DNA of 47,600 nucleotides from Eubacteriales bacterium (lineage in GTDB: Bacteria; Bacillota; Clostridia; Oscillospirales; CAG-272): the NCBI GenBank assembly GCA_045540515.1, contig JAZQHJ010000162.1, positions 1-47,600 on the forward strand. The letters run 5' to 3'. Each line of letters starts with the position of its first letter. Within the stretch, counting starts at the first letter, position 1. Below the pieces are notes generated by a model. That model searched no databases and was not told the DNA's origin. It saw only the letters and a program-made list of their open reading frames with translations. A program made the position numbers and the translations under genes. Shown in pieces: positions 1 through 47,600 of the stretch.

Positions 1-701
1 CCGAAATAATGGTCGTCAAGCTCCTGTCCCTTTGGTGGCCTTGCACCAAAAAGAGTTCTTCCAGTGTAAACAAGGTCGGGACGCTTATAGTATAAATCCT
101 TCTTTATAAGGAAATACTCCTGCTCTGGTCCAACGGTTGCCTTTACTGAGGTAACATCCTCGTTGCCAAAGAGCTTAACAATCTTAATTGCACTCTTGCC
201 AAGAACCTCAAGTGAACGAAGAAGCGGTGTCTTTTTATCAAGAGCCTCTCCACCATATGAGCAAAAGGCGGTTGGAATACATAGCGTTGAATTTTTAATA
301 AAGGCATATGAGGTTGGGTCCCAAGCAGTATAGCCACGTGCCTCAAAGGTTGCACGAAGGCCTCCAGATGGGAACGAGGATGCATCTGGCTCTCCTCTTA
401 CAAGCTCCTTGCCCTTTAGCTCCATAATTACATTTGAATTATCAACAGGAGAGATAAAGCTATCGTGCTTTTCGGCAGTTATTCCTGTCATTGGCTGGAA
501 CCAGTGCGTATAGTGCGTTGCACCATTTTCAATTGCCCACTCCTTCATTGCATTTGCAACAATATTAGCAGAGGACAAATCAAGATGCTTTCCGTTTTGA
601 ATAGTGTTTTGGATTGATGCATAAACTGCCTCTGGCAATCTTTCCTTCATCACCTTATCATTAAACACCATTGAGCCAAAAATTTCTTGTACTGTACTCA
701 T
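1..701 (-). CDS. glnN: Glutamine synthetase type III, N-terminal part (runs off the left edge of the window)
   Basis: Not in the ORF track. Manual translation from ATG at 701 gives [23 protein letters not shown]...[32 protein letters not shown]...[12 protein letters not shown], the GSIII signature; RBS AAAGGAG upstream. Confidence 0.93.
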
Positions 702-854
702 CAGTCTCTCCTTTAAGCTATAAAATACTTGCTTGAATTATACTATTTTTGCGCTTTAAAGTCAATACCTTTTATTATTTTATTTATTTTGTGCGCAATA
801 TGTTGAAAATTTTTTTATATTATGATAAAATAATGCAAGTGGGGAGGTGCATTT

Positions 855-1604
855 ATGTTCGATATGCCAAACGTGGCAAATGCCTGTGGCTTGTTTTCCA
901 CTCCTCATATTATTTCAACCATTATTTGCGTTTTACTTGTAGCCGTGCTTTCCGTCCTTGCAATCAGATTAAGTGACAAGGGAATTTTGCTACTTACAAG
1001 GATAATGGCACTTGTGATTTTAGGGCTTGAAATAATAAAAATTTGCTTTAAGCTTTCCATTGGCGAGGGGCAATATATTGACCACTATGTGCCACTTTTT
1101 TATTGCTCACTCTTTATTTATGCACTATTTATGTGTGGCTTTGGTAAGGGAATTATTTACAAAATTGGCTGTGCCTTTTTACAGGGTGGCACTGTGCTTG
1201 CAGGCTTGATTTTTTTGATTTTCCCAACAACCTCCTTGCCTGATTATCCTATCTATCATTTTATTTCACTACATTCAATGATATTCCATTCAAGCATGGT
1301 GCTTTTTGGAATTATCTATCTTAAAAAAATGTATGTAAGGCTTGACAGGACTGCTTATCTACACTATATAATTTTTGTAAGCATACCTATTTTGCTATCC
1401 CTTGTGCTAAATCCTATCTTTGATAGCAATCTTATGCTAATTAGCAATCCTACCAACCTTCCGATTCCATTCGTTGTTAAGCTATATGAGGCTGTGCCAG
1501 CTGTTTATACTATTTGTGCCTGTGCTCTATATTTAACAGCACCGTATTTTGTAACCTACGGGCTAATTGCCCTTTTAAAGAAAATTAGAAAGACTTGCCG
1601 ATAA
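855..1604 (+). CDS. YwaF/TMEM164-like integral membrane protein
   Basis: About 7 hydrophobic segments, PLFYCS motif (cf. PLHLC), HFISLHS motif; RBS GGGGAGG. Confidence 0.7.
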   Translation: MFDMPNVANACGLFSTPHIISTIICVLLVAVLSVLAIRLSDKGILLLTRIMALVILGLEIIKICFKLSIGEGQYIDHYVPLFYCSLFIYALFMCGFGKGIIYKIGCAFLQGGTVLAGLIFLIFPTTSLPDYPIYHFISLHSMIFHSSMVLFGIIYLKKMYVRLDRTAYLHYIIFVSIPILLSLVLNPIFDSNLMLISNPTNLPIPFVVKLYEAVPAVYTICACALYLTAPYFVTYGLIALLKKIRKTCR

Positions 1605-1623
1605 TGGCATTTGAGGTGATTTT

Positions 1624-2070
1624 ATGAGATGTCCACATTGTGGCTTTACAGAAAGTAAGGTTGTTGACTCCCGTTCAGTTGATGAGGGTGCAACCATAAG
1701 ACGTAGGCGTGAGTGCCTTCAATGTCAGGCAAGGTTCAATACCTATGAAACCATTGAAACCATTCAAATTATGGTAATAAAAAAGGACGGCTCACGTGAA
1801 TACTTTGACAAGAGCAAGATGCTTGCAGGAATTGTAAAGGCTTGTCAAAAAAGGCCTGTTGACTGTATGGCAATTGCGAACAAGGTCGAAAGGGATATTT
1901 TAAACTCCTTAAAGCAGGAGATTACGTCAATTGAGATTGGCGAAATGATTATGGCTGAATTAAAGCTTGCCGATGCCGTTGCGTATGTTCGCTTTGCATC
2001 AATCTATCGTGATTTTCAAGACGTTGAGACCTTTATGAAGGAATTAAAGGACTTCCTTAAAAAGAAATAA
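1624..2070 (+). CDS. nrdR: Transcriptional repressor NrdR
   Basis: MRCPHC...SKVVDSR...IRRRRECLQC zinc ribbon, ATP-cone, VAYVRFASIYR. Confidence 0.97.
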   Translation: MRCPHCGFTESKVVDSRSVDEGATIRRRRECLQCQARFNTYETIETIQIMVIKKDGSREYFDKSKMLAGIVKACQKRPVDCMAIANKVERDILNSLKQEITSIEIGEMIMAELKLADAVAYVRFASIYRDFQDVETFMKELKDFLKKK

Positions 2071-2103
2071 TTTAACACCCTGTGTCTGATTTATAAAAAA
2101 TAC

Positions 2104-2475
2104 AAGCGTTTTTTGTGGGAAAGAATGGTGAAAATCCGTTGCAAAAGTATGCCTGATGGGAATCAGACCAATTTGGTTTGAAATGGCAAATAGCCCGCCA
2201 TACTGCGTTAAAAAAGCTTGAAAATTCCTTAATTGTCTGCACTTTTTTAGCTTGTCTATCAACCTATTTGCTCATTTGAAACTGTTTTACACCTTCGAAC
2301 GAATAAATCGGTAATGAATTTGTTCGAGCTTTGGTGCAGTAATATAAAGATATTTCAAGGCAAAGGTCGGATAAAGGCATAGTGATTTATCGTTCTAAGG
2401 CAATTTAGCTTGATTTCCATCAGGCATAACCGTTATAGTCGGAATGCCACAGGACGTTTTCGGTGAAAAGCCGAA
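2104..2475 (+). ncRNA. Cobalamin riboswitch, class II (AdoCbl-variant-like), with a large insertion in P5
   Basis: GTGGGAAAG (2115-2123), T-loop hairpin AATGG-TGAAAAT-CCGTT, CCG-TTATAGT-CGG followed by AATGCCAC (about 2430-2450). Closing helix AAGCGTT..TGTGG / CCACAGGACGTTT; P13-like hairpin TTCGGT-GAAAA-GCCGAA (2459-2475). Lies upstream of a DUF4430 gene. Confidence 0.8.
2148..2428. repeat. Long imperfect inverted repeat (MITE-like element or giant RNA hairpin) inside the riboswitch
   Basis: 2148-2175 TATGCCTGATGGGAATCAGACCAATTTG matches the reverse complement of 2401-2428 at 23/28 positions. Patchy pairing continues inward (CTTGAAA 2217 / TTTCAAG 2353; CTGCAC 2237 / GTGCAG 2334). Confidence 0.8.
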
Positions 2476-2532
2476 TGGTAAAATACTCTTGGGCAGGTGC
2501 GAGGATTTCTCTTGCATTGAAGAGAAAAGGAC

Positions 2533-2584
2533 CGAGAATAACGCATTTTTGATGCTTTGTGCGTGTTTATTCTTCGTTTATTTT
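2533..2584 (+). terminator. Probable attenuator terminator of the riboswitch leader
   Basis: CGAGAATAACGCA...TGCGTGTTTATTCTTCG imperfect stem followed by TTTATTTT, just before the RBS of the DUF4430 gene. Confidence 0.55.
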
Positions 2585-2615
2585 ATCTTGTTTAAAAATA
2601 AAAGGAGAAATGAAA

Positions 2616-3041
2616 ATGAAAAGAACCTTAATAGTTACACTAGCAATTTTAATGCTTATGCTTTCTTGCTTTATGGCTTTTTCCTGCAAGAAGGACAACG
2701 GCGATGACGAGAGTGATTTGCTCTATACGGAAAACACAACGCTTGGTACTGGTGATACGACCTTTACTCTTGTTGTTGAGCATTTTCGTGATAAAACAGT
2801 TACATTTACAATAAACACAAGCAAGGAAATTCTTTCCGATGCACTTTTAGAGCTTGGTCTTATCACAGGACACAATTCAACCTATGGGCTATACATTGAT
2901 TCCGTAAATGGTGTTGCACACGATTTTAATACCGACGGAATTTATTGGGCAATCTATGAGGGTGACCAGTACGCATCAACTGGTATTGACGGCATTACAA
3001 TTACTAACGGCGCAACCTATAAGCTTATTGCGTCAAGATAA
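2616..3041 (+). CDS. DUF4430 (transcobalamin C-terminal-like) lipoprotein, probable corrinoid-binding protein
   Basis: Start moved to ATG 2616 (AGGAG RBS). Lipobox-like AFSC; YGLYIDSVNG...YWAIYEG..ASTGIDGI motif typical of DUF4430. Confidence 0.8.
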   Translation: MKRTLIVTLAILMLMLSCFMAFSCKKDNGDDESDLLYTENTTLGTGDTTFTLVVEHFRDKTVTFTINTSKEILSDALLELGLITGHNSTYGLYIDSVNGVAHDFNTDGIYWAIYEGDQYASTGIDGITITNGATYKLIASR

Positions 3042-3076
3042 GAAAAGCATCAAAAAAATAAAGCATCAAATCAAAA

Positions 3077-3112
3077 TAAAAGGGACGAGGATAAAGCCTC
3101 GTCCTTTGTTTT
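3077..3112. terminator. Bidirectional intrinsic terminator
   Basis: AAAGGGACGAGG-ATAAAG-CCTCGTCCTTT between convergent genes. Confidence 0.85.
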
Positions 3113-4019
3113 ATAGTCTAAATAGCTTTACTGCCTTAATTGCTGTGCCGTCTGGATAGCTTCTTACCTGACCTAGGGCAAAGAAGCCGTCCTTGTCGCT
3201 AATTCTGACAAATTCGTCCACTTGATAGGACGTTTTAATCTTATGCTGATAAATTTCACAGCCACTTCTACATAGCTTTGCATAAAAATCTGGCAGTATT
3301 ACACTTGGTGCGTCCTCAAAAAGGCTTTCAATTGGCAAAATGAGAGCCTCTCTTTCTACCATTTCCATTTCTTCAAGCTCGGCAATTGTTTTTGTGTCCT
3401 CTATTTTAAAGCCACCACTTACAGTTCTTTCAAGCTCACTCATCACAGCTCCACAGCCAAGGTATGCACCTATATCGGCACAAAGAGTTCTTATATAAGT
3501 TCCCTTTGAGCAAGCAACCACTAGCTCATAAATTCCCTTTTCTTCATCAATTACCCTTGGTGTGATGCTGAAAATTTGAATTTTCCTTGCCTGTCTTTCA
3601 ACGCTTTTCCCCTCTCTTGCAAGGTCGCATAGCTTTTTGCCGTCAACCTTTAAGGCACTGTACATTGGTGGGGTTTGCATAATTTCTCCAACAAAATGTG
3701 AAAGAGCCTCAAAAACCTCGCTTTTTGTGGGTAACGTGTCTGATTTTGTAAGAATTTTGCCTGTTATGTCCTCTGTGTCCGTGGTTATTCCAAGGGTGAG
3801 CTGTGCCCTGTATTCCTTGTTTTCAGAAATAAGATATTCGGCTGCCTTTGCTCCCCTACCGATAAGAACGGGTAGCACTCCTGTGGCAAGGGGGTCAAGA
3901 GTTCCTGTGTGTCCGACCTTTTTTGTGCCATATAGCCTTCTTATTTTAAAAACAATGTCGTGTGAGGTTACACCCTTATGCTTATTTACAAGGATTACTC
4001 CACAATATTCCTTTTCCAT
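3111..4019 (-). CDS. truB: tRNA pseudouridine(55) synthase
   Basis: KKVGHTGTLDPLATGVL, QTPPMYSALKVDG, CSKGTYIRTL motifs. Confidence 0.97.
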   Translation of the reverse strand: MEKEYCGVILVNKHKGVTSHDIVFKIRRLYGTKKVGHTGTLDPLATGVLPVLIGRGAKAAEYLISENKEYRAQLTLGITTDTEDITGKILTKSDTLPTKSEVFEALSHFVGEIMQTPPMYSALKVDGKKLCDLAREGKSVERQARKIQIFSITPRVIDEEKGIYELVVACSKGTYIRTLCADIGAYLGCGAVMSELERTVSGGFKIEDTKTIAELEEMEMVEREALILPIESLFEDAPSVILPDFYAKLCRSGCEIYQHKIKTSYQVDEFVRISDKDGFFALGQVRSYPDGTAIKAVKLFRL

Positions 4020-4028
4020 TTTGACCTC

Positions 4029-5000
4029 TTAATTCAGTAGCTTTAAAAAGGCAGAAAGCACAATATCCTTTGCTCTTTGTGGTGAATCAGCCTTGATTTT
4101 TGCGCCAGATGCGCGCATATGTCCGCCTCCACCAAGCTCTGCACAAGGCACGGATACGTCAATGTCACAGTTTGACCTTGCAGAAATTGAATATATGCCG
4201 TTTTCGCTTGTTTCCTTGATTGAAACGGCAACCAAAACTCCGTTTATGCTTCTTATAAGGCTCACTATGTCGTTTAGGTCATCATCGCAAAAGTCGTAGC
4301 TTACCTTATCCTCATTTGTTATCATTGCAGTTGCAAGCTGACCATTACAGTGGTACTCAATTCTTTCGTAAACAAGCTTACTTGCTCTAATTTCGCCCTG
4401 TGTCTTACAATCAAAGATTTGACGATTGATTTGCGCATGGTCAATTCCCTTTGTAAGTAGGTCTGCACCAAATTTCATTGTGCGATAGTTGGTATTTGCA
4501 TACTTAAAGCAACCCGTATCGCCAGAAATTCCTGCATATATACAGGTGTAAAATTCCTTTGGTAAATCATCAAACACAAGTAGCTCATTACACGCAAGCT
4601 CCATAATTATTTCAGCACAGGCTGCACAAAACAGCTCAAAATAATTACTAAATCTTGTGTTCATTGCATGGTGGTCAATTGTTATATCAACCCTGTCCTT
4701 TAAAAATTCAAGGTCGCCAAGCTGTGCAGGTGAGGCAACGTCAACTGCGATTATTCTTTCATATTCCTCGTCCTTATATTCTAGAGTATCTCCACCTGTG
4801 ATAAAGTCAAAGCGTGAGCTTGGCTTGTCTGCACAGGCGATTTTTACCGTTGAGCCATAGCGTTGTAACAAAATTTTTAGTGCAAAGGCACTTCCAAGTG
4901 TATCAGGGTCTGGGTTTCTGTGGCACAAAATAAGCGTGTGCCTTGGGTTTTTTATTTCAGCTGATACCTCAGTTAAAAATAGTGGTCTAATTTCCTTCAT
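4029..5000 (-). CDS. nrnA: DHH-family bifunctional oligoribonuclease/pAp phosphatase
   Basis: HRNPDPD, IDHH, DTGCF, GGGGH motifs; usual position between rbfA and truB. Start set at ATG 5000. Confidence 0.9.
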   Translation of the reverse strand: MKEIRPLFLTEVSAEIKNPRHTLILCHRNPDPDTLGSAFALKILLQRYGSTVKIACADKPSSRFDFITGGDTLEYKDEEYERIIAVDVASPAQLGDLEFLKDRVDITIDHHAMNTRFSNYFELFCAACAEIIMELACNELLVFDDLPKEFYTCIYAGISGDTGCFKYANTNYRTMKFGADLLTKGIDHAQINRQIFDCKTQGEIRASKLVYERIEYHCNGQLATAMITNEDKVSYDFCDDDLNDIVSLIRSINGVLVAVSIKETSENGIYSISARSNCDIDVSVPCAELGGGGHMRASGAKIKADSPQRAKDIVLSAFLKLLN

Positions 5001-5358
5001 CCTCGTATTCTTCCTCTGGCTTAATATCAAGTGTGTTTAAAATGCTTGAAATGTTAGCACCATACTTCATTGAGCTATCATACTCAAAGGAAAGCTGTGG
5101 CGTTATTCTTAAATTGAGCCTTTTTGCAAGCTCTGAACGGAAAAAGCCCGTTGCTCCCGTCAGTGCCTTTTTAACCTCCTTAGGGTCCCCGTCAAGAAGT
5201 GAAAAATAAATTTTTGCAAATTTCAAATCCTTAGTTACCTCTGCACCTGTGATTGACACAAATGCTCCTGTAATTCTTGGATCCTTTACGTCTCTTAATA
5301 TTTGAGCCATTTCCTGCTTTACAGCATCATTAACTCTATCCTGTCTATATCTTCCCAT
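4987..5358 (-). CDS. rbfA: Ribosome-binding factor A
   Basis: VKDPR, VTKDLKFAKIY, LRITPQLSFEYDSS motifs. Confidence 0.96.
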   Translation of the reverse strand: MGRYRQDRVNDAVKQEMAQILRDVKDPRITGAFVSITGAEVTKDLKFAKIYFSLLDGDPKEVKKALTGATGFFRSELAKRLNLRITPQLSFEYDSSMKYGANISSILNTLDIKPEEEYEDEGN

Positions 5359-5388
5359 TTTTGCTCCTTAAAAATATATTCTTAATAT

Positions 5389-5416
5389 AGTATAGCACAC
5401 ATTTTTAAAAAAGCAA
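5389..5416 (-). promoter_or_regulatory. Sigma-A promoter for rbfA-nrnA-truB
   Basis: Minus strand TTGCTT-N16-TATACT with TG extended -10. Confidence 0.55.
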
Positions 5417-5456
5417 ATATTTTTTTAAGGTGTACCCCTTTTGGTACAAGTGATTC

Positions 5457-5484
5457 TTGCATTATTTTGTACTTTTGCTATAAT
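5457..5484 (+). promoter_or_regulatory. Sigma-A promoter for rmuC
   Basis: TTGCAT-N16-TATAAT with TGn extended -10. Confidence 0.65.
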
Positions 5485-5605
5485 TAGATTAAGGCGCACA
5501 TGCAAAATTTCAGCCTACGCAAGTGAAAGGGCTTTGTCCCATACAAAAGAGCCTTGTGTGTGAAATTATATGGCTACTGTGTGCAAATACGAAAGGGAGA
5601 AAATT

Positions 5606-6778
5606 ATGGAAATTATTGCAATTATTTTTAGCTGTGTAAGCACTATTTTGCTTTTCGTCCTTGTGTTTATGCAGAAAAAGGGGGGCGGAGTGACAAAGGA
5701 GGAGCTTGAAAAAATTGGACAGGCACAGGCATCGGAGCTTTCGAGGCTTGGCGTTATGATTGTAAGCTCAAATGAGGCATCAAGCAAGCATTTTATTCAA
5801 ATGCTAGAAATGAGCCTAGAAGGGTATGAAAAAGCAACGCTTGAAAGGCTGACCTCTATTGAGGGCACTATTGAAAAATCTCTTGTGCAGATGCGTAATG
5901 AGAACAACGAAAGGCTTAACCAAATAAACAGCATTGTTCAAGAAAAGCTACAAAAAAGCATTGACGAAAGATTAAAGGCGTCCTTTGAAAGCGTTCTTTC
6001 TCAAATTGGTAGCGTAAATTTAGCAATTGGCGAAATTAAGAGCATTGCAAACGATGTTTCCTCGCTTAAAAATGTACTTGCAAATGTTAAAACAAAGGGT
6101 ATTACGGGTGAGGTGCTTCTTGGTAGCATTATTAGTGAAATTTTAACCCCAGAGCAGTACGATACAAACGTTCAAACTAAAAAAGGAACGAGGGACGTGG
6201 TTGAATTTGCTATAAAAATACCGTCAGAAAACGGATTTATTTATTTGCCCGTCGACTCAAAATTTCCTCTTGCTCCGTATAATAGATTGCGCGATGCAAT
6301 TGAGCAAGCAGATAAGGGACAAATTGAGCTTGCCAAAAGGGAGCTAAGAGGTCAAATTCGTTCTGAGGCAAAATCAATTGCTACAAAATACATAGACGTG
6401 CCACAAACAACTGACTTTGCAATACTGTTTTTGCCAACCGAGAGCCTTTATATTGAGGCAATTGAAATGGGACTTTTTGAGGAATGTCAGCACGATTTCA
6501 GAGTGGTTTTGTGTGGTCCATCGACAATTTGTGCCCTTATCAATGCTTTAAGGCTTGGATTTAGCTCGGTAGAAATTCAAAAGCGAAGCGCAGAGGTATT
6601 CAAGCTTCTTTCCTCGGTGCGTACTGAATTTGAAAAATTTGCAAGTGCCCTTTATTCAACGCAATCAAAGTTTATAGCACTCGAAAATGAGCTTGATGAG
6701 CTTGTGGGTAAGCGAACCAGAATTATGCAAAGAAGGCTTGAAAACGTAGCTACGTTTTCATATGACGAGCTTAGTTAA
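5606..6778 (+). CDS. rmuC: DNA recombination protein RmuC
   Basis: N-terminal TM anchor, coiled coil, NVKTKGITGE, LPVDSKFP, TTDFAILFLPTESLY. Start moved to 5606 (GGGAG RBS). Confidence 0.93.
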   Translation: MEIIAIIFSCVSTILLFVLVFMQKKGGGVTKEELEKIGQAQASELSRLGVMIVSSNEASSKHFIQMLEMSLEGYEKATLERLTSIEGTIEKSLVQMRNENNERLNQINSIVQEKLQKSIDERLKASFESVLSQIGSVNLAIGEIKSIANDVSSLKNVLANVKTKGITGEVLLGSIISEILTPEQYDTNVQTKKGTRDVVEFAIKIPSENGFIYLPVDSKFPLAPYNRLRDAIEQADKGQIELAKRELRGQIRSEAKSIATKYIDVPQTTDFAILFLPTESLYIEAIEMGLFEECQHDFRVVLCGPSTICALINALRLGFSSVEIQKRSAEVFKLLSSVRTEFEKFASALYSTQSKFIALENELDELVGKRTRIMQRRLENVATFSYDELS

Positions 6779-6898
6779 AAAGCTCCATTTCAGACACGTA
6801 TGAGCACATTTTAGGTGTTTTGGCTAAGCTATTGGCTTTATTTTGAGAATGCAATAAGCCTTGCCAAAAAAATTTTAAATAATTATTATCAATTCATT

Positions 6899-6929
6899 AA
6901 AGGCAGGTATTTCGATACTTGCTTTTTTT
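6899..6929 (+). terminator. Intrinsic terminator after rmuC
   Basis: AAGGCAGGTAT-TTCG-ATACTTGCTTTTTTT. Confidence 0.75.
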
Positions 6930-7002
6930 GTACTTGATATTTTTGTAACATTATGCTATTATTTATATATATTATTAGTAGTACAACAAGCGAGGTGCTT
7001 TT

Positions 7003-7857
7003 ATGAAAATAATTGAAAAGGCTTCTTTAGAAATGGCAGACTCCTACAATGTCCCTGAATTTACTATGTTTTCAGAGGTTTCACTGCCAGAAAAGTCACA
7101 AATAATTTCTGTTCTTGACGATATTCAAGCGCTATTCTTCCCTGCCTACTTTGGCAAGGGTGCAAGAACAAACGCCGAGGATTATGCGCAACAGCTGCTT
7201 TCGACAATTTATTTTAAGATAAAAAAGCAAATAGAGCTAGCTCTATCCTTTAAATCAAGCGAAAACGTCGAGCAAAGAGCAAAGGAAATTACTGATAGCT
7301 TTATTGATAAGCTACCACAGGTTCATTCAATGCTAATTAAGGACGTATATGCTAACTTTGAAGGGGACCCTGCTGCTACTAGCAAGGAGGAAATTATTTT
7401 TTCCTATCCTGGCTTCTATGCCATTTTCATATACAGGGTGGCTCATTTACTATATTTAAGCTCTGTTCCCTTTGTTCCAAGAATCATGACCGAGCACGCA
7501 CACAGCAGAACAGGTATTGATATAAACCCTGGTGCTACAATTGGTGAATATTTCTTCATTGACCACGGTACTGGAATTGTTATTGGTGAAACTACAACAA
7601 TTGGCGACCATGTTAAGCTTTATCAGGGTGTTACACTTGGTGCTCTTTCTCCAAGAAAGGGGCAAAGCCTTGCTGGTGTTAAGCGTCACCCAACCGTTTG
7701 TGACGGCGCAACCATTTATTCTGGCGCATCAATACTTGGTGGTGATACTGTTATTGGCAAAAACGCAATTATTGGTGGTAACTGCTTCATCACCCAAAGC
7801 GTTCCAGACGGTGCAAGAGTCAGCGCCAAGCAACCCGAGCTGATAATTAAGAGCTGA
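7003..7857 (+). CDS. cysE: Serine O-acetyltransferase (EpsC/CysE type)
   Basis: GDPAA, TGIDINPGATIG, FFIDHGTGIVIGET, KRHPT hexapeptide-repeat motifs. Confidence 0.92.
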   Translation: MKIIEKASLEMADSYNVPEFTMFSEVSLPEKSQIISVLDDIQALFFPAYFGKGARTNAEDYAQQLLSTIYFKIKKQIELALSFKSSENVEQRAKEITDSFIDKLPQVHSMLIKDVYANFEGDPAATSKEEIIFSYPGFYAIFIYRVAHLLYLSSVPFVPRIMTEHAHSRTGIDINPGATIGEYFFIDHGTGIVIGETTTIGDHVKLYQGVTLGALSPRKGQSLAGVKRHPTVCDGATIYSGASILGGDTVIGKNAIIGGNCFITQSVPDGARVSAKQPELIIKS

Positions 7858-8029
7858 TATCAAGCTATATAGAATACATTTGCAAATTTAAAAATCAATT
7901 AACTTTTTATGGTTGAGCAAATCATATAGCTTATATTTAGTCAAAGCAATCAGCAAATTTTTGTTTCAGCTATAAATTCAATAGCTTGAAATTTTGAGTA
8001 TTTACATTATTTATTAAAAGGTTAGTTAA

Positions 8030-8515
8030 ATGAACAAAAAAATAAAAATTACAACCATCCAAAATGACTATAAGGGCAAAACATTGTTTGATAACATTGC
8101 TAGTAGCTTACTTATTGATGAGACCTTTTCCCTTATGGATGAGGAGGGCACAATGGAAACAACGCTTTTTGGTAATGCTACTATTTCAAATGGCGTTTAT
8201 AGGCTTCGCTACAAGGAATCAAACGACAGTGGCATGGAAAACGTTACTACCACTATAAAATTCAAGCTTGATGCTCCAAATGAGGTAACTCTTATCCGTA
8301 CCGGCGATGTTTCCTCGGTTATGTATTTTGAGCAAGGAAAAAGAGATTTAAGCGTGTATAACTCTGGGGTTTTCCCCTTTGAGGTTTGCATTTTCACAGC
8401 AAGCGTTGATAACAGGCTCATTGATGACGGCTTTTTCGAGGTTTGCTACATTGTGGAGATTAGAGGAGCACAGGCACAAAAAACTATTTTAAGATTGGAA
8501 GCTACTTCGATATGA
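8030..8515 (+). CDS. DUF1934 family beta-barrel protein
   Basis: LRYKE, TTIKF, VTLIRTG..SSVMYFEQGK pattern. Confidence 0.75.
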   Translation: MNKKIKITTIQNDYKGKTLFDNIASSLLIDETFSLMDEEGTMETTLFGNATISNGVYRLRYKESNDSGMENVTTTIKFKLDAPNEVTLIRTGDVSSVMYFEQGKRDLSVYNSGVFPFEVCIFTASVDNRLIDDGFFEVCYIVEIRGAQAQKTILRLEATSI

Positions 8516-9558
8516 CAGAGACAGAATTTAGTAAGGAGCTAAAAAGCGGACTTTTTGGTGGATATGTCTTTTTTGGTAACGAGGACTATTTGAAGCTTAG
8601 CTATCTAAGGCAGGTCAAGGGCATTGTGCTTGACGGTATGTTTGACGAGTTCAACCATATTGTTATTTATGGTGAGGACTATACGCCCTCTGCTCTTTTA
8701 AATGCAATTTCAACTCTACCTATGATGAGTGAAAAAAAGCTTGTTGAGCTAAGAGGTGTAAATTTCAATGCATTTAAAAAGGACGATATTGCAGAGATTG
8801 ATAGCGTTCTTGAAACTATGAAGGAAAACAGTGCGCACACGGTTCTTATCATTCGTGCAGACTCCAACCTATTTAATGCAGGTAGATTACCAAAGGCACC
8901 AAGTGAGCTTTATCGTGCTTTTGCAAAGCACCTTACAATGGTGCAATTTGATTTTCCCACAAGCGCAAGGCTAAGGGTTTGGATTATGAAGCACTTTGAA
9001 AAATGGCAAATTCGCTTTGATGAGTCGCTTTGTCAAAGGCTTATTGACATTTGCGGACACGATATGTGGGCATTATCAAACGAAATTGAAAAGCTATGCT
9101 CATATGCTCAGATGAACAATCTTTCATATATTACAGCCGAGCATATAGATTATGTTTGCTGTAAAACTGTTGAGTATGATGATTTTCAGCTAACAAACGT
9201 GTTCCTTGAAAAAAACAAGGATTTAATTTTTGAAACATTAAGACGACAAAAGCTAAATCACGAAAAGCCCAGTGCAATTCTTGCCTCCATTATTCGCTTG
9301 TTCCTTGAAATTTATCTTGTTTATGAGCAAAGCGTAACAGGAGCTCAAAAATCACAAATTGCACAGGCTACTAGCATACACGAGTTCAAGGTTGGCAAGT
9401 ACCTTAATTTTATCAAGGGAGTTAGTCCAAAGAAGCTTGCACGTGCAGTTGAGCTTTGTGCACAGGCGGACACAGAATCCAAGACCTATTCAAATCTTAC
9501 TGACTACCTGTCCGTTGACAGGCTCGTTTCAGCTCTTTGCGTACTATTTTGTAGGTGA
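8512..9558 (+). CDS. holA: DNA polymerase III delta subunit
   Basis: YVFFGNEDYL, TLPMMSEKKLV, LSNEIEKL motifs; 348 aa. Confidence 0.9.
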   Translation: MTETEFSKELKSGLFGGYVFFGNEDYLKLSYLRQVKGIVLDGMFDEFNHIVIYGEDYTPSALLNAISTLPMMSEKKLVELRGVNFNAFKKDDIAEIDSVLETMKENSAHTVLIIRADSNLFNAGRLPKAPSELYRAFAKHLTMVQFDFPTSARLRVWIMKHFEKWQIRFDESLCQRLIDICGHDMWALSNEIEKLCSYAQMNNLSYITAEHIDYVCCKTVEYDDFQLTNVFLEKNKDLIFETLRRQKLNHEKPSAILASIIRLFLEIYLVYEQSVTGAQKSQIAQATSIHEFKVGKYLNFIKGVSPKKLARAVELCAQADTESKTYSNLTDYLSVDRLVSALCVLFCR

Positions 9559-9562
9559 GAAT

Positions 9563-10153
9563 ATGAAAATTAAATATCCGATAATTGTTGAGGGCAAGTA
9601 CGACAAAATTAAGCTTGATAGCATTGTTGTTGCAAAAATTATCACAACTGACGGCTTTGGCATATTCAATAATAAGGAAAAGCTTTTTCTAATCAAGGAG
9701 CTTGCAAAAAAATCAAAGCTTATTTTACTTACCGACTCCGATGGAGGTGGGCATTTAATCAGGTCGCATATAAAGACCGCTGTACCGCAGGACAGGCTTA
9801 TAAATCTTTATATTCCAAGGGTACAGGGCAAGGAAAAAAGAAAAGCCCAGCCGTCAAGGGAGGGCACTGTTGGTGTTGAAGGAATTGATAAGGACAAGCT
9901 ACTTGAAATTTTAAAGCCCTTTTCCACTGATGCAAGCGAGCCTATCGGTGGTGAGCTAACTAAGGCTGATTTTTATGCCCTTGGGCTAAGTGGCAGGGAA
10001 AATAGCTCTCAGCTACGAGATTTACTTTGCAAAAGGCTAGGATTTCCTAAAATGAGCCCAAATGCTCTTTTACAGGCACTTAATATTCTTTACACAAGAG
10101 AAGAGCTTATTGAGCTTGTAGCTGATATAAAAAATACCAAGGAGACGCTTTAA
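9563..10153 (+). CDS. rnmV: Ribonuclease M5-like Toprim/DUF4093 protein
   Basis: IIVEGKYD, LLTDSDGGG, GVEG, LGLSG motifs. True start ATG 9563. Confidence 0.85.
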   Translation: MKIKYPIIVEGKYDKIKLDSIVVAKIITTDGFGIFNNKEKLFLIKELAKKSKLILLTDSDGGGHLIRSHIKTAVPQDRLINLYIPRVQGKEKRKAQPSREGTVGVEGIDKDKLLEILKPFSTDASEPIGGELTKADFYALGLSGRENSSQLRDLLCKRLGFPKMSPNALLQALNILYTREELIELVADIKNTKETL

Positions 10154-10170
10154 CGCGTCTCCTTGATTTT
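10138..10170. terminator. Terminator hairpin between convergent genes
   Basis: CAAGGAGACGC-TTTAAC-GCGTCTCCTTG, 11-bp stem overlapping the rnmV stop codon. Confidence 0.8.
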
Positions 10171-10179
10171 ATTAAAGGT

Positions 10180-10410
10180 TTAGTTATTTGCGAGCCACTC
10201 TTCCGCCTTTGGCTTTGACATTCTTATAATGTTTTCTTGTGGATACTTTGAGTCCTCTCCACCATTTACATATAGGAAAAAGAAGCCATCCTGTGTCTGA
10301 TATAGAGTCTCCTCATATCCATTTGGGTCGCCAAAGTAGCTGTATGTAACCTTCTTTATAACAACTGATGTCTCTGTGTCGTAAAGCTTTTTACCAATTA
10401 GCTTTTGCAT
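10180..10410 (-). CDS. Small conserved hypothetical protein (KLYDTETS...EETLYQT family)
   Basis: Strong RBS AAGGAGG, 76 aa. Resembles a family of small hypothetical proteins I recall from Clostridia and phages. Confidence 0.8.
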   Translation of the reverse strand: MQKLIGKKLYDTETSVVIKKVTYSYFGDPNGYEETLYQTQDGFFFLYVNGGEDSKYPQENIIRMSKPKAEEWLANN

Positions 10411-10546
10411 GATGTCGTCCTCCTTATTTGTTTAATTTCACACAAATATTATCATATTATATAGGTTTTGTCAAGGAAATTTTTTTGCCTTTTTTGTATT
10501 ATTTTACATTTTATCGTTTTAAAGTGTGAAAATTTTGTCTTTATTG

Positions 10547-10576
10547 TTGACATATTACATTCTTTTATTATATAAT
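10547..10576 (+). promoter_or_regulatory. Sigma-A promoter of the aryl-acid operon
   Basis: TTGACA-N18-TATAAT. Confidence 0.7.
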
Positions 10577-10609
10577 AGTTATATTATTTTTACACTTGGA
10601 GACACTGTT

Positions 10610-12190
10610 ATGGTTACTTGGATTGATTACGTCATTCTTGCGCTATACGCACTTTCCATGGTGGGTATTGCGATATATACAAAAAATCGTTCAAAATCCG
10701 TTGACGACTTTTTACACGCTGGCAAAAAAGGGTTAAATGGTTGGATGAGTGCATTTGCATATGGAACTACATATTTTTCAGCAGTTATCTTTGTTGGATA
10801 TGCTGGTAAGTTTGGCGCCGGCTTTGGGCTTGCATCCGTTTGGATTGGAATTGCAAATGCAATTATCGGCTCACTACTTGCTTGGATGGTTCTTGCAAAA
10901 CGCACAAAGAATATGACCACAAGGCTTTCCTCAAAAACAATGCCTGACTTTTTTGAAAAAAGATATGGAAGCAAAAATTTAAAGCTTGCCTCTGCTATTA
11001 TCGTTTTTATCTTTTTAATTCCTTATTCCGCATCAGTTTATAGTGGTCTTGGAAGTATTTTCAAGATTGTTTTCGGGCTTGAGCAGGCTTGGATTGTTAT
11101 GCTTGCACTTGCAGGTATAACCGCACTTTATCTTTTCTTTGGCGGCTACTTTGCAACTGCTCTTTCAGATTTCATTCAAGGAATTATTATGCTAGTTGGC
11201 GTTGTTGCAATGGTTTTCTATTTTATGAATCACCAAAATGTAAATTGGGATTTATCAAGCCTTGTAGGTGACGTAAATAAGAGCTGGTTTACCTTTGATA
11301 GCACAAGCACAGGACTATATGGAAGCACCATGTCGCTTCTTTCACTTGTGTTCCTTACCTCCTTTGGTGTTTGGGCTTTACCACAAACAGTGCATAAATA
11401 TTATGCAATAAGAGATAAAAGGGCTATTAAGCAGGGAACGATTGTAAGCACAATTTTTGCTCTTATAATCGGATTTGGAGCTTACTTTGTAGGTGGACTT
11501 TACAAGCTTTTTGCAGGTGATGTTACAGGTATTCTTATGGAAAATGGCATAGCTCCTAGCAATAGTGATTTTTACATTCCTGCAATGATTAAGCTAGTTA
11601 TTCCAACTGTACTTGTTGGTGTAATTGCTGTGCTTATTCTTTCTGCTAGTATGTCAACGCTTTCATCCGTGTCCCTCTCCTCTGCCTCAGTTGTGGCAGT
11701 AGATATTTATAAGGGCAGAATCAACAAAAATGCAGACGACAAAAGGGTTAACCTTATTATGAAGCTTCTTTGTCTTGTGTTTATTGCAATCTCCGTTATT
11801 CTTGCAATTTTAAATGAAGAAATTGGAATTGCTGCTATTGCTTATATGATGGGCATTAGCTGGGGAACGCTTGCAGGATGCTTTATGGGTCCGTTCGTGC
11901 TTGGTCTTATTTGGAAAAGAGTTTCAAGGAGTGCGGTGTGGGCTTCAATTATTAGCTCACTTTGCTTAACTGTAACGCTTATATTTGTATTTGGCTACCA
12001 CAAAAATGGCTTTGATTGTACTTTTGCACAGGCACTATCTGCTGGAATTGGCTGTTCACCTATGATTGGTTCAATTTGTATGATTAGCTCAGTTATTGTA
12101 ACTATCATAGTTAGCCTATTTACCAAAAAGCCATCGGATGAAATTATATATAATGCATTTGATAAACCTATTGAAAACGAAATTAAGTAA
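10610..12190 (+). CDS. Sodium:solute symporter (SSS family), probable aryl-acid permease
   Basis: About 13 TM segments, YFSAVIFVGYAG, TMPDFFEKRY, SASMSTLS. Start moved to 10610. Substrate inferred from operon context. Confidence 0.88.
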   Translation: MVTWIDYVILALYALSMVGIAIYTKNRSKSVDDFLHAGKKGLNGWMSAFAYGTTYFSAVIFVGYAGKFGAGFGLASVWIGIANAIIGSLLAWMVLAKRTKNMTTRLSSKTMPDFFEKRYGSKNLKLASAIIVFIFLIPYSASVYSGLGSIFKIVFGLEQAWIVMLALAGITALYLFFGGYFATALSDFIQGIIMLVGVVAMVFYFMNHQNVNWDLSSLVGDVNKSWFTFDSTSTGLYGSTMSLLSLVFLTSFGVWALPQTVHKYYAIRDKRAIKQGTIVSTIFALIIGFGAYFVGGLYKLFAGDVTGILMENGIAPSNSDFYIPAMIKLVIPTVLVGVIAVLILSASMSTLSSVSLSSASVVAVDIYKGRINKNADDKRVNLIMKLLCLVFIAISVILAILNEEIGIAAIAYMMGISWGTLAGCFMGPFVLGLIWKRVSRSAVWASIISSLCLTVTLIFVFGYHKNGFDCTFAQALSAGIGCSPMIGSICMISSVIVTIIVSLFTKKPSDEIIYNAFDKPIENEIK

Positions 12191-12201
12191 GGAATTTAGA
12201 T

Positions 12202-13503
12202 ATGATTTGGGCAAAGGAAGAAACCCTATCAAGGGAAGAAATGAATGCCCTTCAATTAGAAAGATTGAAGGAGACTGTTTATAGAGTTTACGAAAGGGTT
12301 GCCCCCTATCGTAAAAAAATGGACGATATCGGCTTAAAGCCAGAGGATATTACGTCGCTTGATGACTTAAAAAGGCTACCATTTGTAACAAAGCAGGATT
12401 TGCGTGACAATTATCCGTTTGGACTTTTTGCAGTGCCAAGGGATGAGCTTGTAAGAATACACGCATCAAGCGGTACAACAGGAAAGCCAACCGTTGTTGG
12501 CTACACAAGGGGCGATATGGACACTTGGACAGAGTGCGTTTCACGTATTGCCTGTGCAGGTGGAGCAAGCTCAAGTGATGTTTCACAAATTTGCTTCGGC
12601 TATGGAATGTTTACAGGTGCGCTTGGCTTACACTATGGACTTGAAAACATCGGCTCCGCAATTGTTCCGTCCTCAACTGGTAACTCTGAAAAGCAAATTA
12701 TGTATATGAAGGATTTTGGCACAACATTGCTTGTTGCTACACCGTCCTATGCTCTACGTCTTGCAGAGGTTGCAAACGAGATTGGCGTCAATCCAAAAAC
12801 GGATTTGTCGGTCAAAATTGCCCTTGTTGGTAGTGAGCTTTTGACAGATGCTATGCGTGAGGAAATGCACAAATGCTGGGGTGATGACGTTTTGGTTACC
12901 TCTAACTATGGCATGAGTGAGCTAATGGGCCCTGGTGTTTCAGGTGAATGTGAGCACCTTTGCGGTATGCATATAAATGAGGACTTCTTTATTCCTGAGA
13001 TTATAAATCCAGAAACAGGGGAGGTTCTCCCCGAGGGTGAGTGGGGTGAGCTTGTTATCACCTGTATAAAAAAGGAGGCTCTTCCACTTATAAGATACAG
13101 GACAAGGGACATTACAAGGCTACACTATGAAAAATGTAAGTGTGGCAGAACCACCGTAAGAATGGAAAATCTATCTGGTAGAAGCGACGATATGCTCAAA
13201 ATCAGAGGTGTTAATGTATTTCCAAGTCAGATTGAGGAGGTTGTTCTCTCCGTTTCAGGGCTTGGTCCACACTATGAAATTGTTGTTGAACGTGACGGCT
13301 ATTCAGATAAGCTTACTGTAAGAGTTGAGCTTGCTACGGCAACTGACTCCTTTAAGGAGCTTGAAAGAATCGAAAAAGAGGTTAAGTCCAAGCTTAAAAT
13401 TGTGCTTGGTCTTGACGCAAAAATAAAGCTGGAATCTCCAAATACTCTTGCTAGATTTGAGGGTAAGGCAAAAAGAGTTCGTGATTTAAGAAAGGAAAAA
13501 TAA
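12202..13503 (+). CDS. paaK: Phenylacetate-CoA ligase (copy 1)
   Basis: [44 protein letters not shown]. Confidence 0.93.
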   Translation: MIWAKEETLSREEMNALQLERLKETVYRVYERVAPYRKKMDDIGLKPEDITSLDDLKRLPFVTKQDLRDNYPFGLFAVPRDELVRIHASSGTTGKPTVVGYTRGDMDTWTECVSRIACAGGASSSDVSQICFGYGMFTGALGLHYGLENIGSAIVPSSTGNSEKQIMYMKDFGTTLLVATPSYALRLAEVANEIGVNPKTDLSVKIALVGSELLTDAMREEMHKCWGDDVLVTSNYGMSELMGPGVSGECEHLCGMHINEDFFIPEIINPETGEVLPEGEWGELVITCIKKEALPLIRYRTRDITRLHYEKCKCGRTTVRMENLSGRSDDMLKIRGVNVFPSQIEEVVLSVSGLGPHYEIVVERDGYSDKLTVRVELATATDSFKELERIEKEVKSKLKIVLGLDAKIKLESPNTLARFEGKAKRVRDLRKEK

Positions 13504-13504
13504 T

Positions 13505-15241
13505 ATGAATAATAAAACTATTATGCTTGGTAATGAGGCTATTGCCCGTGGCGCATATGAGGCTGGTGTTAAGGTTTCAAGCGCTTATCCTGGTACACCA
13601 AGCACAGAAATTAGCGAATTTTTAGCAAAATACACCGAGGTTTACACTGAATGGGCACCAAATGAAAAGGTTGCTCTTGAGGTTGCTGCTGGCTCTGCTA
13701 TTGCAGGTGCTCGTTCACTTGCTTGTATGAAGCACGTTGGTTTAAATGTTGCCTCCGACCCACTTTACACTCTTGCATACACAGGTGTAAACGGTGGTCT
13801 TGTAATTGTAGTTGCTGACGACCCTGGTATTGCAAGCTCACAAAATGAGCAGGACACAAGAATGATTGCACGTAGTGCTCATCTCCCTGTAATTGAGCCA
13901 TCTGACTCAAACGAAGCTAAGGAATTTTTAAAGTACGCATTTGATATAAGCGAAAAATACGACACTCCTGTTATTTTTAGAACAACAACCAAGCTCTCTC
14001 ACTCGCAAAGCATTGTTGAGCTAGGTGAAAGGGCTGTTCCACAGGATAAGGTATATGAAAGAAGCGTCCCTAAATATGTTATGATGCCTGCATCTGCAAT
14101 TGGTAGGCATAAGGTTGTTGAGGCAAGAGAAATTCAGCTTGAAAAGGATGCCTCCTCATTACCTATTAACACTGTTGAAATGGCTGATAAGAAAATTGGC
14201 TTTATCACCTCTGGTATTGCTTATCAATACGTAAAGGAGGCTTGTCCAAGTGCATCTGTTTTAAAGCTTGGTATGGTAAATCCACTTCCAAAGCAAATGA
14301 TTATTGACTTTGTCTCCTCTGTTGACGAGGTATATATATTTGAGGAGCTTGAGCCTGTTATTGAGGAGCAGGTTCGTGCTTGGGGACTTAATGTTCACGG
14401 AAAGGAGCTATTTACAAAGCAGGGCGAGTATAGTGCAAATATGCTTGCTAATGTAATTTATGGCAAGACTACCGACTTTGAAAGAGCTGACGCTCCTGCA
14501 CGTCCTCCTATCCTTTGTCCTGGCTGTCCTCACAGAAGCACCTTCTCCGTTCTTAACAAGCTAAAAATCCACGCATGTGGTGATATTGGCTGTTATACTC
14601 TTGGTGCTGTTGCTCCACTTAACGTAATTGACACTACAATTTGTATGGGCTCTTCAATTTCTCTGCTTCACGGTATGGAAAAGGCAAAGGGCAAGGAATA
14701 CATCAAAAATTGGGTTGCGACAATTGGTGATTCAACATTTTTACATACAGGTATAAACTCACTTATCAATATGGTTTACAACAAGGCAACTGGCACTGTT
14801 ATGATTCTTGACAACCGTACAACTGGTATGACAGGACATCAAGAGCATGCTGCAACCGGTAAGACCTTAAAGGGTGAGGAAACCTATGCAATTGACCTTG
14901 CACAGCTTTGCCGTAGCGTCGGTGTTCCAAATGTTGTTGAGGTTGATGCCTTTGACACTGTGGCGCTTGAAAAAATTGTCAAGGAAAGCGTAAGTGGCGA
15001 TGTTCTTACTGTAATTATAGTAAAAGCACCTTGTGCTCTATTAAAGGGACAAAAATTCCCATTCGTTTGCAAGGCTGATGCTGAAAAATGCAAAAAATGC
15101 GGTATGTGCTTAAAGATAGGCTGTCCTGCTCTTACAAAAAATGCAGACGGCACAATTAAGATTGATGAAACCATGTGTAACGGCTGTGGCCTTTGCCAAA
15201 GCTACTGCAAATTTGGTGCAATCAACAGGGTAGAAAGATAA
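13505..15241 (+). CDS. iorA: Indolepyruvate:ferredoxin oxidoreductase alpha subunit
   Basis: LGNEAIARGA, YPGTPSTE, MKHVGLNVA, CPGCPHR, GDIGCY, IGDSTF, C-terminal 2x[4Fe-4S] motifs. Confidence 0.96.
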   Translation: MNNKTIMLGNEAIARGAYEAGVKVSSAYPGTPSTEISEFLAKYTEVYTEWAPNEKVALEVAAGSAIAGARSLACMKHVGLNVASDPLYTLAYTGVNGGLVIVVADDPGIASSQNEQDTRMIARSAHLPVIEPSDSNEAKEFLKYAFDISEKYDTPVIFRTTTKLSHSQSIVELGERAVPQDKVYERSVPKYVMMPASAIGRHKVVEAREIQLEKDASSLPINTVEMADKKIGFITSGIAYQYVKEACPSASVLKLGMVNPLPKQMIIDFVSSVDEVYIFEELEPVIEEQVRAWGLNVHGKELFTKQGEYSANMLANVIYGKTTDFERADAPARPPILCPGCPHRSTFSVLNKLKIHACGDIGCYTLGAVAPLNVIDTTICMGSSISLLHGMEKAKGKEYIKNWVATIGDSTFLHTGINSLINMVYNKATGTVMILDNRTTGMTGHQEHAATGKTLKGEETYAIDLAQLCRSVGVPNVVEVDAFDTVALEKIVKESVSGDVLTVIIVKAPCALLKGQKFPFVCKADAEKCKKCGMCLKIGCPALTKNADGTIKIDETMCNGCGLCQSYCKFGAINRVER

Positions 15242-15253
15242 GGGGGTTAAGGT

Positions 15254-15814
15254 ATGAATATTATGGTAGTTGGTGTTGGTGGACAGGGTACTCTTCTAAC
15301 CAGCAGAATCATTGGCAAAACCGCCCTTAATGCAGGATATGACGTTAAGCTATCCGAGGTGCATGGTATGGCACAGCGTGGTGGTAGCGTTGTTACCTTT
15401 GTAAGATATGGTAGCAAGGTTTATGAGCCTGTTTGTGAGGAGGGAAGCGTTGATTTTCTCATCTCCTTTGAAAGACTTGAGGCTCTTCGCTATGCTCACT
15501 TTTTAAAGCCTGACGGCGTAATGATTGTAAACGATACAAGAATTGACCCAATGACCGTTGTTATTGGTGCAAGAACATATCCAGAGGGAATTTTAGGGGA
15601 GCTTGACAAAAAGCACAAGCTTTACACAATTGACGGTGCTGCCATTGCAAAGTCACTTGGCAATCCAAAGGTTTTAAACTCCGTTGTGCTTGGTCTTGCG
15701 GCAAAGCATATCGGCTTTAGCGAAAATGAGTGGCTTGAAACACTAAAAAACACAGTGCCACCAAAGACAATTGATATAAACACTCTTGCTTTTAAGGCAG
15801 GATATGAAAAATAA
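15254..15814 (+). CDS. iorB: Indolepyruvate:ferredoxin oxidoreductase beta subunit
   Basis: GVGGQG, SEVHGMAQRGGSV. Confidence 0.96.
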   Translation: MNIMVVGVGGQGTLLTSRIIGKTALNAGYDVKLSEVHGMAQRGGSVVTFVRYGSKVYEPVCEEGSVDFLISFERLEALRYAHFLKPDGVMIVNDTRIDPMTVVIGARTYPEGILGELDKKHKLYTIDGAAIAKSLGNPKVLNSVVLGLAAKHIGFSENEWLETLKNTVPPKTIDINTLAFKAGYEK

Positions 15815-15827
15815 GAGGTAAGTAAAA

Positions 15828-17126
15828 ATGATTTGGAATGAAAAAATCGAATGTATGCCACGAGAGGAAATGACCTCTTTGCAAAGTGAAAGACTTGTAA
15901 AGCTTGTTGAATATGTTTACAACAATGTTGAGTTTTATCGTAAAAGAATGGATGAGCATGGGGTGAAGCCCTGTGACATTAAGGGAATTGAGGACATTAC
16001 AAAGCTTCCTTACACCACAAAGGACGACCTTCGTGATACATATCCATTTGGACTTTTTGCTGCACCTCATTCAGATATTGTAAGAATACATGCATCAAGC
16101 GGTACAACTGGTAAGGCAACCGTTGTTGGCTATACTCAAAACGATATTGATGTATGGAGTGAGTGCGTTGCCCGTTGTATGTCAATGGCTGACGTAACCA
16201 AGGACGATATTATTCAAATAGCATACGGTTATGGCCTTTTCACAGGTGGTCTTGGCGCACACTATGGCGCTGAAAGGCTTGGAGCTATGGTTGTTCCTAT
16301 GAGCACTGGTAACTCAAAGAAGCTAACAACCATGATGGTTGACTTTGGTGCTACTGCAATCGCTTGTACTCCATCATATCTTCTCCACCTTTCCGAGGTG
16401 CTTCGTGATGAGGGCTTGCTTGATAAAATCAAATTAAAGGCTGCCATTTGTGGCGCTGAGCCATGGACAGAAAAAATGCGTACCGAGATTGAAACAAGGC
16501 TCAATATCACTGCTCATGACATTTATGGACTTAGCGAGATTATGGGTCCTGGCGTTGCCTGTGACTGTAAGGAGCATGCTGGACTTCATATTTGCGAGGA
16601 TCACTTCTATCCAGAAATTATTGACCCTAAGACACTTGAGCCTGTTGCTGACGGCGAAACTGGTGAGCTTGTGTTCACTACCATTACAAAGGAGGGTATT
16701 CCTCTTATCCGTTACAGAACCAAGGACTTAACAAGCATTACACACGAAAAATGCGCTTGTGGTCGTACTAGCGCAAGAATTTCTCGCTTCAAGGGTAGAA
16801 GCGATGATATGCTCATTATCAGAGGTGTTAACGTATTCCCAAGTCAGGTTGAGGCTGCTCTTATTGAGGTTGAGGAGGTTACTCCACACTATATGATGAT
16901 TGTTGACAGAGAAAACAATCTTGACACCCTTGAAATTCAGGTTGAGGTTGACGTAAAATACTACACTGATGAGGTTAAGGGCATTGAAAGGCTAACAAAG
17001 AAGATTGCTACTGTTATTCAACAGGCACTTGGAATTAGCGCAAAAATCAGGCTTATGGGTCCTGGCTCCTTGAAGCGTAGCGAGGGCAAGGCAGTTCACG
17101 TTATTGATAACAGAAAATTATATTAA
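15828..17126 (+). CDS. paaK: Phenylacetate-CoA ligase (copy 2)
   Basis: [43 protein letters not shown]. Confidence 0.93.
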
Positions 17127-17140
17127 GAGGAGATTTTGTT

Positions 17141-17569
17141 ATGACAGTTAAACAGCTTTCAGTATTTATTGAAAATAGACAGGGCAGACTTGGTGAGGTT
17201 TTAAAAATTTTAAAGGATAACAATGTAAATATTCTTTCAATCAGCCTTGCTGATACCACTGAATATGGACTATTAAGACTAATTGTTAATACACCCGAGC
17301 ATGGTAGAGACGTTCTTTTAAATGCAGGCTTTTCAAGCATGCTCACCGACGTTTTAATTATTAAGGTTCCACACGTTACAGGCGCCCTTCAAGGCATTTT
17401 AACGCTTATTGCAGAAAAGAATGTTAATATTGAATATATGTACGGTCTTTCTGTTGAGGCAAACGATGCATCTATCGTTGTTAAGACAAATGAGCTTGAC
17501 CTTGCTTGCGAAATACTAAGGGGTGGCAATATTGACACTATGTCCGAGCAGGAGATTGCGTCACTTTAA
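17141..17569 (+). CDS. Tandem ACT-domain amino-acid-binding protein
   Basis: KQLSVFIENRQGRL, SLADT.EYGLLRLIV, NIEYMY. Confidence 0.9.
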   Translation: MTVKQLSVFIENRQGRLGEVLKILKDNNVNILSISLADTTEYGLLRLIVNTPEHGRDVLLNAGFSSMLTDVLIIKVPHVTGALQGILTLIAEKNVNIEYMYGLSVEANDASIVVKTNELDLACEILRGGNIDTMSEQEIASL

Positions 17570-17572
17570 GCC

Positions 17573-18382
17573 ATGGTTATTGATTTTCACACGCATATTT
17601 TTCCTGACAAAATTGCAGAGGCGACAATAAAAGCTCTTTCGCAAAATGCATCAATCCCACCACATTCAAATGGTATACTTTCGGGCTTACTTTCACAAAT
17701 GGAGGAGTCAGGGGTTGACATTTCTATAAATTTGCCTGTTTTAACAAGGGCAAGACAATTTGAAGGTATTCTTAATTTTGGCACTGACCTAAACCAAAAA
17801 TCGTACACAGGTCCTCGTGTAATTTCCTTTGCGGGTATGCACCCAGATATCGAGGATTTTGAAATGGCTCTTGAAAGAGTTAAGTCTCTTGGGTTTTTGG
17901 GTATCAAGCTACACCCAGATTATCAGGGCACGTTTTTTGATGATGAAAGATACATAAAAATGCTTTCAATTGCTAAAAAGCTTGACCTTATTACAGTTAC
18001 ACACGCAGGGCTTGACGGTGCTTTTATCGGTCAGCCTATAAAATGCACTCCTACACGTGTATTAAGAGTGCTTGATTCACTTGGTGGCTATGACAAGCTT
18101 GTTCTTGCACACCTTGGTGGTAATGAGCTTTATAGTGAGGTGTTAAACGAGCTAGCCGGCGAAAGCGTTTATCTTGATACGTCATATGTATTACCTGCAA
18201 CAGATAAAAATATGTTTTTAAAGCTTCTTGAAAGGCACGGAAGCGATAAAATTCTTTTTGCAACCGACTCTCCTTGGCAAAATCAGGGTGAAATGATAAA
18301 TATTATTAAGTCCTATGGGCTTGATAGTGCCACTGAAAGAAAAATACTTTCAGACAATGCAAAAAGGCTTTTGATGCTTTAA
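17573..18382 (+). CDS. Amidohydrolase-family metal-dependent hydrolase
   Basis: IDFHTH, GIKLHP, AHLGG, FATDSPW. Confidence 0.88.
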   Translation: MVIDFHTHIFPDKIAEATIKALSQNASIPPHSNGILSGLLSQMEESGVDISINLPVLTRARQFEGILNFGTDLNQKSYTGPRVISFAGMHPDIEDFEMALERVKSLGFLGIKLHPDYQGTFFDDERYIKMLSIAKKLDLITVTHAGLDGAFIGQPIKCTPTRVLRVLDSLGGYDKLVLAHLGGNELYSEVLNELAGESVYLDTSYVLPATDKNMFLKLLERHGSDKILFATDSPWQNQGEMINIIKSYGLDSATERKILSDNAKRLLML

Positions 18383-18428
18383 TTAAATGAACTTAAATGG
18401 CTTTTGACCATTTGAAAGGGAAAACACT

Positions 18429-19616
18429 ATGATTAACGAAAAAATGTATGCCCTTGGCAGTCGTCGTTCAATTATTCGTGAGATTTTTGAATACTGCAAG
18501 ACAAGAGCAAGTGAAATTGGAGCTGACAAGGTTTTTGATTTCAGCATTGGAAACCCTAGCGTTCCTGCTCCAAAGGAAATAAATGATGCAATTGTAGAGC
18601 TTGTGCAAAATGAAAGCTCCGTGCTTTTACACGGCTACACCTCTGCACAGGGTGACCTTGGCACACGTACAGCCATTGCAAATCACATAAACGAAAGCTT
18701 TGGTGTTGGAATTTCTCCAAACAGCATTTATATGACCTGTGGCGCTGCCGCTTCTCTTACTATTTCCCTTCGCGCTATTTTAAATGAGGGGGAGGAGTGT
18801 GTGGTTTTTGCTCCATTCTTCACTGAATACAGAGTATTTATTGAAAATGCAGGGGGCAAGGTTGTTGTGTCAATGCCTATGGAAAGGACCTTCCAAATTG
18901 ATGTAAGCGACCTTGATAAGAAAATCACTCCTAACACAAAGGCAGTTATTATAAACTCGCCAAACAATCCAAGTGGAGTTGTTTATAGTGAGGAAACAAT
19001 TAAGGCTGTTTGTAGCCTTCTTGAAAAAAAGCAAGAGGAATATAAGCACCCTATTTATTTAATCGCCGACGAGCCATATCGTGAGCTTGTTTTTGACGGG
19101 GCTACCGTTCCATACCTTATGAATTACTACGACAATACAATCGTTTGCTATTCATACTCAAAGGCTCTTTCACTACCTGGTGAAAGAATTGGCTATATTG
19201 CCGTTAGCCCAAAAATGCAGGACTCTCAAAGCGTTTATCTTGCTGTTTGTGGCGCTGGTCGTTCACTTGGCTATGTTTGTGCGCCAAGCCTATTCCAACA
19301 GGTGATTAAAAAATGCGTTAGCGCCAAGGTTGACGTGAATGCTTACAAGGAAAACAGGGATATTTTATACTCTGCTCTTACTGAATACGGCTATGAGTGT
19401 GTTCAGCCAGACGGTGCGTTTTATCTGTTTGTTAAGGCTCTTGAAAGCGATGCCTACAAATTCTTTGAAAGAGCAAAGAAAAAGGAAATTTTAGTTGTTC
19501 CTTGTGATGATTTTGGTGTTTCTGGCTATGTAAGAATTGCTTACTGCGTTGATAAGCAAAGAATCATCAATGCTCTACCCGCCTTTAAGGCACTAGCAGA
19601 GGAATATAAAAAATAA
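18429..19616 (+). CDS. Class I/II PLP-dependent (aspartate/aromatic) aminotransferase
   Basis: NSPNNPSG, ADEPY, SYSKALSLPGERIG, GAFY, RIAY. Confidence 0.93.
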   Translation: MINEKMYALGSRRSIIREIFEYCKTRASEIGADKVFDFSIGNPSVPAPKEINDAIVELVQNESSVLLHGYTSAQGDLGTRTAIANHINESFGVGISPNSIYMTCGAAASLTISLRAILNEGEECVVFAPFFTEYRVFIENAGGKVVVSMPMERTFQIDVSDLDKKITPNTKAVIINSPNNPSGVVYSEETIKAVCSLLEKKQEEYKHPIYLIADEPYRELVFDGATVPYLMNYYDNTIVCYSYSKALSLPGERIGYIAVSPKMQDSQSVYLAVCGAGRSLGYVCAPSLFQQVIKKCVSAKVDVNAYKENRDILYSALTEYGYECVQPDGAFYLFVKALESDAYKFFERAKKKEILVVPCDDFGVSGYVRIAYCVDKQRIINALPAFKALAEEYKK

Positions 19617-19643
19617 GAAAAAGGTCTTTTAAAGACCTTTTTT
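19617..19643 (+). terminator. Intrinsic terminator of the aryl-acid operon
   Basis: AAAAAGGTCTTT-T-AAAGACCTTTTTT. Confidence 0.85.
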
Positions 19644-19668
19644 CTAAACATTTCATTTTGAGGTTACT

Positions 19669-22521
19669 ATGAAAAGAAACAATTATTATAGTCGATACAC
19701 CTTTCGTGATTACCTTCAAGCAATTCTCATCGGTGTGGGTGTTGGCTTAATTATTTCATTCATTGCTTGTATTCCCCTTTTTGTTGTGCTCGGAAACAAC
19801 CTTTTTTCTCCTAAATACACACAGGAGCAAGCGGAAAGCATTGAATTTGTTACTTTTGAGGGCTCATCCACCCATTACTATGAGGGCTTGAACGATAATC
19901 AAAAAAAGCTTTATCGCTCGGTGATAAATGATATTGAGGTTCACAGAAGAAACGAAAAGGACACCTATCGATACTACTTTGCACTTGATGATGATATAGA
20001 TATTTTATCAACATTTTCTTCAAAGGAATTTGACATTTCAACCGACCAAGTAATAGCTACTTTTTATGCTGTAAAATACGACAACCCATCACTTTGCTTT
20101 AATCAATATTACGATTGGCTTTATTCACACAAGCGTTGGTTTATTGTTCTAAATGAGGAAAATAAGGCTGTTGAGAGTGATGAAACCAAGGAAGCAATAA
20201 ATGCCTCTGTTAAGGAGGTTGAAGCCTTACTTGATGGGGTAAGTGGCGACTATGAAAGATTTAAAATTATATACGATTATGTTCTTTCAAAAACCTACTA
20301 TCAGCATGATGAAAATGGTGTGCCACTACATTCCTTTCATACCGATACATACATAGGTGTTCTTGACCAAAATGAGAACACTGGTGTTGTTTGTGGTGGG
20401 TATGCATATGCACTTACCTATCTTTCAAATGTATTTGGTATTGACTGCATCTATTTGCAAAGCAACAACATAGACCACGCATTTGTTATATCAAAAATAA
20501 ATAACAAATGGTATTATTCTGACCCGACCTTTGATGACAACATTAAAATCTCCTATTCTAACTTTCTTGTAAGTGAGGAGAATTTTTGGGAATTTCACTT
20601 TGGTGGAGTTTATGCAAATTTACTTGAAAACGATAAAACCTATGAATGGAAGCACCCATTGCCTAAAATATCGGAAACTGATTATTCATACGACAAGGTA
20701 AACAATCTGCTTTTAAAAATAAGCAGTGACGGCTCCTACTATTCAATTGTAGAATGTCTTGACAAGAATATGACTCAAATTCAAATTCCCTCGGAATATA
20801 ATGGTATTCCGATTACAACAATTGGGGAAAAGGCATTTGAGGGAAGCTCTGTTATTATTTTAAGTATTCCAAATAGTATTACTACAATAGGCTTGGGCGC
20901 CTTTTTCTCCTGCTTTTCTCTTTCATATGTAGAAATTCCAAGCAGTGTTACTTATATTGATAAAGCTGCATTTACAGGATGTCCAAATCTTATAGAGGTC
21001 GCAATTGAAAGCGAGTCCTTTTATGACCAATTAAGTGATGAGGAAAATTTAATTTTTTCCAATGCAAGGATTTTATATTCAGGCTCTTTGCCAACAGAAG
21101 CCGAGCGCTTTTGTCAAATCGAAAACGACTTTGTTTTTTGTGACAATGGCGTATTTTATCTTTGTGGATATGTTGGAAATGAAAAGGAAGTAAGCCTACC
21201 AAGCACCTACAAGGGTGAGCCATACAGGATAAGAAGGTATGCATTTACTAATAGTCAAATTACGACTTTATCTGTTCCAAACGGTGTAAAAATTAGTGAT
21301 TATTCATTTTACAAGGCAGAACAGCTAAAAATCGTTGCTTTGCCAAATGATTTGAACGTTATTCCCACATATGCATTTTATGGTTGCTCAAATCTTTGCG
21401 ACATAGATATTCCAAGCCAAGTAACCAACATATCAAGCAATGCATTTTACGAATGCACTAGTCTTAAAGAAATCACACTGCCAAGCACAATTGTGTCAAT
21501 TGGCAATGATGCCTTTTATAATTGTGACAGCTTAACCTCTGTGAGCATTCCAGCAAGCCTTATGAACCTTGGTGCAGGTGCATTTTCTGCTTGTAGCTCG
21601 CTTAAAGAAATTTTGGTAGCAAAGGAAAACACCGCCTTTTGCTCAATTGACGGAATTCTCTATTCAAAGGATAAGAAAAAGCTTATTCAATACCCCTGTG
21701 CAAAGCCTGATAAGGTATTTGCGTTTTCAAATGAGTTAAACAATTATTCCTTCTCTGGCTTTTATGAGTGCAATAATATTGAGGAATTTAAAACTGATAA
21801 TAATGACAGATATGTAGCCGTTGACGGTGTGCTTTACTCAAAGGATATGAAGGAATTAAAGCTATATCCACGTGGAAAAAGAGATTTGTCCTTTACGGTT
21901 CCAAACGGAGTTGAGGAAATTCAAAGCCATGCATTTTCATCAAATGACTACATTACATCAGTGTTCCTTTCCGACTCTGTAAAGACATTAAAAAGCTATT
22001 CATTTTTTGAGTGTGGCTCCTTAATTAGGTTCAAATACGGAAAGAGCCTTACCACCATTGATAAAACGGCATTTTTAAGTACCTATATCGTTGAATTATA
22101 CGACCTAAGAGACGGTGATAAAGTAATTTTTAAGGAAGGAATATTCAAAATTCACCATAAAATGGATGAAAGCATTCTTACCTATTCTGGCGATTATGTA
22201 TTTGCTAACAGCAATGATAAAATGTATTTAGTAAAATACACTGGAAGTGACAGTGAAATTTATTTGCCGACTGATTTTGAATATGCCATAAATTCATATG
22301 TGCTTTACGAAAATGATAGCGTAAGAGCTGTTCATATTCCAACGAATGCAACTGAAATAAAGAAAAACGCATTCTTCGGCTGTTCAATTACAGATGCATA
22401 TATGGAGGGAAGGTGGATTTGCAAGGCAACTCAGACGGCTCCTACCTTTGATACAAGCCTATTATCCACTATTTTGACCGATAAATATCTTGCATATGAC
22501 TGGAAATGCCATAAGGATTAA
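19669..22521 (+). CDS. Membrane-anchored transglutaminase-like domain + BspA-type LRR protein
   Basis: N-terminal TM; VVCGGYA...DHAF...WYYSDPTFDD (Cys-His-Asp); repeated IP.SVT.I...AF..C..L repeats. Confidence 0.88.
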   Translation: MKRNNYYSRYTFRDYLQAILIGVGVGLIISFIACIPLFVVLGNNLFSPKYTQEQAESIEFVTFEGSSTHYYEGLNDNQKKLYRSVINDIEVHRRNEKDTYRYYFALDDDIDILSTFSSKEFDISTDQVIATFYAVKYDNPSLCFNQYYDWLYSHKRWFIVLNEENKAVESDETKEAINASVKEVEALLDGVSGDYERFKIIYDYVLSKTYYQHDENGVPLHSFHTDTYIGVLDQNENTGVVCGGYAYALTYLSNVFGIDCIYLQSNNIDHAFVISKINNKWYYSDPTFDDNIKISYSNFLVSEENFWEFHFGGVYANLLENDKTYEWKHPLPKISETDYSYDKVNNLLLKISSDGSYYSIVECLDKNMTQIQIPSEYNGIPITTIGEKAFEGSSVIILSIPNSITTIGLGAFFSCFSLSYVEIPSSVTYIDKAAFTGCPNLIEVAIESESFYDQLSDEENLIFSNARILYSGSLPTEAERFCQIENDFVFCDNGVFYLCGYVGNEKEVSLPSTYKGEPYRIRRYAFTNSQITTLSVPNGVKISDYSFYKAEQLKIVALPNDLNVIPTYAFYGCSNLCDIDIPSQVTNISSNAFYECTSLKEITLPSTIVSIGNDAFYNCDSLTSVSIPASLMNLGAGAFSACSSLKEILVAKENTAFCSIDGILYSKDKKKLIQYPCAKPDKVFAFSNELNNYSFSGFYECNNIEEFKTDNNDRYVAVDGVLYSKDMKELKLYPRGKRDLSFTVPNGVEEIQSHAFSSNDYITSVFLSDSVKTLKSYSFFECGSLIRFKYGKSLTTIDKTAFLSTYIVELYDLRDGDKVIFKEGIFKIHHKMDESILTYSGDYVFANSNDKMYLVKYTGSDSEIYLPTDFEYAINSYVLYENDSVRAVHIPTNATEIKKNAFFGCSITDAYMEGRWICKATQTAPTFDTSLLSTILTDKYLAYDWKCHKD

Positions 22522-22522
22522 A

Positions 22523-22552
22523 GAAAAAAGCGACCACGTGGTCGCTTTTTTT
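22523..22552. terminator. Bidirectional terminator
   Basis: Perfect palindrome AAAAAAGCGACCACGTGGTCGCTTTTTT. Confidence 0.88.
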
Positions 22553-23276
22553 AGTCTATTGTCTCAACAATCATTTCTGCCTCAATGTTTATTTTGCCGT
22601 CCTCCTTTACGGAACGGAAATAATGCTTGCCGTCGGTTTTTGCCATATAGATTTTTACCATTTCCCCTGTTTTTATGTCACTTAAAAAGTTGATTGCAAG
22701 GGATTTTACCATAATCTTTTCTGGGCTTGGCATACTGTTTATTAGCATACTTGGGTAGTTTGTGTTGTTCATATGACCGTTTAGGTCAGTATCGGTGTAT
22801 CTTACTGTATATTCGCTAGTTAGGGCAAGGGGTAGCTTACTTGGTATTCTTATTCTTAGAGGGTGTTCAAGGCTAACAGGCTCGTCCATATCGTAATTTG
22901 CAAGGTCAACCTCGCTTACCTTGTACAGCCTTTTGTCCTCAGTGTCAACCAGTGCCCAGGTGGAGTGTGCCTCTGCCATTATCTCGCCATTTGCCTCAAT
23001 TGAGTATGAACGCATAAAGCTAAATCCACGGCTAGGACACGCCCATGTTTTTACAGATATATCCTGATATGCGTAAATAGGGTTATACATTTCAATTCTT
23101 ATATTGCTTAAAATAAATGCCTTTTTTTCCTCAAAAAGCTCCTCGTAGGACGGCTTTCTTGCCTTCATTTGTCTCATTGAGGTTTCCTGCATAAACTTTA
23201 AAATATGTGACGGACCAACAACCTCATTTGAGTTTGTGTCGTGAAATTTTACGTTATATTTTTCTTCCCACTTCAT
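22551..23276 (-). CDS. Acyl-ACP thioesterase (double hot-dog fold)
   Basis: VRYTDTDLNGHMNNTNY motif. Start moved to ATG 23276. Confidence 0.9.
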   Translation of the reverse strand: MKWEEKYNVKFHDTNSNEVVGPSHILKFMQETSMRQMKARKPSYEELFEEKKAFILSNIRIEMYNPIYAYQDISVKTWACPSRGFSFMRSYSIEANGEIMAEAHSTWALVDTEDKRLYKVSEVDLANYDMDEPVSLEHPLRIRIPSKLPLALTSEYTVRYTDTDLNGHMNNTNYPSMLINSMPSPEKIMVKSLAINFLSDIKTGEMVKIYMAKTDGKHYFRSVKEDGKINIEAEMIVETID

Positions 23277-23356
23277 TATGTATTCTCCATATTTGATTTT
23301 CTTGATAATTTTAGCATAGTTTTGATTATAATGCAAGTAGGTAAATTCAAAGTAAA

Positions 23357-23384
23357 TAAAAAACCTAGCACAAGGTGCTAGGTT
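23357..23384 (-). terminator. Terminator after mazF
   Basis: AACCTAGCAC-AAG-GTGCTAGGTT stem with T-run on the minus strand. Confidence 0.8.
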
Positions 23385-23791
23385 AAAATATTATTTGGTT
23401 GAAAATCAGATACGTACTGCGGTGCTTCCTCGTTTTCGTATGTTGTTGTGCCAAGTCCAAAGCTTATTGTTATTGCGTTATTTACCATTCTCATAACGTC
23501 GCTATCAAGATGTCCCATTTTCTCCTTTAAGCGCTTTTTGTCGATTGTGCGAATTTGTTCAAGTAATATTACTGAATCCTTGGCAAGACCGACCTTTTCG
23601 CCGTAAACGTCTATATGCGTTGGCAATTTGGATTTTGTTAGCTTGCTTGTTATGGCTGATACAATAACTGTTGGACTGTATTTGTTTCCTACATCATTTT
23701 GCACAACCAAAACAGGACGAAGCCCACCTTGCTCCGAGCCTACAACTGGGCTCAGGTCAGCATAGTATATATCTCCACGTCGAATGTTCAA
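23378..23791 (-). CDS. mazF: PemK/MazF (EndoA-type) mRNA interferase, no adjacent antitoxin
   Basis: [38 protein letters not shown]...[10 protein letters not shown]. Likely TTG start at 23791 after AGGAG. Confidence 0.93.
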
Positions 23792-23967
23792 TTTTTTCAC
23801 TCCTAGCAACAAAAGATTTGGGCTAAATTGTCTCAGAACAATAAGTCGCTGAGCCTTTATCCGTCTTTTGTTTTGAAAATTTTTAATTTATTGCATAATT
23901 ATTATTGGCTTTATTTTTTCCTTTAATACATTTTATGCAAAATTTTCTTGGGTGTAATTAAATTAAG

Positions 23968-23996
23968 CAAAAAGAGCCAACAGCTGTTGGCTCTTT
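23968..23996 (-). terminator. Terminator between the hypothetical gene and mazF
   Basis: Palindrome AAAGAGCCAACAGCTGTTGGCTCTTT. Confidence 0.85.
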
Positions 23997-23997
23997 G

Positions 23998-24729
23998 TTA
24001 TTCTAGCTCCTTTTTTTCCTTGCGTGATAGCTTGTATGGAATGTAGGTGTCGTCCTTTTCGTGGAAGGTTAGTGTTGAGCCTGCGCTTGTGCTACTGCCG
24101 TTTTTGAAAATTAGGGTTGTTTTTCCGTCAATTTCAACCTGCTCAACATTTTTAAGCATCATATTTACAGAAAGAGAATCCGCGGTAAAATCAACATTTG
24201 TAAGCTCTAATTTAAAGTAAACATAGCTACGCCAATTTGTGGTATCAAGCACGGTTGGCTCATATATTTTGCCATTTGAGTCGCTTATCTCATAATAAAC
24301 TCCGATATCATCAAGAGTGTATTCTATATCTAGCTCGGTGGCATTTTCATTTATTGCCTGAACGACCTCGTTTAGGTGACGTACATTGTATCTTACGGTT
24401 AACTGCATATAGCTATTTTGCTCGTTGTAAACAAAGGAAAATGCATAAATTGCGCCATTTTCGGACATTTCCGTTCCTGCTACGTGAGTGCGTAGGTCAG
24501 TGCTATTTTCGTACACGTCCCTTAGGTTATTTGTGATATAAAGGCTATCGAGCTCCTTATGGTCAGCACCGCAGAAGTTAAGAATTAAAACGATTATTAC
24601 AGCATAAAGCAAAACGCTAATAATTATACTGACAATCTTTGTTGCCTTTTTCGCCCTTGGATTTTCCTGTGGCTCATTGTATGCGTCATTTTCAAGCTCT
24701 GTCTGTATGCTTTCTTGCTCCTTATCCAT
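23998..24729 (-). CDS. Hypothetical single-pass membrane protein
   Basis: RBS GGAGGTG; one TM segment, then a beta-rich extracellular domain. No family recognised. Confidence 0.8.
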   Translation of the reverse strand: MDKEQESIQTELENDAYNEPQENPRAKKATKIVSIIISVLLYAVIIVLILNFCGADHKELDSLYITNNLRDVYENSTDLRTHVAGTEMSENGAIYAFSFVYNEQNSYMQLTVRYNVRHLNEVVQAINENATELDIEYTLDDIGVYYEISDSNGKIYEPTVLDTTNWRSYVYFKLELTNVDFTADSLSVNMMLKNVEQVEIDGKTTLIFKNGSSTSAGSTLTFHEKDDTYIPYKLSRKEKKELE

Positions 24730-24809
24730 TTTAGCACCTCCCTTGTTGCATTACACTGTGGTTATTGTAGCATATTTTTTTGTCTTTATCAATATTTTTA
24801 AAAAAATAC

Positions 24810-24838
24810 TTGACAAAACTGTTTTTATTATATATAAT
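24810..24838 (+). promoter_or_regulatory. Consensus sigma-A promoter of yceD-rpmF
   Basis: TTGACA-N17-TATAAT. Confidence 0.85.
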
Positions 24839-24870
24839 AGTTAGGCTAAATAGTGTGATTGGAGTGCATT

Positions 24871-25389
24871 ATGGTTTTAGATATTACCTCACTTATCAAT
24901 GGAAAAAAATCAAGAATAGATTTTGAATATACTATTGAAAATAGTGATGACACACCCGTATTGCCCCCAAATGATGTTTCTTTTACTGCACCAGTAAGGG
25001 TTCGTGGCTATATTACAGACAATGCTGGATATATGGCACTTTCAGCAACTGCTGAAATTGACTACTCTTCACGCTGTGCAAGATGTCTTGAGGATATTTC
25101 TGGCACATTTATCCTTGAATTCAATCGTACGGTGGCAGCTAAGGGAACTCTACAAAATGAGGATGATGACTCCTATGTTATCGTCAAAAACGGTTTACTA
25201 GACATCGACCGTGAGCTTGTAGAGGATTTGCTCCTTGAGTTTCCAGTAAAGCTCCTTTGTAAAGAGGAATGCAAGGGACTTTGCCCAAAATGTGGTAAAA
25301 ACCTCAATTTTGACAAATGCGATTGCCCGAAGAAAAAAGAAATTGACCCAAGACTCGCTATTTTTCAAAAACTACTTGAAAATGAATAA
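24871..25389 (+). CDS. yceD: DUF177/YceD family protein
   Basis: CARCL, LCKEECKGLCPKCGKNLN, IDPR; upstream of rpmF. Start moved to ATG 24871. Confidence 0.92.
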   Translation: MVLDITSLINGKKSRIDFEYTIENSDDTPVLPPNDVSFTAPVRVRGYITDNAGYMALSATAEIDYSSRCARCLEDISGTFILEFNRTVAAKGTLQNEDDDSYVIVKNGLLDIDRELVEDLLLEFPVKLLCKEECKGLCPKCGKNLNFDKCDCPKKKEIDPRLAIFQKLLENE

Positions 25390-25454
25390 TTTTTGTAGTA
25401 TAATACTAAAAGTTAAAAATTTGATGATTATATATCACTAAGGAGGCTTTTAAA

Positions 25455-25637
25455 ATGGCAGTACCAAAGAGAAAACAATCTCACGCTCGTACAAACAAGA
25501 GAAGATCAAACAACTCAAAGCTTACAGCTCCAACAATGGTTAAGTGCGCAAAGTGTGGCGAATACAATCTTACACACCGTGTTTGCTCAGCTTGTGGCTA
25601 CTACGGAGATAAGCAAATCGTTGACAAAGAGGCATAA
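25455..25637 (+). CDS. rpmF: 50S ribosomal protein L32 (zinc-binding form)
   Basis: MAVPKRK.S..R...RR, C..CGE....HRVC..CGYY. Confidence 0.97.
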   Translation: MAVPKRKQSHARTNKRRSNNSKLTAPTMVKCAKCGEYNLTHRVCSACGYYGDKQIVDKEA

Positions 25638-25640
25638 TTT

Positions 25641-25664
25641 AAGACACTCGCAAGAGTGTCTTTT
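25641..25664 (+). terminator. Terminator after rpmF
   Basis: AAGACACTC-GCAA-GAGTGTCTT-TT. Confidence 0.8.
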
Positions 25665-25746
25665 GTCTTTTATAATTTGAAATTTCAATGCCAAGTACAG
25701 AAGCATTCCAAGAGTGTCTTATGTCAGGCATATTAAGGAGAAATTT

Positions 25747-26508
25747 ATGCAATACACTCATAAAAAGAGCTCTGCTCTTGTCCGCTTTTTATTCCTTACC
25801 CTTATCGGTCTTGGCTTTATAATTGCCTTTATTCCCTTTACTGGTTTAATCAGGTCGATTATGTCCACTGTGGCAATTCTTTGTATTCTTGGTGGAATGA
25901 TGATTTTTATGAAATATGAAGCCACCGTTTACTCGGTTGTTATAAATGCAAGGGAAACTGATTTTGATTTCTTTATAAACAAGTCAATCGGTAAGCGTGG
26001 CTCTTACATTTGCTATTTTTATATTTCAGATGCCTTAAAGGTTGTTAAATATGACGGGGCTGATAGCAAGGACGAGATTTCAAAGGAATATAACGGAATT
26101 GTTTTTCATAGCTATGTTCACAATTTAAAATCAAGAGACAGATATGCTATAATTTTCAAGCTTGATGGCAGATATGATGCTCTTGTGGTGGAGCTGAATA
26201 ATGAGGCTCTTAGCAGACTAAATGACTTTATTGAGGTAGCTAAGGCAGTTGGTCAAAGGCATACCGAGGTACACGGCTATGGCAGTGATGACGATGAAAA
26301 TGAAATTGCCCTTACCCTACCAAGCGAAAGCGAGCAAGAGGCGGCAGACACAGATAATACAACAGCCGTAAGCAATAGCACAAACGCAAGCGACAATGCA
26401 GATAACAGCTCTTCTGATATAATCGCAAGTGAGAATTCAGACGCAAGCGATAGCGTAAACAACGGCTCAACAGAAGCAGACGTTATAAGCGACGACACAA
26501 GCAACTAA
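25747..26508 (+). CDS. Hypothetical membrane protein with acidic low-complexity tail
   Basis: RBS AAGGAG, two TM segments, globular domain, D/S/N/T-rich C-terminus. Confidence 0.78.
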   Translation: MQYTHKKSSALVRFLFLTLIGLGFIIAFIPFTGLIRSIMSTVAILCILGGMMIFMKYEATVYSVVINARETDFDFFINKSIGKRGSYICYFYISDALKVVKYDGADSKDEISKEYNGIVFHSYVHNLKSRDRYAIIFKLDGRYDALVVELNNEALSRLNDFIEVAKAVGQRHTEVHGYGSDDDENEIALTLPSESEQEAADTDNTTAVSNSTNASDNADNSSSDIIASENSDASDSVNNGSTEADVISDDTSN

Positions 26509-26536
26509 AAAAGGACTCAAAATGAGTCCTTTTTTT
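26507..26536. terminator. Bidirectional terminator
   Basis: AAAAAAGGACTCA-AAA-TGAGTCCTTTTTT. Confidence 0.85.
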
Positions 26537-26990
26537 ATTTTTTATGCTTAAAATTACTTTCAGTGGCCTCGCCAAAGCGTTCCTTTATAAATTTGAGTGC
26601 CTCCTTAAAGATTACCTTGTCGTTTTCAAAGGAGTGGTCGTATGGGAATTCATCCTCAAAGAACCACTTGAATGCGGCAATCTCCTCTGGCTGTGGAACA
26701 ACGTAGGCTCTTGTTGTAAGAGCAGTAAAATATACAACTGTTTTTTCTATATTCTTTTTCTTGCCGATTAGGTAATGAGATTCCATTCTGAATCCGTTTT
26801 CGATTTTTACCTCAATGCCTGTTTCCTCGTAGGTTTCTCTTATGGCAGTTTGGTACTCGTTTTCGCCCTCCTCGACGTGTCCCTTTGGAAAGGACCAGCA
26901 GTCTGTGTATTTATTTTTGATTAAAAGCACGGCATATTTTCCTCTTGTTTTGCGAAAAATTACAGTGCCACAGGATTTTTCGTGCTTCAT
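26535..26990 (-). CDS. NUDIX hydrolase (Ap4A hydrolase-like)
   Basis: EKSCG, WSFPKGHVEEGENEYQTAIRETYEETG Nudix box. Confidence 0.9.
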   Translation of the reverse strand: MKHEKSCGTVIFRKTRGKYAVLLIKNKYTDCWSFPKGHVEEGENEYQTAIRETYEETGIEVKIENGFRMESHYLIGKKKNIEKTVVYFTALTTRAYVVPQPEEIAAFKWFFEDEFPYDHSFENDKVIFKEALKFIKERFGEATESNFKHKK

Positions 26991-27083
26991 TTGGCCCCTC
27001 CTTTGTGATTATTTTCTCAATCTTGTCCTATAAAAACAACAGTTATTTTACCACAAATATACATATTTGTCAATAATATAGGC

Positions 27084-27860
27084 TTACAATACTGCTTTTA
27101 GGAATTGCTTTGTTCTTGGGTTTTGTGGGTTGTCAAATAGCTCAGAGGGTGTGCCCTGCTCAGCAATAACTCCCTCGTCCATAAATATAACTCTTGTTCC
27201 AACCTCACGTGCAAAGCCCATTTCGTGGGTAACAATAACCATTGTCATTCCCTCACTTGCAACCTCCTTTATGAGGCTCAAAACCTCGCCAACCATTTCT
27301 GGGTCAAGGGCTGATGTAGGCTCATCAAATAGCATTACCTTTGGATTCATTGCAAGTGCCCTTACAATTGCAATTCTTTGCTTTTGTCCGCCTGAAAGGG
27401 TTGAGGGGTATGCATTTGCCTTGTCCTCAAGTCCTATTCTGCGAAGCAGTGCAAGTGCATTTTGCTTACACTCCTCCTTAAATTGCTTTTTGGTCTTGCC
27501 CTCTTCCTTTGCCTTTTTTGAATAAATCATATATGGGGCAAGCATTATATTTTCAAGCACTGTTTTGTTGTTGAATAGATTGAACTGCTGGAACACCATA
27601 CCCATATTTTGACGGTGAATATTGATATCAACCTTAGGGTCAGCAATATCAACGTCGTCAAAGATAATTTGACCTCCATCTGGGTCCTCAAGACAGTTTA
27701 AGCATCTTAAAAATGTACTCTTACCAGAGCCAGATGCACCGATTATAACCACCTTTTCGCCCTTGTAAATATCGGTTGAAACGTCCTTTAAAACAACATT
27801 GTCACCAAATTGCTTTTTTAAATTTTTAACTGAAAGAATTGGTTTTTCATTTGTCATCAC
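27084..27860 (-). CDS. Polar amino-acid ABC transporter ATP-binding protein
   Basis: [38 protein letters not shown]. Confidence 0.96.
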
Positions 27861-28555
27861 TTGCCACCCCCATTTCTGTCGGATTTTGCAAGTCTTTTTT
27901 CTATCTTGCGTAAAACAAAGGTAAGTATCATTACTACTGCAAGATATAGAAGCGCTGCAATCATTAGTGGTGGTAAATATTCAAAGGTTCTTGATTGAAT
28001 CATTCCTGGGATTTTTCCAAGGTCTCTGATTCCAACGTAGCCAACTATTGCAGTTTCCTTAATAAGAGTGATAAACTCATTAAAGAGTGGTGGTAGTGAA
28101 TTCTTTACCGCCTGTGGAATGATGATTTTTCTCATTGTTTGCCAGGTTGAAAGTCCAAGGCTACGTCCTGCCTCTCTTTGACCGTCGTCAACGCTTTCAA
28201 AGCCTGCTCTTACAATTTCTGCAACATATGCGCTTGAATTTATGCCGAAGGTGATAGCACCTATTAGTATTCCGCTATCCCATGTTGCAAAGACAACGAA
28301 ATACAAAATCATTAGCTGTAATACAACAGGAGTTCCTCTTATAACTGTAATATAAAGGTTTGCAATTTTTGATACTACCTTTAATTTGCCTGTTTTCTTG
28401 TTGAGGTAGTTAACCATTGCAAGAAGCACACCGATTATTGTACCGATTATTGCTGCAATTAGAGCAATTATGATGGTGTTTCCAAGACCTTCAAGGTATA
28501 GCTTCCATCTGTCCTGTACTATTAAAGCCTTTCTTAAGCTTTCAATAAAGTCCAT
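27857..28555 (-). CDS. Polar amino-acid ABC transporter permease
   Basis: [36 protein letters not shown]. Confidence 0.96.
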
Positions 28556-28576
28556 ATTTATTCCTTTTCAGTAAAT

Positions 28577-28603
28577 AACTGAGGAGCAAAATGCCCCTCA
28601 GTT
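28577..28603 (-). other. Intercistronic stem-loop between binding-protein and permease genes (mRNA stabiliser or partial terminator)
   Basis: AACTGAGGAGCA-AAA-TGCCCCTCAGTT; function inferred from position. Confidence 0.6.
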
Positions 28604-28608
28604 TAATT

Positions 28609-29478
28609 TTAGTTTATTGAATTTAACATTATAATAGCAGGAATTTTATCCATAAGAATAGCGTCAATTCTGCCATTTTGTAGGTCTGTGAAGGCATATG
28701 CGTACTTTTCATATTGTCTTACATCAATTTCTGCCTTAATTGTAATAGTTTCGCCACTTGCGTTTTCGTCTGTGTATCCACTATTTGCATCTGTTGCAAT
28801 CTTGTCGCCACTTGTTCCTGTTTGAACACCAACTCTTAGTCCATCAAGGCTCTTTAAGCTTGTGTATTTGCCCTGTGCTGATACGATAACAAGAGTTGAC
28901 TTGTAGTAAACTGCTGAGAAATCAACTGTTTGCTTTCTTTCTTCATCAATTGTCAAGCCTGCTGCACCAACTGCATCGCCTGATGCTGTTGCAACACAGG
29001 TAGGAATTGTATCAAATACAACGTCCTTAATTTCAAGGCTCTTGCCAAGTCTTTCTGCAACCTCACTCATAATAGCGATGTCAACACCAACAATGTTGTT
29101 ATTGCTTAAAAATTCAAATGGAGCAAATCCGCTTTCTGTGTAAACAGTGATAACGCCACCATTACCAAAGGTCCAGCTTGTTTTAAGGTCGCCTGCATCT
29201 GGGGCAGTGTCAATATTGCCCTCCTCATAGTCTGCAAGATTTTGATAGTAATCAATGTAGTCCTCAATCTTGCCATTTGCAACCCATTCATTTACAACCT
29301 CATCAACGGCTGTTTTCATTGCGGTATTACCCTTTTGTAATGCTATACCGAAATCCTCTTGTACTAAGTCTGTTGCATCAGCAGCAACATAGTTATTCTC
29401 GTCCTTTTTACAGGAAGCAAGAGCAAAGGCTGATACTGCCATTAAAAGAACAAGCGCTAGTGAAATAATCTTTTTCAT
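28609..29478 (-). CDS. Family-3 amino-acid-binding lipoprotein, apparently circularly permuted
   Basis: Lipobox LASC; GFAPFEF..GVDIAI, TIDEERKQTVDFS..YY, VGVQTGT, GRIDAILMD. Start ATG 29478. Confidence 0.9.
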   Translation of the reverse strand: MKKIISLALVLLMAVSAFALASCKKDENNYVAADATDLVQEDFGIALQKGNTAMKTAVDEVVNEWVANGKIEDYIDYYQNLADYEEGNIDTAPDAGDLKTSWTFGNGGVITVYTESGFAPFEFLSNNNIVGVDIAIMSEVAERLGKSLEIKDVVFDTIPTCVATASGDAVGAAGLTIDEERKQTVDFSAVYYKSTLVIVSAQGKYTSLKSLDGLRVGVQTGTSGDKIATDANSGYTDENASGETITIKAEIDVRQYEKYAYAFTDLQNGRIDAILMDKIPAIIMLNSIN

Positions 29479-29607
29479 TTTTTTCTCTCCTTCAAGAAAT
29501 TTATAAATATGCTTAATTATATACTTATTATTTATAAATGTCAACTGTTTTGTGAATATTTCTTAAAAAACTTGAATAATATTCACTTTTTATGAATATA
29601 TGCATTT

Positions 29608-30147
29608 TTATCGGTTGTTTAATAGCTTATCTGCCTTTAAAATTGCAATTTGAGTTTTAGAGTCTGGGATTTTTCCGTCCATTACCATTTGAACAAGTGT
29701 AGGAAGTGGAATTTTCTCAACCTCTAAAAATTCTCCCTCGTCTGGGTGGGCATTTTTGTAGGTTATTCCTGTGGCAAGATACATATGGATTTTTTCATCA
29801 AGTATTGCAACGGTTGTGTACATTGTTCCAATAAAGTCAACCTTGCCTGCATTAACCCCTGTTTCCTCCTCCAGCTCACGTAGGGCTGCCTCGTATGGGT
29901 CCTCTCCCTTTTCGAGCTTTCCTGCTGGAATTTCGTATAAAATTTCCTCAAATGGATATCTAAATTGCTTTATCATTATTACGTTTTGGTCCTCGTCAAC
30001 AGGGATGACACATACAGCCCCTGGGTGGCGAACAACCTCTCTTACTGACTTTGAGCCGTCTGGCAATTCAACCTCGTCAACAAACAGCCTTACAACCACT
30101 CCGTCAAAGACCTGCTTTGAGGTTAGCTTTTTTTCGTAGAGCTCCAT
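29608..30147 (-). CDS. nudF: ADP-ribose pyrophosphatase (NUDIX)
   Basis: REVVRHPGAV, QFRYP, EIPAGKLE..E....AALRELEEETG, DSKT. Confidence 0.92.
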   Translation of the reverse strand: MELYEKKLTSKQVFDGVVVRLFVDEVELPDGSKSVREVVRHPGAVCVIPVDEDQNVIMIKQFRYPFEEILYEIPAGKLEKGEDPYEAALRELEEETGVNAGKVDFIGTMYTTVAILDEKIHMYLATGITYKNAHPDEGEFLEVEKIPLPTLVQMVMDGKIPDSKTQIAILKADKLLNNR

Positions 30148-30157
30148 ATTTTCTCCT

Positions 30158-30889
30158 TTATTGCTTTTTAAATTCTATTTTGCTTTCACCAGAGCCAAGG
30201 AATAGTGAGGCATTTTCAAGCTCAAAGCTACTGATTCTTACCATATCCTGAAGTCCTATATCGAACTCTCTTATATAGTAAAGCTTGTCACCCTTTATTG
30301 AGTAGTAAATCTTATAGTCACGAATTTCTCCGCTTTCCTCGGTGTGCATATTGCCTGTGTAGTCGTTATTAAAGGTATAGCCAAGGACCTTTTCTGCATC
30401 AGCATACTGCCATGAGCCAAGGAGCTTATTTTCCCCACTGTTGTAATTAAGGTCGTATTTTGTCATAACTCTTTCACTCTCGCCCCTGTTCATATCATCA
30501 AGGGTTACAAGCACAAGCTTGTTCTTTTTTGTAATTGAAAAGCGAATGTATTCATAGCCAAATTCAGAATGGATTTTGATTTGATTCTTGTCAACAACCT
30601 CGTATGTACCAACAAGGCTATCAAGCTCAATTCCATAGCAATAGGTGCTAAGGATTACCTTGCTTGAATCGACAAATTCGTACACGTCATAGGACTTTTC
30701 ATCAAGCTCCTCGTCCATCCACTTGCCAACAAGTGACACTCCGTCGTACTCGTAATTCTTGTTGTACTGGCTTTTTTTACAGTCATCTGCAAAAATCAAA
30801 AGTCCAACGCAAAGTCCAACAATGAGTGTAAGGGCTACTACTGCTATTATGATTTTTGTGGTTTTATTGTTCTTACGCTTCTTGCTCAT
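30158..30889 (-). CDS. Hypothetical membrane-anchored protein with two lipocalin-like repeats
   Basis: Basic N-terminus, one TM, two domains starting SLVGKW and KLLGSW. Confidence 0.75.
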   Translation of the reverse strand: MSKKRKNNKTTKIIIAVVALTLIVGLCVGLLIFADDCKKSQYNKNYEYDGVSLVGKWMDEELDEKSYDVYEFVDSSKVILSTYCYGIELDSLVGTYEVVDKNQIKIHSEFGYEYIRFSITKKNKLVLVTLDDMNRGESERVMTKYDLNYNSGENKLLGSWQYADAEKVLGYTFNNDYTGNMHTEESGEIRDYKIYYSIKGDKLYYIREFDIGLQDMVRISSFELENASLFLGSGESKIEFKKQ

Positions 30890-31497
30890 ATAAGCTCCTG
30901 TAAATTAAATTTTTTGGGTTCTATATCATAGCCTATTAAAAGAGGCTCTTTTCCGTCATAGGAATACACAACAAGGCTACAATTTCCCATTATCCCTATC
31001 TCTTTTTTAGACACTTCCTTGCTCTTTTTTGCATTCATTGCGTAAATTCTTGTAATTGCTCCGTGTGTTACAAAAAGCACGTTTTCATCCTTTTTTACCT
31101 TGTCGGATATAAGGGAATTCACTCGGTCTATTAGGCTTTGCGTGGTCTCAACGGTGGGGTTATCCGTGTCCCTTAAAACCGTTGGACTGTTTTTGTCATA
31201 GTACATTCCCGATAATTCTCCAAAATCCCTTTCGATTAGCCTTTGGTCAACTATTACGGGCACGTTTCCTATTGCCTCTGCCACCATTTTTGCCGTATCA
31301 AGGGCACGGGAAAGTGGACTTGAATAAATTTTATCAAATTTAAAGCCTGTTTTTTCAAGCGAGTGCTTTAAATCGGCTGATGCCTTAATTGCTTGGTCTA
31401 TTCCTTTTTGGTTAAGAGGGATATTTTCCCTACCCTGTGTAAGACTTTTGGTGTTCCAGTCGGTTTGACCATGTCTTAAAAAACAAATTATACTCAT
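30886..31497 (-). CDS. Histidine phosphatase family protein
   Basis: LRHGQTDWN, SSPLSRA, ERDFG, VTHG. Confidence 0.92.
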   Translation of the reverse strand: MSIICFLRHGQTDWNTKSLTQGRENIPLNQKGIDQAIKASADLKHSLEKTGFKFDKIYSSPLSRALDTAKMVAEAIGNVPVIVDQRLIERDFGELSGMYYDKNSPTVLRDTDNPTVETTQSLIDRVNSLISDKVKKDENVLFVTHGAITRIYAMNAKKSKEVSKKEIGIMGNCSLVVYSYDGKEPLLIGYDIEPKKFNLQELI

Positions 31498-31555
31498 TAT
31501 ACTCTCAACCTACTTAATTAAAGTAAGCATTTGCTTTCCTGTTTGTTTTAAGCTC

Positions 31556-31993
31556 TTATTTTGTTCCAGTTGAGCCAAATCCACCTGCTCCTCTTACTGT
31601 GTCGGAGAGTGTGTCCGTCTCGTTAAATTCGGCTGTTATATATGGTGTAATTACCATTTGAGCAATTCTCTCATTTGGCACAATTACCTGTGGTATGCTT
31701 GAATGGTTATGGAGTGCAACCATTATTTCTCCACGATAATCGCAATCAACAACACCAACCTTATTTGCAGGGGCAAGTCCCTTTTTTGATGCAAGACCGC
31801 TTCTTGCATAGATAAGTGCAACATAGCCACATTCAAGCTCCATTGCAAGTCCTGTTTTAACAAGCACTGTTTGTCCTGCCTCTATTGTAATTTCACTGTC
31901 TATACAAGCATATAAATCGGCTCCTGCTGAATATGGTGAGCCATAGGTCGGGATTTTTGCATTATCGTTTAGTCTTTTAATGTTTACAATCAT
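31556..31993 (-). CDS. dut: dUTP diphosphatase
   Basis: AGADL, RSGLA, GVVDCDYRGE, RIAQ, RGAGGFGSTG. Confidence 0.97.
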   Translation of the reverse strand: MIVNIKRLNDNAKIPTYGSPYSAGADLYACIDSEITIEAGQTVLVKTGLAMELECGYVALIYARSGLASKKGLAPANKVGVVDCDYRGEIMVALHNHSSIPQVIVPNERIAQMVITPYITAEFNETDTLSDTVRGAGGFGSTGTK

Positions 31994-32664
31994 TTTATTT
32001 TTAAGCTCCTTAAATATTCCTTTGTTTTATTGTCAATGCGATAGCTTTCAAGTGCCTTTTGAATTGCCTTGTTGTGCGTCCATTTATCAAGCACACACTG
32101 CTCTAAAATTTTAATTGATTTTTCATATTCCTTAACAAGACAAACGGACACAAGCCACGCATTTGCCATATTGATATAATATTCATCACTTTTTATTTTA
32201 CTTGCGACATCAAGCACAAAATCAATATATTGTGGTGTGACATAATACGAAAGCAATGCAACAAGTCCAAAGCGAGCTGTGTAGGTATGCTTGCTTTCAA
32301 GGGAGCCCTTGACCAAATCAAGTGCATTCTCTTTGTCTTTAAAAAAGAGCTTTAAATTGCTAACCATACTATCGCACACTGCCCAGTTGTCAATATGGGG
32401 TAAGAACTGAACAAGATAGTCCCTTGCGCCATGCTTCAAAAAGCCGAGCATGTAGCCGTGAATGAGGCTTTCCTCATAGTAGGTGTGAGGCAAATCCCTT
32501 AAAAACGTCATACCTGTATCTGTATTTGCGTATTTTTTGGCAATTTTCTTGGCAACAGGAGCACGTAGCCCGATAAGATTTTTCACGTTAGGAACAAGCC
32601 TTGAATGAAAGTCCCTGTATTTCGTGTCCTGATTTGCAAAAATTTCGTCTAAAATTATGCTCAT
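31990..32664 (-). CDS. DNA alkylation repair protein (AlkD-like HEAT repeat)
   Basis: IDNWAVCD, YYINMANAW, WTHNKAIQKALESYR. Confidence 0.88.
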   Translation of the reverse strand: MSIILDEIFANQDTKYRDFHSRLVPNVKNLIGLRAPVAKKIAKKYANTDTGMTFLRDLPHTYYEESLIHGYMLGFLKHGARDYLVQFLPHIDNWAVCDSMVSNLKLFFKDKENALDLVKGSLESKHTYTARFGLVALLSYYVTPQYIDFVLDVASKIKSDEYYINMANAWLVSVCLVKEYEKSIKILEQCVLDKWTHNKAIQKALESYRIDNKTKEYLRSLKIK

Positions 32665-32758
32665 CATATGTCCCCTTTGCCACTTCACTACCTTTTAATT
32701 TTAACATATATATATTATTATTGTCAAGTAAATTAAAAAATCCATAGCCCTTCAAAAA

Positions 32759-32790
32759 TAAAAAGGAACAGGTTTTAAGCCTGTTCCCTA
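32759..32790 (-). terminator. Terminator after rhaD
   Basis: GGAACAGG-TTTTAAG-CCTGTTCC with T-run on the minus strand. Confidence 0.8.
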
Positions 32791-32795
32791 TTTTA

Positions 32796-33605
32796 TTAAA
32801 TAATGCCGTCTCTATATGTAAGGCTGAAGCGCTTAGCGAGCTGCTTTAATTGGTCGTCTGTGATAATGTTTTTAAGACCAATAGGAGCAGTCATCATATA
32901 AATTTGCGCTGCCTTTTCAACGGTTTCAACAAGACCAAAGGTCTCATCAAGGTCGTGTCCTGCGCAGTAAATTCCGTGCATAGCCCAAATTACTGTTCTT
33001 GCACTTGAAATTTTCTCTGCTGTTGCCTCGCCAATTTCGTTTGTTCCACAAAGCATCCAAGGAAGAACCTCAACGCCGTCTGGGAATACAACAATGCACT
33101 CTGTGTTCATTTGCCAAAGTGTGTGAGTGAACTTGTTTGTATCAAGCTCATGAACGTAGGTCATTGCAAGTAGGTTTGTTGGGTGAGTGTGCATAATTAC
33201 TCTGTTGGTTGGGTCAACCTTGAGTCTTGCAATATGACTCATTAGGTGAGCTGGAAGCTCTGATGTAAATCTACCGCCATCTGCGTAGCCCCAAAGAAGC
33301 TCAGCATTTTGACCGTCTGCTGAAATTCTGAATACACCAACATTGTTTTCTGGGTCACCAACGAAGTTTTTAAAATATTTGCCTGTACCACTAACTAGGA
33401 AGTACTTTCCAGCAAGATATGTTGCGTCAAAGCCAAGTGGGATAAGACGGATAACGTCGTTTACGTCAAGAACGGATTTAACCTCATCCTCTGTAAGAAG
33501 ATATGAGATATTACCACCATTTCTTTCATCCCAGCCAAGACGATACATATTTGCAGCGGTAGCACAGTATTCCTTTAAGAATTTTGATTCTAAAATATTT
33601 GCCAT
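32796..33605 (-). CDS. rhaD: Rhamnulose-1-phosphate aldolase
   Basis: GWDERNGGNIS, GTGKYFKN, TSELPAH, HTHPT, WAMHG. Confidence 0.95.
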   Translation of the reverse strand: MANILESKFLKEYCATAANMYRLGWDERNGGNISYLLTEDEVKSVLDVNDVIRLIPLGFDATYLAGKYFLVSGTGKYFKNFVGDPENNVGVFRISADGQNAELLWGYADGGRFTSELPAHLMSHIARLKVDPTNRVIMHTHPTNLLAMTYVHELDTNKFTHTLWQMNTECIVVFPDGVEVLPWMLCGTNEIGEATAEKISSARTVIWAMHGIYCAGHDLDETFGLVETVEKAAQIYMMTAPIGLKNIITDDQLKQLAKRFSLTYRDGII

Positions 33606-33623
33606 TATGCTGTCCGCCTTAAA

Positions 33624-34772
33624 TCAATATGCCTTCTTGTAAAGCTCAAGAATGTCAGCCTCTGTGATTTCTCTTGGGTTACCGCCTGTGCAAACGTCAT
33701 TAAATGCGTCATTTGCAAGCTGTTCAAGAGCACTCTCTGGAATGCCGATTTCACGAAGTGTTTGTGGAATTTTAAGGTCGATTGAAAGCTGTTTAACTGC
33801 CTCAACTGCTGCAGCTGCTGCTTCCTCTGCGCTCATATTTGTTGTATCAACACCCATAGCCTTTGCAATTCTGCCGTACTTAACTACGCATGCTGGCATA
33901 TTAAATTCCATAACGATTGGAAGTAGGAGTGCGTTTGCAACACCGTGTGCAATATCAAATCTTGCACCAAGTGGGTGAGCCATTGAGTGAACGCATCCAA
34001 GACCTACGTTTGAGAATGCCATACCTGCAACGTACTGGCCAAGAGCCATTTGCTCTCTTGCCTTCATATTCTTTCCGTCGTAGGTTGCTGTTCTTAGGTT
34101 ATCTGCAATAATCTTAATTGCATTGATTTCAAGAATGTTTGAAAGCTCCCAAGCTCCCTTTGTGATATAGCCCTCAATTGCGTGTGTAAGAGCATCCATA
34201 CCTGTTGCAGCTGTTAAGCCTGCTGGCATTGTAGCCATAAGCTCAGCATCAACAATTGAAAGAACAGGAATGTCGTTAGGGTCAACGCATACCATCTTTC
34301 TGCCTGATTCCTCGTCTGTGATTACGTAGTTGATTGTAACCTCAGCAGCTGTTCCTGCTGTTGTTGGAAGTGCGATGATGTCAACGCATTTCTTCTTTGT
34401 ATCTGCAACGCCCTCAAGTGATACAACGTCTGCAAATTCTGGGTTGTTGCTGATGATTGCAACTGCCTTTGCTGTGTCAATTGCGCTACCACCACCGATT
34501 GCGATGATGAAGTCTGCACCTGATGCTGCATAAGCGCTAACGCCAGCCTTTACGTTTGTTACTGTTGGGTTTGCCTTGAACTCTGAGAAAATCTCATATG
34601 GGAAGTCGCCAAGAACGTCTGTTACAAGCTTAACAATACCGAAGTTGATAAGGTCCTTGTCTGCAACAACAAATGCCTTGTTGTAGCCTCTTTTAGCAAT
34701 CTCTGCTGAAAGAACCTCACGTGAGCCTGCACCAAAATAAGATGTTTCGTTAAGAATAAATCTGTTTGCCAT
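33624..34772 (-). CDS. fucO: Lactaldehyde reductase (Fe-containing alcohol dehydrogenase)
   Basis: MANRFILNETSYFG, GGGSAID, PTTAGTAAEVTINYVITD, HSMAH, HGVANA. Start ATG 34772. Confidence 0.95.
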   Translation of the reverse strand: MANRFILNETSYFGAGSREVLSAEIAKRGYNKAFVVADKDLINFGIVKLVTDVLGDFPYEIFSEFKANPTVTNVKAGVSAYAASGADFIIAIGGGSAIDTAKAVAIISNNPEFADVVSLEGVADTKKKCVDIIALPTTAGTAAEVTINYVITDEESGRKMVCVDPNDIPVLSIVDAELMATMPAGLTAATGMDALTHAIEGYITKGAWELSNILEINAIKIIADNLRTATYDGKNMKAREQMALGQYVAGMAFSNVGLGCVHSMAHPLGARFDIAHGVANALLLPIVMEFNMPACVVKYGRIAKAMGVDTTNMSAEEAAAAAVEAVKQLSIDLKIPQTLREIGIPESALEQLANDAFNDVCTGGNPREITEADILELYKKAY

Positions 34773-34884
34773 GTTTTTTCTCCTTGCGAAAATAATTTTA
34801 TTGTATTTAGTATAGCATATAAATATTAGGAATTTCAATATAAAATCTGTTTTTTTTACTGATTTTTGAAAAAAATTCAAAGTA

Positions 34885-34913
34885 TTGACAAAAATGGAAA
34901 ATTATTGTATAAT
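34885..34913 (+). promoter_or_regulatory. Consensus sigma-A promoter of marR-acyl-CoA ligase
   Basis: TTGACA-N17-TATAAT. Confidence 0.85.
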
Positions 34914-34917
34914 GAAG

Positions 34918-34931
34918 GTTGACAAGTCAAC
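34918..34931. promoter_or_regulatory. Palindromic operator, likely for the adjacent MarR protein
   Basis: GTTGAC-AA-GTCAAC overlapping the predicted transcription start. Confidence 0.7.
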
Positions 34932-34966
34932 AAAGCTTGTAAATTATTAGTTTAAAGGGGGATAAA

Positions 34967-35413
34967 ATGGAAAGCGAAAGATTTGTGCCTTTTGTTTTGC
35001 ATACTGAAAGAATTGCAAAGAATATTAAAAGGCTTGCGGACGCAAAAATGGAGCCGTTCGGATTAAGAAGTGCCCATATTATGTGTATCTTACAGCTTGC
35101 TAAAAGCGAAAATGGTCTTTCCTCTGCTGAGCTCAGCGAGGCATGTGGTGTTGACAAGGCCTTTGTTTCACGAATTACAGCAGAGCTTACCGAAAAGGGA
35201 TATATTGTCCGTTCTGGAGCTGCCGGTAAGTACAAGACGAAATTCGTGCTTACCTGTGACGGTGTTGAAATTTTCAACGAACTTCAAAATTTGCTTTGTT
35301 CCTTTATTGGAGAAATAAGCAAGGACACGGCTATTAGAAAGCTTGAAATATTTTATGAGGTTCTTGCCTCAATTGATGAAAGCCTTGCTCAAATAATAGA
35401 TAAGGAGATTTAA
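34967..35413 (+). CDS. MarR-family transcriptional regulator
   Basis: GLSSAELSEACGVDKAFVSRITAELTEKGYI wHTH, LT..G. Confidence 0.88.
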   Translation: MESERFVPFVLHTERIAKNIKRLADAKMEPFGLRSAHIMCILQLAKSENGLSSAELSEACGVDKAFVSRITAELTEKGYIVRSGAAGKYKTKFVLTCDGVEIFNELQNLLCSFIGEISKDTAIRKLEIFYEVLASIDESLAQIIDKEI

Positions 35414-35418
35414 TAATT

Positions 35419-37149
35419 ATGCAGCTTGCAAAGGATGTTAAGACCATATATGGTCTTCTTCACGAGGTGGCAGGATATTTGCCAGACCATCCTCTATATA
35501 GGTTCAACAGATTAAATGCTAAGGAGGACTCACTTGTTGAGGTTTCCTATTCACAATTTGATACTTACCTACAAAAGGTAATTTTGGCATTCAAGGAGCT
35601 CGGCGTTGGCCCTGGCAAAAGGGTTGCTGTTATGGGTGAGACAAGCGTTCAATGGATTGCAACATATATTGCAACCGTTACACTTGGTGGAACAATTGTT
35701 CCTCTTGACCCTATGCTACTTGAGGATGAGCTCTTCAATTTTATGAAAATTGCAGAGGTTTCATATGTTTCCTATGGCCCTAGATTTGTTGACCTGTTCC
35801 AAAGACGTGGCGCTGAGCTTGAAAATATAACTCAATTCATCGCCTGTGAAAGACCAACCTTTACCTTAGACCCAGAGGATGAGTATGTACCAAGCAAATA
35901 TTCAACCTTTAATAATATTCTTGCCCTTGGTAAGAAAATTTATAACGAAAAGGGTGTTGACTTTGATTTAACTGACCACGACACAAGAGCAATGTCAATC
36001 CTTCTATTTACATCTGGTACTACTGGTACATCAAAGGGCGTTATGCTATGCGAGGACAATGTTTGCGCAGTTTTAAGAGGAATCATTCCTGTGCTTGACG
36101 TTCTTGACCATAATGATGCAGTTCTTTCTGTTCTTCCAATTTATCACACCTATGAAATGAGTGCAGGTATTCTTGCTCCTATGCTTTATGGCTGTACTGT
36201 AAACATTTCAGACGGCATTAAGTATGTTGGTAAGAATATTAAGCAATTCAAGCCTTCCGTTTTGGCTCTTGTTCCTATGTTTGCAAATCAGCTTTACAAA
36301 ACCGTTTGGAAAACTGCTCAAAAGAATGGCATTGAAAAGAAGCTCAAATTCGGTATGAAGCTTTCAAGATTCTTAAAGAAAATCGGTATTGACGTAAGAC
36401 GTAAAATCTTTAAGCAGGTTCACGAGGGCTTTGGCGGAAGATTAAGATATATGATTGTTGGTGCTGCCGCACTTAATAGTGATGTTGCACAGGGGCTTTA
36501 TGATATGGGTATTCAGGTATCACAGGGCTACGGAATTACCGAGTGTGCTCCACTTATTTCAGTCGTTCCACTTACAGTTAAGAATTTTGCATCCTGTGGT
36601 AAGCCAATGCCAGGGCTTGAGGTTACCATTGACAAGGAAAGCGAGGATGACCTCTCTGGTGAAATTGTTGTCAAGGGTGATAATGTTATGCTTGGCTACT
36701 ACAAGAACGAGGAGCAAACAAAGCAGGTGCTTACCGAGGACGGTTGGTTCAGAACTGGCGACTATGGTTATATGGATAAAAAGGGCTACCTATATATAAC
36801 TGGTAGAAAGAAGAATATTATCATTTCATCCGACGGAAAGAATATTTTCCCAGAGGAGATTGAGGAATATCTTGAAAACCTTGACCTTGTTTCCGAGGTT
36901 GTAGTTGTTGGTAGAGATAGCGAAAAGACACACGATATTGAAATTGTTGCTCTTATATATCCTGATGAGGAGGAATGTCAAAAGGCAGGACTCACAACCA
37001 AGGAGGCTATCCACGATGCTCTTGCCAAGGAGGTTGTTGAAATCAACAAGCAGCTTGCAACCTACAAGCATATTAACAGGGTGGAAATTCGAGACGAGCC
37101 ATTTGAAAAAACCACCACAAGAAAAATCAAAAGAAATCTTGTAAAATAG
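35419..37149 (+). CDS. Long-chain fatty acid-CoA ligase (AMP-binding)
   Basis: FTSGTTGTSKG, QGYGITE, GWFRTGDYG, ITGRKKN, FEKTTTRKIKR. Confidence 0.92.
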   Translation: MQLAKDVKTIYGLLHEVAGYLPDHPLYRFNRLNAKEDSLVEVSYSQFDTYLQKVILAFKELGVGPGKRVAVMGETSVQWIATYIATVTLGGTIVPLDPMLLEDELFNFMKIAEVSYVSYGPRFVDLFQRRGAELENITQFIACERPTFTLDPEDEYVPSKYSTFNNILALGKKIYNEKGVDFDLTDHDTRAMSILLFTSGTTGTSKGVMLCEDNVCAVLRGIIPVLDVLDHNDAVLSVLPIYHTYEMSAGILAPMLYGCTVNISDGIKYVGKNIKQFKPSVLALVPMFANQLYKTVWKTAQKNGIEKKLKFGMKLSRFLKKIGIDVRRKIFKQVHEGFGGRLRYMIVGAAALNSDVAQGLYDMGIQVSQGYGITECAPLISVVPLTVKNFASCGKPMPGLEVTIDKESEDDLSGEIVVKGDNVMLGYYKNEEQTKQVLTEDGWFRTGDYGYMDKKGYLYITGRKKNIIISSDGKNIFPEEIEEYLENLDLVSEVVVVGRDSEKTHDIEIVALIYPDEEECQKAGLTTKEAIHDALAKEVVEINKQLATYKHINRVEIRDEPFEKTTTRKIKRNLVK

Positions 37150-37268
37150 TCTTGTGACACAATCCCTCAGTCAACTACGTTGACAGCTCCCTTTACACAA
37201 AGGAGCCTTTGGACGAGCCATTTGAAAAAACCACCACAAGAAAAATTAAGAGAAACCTTGTTAAATAA
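37093..37268 (+). repeat. 57-bp direct repeat of the ligase 3' end (37093-37149 and 37212-37268)
   Basis: 52/57 identical. First 35 nt identical; all 5 differences are synonymous. Confidence 0.95.
37161..37207 (+). repeat. REP-like double-hairpin element
   Basis: AATCCCTCA-GTCAAC-TAC-GTTGAC-A-GCTCC-CTTTACACAAA-GGAGC-C. Matches a CCCTCAGTC..GACAGCTCCC..GGAGCC repeat I recall from gut Clostridia. Confidence 0.7.
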
Positions 37269-37269
37269 G

Positions 37270-37297
37270 AAAAAGCCGACACGTGTCGGCTTTTTTT
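37270..37297 (+). terminator. Terminator after the ligase (follows the second repeat copy)
   Basis: Palindrome AAAAAGCCGACACGTGTCGGCTTTTTTT. Confidence 0.85.
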
Positions 37298-37313
37298 GTT
37301 GTTATAGGCTAAT

Positions 37314-37345
37314 TAAAAAGGAACAGATTTCACTCTGTTCCTTTT
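37314..37345 (-). terminator. Terminator after the LRR gene
   Basis: AAAAGGAACAGA-TTTCAC-TCTGTTCCTTTT. Confidence 0.85.
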
Positions 37346-37349
37346 GATT

Positions 37350-39776
37350 TTATTCACTAAGTGTTGAATAGATTACTTCCTGTGGTGCGCCATCATTTGC
37401 GTTTATGTAGCTAACCGTGTCGTTTGCATAAATATATGCACTCATTACGAAGGAAATATCCTTTATAGCTACCTCTGCACCGTTTTCGGCATTACCGTCA
37501 AGGTCAACTTTGTTGTCCCAAATATCGCCAACTAGCTTAAAGTCTATTCTTGTGATATTGTTTTCAACAATTTCGTTTGTTACGTCTGCCTTTAATACCT
37601 TACCCTTTTCAAGTGCAACTTCATTTGCATTTGCATCAAGTGGGTTATTTGTACCAAGGTAGCTCTTTACTGCTGCAACAAATCCGATTTGTGTGCCTGC
37701 ATATACGCTCTTTAATTCTGCAAGGGCAACGTTATCAATGCTATAACCAAAGGTAATTCCGTTACCGTGTATCTTTGCGGAAAATCCTGTTTCGTCAAGA
37801 ATAATCTTGCTTGCCGTTTGAACATCAAGCTCCTCACAGCGTGAGCATTTTACACTCTTTTCGCCGTCCTTTGTGTAGTCGGCATAGGTAATTCCGACAA
37901 GAACTGCTCCGTTTTCAAGGTCATGGTTATGGCCAAGTGCTGTGTCTTGAAGCTCTGTCGTGCCTGCTAAATCACCGCAGAAGCAATATTTTGTATGGAA
38001 TACGTTTGTTACACAATCCGGCTCTGAAGCTATGGTTTTATCCGGATTTGCAATATGAGTAAAGGTTTCTTCTGTATAAGTAGTTTTTGCAAAATCAGTT
38101 TCCTTTGCATCGTAGCTGTCGCTAGGCGCACTAAAGCTTGCTAAATCATATACTACGTTTCCTGCACAGAAATATGCATAGAAATTAACCGGTTTGCTCG
38201 TTTGTTCAATATGCCACGTTGGAATCGTGTCAATGCCTGTGTTTTCTTTATGTGCAAAAACAAATGAGATATTGTTGGCTCTTTTATTCACTGTGCCATA
38301 ACAGACTTTTGTCATTTTGCCAAGGAAAACAAGCGTTATTCCACCCTTTTTGTTGTATAATCCTACATTTCCAAACGGTCCGTTTGCTGCTGATATTTCG
38401 GTAAAGGTCGTTGGAAATACTATATATCTATTCAATTGCTCACAGCTTAAAAACTCAACACCAAATATTGTGGTAAGTCCTGATGGCATATAGTAAACCT
38501 CTGGCTCCTGTGGCATAACGAAGTTATCTCCATACCAATCGCCGTTTTCGTCCCTTACTTCAAATGGGTCGTTTACAAAGTATAGATTTTTACAGCTATC
38601 GAACGCACCGCGTCCCCATTCTGCATTATCACCTATTGTGGTCAAGGTTGTTGGAAGATATACAGCTTTTAGCGCTGAACAGCCTTTAAATGCATTTTCC
38701 TCTATGCCTACAATTCCCTCAGGAATGGAAACTGCTTTAAGAGCGGTACAGCCCGCAAACATTTTGTCAGGCACGTTGCCTGTTGCGTTTGAAAGCTCAA
38801 CAAATTCAAGTGCAGTACAGCCACTGAACATTCCGTAGTTAATTGATACAACGTTATTAGGTATCTTTACGTATTTAAGTGAGGTACAGTTGGAAAAGAC
38901 TCCGTTTCCTTGAATTGAAAGCTCTGCTGTTGAAAATTTAATATCAACAAGGCTTGTGCATCCCTTGAATGCATTGTAGTTCATTGACGTAATCTCTCCT
39001 AAATCAACGGATTTAAGTGAGGTACAGCCATTAAACGGCTCCTTAGCAATTGATTTAACCGTGCTTGGAAGCACAACGGCTTTTAGTGAGGAGCAGTTAT
39101 AAAACATGTTGTCGCAAATTGACGTAAGCTGACCCAAATCAACTGATTCAAGTGCAGTACAGCCATAGAACGTTGAGCCTGATAGTGTTTCTAAGCTCCC
39201 CTCAAATTTAACTGTTTTTAGACTTGAACAGCCACTGAATGCCGCACTTTTTATCTTTGTAATGGTTGATGGAATTACAATGTCAACAAGACCTGAATTT
39301 TTAAAGCCCTTGTCAGCAATTTCTGTCACACAACCAAAATCAAAGCGCTTTAATGCCGTCCAGTTTTCGAACATAGTCGTTGAAACTGTTTTTGATGAGC
39401 CAGATGTGGTAAACCACTTTATTTCCTCACACTTTGAAAGTGGTGTGCTTGATGTTGCAAAATAACTTATTTTCGTTGATGTTTGACCGTTTGCCGTGTT
39501 TGTTTCAACAGCACCGCTCATATCAATTGCAACAATTTCGTTTTTGTCAACAGTGTTCGTAAATTCCACGTCTGAAAATAGGTCTAGGCCTAGATTTAGC
39601 TTAGGAGTTGAGCCAGTTTGGTTTTCAGTATAAACAGTTACATAATCATTTTCGATACTGCCTAGCTTAACCTTAAATTCGATATATCTGCTTGGCGTTG
39701 CTGCGCTGGCAACAATTGTAAGTGCACAAATTACCAAGGCAAGCATTAAGCAGATTAAAAAAGCTTTCCTTTTCAT
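37350..39776 (-). CDS. Secreted BspA-type leucine-rich-repeat protein
   Basis: Signal peptide ending ASA; about 12 F.GC..L..V repeats; Cys/His linker; unknown C-terminal domain. Confidence 0.88.
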   Translation of the reverse strand: MKRKAFLICLMLALVICALTIVASAATPSRYIEFKVKLGSIENDYVTVYTENQTGSTPKLNLGLDLFSDVEFTNTVDKNEIVAIDMSGAVETNTANGQTSTKISYFATSSTPLSKCEEIKWFTTSGSSKTVSTTMFENWTALKRFDFGCVTEIADKGFKNSGLVDIVIPSTITKIKSAAFSGCSSLKTVKFEGSLETLSGSTFYGCTALESVDLGQLTSICDNMFYNCSSLKAVVLPSTVKSIAKEPFNGCTSLKSVDLGEITSMNYNAFKGCTSLVDIKFSTAELSIQGNGVFSNCTSLKYVKIPNNVVSINYGMFSGCTALEFVELSNATGNVPDKMFAGCTALKAVSIPEGIVGIEENAFKGCSALKAVYLPTTLTTIGDNAEWGRGAFDSCKNLYFVNDPFEVRDENGDWYGDNFVMPQEPEVYYMPSGLTTIFGVEFLSCEQLNRYIVFPTTFTEISAANGPFGNVGLYNKKGGITLVFLGKMTKVCYGTVNKRANNISFVFAHKENTGIDTIPTWHIEQTSKPVNFYAYFCAGNVVYDLASFSAPSDSYDAKETDFAKTTYTEETFTHIANPDKTIASEPDCVTNVFHTKYCFCGDLAGTTELQDTALGHNHDLENGAVLVGITYADYTKDGEKSVKCSRCEELDVQTASKIILDETGFSAKIHGNGITFGYSIDNVALAELKSVYAGTQIGFVAAVKSYLGTNNPLDANANEVALEKGKVLKADVTNEIVENNITRIDFKLVGDIWDNKVDLDGNAENGAEVAIKDISFVMSAYIYANDTVSYINANDGAPQEVIYSTLSE

Positions 39777-39866
39777 AGGGTCTCTCTCCTTTTTGTATTT
39801 TTAATATTGTATTATAATTGTATTATGTAAATTATATCATATAAGAAAAGAATTCACAAGAAAAAT

Positions 39867-41051
39867 TTATTTAGTATGATAATGCTCCGATACAAATGAG
39901 TCGTTCATATTTATGTTTTCTGCCTTAACTACTCTTGTTTTGCGCTTTGAGGTTGCAATTCTCTTTTCAAGCTCTGCATAGAAAAGGTCATCATCAAAGG
40001 TGGCTAGGTCAATTTCCTTGTCAAGCCATGAGGAAAGGTGCATTGCATTTGAGATTGTTAGTCCGTTTATGCCCTCCTCGCCTCTTGCAACAAGCTCTGT
40101 GCCATTTAAAATTGCTCCTGCAAAGGCATTTAAAACACCTGCGTGCTGTTCGTTTTTACCGTCTGTTTCAACTATGGTAAGCTCTGCTGGTGGTCCTGCA
40201 AATGGGTTGGTGTTTACTCTTGAAAATTCCTTTTCGGTCATTTCACATTCCCACATTTTTAGCTCTCCGTTTTCTGCAATTAGCTTTCCCTTTTCAAGCA
40301 TAATCTCAAAGCGGTTTGTTCCTGCAATATCGCCCGTGGTTGTTACAAAGGTTCCTGTTGCACCATTTGGATATTCAACATATGCACTAACATCGTCCTC
40401 AACCTCAATCTCGTGCCATTTTCCATAATGTAGCTTTGCGTGAATTTTGCTTGGCATTCCACAAATCCATTGCCATAGGTCAAGGTTGTGTGGGCATTGA
40501 TTTAGGAGCACTCCGCCTCCCTCTCCTGACCAAGTTGCACGCCAGTTGCCTGAATCGTAATAGCATTGTGGTCTGTACCAGTCTGTTATAATAAGGCTTG
40601 TGCGTTTTATTTCTCCAAGACGACCGCTTTGAACAATTTCTCTCATCTTACGATAGATGCAATTTGTTCTTTGGTTCATCATAATTCCAAATACGGCATT
40701 TGACTCCTTTGCCACCTCGTTCATTTCCTTAACCTGCTTTGTATAAACTCCTGCTGGCTTTTCAATGAGTGTGTTGATTCCCTTTTTTAGAGCCATAATT
40801 GCGTATTTTGGGTGGTCATAGTGGGGAACGGCTACCAAAATCGAGTCGATTTTACCACTATTTATCATATCCTCGGCATTTTCAAAGATTTGCGCATTTG
40901 GCGCCTTTTCCTTTGCCTCGGCTCTTTTTTGTGGGTCTATATCACAAATTGCGCTTATTTCAACCTGCTCACATTTTCCACTCATTACATTGTCAACATG
41001 TAGAGTTCCTATATTTCCGTATCCGAGTATTCCTAGCTTAATTTTTTTCAT
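39867..41051 (-). CDS. Gfo/Idh/MocA-family NAD-dependent oxidoreductase
   Basis: GILGYGNIG, VPHYDH, IEKP, GGGVLLNQCPHNLD. Start ATG 41051. Confidence 0.92.
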   Translation of the reverse strand: MKKIKLGILGYGNIGTLHVDNVMSGKCEQVEISAICDIDPQKRAEAKEKAPNAQIFENAEDMINSGKIDSILVAVPHYDHPKYAIMALKKGINTLIEKPAGVYTKQVKEMNEVAKESNAVFGIMMNQRTNCIYRKMREIVQSGRLGEIKRTSLIITDWYRPQCYYDSGNWRATWSGEGGGVLLNQCPHNLDLWQWICGMPSKIHAKLHYGKWHEIEVEDDVSAYVEYPNGATGTFVTTTGDIAGTNRFEIMLEKGKLIAENGELKMWECEMTEKEFSRVNTNPFAGPPAELTIVETDGKNEQHAGVLNAFAGAILNGTELVARGEEGINGLTISNAMHLSSWLDKEIDLATFDDDLFYAELEKRIATSKRKTRVVKAENINMNDSFVSEHYHTK

Positions 41052-41059
41052 ATTGCACC

Positions 41060-41830
41060 TCATAGTCCTAGTGATTTTAAGTATTCATAGCTTTGCTTTA
41101 AGCATTCAAATGGGTCTGCACCGTAGCAGTTATCCTGTTCAACAAGAAGGTATTTTGTTCCTGCCTTATCAAGTGCGTCAACAATTTTCTCAAAGCACAT
41201 ATTTCCATAGCCAACTCTTTCCATTCTTTGGTCGTTTCCAACAATGGTAAGGTCCTTTAAATGCACTGCTGTAAGTCTGCCCTTTAGCTTATTTATTACC
41301 TCGCAAACGTCAGTGCCTGCATATTGTGCCCAATAGGTGTCAAGAGTGATTTGAAGCTCGTTTGGCTCAAATGCATTAAGTAGCTTGTCGAGCATTAGCT
41401 CACCGTCACTGCATCTTGAAAACTCCCAGTGGTGATTGTGGTAAAAGAGCTGTGAGCCGTTTTCACTAATTGTTTTAGCAACGTCCTTAAATTCCTTAAT
41501 AAAGATATTTAAATTTTCCTCGCTTGCTCCATTTGGCATACAGCCAAGTCCAATATTCTTACAGCCAAAGGCATTGTGCTTTTTGATTACCTCTTGGGTA
41601 TTGTCCCTTACCTCACAGGCATTGTAGTGAGTTAAAACACATTTAAGTCCGTTCTTTGCAAGCTGTTCATTAAGCCACTCTGCTTCGTATTCACAGGTGC
41701 CTGAAACCTGTACTATCTTGTAGCCTATTTTTGCGATTTTTTCAAGGGCTTTTGCAAAATCATCAAGATTTTGAGTGTAGTCCCTAACTGTATAAAGCTG
41801 TGCTCCGATTTCCATATTATACTTTCCCAT
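41060..41830 (-). CDS. Sugar phosphate isomerase/epimerase (xylose-isomerase-like TIM barrel)
   Basis: QLYTVRD, YHNHHWEF, LDTYW, HLKD, VEQD. Confidence 0.9.
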   Translation of the reverse strand: MGKYNMEIGAQLYTVRDYTQNLDDFAKALEKIAKIGYKIVQVSGTCEYEAEWLNEQLAKNGLKCVLTHYNACEVRDNTQEVIKKHNAFGCKNIGLGCMPNGASEENLNIFIKEFKDVAKTISENGSQLFYHNHHWEFSRCSDGELMLDKLLNAFEPNELQITLDTYWAQYAGTDVCEVINKLKGRLTAVHLKDLTIVGNDQRMERVGYGNMCFEKIVDALDKAGTKYLLVEQDNCYGADPFECLKQSYEYLKSLGL

Positions 41831-41831
41831 T

Positions 41832-42647
41832 TTATATTCTCCTTAATATCTCATTAAGTGCTTTTGCTCCCGCATCAAATGCCTCGTTTGTATCTGTGAA
41901 CACAGGAGTATTTTTTATGCTTTGTCCGTTTTCAAGCTCCTTCAAGCCGTAAAACTCCATAAGGTGTGGCTCCAAGGTAAGCACCTGTCCGCCTTGCTTT
42001 ATGTATTCCTTAATTAAATACTCAACATTTCCTATTCCCTGTCCTGCTGGTACTACGCTTTTGTCCGTCTGTGCGTCCTTTATATGCATATAGTCAACAT
42101 ATGGGTGGAGTGTCTGCCAAGCCATTTTGGTATCAACCCCACATTGAACAAAGTTTGCAGGGTCAAACACTGCCTTAATTTGTGGAAACGCCTTATGAAT
42201 TTGCTCACAACATTCAACAGTATCGCCAAAAATGTCCTTTTCGTTTTCGTGGCATAGAATTATACCATCTGGTGCCTCACTGCAAAGGGCTTCAAGCCTT
42301 TTAAATACAAGCTCTGTGTCCTTTGAAAAGTAGCTGAACATTCTTATTCTTTTTGCTCCTAAAAGCTCTGCGCTTTGACAAATATGCTTAAAGCTCTCAA
42401 GCTGACTCTCAAAGTCCTCATTTGGGTTATATTTACCAATGGGTGAACCGATTGACCAAACGGAAATGCCATTGTCAGCAAGCTCCTTGCTAATTTCCTT
42501 AACCCTTGCATGTGGAATATCCTTAATGTTTTGTCCGTCAACGCCTCTTATTTCAAGAAGGCTGATATTATTTCTTTTAAGTGCCTTTATTTGCCCACTA
42601 AGCTCGTTTGATGCCTCGTCGGCAAAGGCGCATAGCTTAATTTCCAT
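41832..42647 (-). CDS. Sugar phosphate isomerase/epimerase (xylose-isomerase-like TIM barrel)
   Basis: FADE, SIGSPIGK, HENEK, FDPANF, HIKD, LEPHL. Confidence 0.9.
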   Translation of the reverse strand: MEIKLCAFADEASNELSGQIKALKRNNISLLEIRGVDGQNIKDIPHARVKEISKELADNGISVWSIGSPIGKYNPNEDFESQLESFKHICQSAELLGAKRIRMFSYFSKDTELVFKRLEALCSEAPDGIILCHENEKDIFGDTVECCEQIHKAFPQIKAVFDPANFVQCGVDTKMAWQTLHPYVDYMHIKDAQTDKSVVPAGQGIGNVEYLIKEYIKQGGQVLTLEPHLMEFYGLKELENGQSIKNTPVFTDTNEAFDAGAKALNEILRRI

Positions 42648-42649
42648 AC

Positions 42650-43480
42650 TTATACTCCTGAATATGCTGAGAATCCACCGTCAACTGGTACAACAATTCC
42701 TGTAACGAAGCCAGATGCATCGTTGTCACATAGCCACATAAGAGTTCCAAGAAGCTCCTCTGGCTTGCCAAATCTTTTCATTGGTGTTGCGTTTAGGATT
42801 TTTTCCGTGCGTGGTGTTGGTGTGCCGTTTTCGTTAAATAGTAGGGCTTGGTTTTGCTTTGTAACAAAGAAGCCTGGGGCGATTGCGTTAACTCTTATTT
42901 TCGCACTTGCAAGGTGCACGCTTAACCACATAGTGAGGTTTGAAACCGCACTCTTTGCACTGCTGTATGCAGGGATTTTTGTAAGAGGTCTGAACGCATT
43001 CATTGATGATACATTTACAATAACTCCGTCGTTATTTACCATATCAGCTGAAAAAACCTGTGTTGGCAAGAGTGTGCCAATTAGGTTAAGGTCAAAGACA
43101 AAGCCAAAGTCCTCCTTGTCTAGGTTGAAGAAGGTTTTAATGTCGTTTAGCTTTTCCTCTCCGTCCTCATAGTATTCGTGGGCAATTGTGCATCTTGGGT
43201 TATTGCCACCTGCACCATTTACTAAAATATTGCATTTTCCGTATTTTTCTAAAATGTCCTTGTGTACATTTTCTATTGATGCCTTGTCTAGAACATTACA
43301 TTCATAGCCATTTGCCTTGTAGCCCTGTGCTGTAAGCTCGCCTGCAAGTGCATTTACGGCATCCTTGTTTATGTCAAGAAGCATTACGTGTGCTCCATTT
43401 TTTGCAAGCTCTTTTGCAAATGCAGAGCAAAGGACACCACCTGCTCCTGTAATTACAGCAATTTTATTGTCAAGCTTCAT
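42650..43480 (-). CDS. uxuB: SDR-type D-mannonate oxidoreductase (fructuronate reductase)
   Basis: TGAGGVLC, NGAGGNNP, SSMNAFRPLTKIPAYSSAK, VDGGFSAYSGV. Confidence 0.9.
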   Translation of the reverse strand: MKLDNKIAVITGAGGVLCSAFAKELAKNGAHVMLLDINKDAVNALAGELTAQGYKANGYECNVLDKASIENVHKDILEKYGKCNILVNGAGGNNPRCTIAHEYYEDGEEKLNDIKTFFNLDKEDFGFVFDLNLIGTLLPTQVFSADMVNNDGVIVNVSSMNAFRPLTKIPAYSSAKSAVSNLTMWLSVHLASAKIRVNAIAPGFFVTKQNQALLFNENGTPTPRTEKILNATPMKRFGKPEELLGTLMWLCDNDASGFVTGIVVPVDGGFSAYSGV

Positions 43481-44525
43481 TTATAATCTCCCTGAATTTT
43501 TTCATATAAATTTGCCAATCGGCACGTGAAAGGAAGTGTGTTCCCTCTCTTAGGTGGAAGCATACCTCTCCTTGTAAAAGCTCATTTCCTACACTTGGCA
43601 TTTTGCTTTCACAAATCAAGCCACCTTTGCCATATAGCCTCCAAATGTCGGATGCCAAATAGCACGATAGAAATTGTCCCTCATTGTCCGCCCACACGTC
43701 CTTAATTGCTCCACCTATCATTAAGTGTCTTGGTGCAATAAGACTAAGAAGCATATGCTGGTCAAAGGGGAGCTTTTCCTCGTTATTTACATATGTAAGA
43801 AAGTCCTTGCAAAACCAGAATGGAAAAACCTCTGTTATTTTTTCGATGGTTTCGTTTCCCTCTATTTTACCTCGTGAAAGCGCTGCGCCACAGCATCCAC
43901 TGTCGTTTGAGCAGGTCAGCTTAAATCTTTCATCCATAGCAGAGGCAAGGAGTGCTGTTTTTCCAAGCCTTGAATGTCCGATTACGGCAACATTTTTTGT
44001 GTCAACCTCGTCTCTTTTTTCAAGGTAGTCCATGCAAGCACTTGCCATATATGCCCAAAATGAGATTTTTCCACAGGTGGATTCCTCAAAAAGCTGTGCA
44101 AGTCCGTCTCTTTTTTCATTGTCGCTTGTTACGTCCTGATAGAAAAAGGTATAAATACCAAAGCCACTATCCAAAATTTCCTCAACTGGCAAATACTTGC
44201 TTGGAATTTCTGGGTTCATTCCTATGTATATAAACACAGGCACGTTTTTTCTGTCGGGTGGCAAAATCAAATCAGTTTTTACTGTATGGCTCTTGCCGTT
44301 TTTCTCAAAGGTAAGAAATACGCTTTCCCATTTGCCCTTGCCCGCAAAATCAACCCAGTTTTCCTCGATTCTTATGCTGGGTGTTAGCTTGTGTGGCAAA
44401 TGTCCATATTCGTGATTTAAAAATAGCTCCCTTATTTCGTTCCTTTTGCTTTTCCAAGCCTCTTTGCTTGTTATTCCATAAAAAAAGTCAGGAAGCTGTC
44501 TTTTTTCTAGCTCTTTTTTAATCAT
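43470..44525 (-). CDS. CE15-like glucuronoyl esterase (alpha/beta hydrolase), no signal peptide
   Basis: GHSRLGKTAL nucleophile motif, SGCCGAA, FPFWF, LPFDQHML..LIAPR, D.WAD, REGTH. Confidence 0.85.
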   Translation of the reverse strand: MIKKELEKRQLPDFFYGITSKEAWKSKRNEIRELFLNHEYGHLPHKLTPSIRIEENWVDFAGKGKWESVFLTFEKNGKSHTVKTDLILPPDRKNVPVFIYIGMNPEIPSKYLPVEEILDSGFGIYTFFYQDVTSDNEKRDGLAQLFEESTCGKISFWAYMASACMDYLEKRDEVDTKNVAVIGHSRLGKTALLASAMDERFKLTCSNDSGCCGAALSRGKIEGNETIEKITEVFPFWFCKDFLTYVNNEEKLPFDQHMLLSLIAPRHLMIGGAIKDVWADNEGQFLSCYLASDIWRLYGKGGLICESKMPSVGNELLQGEVCFHLREGTHFLSRADWQIYMKKFREIINEA

Positions 44526-45559
44526 AATGTTTTTTCAATTCCCTCAAATAATCCAGCTATGTAGGTTGCGCCAAGGGCTCTGTCAAATAGTCCATAGCCA
44601 TAGCGTCCCCTTTCGCCCCAAATCATTCTGCCGTGGTCAGGTCTTACGTATCCGTCAAAGCCACCGACAACAAGTGCCTTAACTATTCCATACATATCAA
44701 GCGAGCCACATTCAGTTGGGTGACCGACCTCATAAAACTCTCTGTTTCCTGTTATTAAAATGTTTCTTAGGTGTAGAAAATGAACACGTGATGCGAATTT
44801 TTCTGCCATTTTAACAAGGTCATTATCCCTTGATGCTCCTAGGGAGCCTGTGCAGAAGGTTATGCCGTTTTCTTTAAGTGGCACAATATTCAAAAAGCGT
44901 TCAATATTCTTTTCATCAGTGATAATTCTTGGAAGTCCAAAGATGTCCCATGGTGGATCATCGGGGTGAATTGCCATATTTACTCCTGCCTCATGTGCAA
45001 CAGGAATTACCCTTTCAAGGAAGGTGGTTAGATTTTTCCAAAGTCCCTCCTTGCCGATTTTCTTGTATTTTTCAATAAGCTCCTTTAATTCCCCTCTTGT
45101 ATAGCTTTCATCCCAGCCAGGAAGTGAAAGCTCACTTGTTAGCGGGTCCATTGTGAGTAGGGTGCTTTCGCTATATGCAAGAGAGTTTGAGCCGTCTACA
45201 CTTTGATGTTCAAGCTCACTTCTTAGCCAATCAAACACAGGCATAAAGTTGTAGCAAATGCACTTTACTCCCGCCTTGCCAAGTCGCCTTACGTTTTCAC
45301 AATAGTTTTCGATAAGCACGGATGCGTTTTCACCACCGTACTTAATTTCCTCGGGAACAGGTACGCTTTCAACAACCTCAAATTCAAGTCCCTTTTCGTT
45401 TGCCTTTCTTTTGAGCTCCAAAATACTCTCATTTGACCAAATGCCACCTGCCCTTACGTCGTAAATTGCACTAACAATTCCAGTCATTTTTGGAATTTGG
45501 CGAATGTGGTCAAGGGTAACAGGATCATTGTCTCCATACCAACGAAATGTAAGCTTCAT
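44522..45559 (-). CDS. uxuA: Mannonate dehydratase
   Basis: MKLTFRWYG, CYNFMPVFDW, IHPDDPP, RPDHGR, YGLFDRALG. Confidence 0.97.
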   Translation of the reverse strand: MKLTFRWYGDNDPVTLDHIRQIPKMTGIVSAIYDVRAGGIWSNESILELKRKANEKGLEFEVVESVPVPEEIKYGGENASVLIENYCENVRRLGKAGVKCICYNFMPVFDWLRSELEHQSVDGSNSLAYSESTLLTMDPLTSELSLPGWDESYTRGELKELIEKYKKIGKEGLWKNLTTFLERVIPVAHEAGVNMAIHPDDPPWDIFGLPRIITDEKNIERFLNIVPLKENGITFCTGSLGASRDNDLVKMAEKFASRVHFLHLRNILITGNREFYEVGHPTECGSLDMYGIVKALVVGGFDGYVRPDHGRMIWGERGRYGYGLFDRALGATYIAGLFEGIEKTL

Positions 45560-45590
45560 ATTTTTCTCCTTGATTTTTAGTTCTATTTAC

Positions 45591-45619
45591 ATTATAATAT
45601 AATTATATTTACAATACAA
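45591..45619 (-). promoter_or_regulatory. Sigma-A promoter of the uxuA operon
   Basis: Minus strand TTGTAT-N17-TATAAT. Confidence 0.65.
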
Positions 45620-45674
45620 TTGCTTTTTTTAGCAAAATACATTGTATTTTTATGCATAACACAGAGGTTTTAAA

Positions 45675-46493
45675 ATGGCAGTTATTGAACACATTGAAAA
45701 TGAACTTTTTACACTTTCTCATTCAATTGATAAAAAGCCGTCCGTTACGGACTTTCACCCCCATATTCACGACTATTATGAGCTTTTTTGCTTTGTTAAG
45801 GGCGATGCGAATTACAGCGTTGAGGGTAATTTATACAAGCTTCAATCGGGAGCAATTATGCTTATGCGTCCGTCTGAAACTCACAAGCTTGTTTTAAATT
45901 CAAGCGATGAGTATGAAAGATATGTTTTGAACTTCTCCCCCTCGCTTCTTTCAAGCATGGGGCTTTCAAAGGAGCTTCTTTCCGCCTTTAAGGAACGTGA
46001 GTTAGGTCAAAAAAACCTATATTTACCAAGCGAATTTAGCCACGTATCGCCACTTTTATTCTTTGAAAAGATGTTTTTAGAGAGCAAGGTAATCAATCCA
46101 AGGGATGCAGTTTTATCAAATTTTGCATCCTTGCTTTGTCAAATCAAGCTAGCTTTTTCTAAAAAGGATGAGCAACAAAGCACCGAAAATCAGCTTGAAA
46201 GGGATATTATTTGGTTCGTAAATGAAAACCTTACAAGGGATATTACAACCAATGACATTGCCGATTACGTGCACCTCAGTCCCTCACAGGTTTCAAGAAT
46301 TTTCAAGCGTGCAACAGGGACCTCGATTCACGATTATATCATCACAAAAAGGCTTATTCTCTTTAACAAGCTTGTTGATAGGGGCGAGAGTATTTCCTCC
46401 GCCTACAAAAAATGTGGATTTAGCGATTATTCCTCGTTTTACAGGCTTTACAAAAAAAGATTTGGAGCTTCTCCAAGCAAAAAGCACCTTTGA
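45675..46493 (+). CDS. AraC-family transcriptional regulator
   Basis: Cupin H.HDYYE..H domain; C-terminal double HTH with CGFSDYSSFYRLYKKRFGASP. Confidence 0.93.
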   Translation: MAVIEHIENELFTLSHSIDKKPSVTDFHPHIHDYYELFCFVKGDANYSVEGNLYKLQSGAIMLMRPSETHKLVLNSSDEYERYVLNFSPSLLSSMGLSKELLSAFKERELGQKNLYLPSEFSHVSPLLFFEKMFLESKVINPRDAVLSNFASLLCQIKLAFSKKDEQQSTENQLERDIIWFVNENLTRDITTNDIADYVHLSPSQVSRIFKRATGTSIHDYIITKRLILFNKLVDRGESISSAYKKCGFSDYSSFYRLYKKRFGASPSKKHL

Positions 46494-46507
46494 CAAGGTG
46501 CTTTTTT
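46479..46507. terminator. Bidirectional terminator
   Basis: AAAAAGCACCTT-TGAC-AAGGTGCTTTTT. Confidence 0.85.
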
Positions 46508-46514
46508 ATATATT

Positions 46515-47279
46515 TTATCCCAGTAAAACGTCCATAAGGAGCATTAAGCAAAAGCCTACAAGTAGTGCGTAGGTTGCCCCTCTTTCACTTCCGTGCGCGT
46601 GTGTTTCTGGTATCATTTCGTCGCTTATTACGTAAAGCATTGTTCCACCTGCAAAGGCAAGGGCAAATGGCAAAATTGCACTTGCAACGCTTACTGCAAA
46701 ATAGCCGATAAAGGTACCGACCACCTCAATAAGTCCTGTTAATGCTGCAAGAAGAAAGGTTTTTCTTGGCTTTACGCCAACTGAAAGCATTGGAGCAATT
46801 ATAACCATTCCCTCTGGGATATTTTGTAGGGCTATTCCACCCGCAATAAGTAGTGCTTGTGTAGTGTTTCCAGAGCCAAAGCCGACTCCTGCGGCAATTC
46901 CCTCGGGTAGATTGTGAATTGCAATTGCTGTTACAAATAAAAGAACCTTGTTTATGCTCTTGTTGTTGTGTTTTTCTTGGTCAATGTCCGCCATTTTGTG
47001 AAGGTGGGGGACTAGCTTGTCAATGAGGTTTAAGCATATTGCACCTGTGAAAATTCCTGCAATTGTGATTAAAAGCGCTATACCAATTCCGTGTTCCTTG
47101 CCAAATTCAACAGACGGTATAATTAATCCAAGCACCGCCGCTGCAAGCATTACTCCTGCTGCAAAGGAAAGCACTATATCGGAAAAGCGATGCGATACCT
47201 TTTTAAATAGAAAGCCGATTATTGCGCCAATAACCGTTGCTCCGCCAACACCAAGGGCAGTTAGTAAAACTATTGTCAT
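46515..47279 (-). CDS. zupT: ZIP-family metal transporter
   Basis: SFAAGVML, HNLPEG, QNIPEG, EMIPETH. Confidence 0.92.
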   Translation of the reverse strand: MTIVLLTALGVGGATVIGAIIGFLFKKVSHRFSDIVLSFAAGVMLAAAVLGLIIPSVEFGKEHGIGIALLITIAGIFTGAICLNLIDKLVPHLHKMADIDQEKHNNKSINKVLLFVTAIAIHNLPEGIAAGVGFGSGNTTQALLIAGGIALQNIPEGMVIIAPMLSVGVKPRKTFLLAALTGLIEVVGTFIGYFAVSVASAILPFALAFAGGTMLYVISDEMIPETHAHGSERGATYALLVGFCLMLLMDVLLG

Positions 47280-47384
47280 ATTGCTCTCCTTTTTCGTTTT
47301 ATGTTTCTTAAAATAATTTTATTATTTTTTGTTAGTTTTGTCAAGATATATAAAATTTAATAAATAATATTTTCAAAATAAACA

Positions 47385-47413
47385 TTGACAAGTATTTTTT
47401 TATGTGCTATAAT
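47385..47413 (+). promoter_or_regulatory. Consensus sigma-A promoter of the tRNA gene
   Basis: TTGACA-N17-TATAAT. Confidence 0.88.
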
Positions 47414-47431
47414 TGGTATCGCAAAACACAT

Positions 47432-47505
47432 TGGGGAATTGTGTAACGGTAGCACAGCAGACTCTGACTCTGTATGTCTGGGTTCGAATCCTTGTTCCCC
47501 AGCCA
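47432..47505 (+). tRNA. tRNA-Gln (anticodon CTG)
   Basis: Acceptor stem TGGGGAA/TTCCCCA, anticodon arm CAGA-CT-CTG-AC-TCTG, GGTTCGAATCC T-arm, encoded CCA. Confidence 0.96.
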
Positions 47506-47513
47506 AACGACAA

Positions 47514-47537
47514 GCCACCCATACGAGTGGCTTTTTT
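47514..47537 (+). terminator. Terminator after the tRNA
   Basis: AAGCCAC-CCATACGA-GTGGCTT-TTTT. Confidence 0.75.
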
Positions 47538-47600
47538 CGTCGTTTGGTTGGGGATCGGATTCGACCCAGTTTTATATTTGGCAAAGCCAAATGCAAATTG

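Follow-up and report, generated by a model that had tools for sequence, protein, structure and literature searches.

The question raised by this locus is how, or whether, a riboswitch could work when the two halves of its aptamer core lie almost 300 nt apart. In the window (the whole stretch of 47,600 nt analysed here), the 5′ core of an AdoCbl-II (RF01689) aptamer, GTGGGAAAGAATGGTGAAAATCCGTT, is found at 2115-2140 and the 3′ core, ACCGTTATAGTCGGAATGCCAC, at 2429-2450, with a gap of 288 nt, and P3 can be closed by the pairing of TGTGG (2114-2118) with CCACA (2447-2451). The original prediction that two intact core halves, about 280 nt apart, share a common helix is borne out by this arrangement. 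A degenerate version of the core pattern with a gap of 280-310 nt has a single match in the window and none in 100 shuffles.

The divided aptamer and its intact relatives

The 5′ half of the aptamer (2104-2147, + strand), which was delimited from the sequence, the RF01689 alignment, and a profile match described below, consists of the putative 5′ strand of P1 (2104-2109), the 5′ strand of P3 (2114-2118), J3/4 (GAAAG, 2119-2123), and P4/L4 (2124-2140), and ends with GCAAAAG (2141-2147, + strand), a remnant of the 5′ side of P5. The 3′ half (2429-2459, + strand), delimited from the sequence and from a second profile match, consists of P6/L6 (2430-2442), J6/3 (AAUG, 2443-2446), the 3′ strand of P3 (2447-2451), and the putative 3′ strand of P1 (2454-2459). 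The four-way-junction core (P3, J3/4, P4/L4, P6/L6, and J6/3) is conserved in the window and, in a by-eye comparison, all of the aptamer columns that are invariant in the genus alignment are retained save two in P5/L5. The same P3, J3/4 (GGGAAA), P4/L4, P6/L6, and J6/3 characterise AdoCbl-II, the class II family in which env8HyCbl is the studied member, and so do the same kind of P13 regulatory stem-loop and a B12-related gene downstream; the window differs in that its P5 holds a 281-nt insert and is without L5, and in that its native sequence fails the model.

That covariance scans could miss this switch had been expected, and this proved to be the case. The Rfam scan of the whole window at gathering thresholds found only a tRNA and no AdoCbl-II match, and a scan of 2050-2640 at the E-value level gave RF01689 17.4 bits (E 0.42), to be compared with a gathering cut-off of 36.5 bits, with a proper alignment for the 5′ half only. 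An nhmmer profile made from 30 uninterrupted leaders of the genus matched the window as two collinear pieces, at 2111-2146 (E 2.9e-6, 21.7 bits) and at 2418-2573 (E 6.5e-19, 63.0 bits). Excision of the element in silico turned these into one match, which covers profile positions 6-172 and which scores 83-88 bits, versus 70.8-141.7 bits for the members themselves; this post-excision score is that of the nhmmer profile of the 30 genus leaders, used in place of Infernal with RF01689.

The source genome, that of an uncultured gut member of the Clostridia, in 185 contigs and 80.6% complete, contains no match to RF00174 or to RF01689, so the split switch is the sole recognisable B12 riboswitch of this genome. 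The splitting of the switch by a mobile element accounts for covariance annotation giving this genome no B12 riboswitch at all.

The upstream neighbour is nrdR (1624-2070, + strand), identified by the Pfam ATP-cone and Zn_ribbon_NrdR domains and by a synteny that is the same in the closest relatives. The regulated gene downstream (2616-3041, + strand), the only DUF4430 gene in this genome, encodes a 141-aa lipoprotein of the DUF4430 family, as judged from Pfam, PDB, and genus synteny: its product scores 23.5 bits with Pfam DUF4430, just below the 23.8-bit cut-off, and matches PDB 3u7z (E 2.7e-5), and a homologue lies downstream of the switch in 30 of the 30 genus loci retrieved. The DUF4430 lipoprotein gene expected after the switch is, in this sense, DUF4430-like. 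Between the aptamer and this gene is the expression platform (2541-2609, + strand), recognised from an inverted repeat and from homologous segments in the closest relatives, which contains a hairpin (ACGCA/TGCGT) with a U-rich tail (2541-2564, + strand) and a second hairpin (2570-2584/2595-2609, + strand) in which the ribosome-binding site (AGGAG near 2603-2607) is sequestered. A simple terminator scan did not call this platform a terminator. An intrinsic terminator at 3080-3107 (+ strand), which is two-way and common to truB, follows the DUF4430 gene.

In the rest of the genus the switch is whole. Exactly one RF01689 match, uninterrupted, was found in each of 41 of the 49 other genomes of the genus (35 of these matches being above the cut-off), and the insert is absent from all 41, where the riboswitch site is empty. 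The orthologous switches in the genus score 37-55 bits. In 14 of the 30 loci the switch is preceded by nrdR, and the closest loci, where protein identity is 62-70%, have the same nrdR-switch-gene order. A pattern search for the core with a gap of 60-400 nt found none among 400 further family genomes, and the JGI metagenome contigs gave no match either for the core pattern with a gap of 280-310 nt or for the 3′ junction.

A second type of switch is also present in the genus (GATAAGGAAA...GAATGCTTATC), with a natural L6 extension of 20-55 nt, and it precedes longer DUF4430 paralogues. Switches of this second type fall below the RF01689 cut-off or are missed at it, as is seen at loci L083 and L085 and in the low-scoring cases (87-95 nt) of genomes G003, G005, G045, and G010.

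The inserted element

The insert extends from 2148 to 2428 (no strand assigned) and measures 281 bp, including a TA at each end (2148-2149 and 2427-2428); it was delimited by its inverted repeat and by its copies elsewhere. The arms of the inverted repeat (2148-2191 and 2385-2428) are 44 nt long and 73% complementary, and the whole insert is an end-to-end hairpin, 2148-2428 alone folding at -94.7 kcal/mol, with z = -4.9 for the fold of 2100-2620. No transposase gene is present, since the only open reading frames touching the element are minus-strand frames of 72 aa and 56 aa, both of which extend beyond it. Rfam, at the E-value level, found nothing credible within the insert of the window or within a consensus-type copy, and in six loci with copies of the element ARAGORN detected neither a tRNA nor a tmRNA. 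No intrinsic terminator was called on the + strand within the element, and a promoter scan found 3 sites as against 3.3 expected from shuffles, which gives no evidence of a promoter inside it.

Copies elsewhere speak for mobility. When 2095-2620 was used as the query against 40 relatives, only the segment from 2151 to about 2430 recurred many times, and it did so in genomes of the same genus (18 matches in G003, 15 in G007, 12 in G015, and 8 in G018). Contig ends account for many of the matches, and for all of the partial ones that were retrieved. Five further full-length copies have about 280 bp in common with the window, with flanks that are unrelated to the riboswitch and that often adjoin terminator hairpins; the ends of the full-length copies are TTAGCCTTACGGGAATCGAACCC ... 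GGGTTCGATTCCCGTAAGGCTAA. Complete copies in other genomes, located at unrelated loci, show 75-82% identity, with 82% for the one nearest to the window's copy. Between loci, the members of one subfamily are 92-99% identical, and the window's copy has about 79% identity to this subfamily. An exact match to the end motif is found in 20 stretches from MAG records whose titles name a Clostridia, Eubacteriales, or Oscillospiraceae bacterium.

The genome of the window itself has one full copy of the element and one 75-nt fragment. This fragment (window 23822-23895, - strand), which is 79% identical to 2335-2409, is directly upstream of a PemK/MazF-type toxin gene (23378-23812, - strand); an open reading frame upstream of this toxin gene, at 23998-24729, has no obvious match to an antitoxin family.

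A filled site and an empty site can be compared at two other loci, where L083 reads ...ATCCT-TA-element-TA-TGTGAA and L084 reads ...ATCCT-TA-TGTGAA, and this comparison reveals a TA target duplication; the element of the window has TA at both of its ends. Its multiple copies at unrelated loci, its inverted-repeat ends, the TA duplication, and its lack of a gene are the grounds on which the insert is assigned to a non-autonomous, MITE-like class of mobile repeat and not to a native long P5.

One of the two options in the original prediction was such a native architecture, a cobalamin riboswitch variant with a long P5 in which the 280-nt arm would be a dedicated RNA domain. The arm does fold well, as the z-score above indicates, and it persists in a second lineage (see below). 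However, many unrelated loci contain the same segment, which is found there beside terminators and in the gaps between other genes; its ends are TA-flanked inverted repeats, and it is missing from the 41 genus switches, with none found by pattern in the 400 other family genomes. A native long P5 is therefore very improbable. What the locus presents is a known switch in damaged form rather than a new design.

Two other loci of the genus bring the repeat and DUF4430 genes together. At L083 (G056:C74), a consensus-type copy of the repeat lies upstream of a second-type DUF4430 gene, with the terminator of the switch on one side of it and the ribosome-binding site of the gene on the other. At L084 (G018:C53), a related repeat (with ends GTAGCCGCAGTATACCCAGTCGAACCCG) lies in the L6 extension of a second-type switch that is without its P3-P4 part and that looks like a decayed switch. 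With the window, this makes at least three occasions in the genus on which the repeat family is found in or beside a DUF4430 leader, and these three landings make the leaders seem to be permissive landing sites.

The ends of the repeat (ATGGGTTCGATTCCCGTAAGGCTAA) closely resemble the T-arm and the 3′ end of the acceptor of this genome's tRNA-Glu (ATGGGTTCGATTCCCGTACGGGTCACCA), in a comparison of the copies at L005-L007 with contig C60:1639-1713 of the same genome. The ends of the element may derive from a tRNA gene.

Among the prokaryotic MITEs that fold as RNA hairpins, the Correia and ERIC elements are co-transcribed, and the MITEs derived from IS630/Tc1-mariner elements duplicate a TA target. 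The present element likewise duplicates TA and has inverted-repeat ends of about 28-44 nt; a DDE_3 (PF13358) transposase was found in none of the five genomes checked, which are fragmented assemblies. A search with the end pattern and a gap of 200-400 nt recovered only MITE copies and no autonomous parent.

The BOX and RUP elements of the pneumococcus, which are also MITEs folding as RNA hairpins, resemble this element in that they are small and gene-less, have inverted-repeat ends, and are multi-copy, intergenic, and often next to terminators. The element described here belongs to a separate family and is inside the aptamer, in the loop needed for signalling. In the accessible portions of the literature on riboswitches and miniature inverted-repeat transposable elements, no MITE within an aptamer is seen, and the nearest case is a pneumococcal BOX element located between two T-box riboswitches, both of which still regulate (PMC3049150). 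The riboswitch family is known, therefore, and the insert is of an ordinary kind; what is distinctive is that the signalling loop has been removed and yet the insertion persists. Considered by itself, the identification of a canonical class-II cobalamin riboswitch (AdoCbl-II, RF01689) interrupted by a MITE-like insert is close to certain.

The loss of L5 and its expected effect on B12 control

The position of the insert is where the 3′ side of P5 and L5 belong. In the relatives, P5 has 10-11 nt, and the P5/L5 region reads GC-AAC-AGCC-AUU-G or AC-AGC-AGUC-ACU-A, with the L5 motif CAG[C/U]CA; among the 30 leaders, the middle pair of P5 is always either A-U (12 leaders) or G-C (18 leaders). In the window, GCAAAAG is followed by the element and then by ACCG, and both the L5 motif and the 3′ strand of P5 are missing. 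The insertion had been placed at the P5 loop from the start, and the comparison confirms this placement, with the 3′ strand of P5 and the L5 motif replaced by the 281-nt element. Excision of the element leaving a single TA would give 13 nt where the native sequence has 16, would lack the GCC of L5, and would not recreate the native P5. Given these missing nucleotides, L5 is gone, which is more than a mere splitting of the hairpin.

The partner of L5 has also had to be reassigned. The original prediction took the hairpin at 2459-2475 (+ strand; UUCGG-UGAAAAG-CCGAA) to be P13-like and proposed that its AAAAG loop could kiss a CTTTT within the insert. In the relatives, the stem of this hairpin is conserved and its loop varies freely (GAAA, GCAA, AAAU, and others), so the AAAAG loop is not conserved; it is a linker hairpin between P1 and P13, an extra feature of this genus compared to AdoCbl-II. 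Comparison with the relatives puts the real P13 at 2486-2524 (+ strand; CTCTT/AAGAG), where the conserved candidate for L13 starts with GGGCA (2491-2495). A P13 stem of 5-8 bp, varying in sequence yet paired, with a loop beginning GG[G/A][C/T]A, was found in 28 of 30 relatives by means of a regular expression, and the two misses were failures of the expression. The GGC of L13 is able to pair with the GCC or GUC of L5, although the covariation is weak: the middle position of L13 is A in four of the 30 leaders and is opposite U in three of these, which is too weak to prove L5-L13 pairing. The L13 of the window holds an additional small hairpin (2496-2519, GCGAG...CUUGC); there is a similar L13 insertion in genomes G021, G013, G055, and G063, and other relatives have a loop of 9 nt.

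The importance of L5 is known from published mutagenesis. PMC5028336 reports that, in the studied member of the family, regulation is lost once the L5-L13 kissing loop is ablated, that the replacement of L5 by a tetraloop gives an inactive switch, and that single-nucleotide deletions in L5 give a non-functional switch with high expression. The kissing loop that caps P5 is common to all cobalamin riboswitches according to PMC7367189, and it is described as required in PMC10653944.

These observations combine into a simple account. In this genus an RF01689 switch controls a small DUF4430 (transcobalamin-like) lipoprotein gene, and in the lineage of the window a 281-bp non-autonomous element has entered the P5/L5 hairpin at a TA. 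Once transcribed, the element folds on itself, such that a P5 of 2-4 bp becomes an extended, imperfect helix of about 140 bp, and the L5 cap is lost. As B12 readout in the RF01689 family depends solely on ligand-stabilised kissing between L5 and L13, the leader would probably be unable to switch; the platform would be held in the ligand-free (ON) fold, and the lipoprotein gene would be expressed without B12 control. In other words, with L5 gone and L5-L13 kissing required, we infer a leader that is blind to B12 and in the ON state. The other option in the original prediction, a switch disabled by an insertion, stands as to the insertion, with its repeat family at unrelated loci and its absence from the 41 genus switches; the disablement itself is what the role of L5 would lead one to expect. 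The comparisons above establish the RF01689 switch, the mobile nature of the insert and where it lies, and the absence of L5, whereas the loss of B12 regulation and the constitutive expression are probable by analogy with the studied switch. Taken whole, from the RF01689 switch and its mobile insert through the loss of L5 to the loss of regulation and constitutive expression, this reading is given a probability of about 0.6.

A second lineage and the fate of the switch

An important question is whether the insertion is a recent accident or one that has been kept. A 1676-nt contig from run X1 runs uninterrupted from 1900 to 2854 of the window, including the insert, and differs from the window by 85 mismatches and 13 gaps; this comparison relies on one contig at a depth of 6.4, with 69 of the differences lying outside those listed. 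Runs X4, X6, and X8 yielded only pieces of other copies of the element or short flanks. Since the X1 contig carries the insert, the insertion is common to two lineages that are about 10% apart and predates their split, and hence is not a fresh lesion. The same contig bears on the idea that a repeat was misjoined into the contig during assembly. The genome is an incomplete one of 185 contigs, and this repeat family breaks assemblies elsewhere, but what flanks the insert on either side is half of a single riboswitch, joined precisely at TA, and the structure is covered in full by the independent X1 contig, which comes from another run. An assembly artefact is barely credible.

The putative 6-bp P1 (2104-2109 with 2454-2459) differs between X1 and the window by two pairs of compensatory changes: 2107 C>T is matched by 2456 G>A, and 2109 T>C by 2454 A>G. 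The chance probability of these is, by a rough estimate, about 0.02-0.08. From the sequences compared, these changes hint at continued selection on the fold of the aptamer. The core changes listed in X1 (2126, 2140, and 2436) are at positions that also vary among the intact relatives. In the coding region, the four indels among those listed sum to +3, with one further indel lying outside the listing, so the DUF4430 gene seems to be maintained.

These observations lend some weight to the possibility that the insertion is tolerated and that the aptamer still binds B12 and regulates, for example through the stability of P1 or through a kissing interaction supplied by the element. In this second version, the element's UGCC (2150-2153), which is complementary to the GGCA of L13, would be substituted for the GCC of L5, and this would need the outer pairs of the long helix to open. 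The occurrence of the insertion in two lineages about 10% apart, the two compensatory P1 pairs, the absence of a change at any invariant core position among the differences listed for X1, and the apparent maintenance of the gene are all consistent with a working switch. However, ablation of L5 kills regulation in the studied member, according to PMC5028336; the UGCC is buried in a perfect to near-perfect terminal helix of 19 bp in the minimum-energy fold; and the core of X1, with 3 changes listed over its 57 nt, has not clearly diverged less than the overall 8.9%, the difference not being significant. A tolerated insertion is possible, then, although considerably less probable than the loss of B12 control. 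The fuller claim, that the split switch senses B12 without the canonical L5 cap, perhaps via UGCC, and that selection has maintained it in two lineages or more, is a shade more doubtful still.

Another possibility is that the insertion silences the gene, either because the long duplex is cut (by RNase III, for example) or because it blocks transcription, in a locus that is decaying. An imperfect duplex of about 140 bp in a leader would be a plausible target for a nuclease, and the related element at L084 is in a riboswitch that has no P3-P4 part. This possibility is unlikely, as the reading frame is open in the window and apparently also in the X1 contig, no intrinsic terminator was called on the + strand within the element, and even the gene at L084 is still open, with 207 aa.

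The preferred reading remains that of an expressed gene that has probably been released from its switch. In this genus, dozens of sister species have an intact switch before the same gene, where the window has a loop-less one, and the contrast amounts to a clean natural test of L5-L13 kissing in class II cobalamin switches. If the loop-less version still answers to B12, the indispensability of the P5 kissing loop would need revision. If it is blind to B12, then a single transposition would have freed a B12-binding surface protein of a gut anaerobe from control by B12.

Follow-up and report, generated by a model that had tools for sequence, protein, structure and literature searches.

The window, as we term the whole stretch of DNA analysed, comprises 47,600 nucleotides and carries an intact gene for an acyl-CoA ligase-type enzyme with an unusual 3′ end (Table 1). 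The terminal 57 nucleotides of the gene occur twice, on either side of a 62-nucleotide insert, and both copies encode DEPFEKTTTRKIKRNLVK*. Their leading 35 nucleotides are the same. Five mismatches follow (37128/37247, 37131/37250, 37137/37256, 37143/37262 and 37149/37268), every one at a third codon position. The original prediction of a gene end duplicated around a 62-nucleotide insert, with both copies encoding the same protein, is confirmed by the direct repeat and its translation, and the duplication is real, not an artefact. It was also correct that the insert is a double hairpin (none of 200 shuffled sequences is equally stable; z = -3.3) and that a terminator-like inverted repeat, 37270-37295, lies 3′ of the second copy. 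An Rfam scan returned 41 weak matches, none at the gathering score.

Table 1. Features at the 3′ end of the ligase gene, in window coordinates.
Feature	Position	Strand	Basis
Host gene, intact; 576-residue AMP-binding (acyl-CoA ligase-type) enzyme	35419-37149	+	ORF; Pfam PF00501, E 3e-61
Gene end (18 codons and stop), first and working copy; likely the incoming allele	37093-37149	+	Direct repeat; 3′ part unlike that of empty-site relatives, partly judged from mismatch counts
Probable remnant of a DUF559 3′ end, reading NSLVTQSLSQLR*; overlaps the host stop and enters the hairpin	37145-37183	+	Suggestive only
Double-hairpin arm of 49 nt, equal to the right arm of the DUF559 element; 6-nt purine mirror	37159-37207	+	Profile, fold
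Spacer of 4 nt between arm and second copy; constant length, variable sequence	37208-37211	+	Other loci
Second copy, displaced and untranslated; 3′ part and TAA match empty-site relatives	37212-37268	+	Direct repeat, relatives
Intrinsic-terminator-like hairpin of a genome-wide family; resident terminator	37270-37297	+	Inverted repeat; similar post-stop sequence in run X1

Terminators that share the core GACACGTGTC recur at many gene ends in the genome, that of the ligase included. Convergent on the ligase locus is a gene for a secreted-looking protein of 808 residues (37350-39776, minus strand), containing units that we take, from their general pattern, to be leucine-rich-repeat-like. Paralogues of this protein at C176 and C124 are likewise close to copies of the hairpin arm.

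A profile search identifies seven copies of the 49-nucleotide arm in this genome. One was left out, as its left flank extends for only 21 nucleotides, and all six evaluable copies are flanked by duplicated gene termini. The duplications range from 19 to 127 nucleotides (C162, 56; C161, 72; C49, 52; C35, 29-37; C124, 19; C176, 127); for five arms the direct repeat was found within 250 nucleotides, and that at C176 spans a longer insert. The host genes at the six loci are mutually unrelated. The second copy starts exactly 4 nucleotides past the arm at five of the loci and 8 nucleotides past it in C35. That all six carry duplicated ends upholds the earlier proposal that the repeat is a mobile unit, non-autonomous and associated with the duplication of gene ends. 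The left copy at C124 is accompanied by 48 nucleotides of 5′ region that are missing on the resident side, where the start of the gene overlaps the stop of the gene upstream; the left flank came from another genomic context. Elsewhere in the assembly, near-identical direct repeats of 39-85 nucleotides occur between genes (C171:4308-4527, C157:7922-8157, C25:203-513 and C179:6524-6783), enclosing structured-looking inserts of other families; these are possibly further target-duplicating elements.

The arm copy at C176 retains its gene, a 122-residue DUF559 ORF (PF04480, E 2e-29). The stop codon of the preceding PHP-domain gene overlaps the DUF559 start as ATGA, the arm itself makes up the final DUF559 codons (QSLSQQG*), and 4 nucleotides beyond it comes the second PHP-gene end. 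The full element can be written as gene terminus, (inverted arm), DUF559, arm, 4 nucleotides and second copy of the terminus. The complete unit in relatives usually consists of an inverted arm, DUF559 and an arm, some 440-450 nucleotides in all, and 41 DUF559 C-termini continue into the arm. Six residues, Glu23, Asp50, Glu61, Asp63, His67 and Asp76, are invariant over 65 homologues. Profile matches are to 3hrl (7e-21) and to the nuclease domain of I-Bth0305I (3r3p, 8e-4), and DUF559 can be described as a putative nuclease of the Vsr/I-Bth0305I fold. The domain content is PF04480 and a weak PF18741 only, in a free-standing, single-domain ORF; a single-sequence AlphaFold prediction has a pLDDT of 49. 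For DUF559, nine diverged pairs at nadE give a pN/pS of approximately 0.15-0.2.

A search for a HUH/RAYT transposase or an integrase beside the repeat had been suggested. The gene that lies beside or between the arms is DUF559 instead. The Y1/HUH RAYT family (PF01797) has no match in the genome, which is 80.6% complete, the five tyrosine recombinase matches (PF00589) are all on contigs other than those bearing the seven arms, and there is no recombinase among the ORFs around the ligase locus. Two-armed DUF559 units also occur without a flanking gene-end duplication (L159, L161, L162 and L304); these four have downstream sequence in common and different upstream flanks.

The insert in the window is probably a derivative of the DUF559 element from which the nuclease has been deleted, because the 9 nucleotides that separate the first copy from the hairpin, read in the hairpin frame, give NSLVT-QSLSQLR*, resembling the 41 DUF559 C-termini. 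It likely keeps four DUF559 codons, although about 1.1% of 12-mers in the genome, and one of the 28 other solo copies, score as high as this remnant. If the remnant is read in this way, the G of the TAG that ends the first copy was probably supplied by DUF559, and the fifth ‘synonymous’ change, TAG for TAA, is then probably a junction base and not an allele difference. Five silent changes had been claimed; the third-position character holds for all of them, and the last is the one in doubt as an allelic change.

How widespread is this arrangement? We defined an anchored duplication as a repeat starting no more than 16 nucleotides from the arm end, a definition that 1 of 400 mismatched flank pairs passes. 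In the genus, own genome included, 36 of 90 solo arms and 8 of 19 DUF559-bearing arms have such a duplication; in other genomes, most of them titled Clostridia, the values are 14 of 134 and 3 of 12. Once 17 arrays of tandem arms and an artefact of indexing (L246) had been removed, 43 loci remained, 39 of them in the genus, with duplications of 19-127 nucleotides at what we count as approximately 28 distinct sites. Outside the genus 4 of 146 arms pass the filtering and two are convincing. Out-of-genus examples of the layout are L088 and L105, and also L298, L300 and L301. The copy-arm-copy layout is common in the genus; elsewhere it does occur but is rare. Not every arm is so flanked: within the genus 54 of the 90 solo arms lack any duplication, and 27 of 44 loci with DUF559 and an arm lack an anchored repeat. 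An exact-pattern scan of genome contigs found 126 loci, of which 117 arm matches had enough flank; none of these has a gene-end duplication at the 4-nucleotide offset within 300 nucleotides, and L088 and L105 are positive at 900 nucleotides. A mirror control was positive at 28 of 88 solo arms, for which it is not independent because the repeats abut both junctions, and at none of 18 DUF559-bearing arms in the genus. Up to 51 arm matches occur in one relative. No genome in the class sample that has the layout is closed; of 89 other genomes 6 matched, all of them multi-contig.

At the right-hand junction of the 43 loci, the first four nucleotides past the arm match the left copy about as often as expected by chance (20, 10, 8 and 13 of 43); agreement rises to 27 at nucleotide 5 and is 34-42 of 43 from nucleotide 9. 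The modal offset between arm and copy is 4 nucleotides (13 loci), and 21 loci have an offset of 3-5. The duplicated stretch is the terminus of the gene to the left of the arm, mostly a 3′ end; some stretches are the starts of leftward genes and one is promoter-like. Inspection of the joining points by eye revealed no sequence consensus. Tandem units of gene tail plus arm are present at L251, L252 and L197, the third tail at L251 being a different allele.

Codon comparison of the two copies was carried out for 31 of the 43 loci, 12 without a long ORF or a start being dropped. The copies differ by 98.5 synonymous and 45.5 non-synonymous changes, a pN/pS of 0.12. The synonymous share is 68%, against 21% expected under neutrality and 35% if the left copy alone were constrained, and there is no premature stop in the aligned second copies. 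The pN/pS value over 31 loci indicates that both copies derive from working alleles, in agreement with the view that both had evolved under coding selection; P values overstate the case because the loci are not independent. Exact duplications number four of 43 (L196, L209, L272 and L281). Mismatch rates are even along the duplications, at 8-10% in every fifth of 29 of them. A pattern of identical middle and diverged edges, suggested by L105, L165 and L021, is not general, as these flat rates show.

Comparison with relatives identifies empty sites. At the ligase, none of 19 relatives has an arm or a second copy within 140 nucleotides after the stop. In related strains’ assembled contigs (runs X1-X5), that of X1 omits exactly the 119-nucleotide unit and represents an empty allele. 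Contigs of X1, X3, X4 and X5, which come from two studies, have a base unlike that of either copy at 37095, 37110, 37113 and 37116, four differences within the first 24 nucleotides, and the totals of their mismatches would allow four more differences from the first copy. In X1 an A follows 37148, then terminator-like sequence. On the strength of the mismatch totals and this A we infer that the ligase tail of these relatives is of the second-copy type. The idea that the downstream copy is the resident end is thereby supported, since the empty allele matches it; of the cross-strain comparison envisaged at the outset, the empty site is found in a relative. Divergence of the relatives is 8-19% in the ligase and 2-5% downstream which, with a tail of second-copy type, makes it likely that a crossover between filled and empty alleles, in either direction, took place inside the second copy at 37236-37246. 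The ligase tail in its exact form had no match in a scan of metagenomes.

The nadE locus bears on lateral spread. Of 22 loci examined the motif was found in 20, five filled and 15 empty, and filled and empty alleles are interleaved on the host tree. Genomes G006 and G017, one clear pair, both draft assemblies, have a host pS of 0.47 and a DUF559 pS of 0.014, with the element about 99% identical. Synonymous divergence of 47% in the host against 1.4% in the element argues for lateral spread of the latter. The two nadE copies in each species resemble each other and are host-type almost from end to end, short edges excepted. Solo arms also move. L191 and L264 (G016 and G020), at another gene end, are 100% identical in the arm and 97% in the 100 nucleotides upstream of the duplication; farther out the identity is 82-93%, and 82-87% in three of four windows. 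An identical arm in flanks that diverge outward indicates that nuclease-less arms travel with short flanking tracts. At filled nadE loci (L325-L329) the host frame crosses the left arm and so acquires a C-terminal extension (SSLPCAKGGGPL...) reaching as far as the start of DUF559, and the right junction is shifted by some 6-7 nucleotides between element clades.

The explanation that we favour, though only by a little over an even chance, is that a hairpin-armed DUF559 element spreads by a homing-like route and brings its own gene end, the putative nuclease acting in trans. A linear donor fragment would recombine by homology within the left-hand gene, carrying the donor terminus in with it. The right end would be set 4 nucleotides past the arm, likely by a cut of the putative DUF559 nuclease, and joined 19-130 nucleotides upstream in the resident gene, which would leave the resident end on the far side of the element. 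From an already duplicated site the unit could then enter empty alleles by two crossovers, using the spare copy as a right-hand homology arm. Arms without the nuclease would be served in trans by DUF559. Several observations sit uneasily with such a route. Host-type copies at nadE are not expected from a single one-sided event, the four loci with identical copies are what a plain target-site duplication would yield, and a DNA-binding domain apart from the nuclease is missing in DUF559. Classical homing would involve cleavage of the empty allele at a specific sequence and immunity of the filled one; the joining points have no consensus by eye, and the left copy at the ligase keeps 35 identical nucleotides.

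There is a second explanation, a serious one to which we nevertheless give well below even probability. An exact, long and variable target-site duplication of the YPAL kind, made by DUF559 or another enzyme, would later be overwritten by recombination with empty alleles. No end would be carried and no homing drive would operate; selection would retain only those insertions that leave genes whole. The four loci with identical copies fit, as do the ligase mismatches, which start where the second copy becomes resident-type, after the 35 identical nucleotides, and the nadE copies, both host-type except for short edges. Variable target-site duplications of 3-26 bp are known for YPAL/RU-2 (PMC2229807). 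A long duplication alone leaves unexplained the constant spacer of 4 nucleotides, the one-sidedness by which it is always the terminus of the left gene that is copied, the foreign 5′ region at C124 and an element 99% identical in hosts 47% apart at synonymous sites. It also requires frequent recombination ending within windows of 20-130 nucleotides at most loci. The long duplication and the homing-like route may both operate.

It had been suggested that the repeat moves as a tiny circle carrying a captured gene end and integrates by 35-bp homology. Excision of arm plus gene tail as a circle of about 120 nucleotides, re-integrating by a single crossover, would give copy-arm-copy as its product and could account for the tandem tail-and-arm units with different alleles at L251, L252 and L197, but unequal crossing-over also yields tandem units. 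Such a circle cannot hold sequence upstream of the duplication, yet co-transferred and foreign-looking sequence is found there; the mismatches contain no general identical block, and the assembled contigs of related strains display no circle junction. A linear chromosomal donor fits better than a circle because shared and foreign-looking sequence reaches upstream and the mismatches are flat, and we regard the circle as improbable.

Could the ligase-end duplication be a chimera assembled from two strains? The genomes examined are apparently all drafts, those with titles being mostly MAGs, and the best sequencing run found holds 0.22 of the words, none being of the exact strain. The assembly does have other, artefact-like, perfect repeats at contig ends. 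These are direct repeats of 74-104 nucleotides around an insert of about 84 nucleotides, the core of which occurs in 29 contigs (C1, C38, C43, C45, C142, C154, C157 and C176:1-262 among them). They are likely artefacts because the insert looks like read-through into what is presumably a sequencing adapter. They differ from the ligase case in being perfect and terminal, with a different insert, and they are absent from the contig of the window. The geometry at the ligase, the 4-nucleotide spacer included, recurs at six sites in the genome and in many independently assembled genomes, and a chimera is very unlikely. Least credible of all, close to dismissal, is that the insert is the scar of a large integrase island, with the ligase 3′ end for its attB, that collapsed, as had also been proposed: a replacement 3′ end with the original downstream is the known island layout, but nothing supports the collapse, given that the largest form found is the DUF559 unit of some 400-450 nucleotides, the five tyrosine recombinases are off the arm-bearing contigs, the 19 relatives have neither arm nor second copy in the 140 nucleotides after the ligase stop and about 28 unrelated sites are used.

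The homing-like DUF559 element can be compared with several known systems. REP and REPIN sequences are short extragenic palindromes, present in many copies and often just past stop codons, beside one bracketed RAYT gene. The DUF559 arms are likewise short, multi-copy and extragenic with one bracketed enzyme gene, but the gene is DUF559 and no Y1/HUH transposase was found in this incomplete genome. To our knowledge long allelic duplications are not a feature of REPINs. Integrative elements that restore a gene 3′ end place the replacement upstream and the original end downstream, the order seen at the DUF559 loci. Unlike these, the DUF559 element has no integrase, a cargo of less than 0.5 kb, a variable length of duplication and many targets.

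The closest parallel is in fungal mitochondria, where free-standing homing endonuclease genes are described as invading the 3′ end of a gene and bringing a replacement C-terminus (PMC4466345, which cites Paquin 1994 and Sethuraman 2009). As described there, the intact gene is separated from a displaced duplicate of its 3′ end by a nuclease ORF or what erosion has left of one, the host gene stays whole and spread is lateral. A nuclease ORF between gene and displaced end is found at C176 and at nadE in five genomes, the window copy having a probable remnant only, and spread into cognate empty alleles is indicated by the G006/G017 pair and the interleaved tree. The differences from the fungal genes described are a bacterial host, a 122-residue Vsr-fold DUF559 protein in place of GIY-YIG or LAGLIDADG enzymes, hairpin arms, nuclease-less derivatives, a fixed right junction at 4 nucleotides and dozens of unrelated target genes, gene starts included. 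By analogy the DUF559 element would work like the fungal homing genes, among which it does not itself belong.

With respect to the enzyme, I-Bth0305I is an EDxHD homing endonuclease with a Vsr-like active site of Glu, Asp, His and Asp (PMC3239194), of a fold family grouped with Vsr and DUF559 (PMC3424549). The nuclease fold family is common to both and equivalent acidic and histidine residues are invariant in DUF559, the matching of residues being our own. In contrast to the EDxHD enzyme as described, the DUF559 element has no N-terminal NUMOD or HTH region, no intron or intein host and no single long target.

Two families of small repeats resemble the arm itself. YPAL/RU-2 of Yersinia is a small G+C-rich palindrome with variable duplications, empty and filled sites and near dyad-symmetric targets, features recalling the DUF559 arms; its duplications are 3-26 bp compared to 19-127 nucleotides here, and the passage describing it names neither a partner enzyme nor an allelic difference between the copies (PMC2229807). 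The BoxC/PIT/TM repeats, which form intrastrand triplexes, are reported with no mobility genes near the motif, and the words ‘endonuclease’ and ‘duplication’ are absent from the main text of that paper (PMC4666352). Like them, the arm combines a pyrimidine-purine hairpin with a mirror purine tract; a purine mirror of 6-7 nucleotides is present in 281 of 301 arms as opposed to 8 of 301 with the tail shuffled. The TM_ECO consensus matches none of the 301.

The full-text literature searched, mostly without subscription papers, contains no description of DUF559 as a repeat-linked mobile element. The DUF559-arm element follows a known strategy in a variant form, and may represent an element class of its own. 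The fuller proposal we make tentatively, as somewhat short of an even chance: DUF559 and its arms would constitute a class of bacterial mobile element, not described so far, that dispenses with transposase, integrase and reverse transcriptase. With a predicted cut 4 nucleotides past the hairpin and the other end anchored in the neighbouring gene by host recombination, each hop would swap in a foreign gene end or start. If this is so then tiny repeats drive the exchange of alleles between species at the ends of essential genes, and nuclease-less arms of 50-60 nucleotides travel in trans.

The findings give a testable role to DUF559, a very common putative nuclease annotated as of ‘unknown function’, and present a candidate mobilizer for hairpin- and triplex-type repeats whose spread has been unexplained. 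An element of 50-450 nucleotides can enter housekeeping transcription units such as that of nadE without breaking them, and would in doing so carry ribosome-binding sites, along with the tails and starts of genes, from one strain or species to another.
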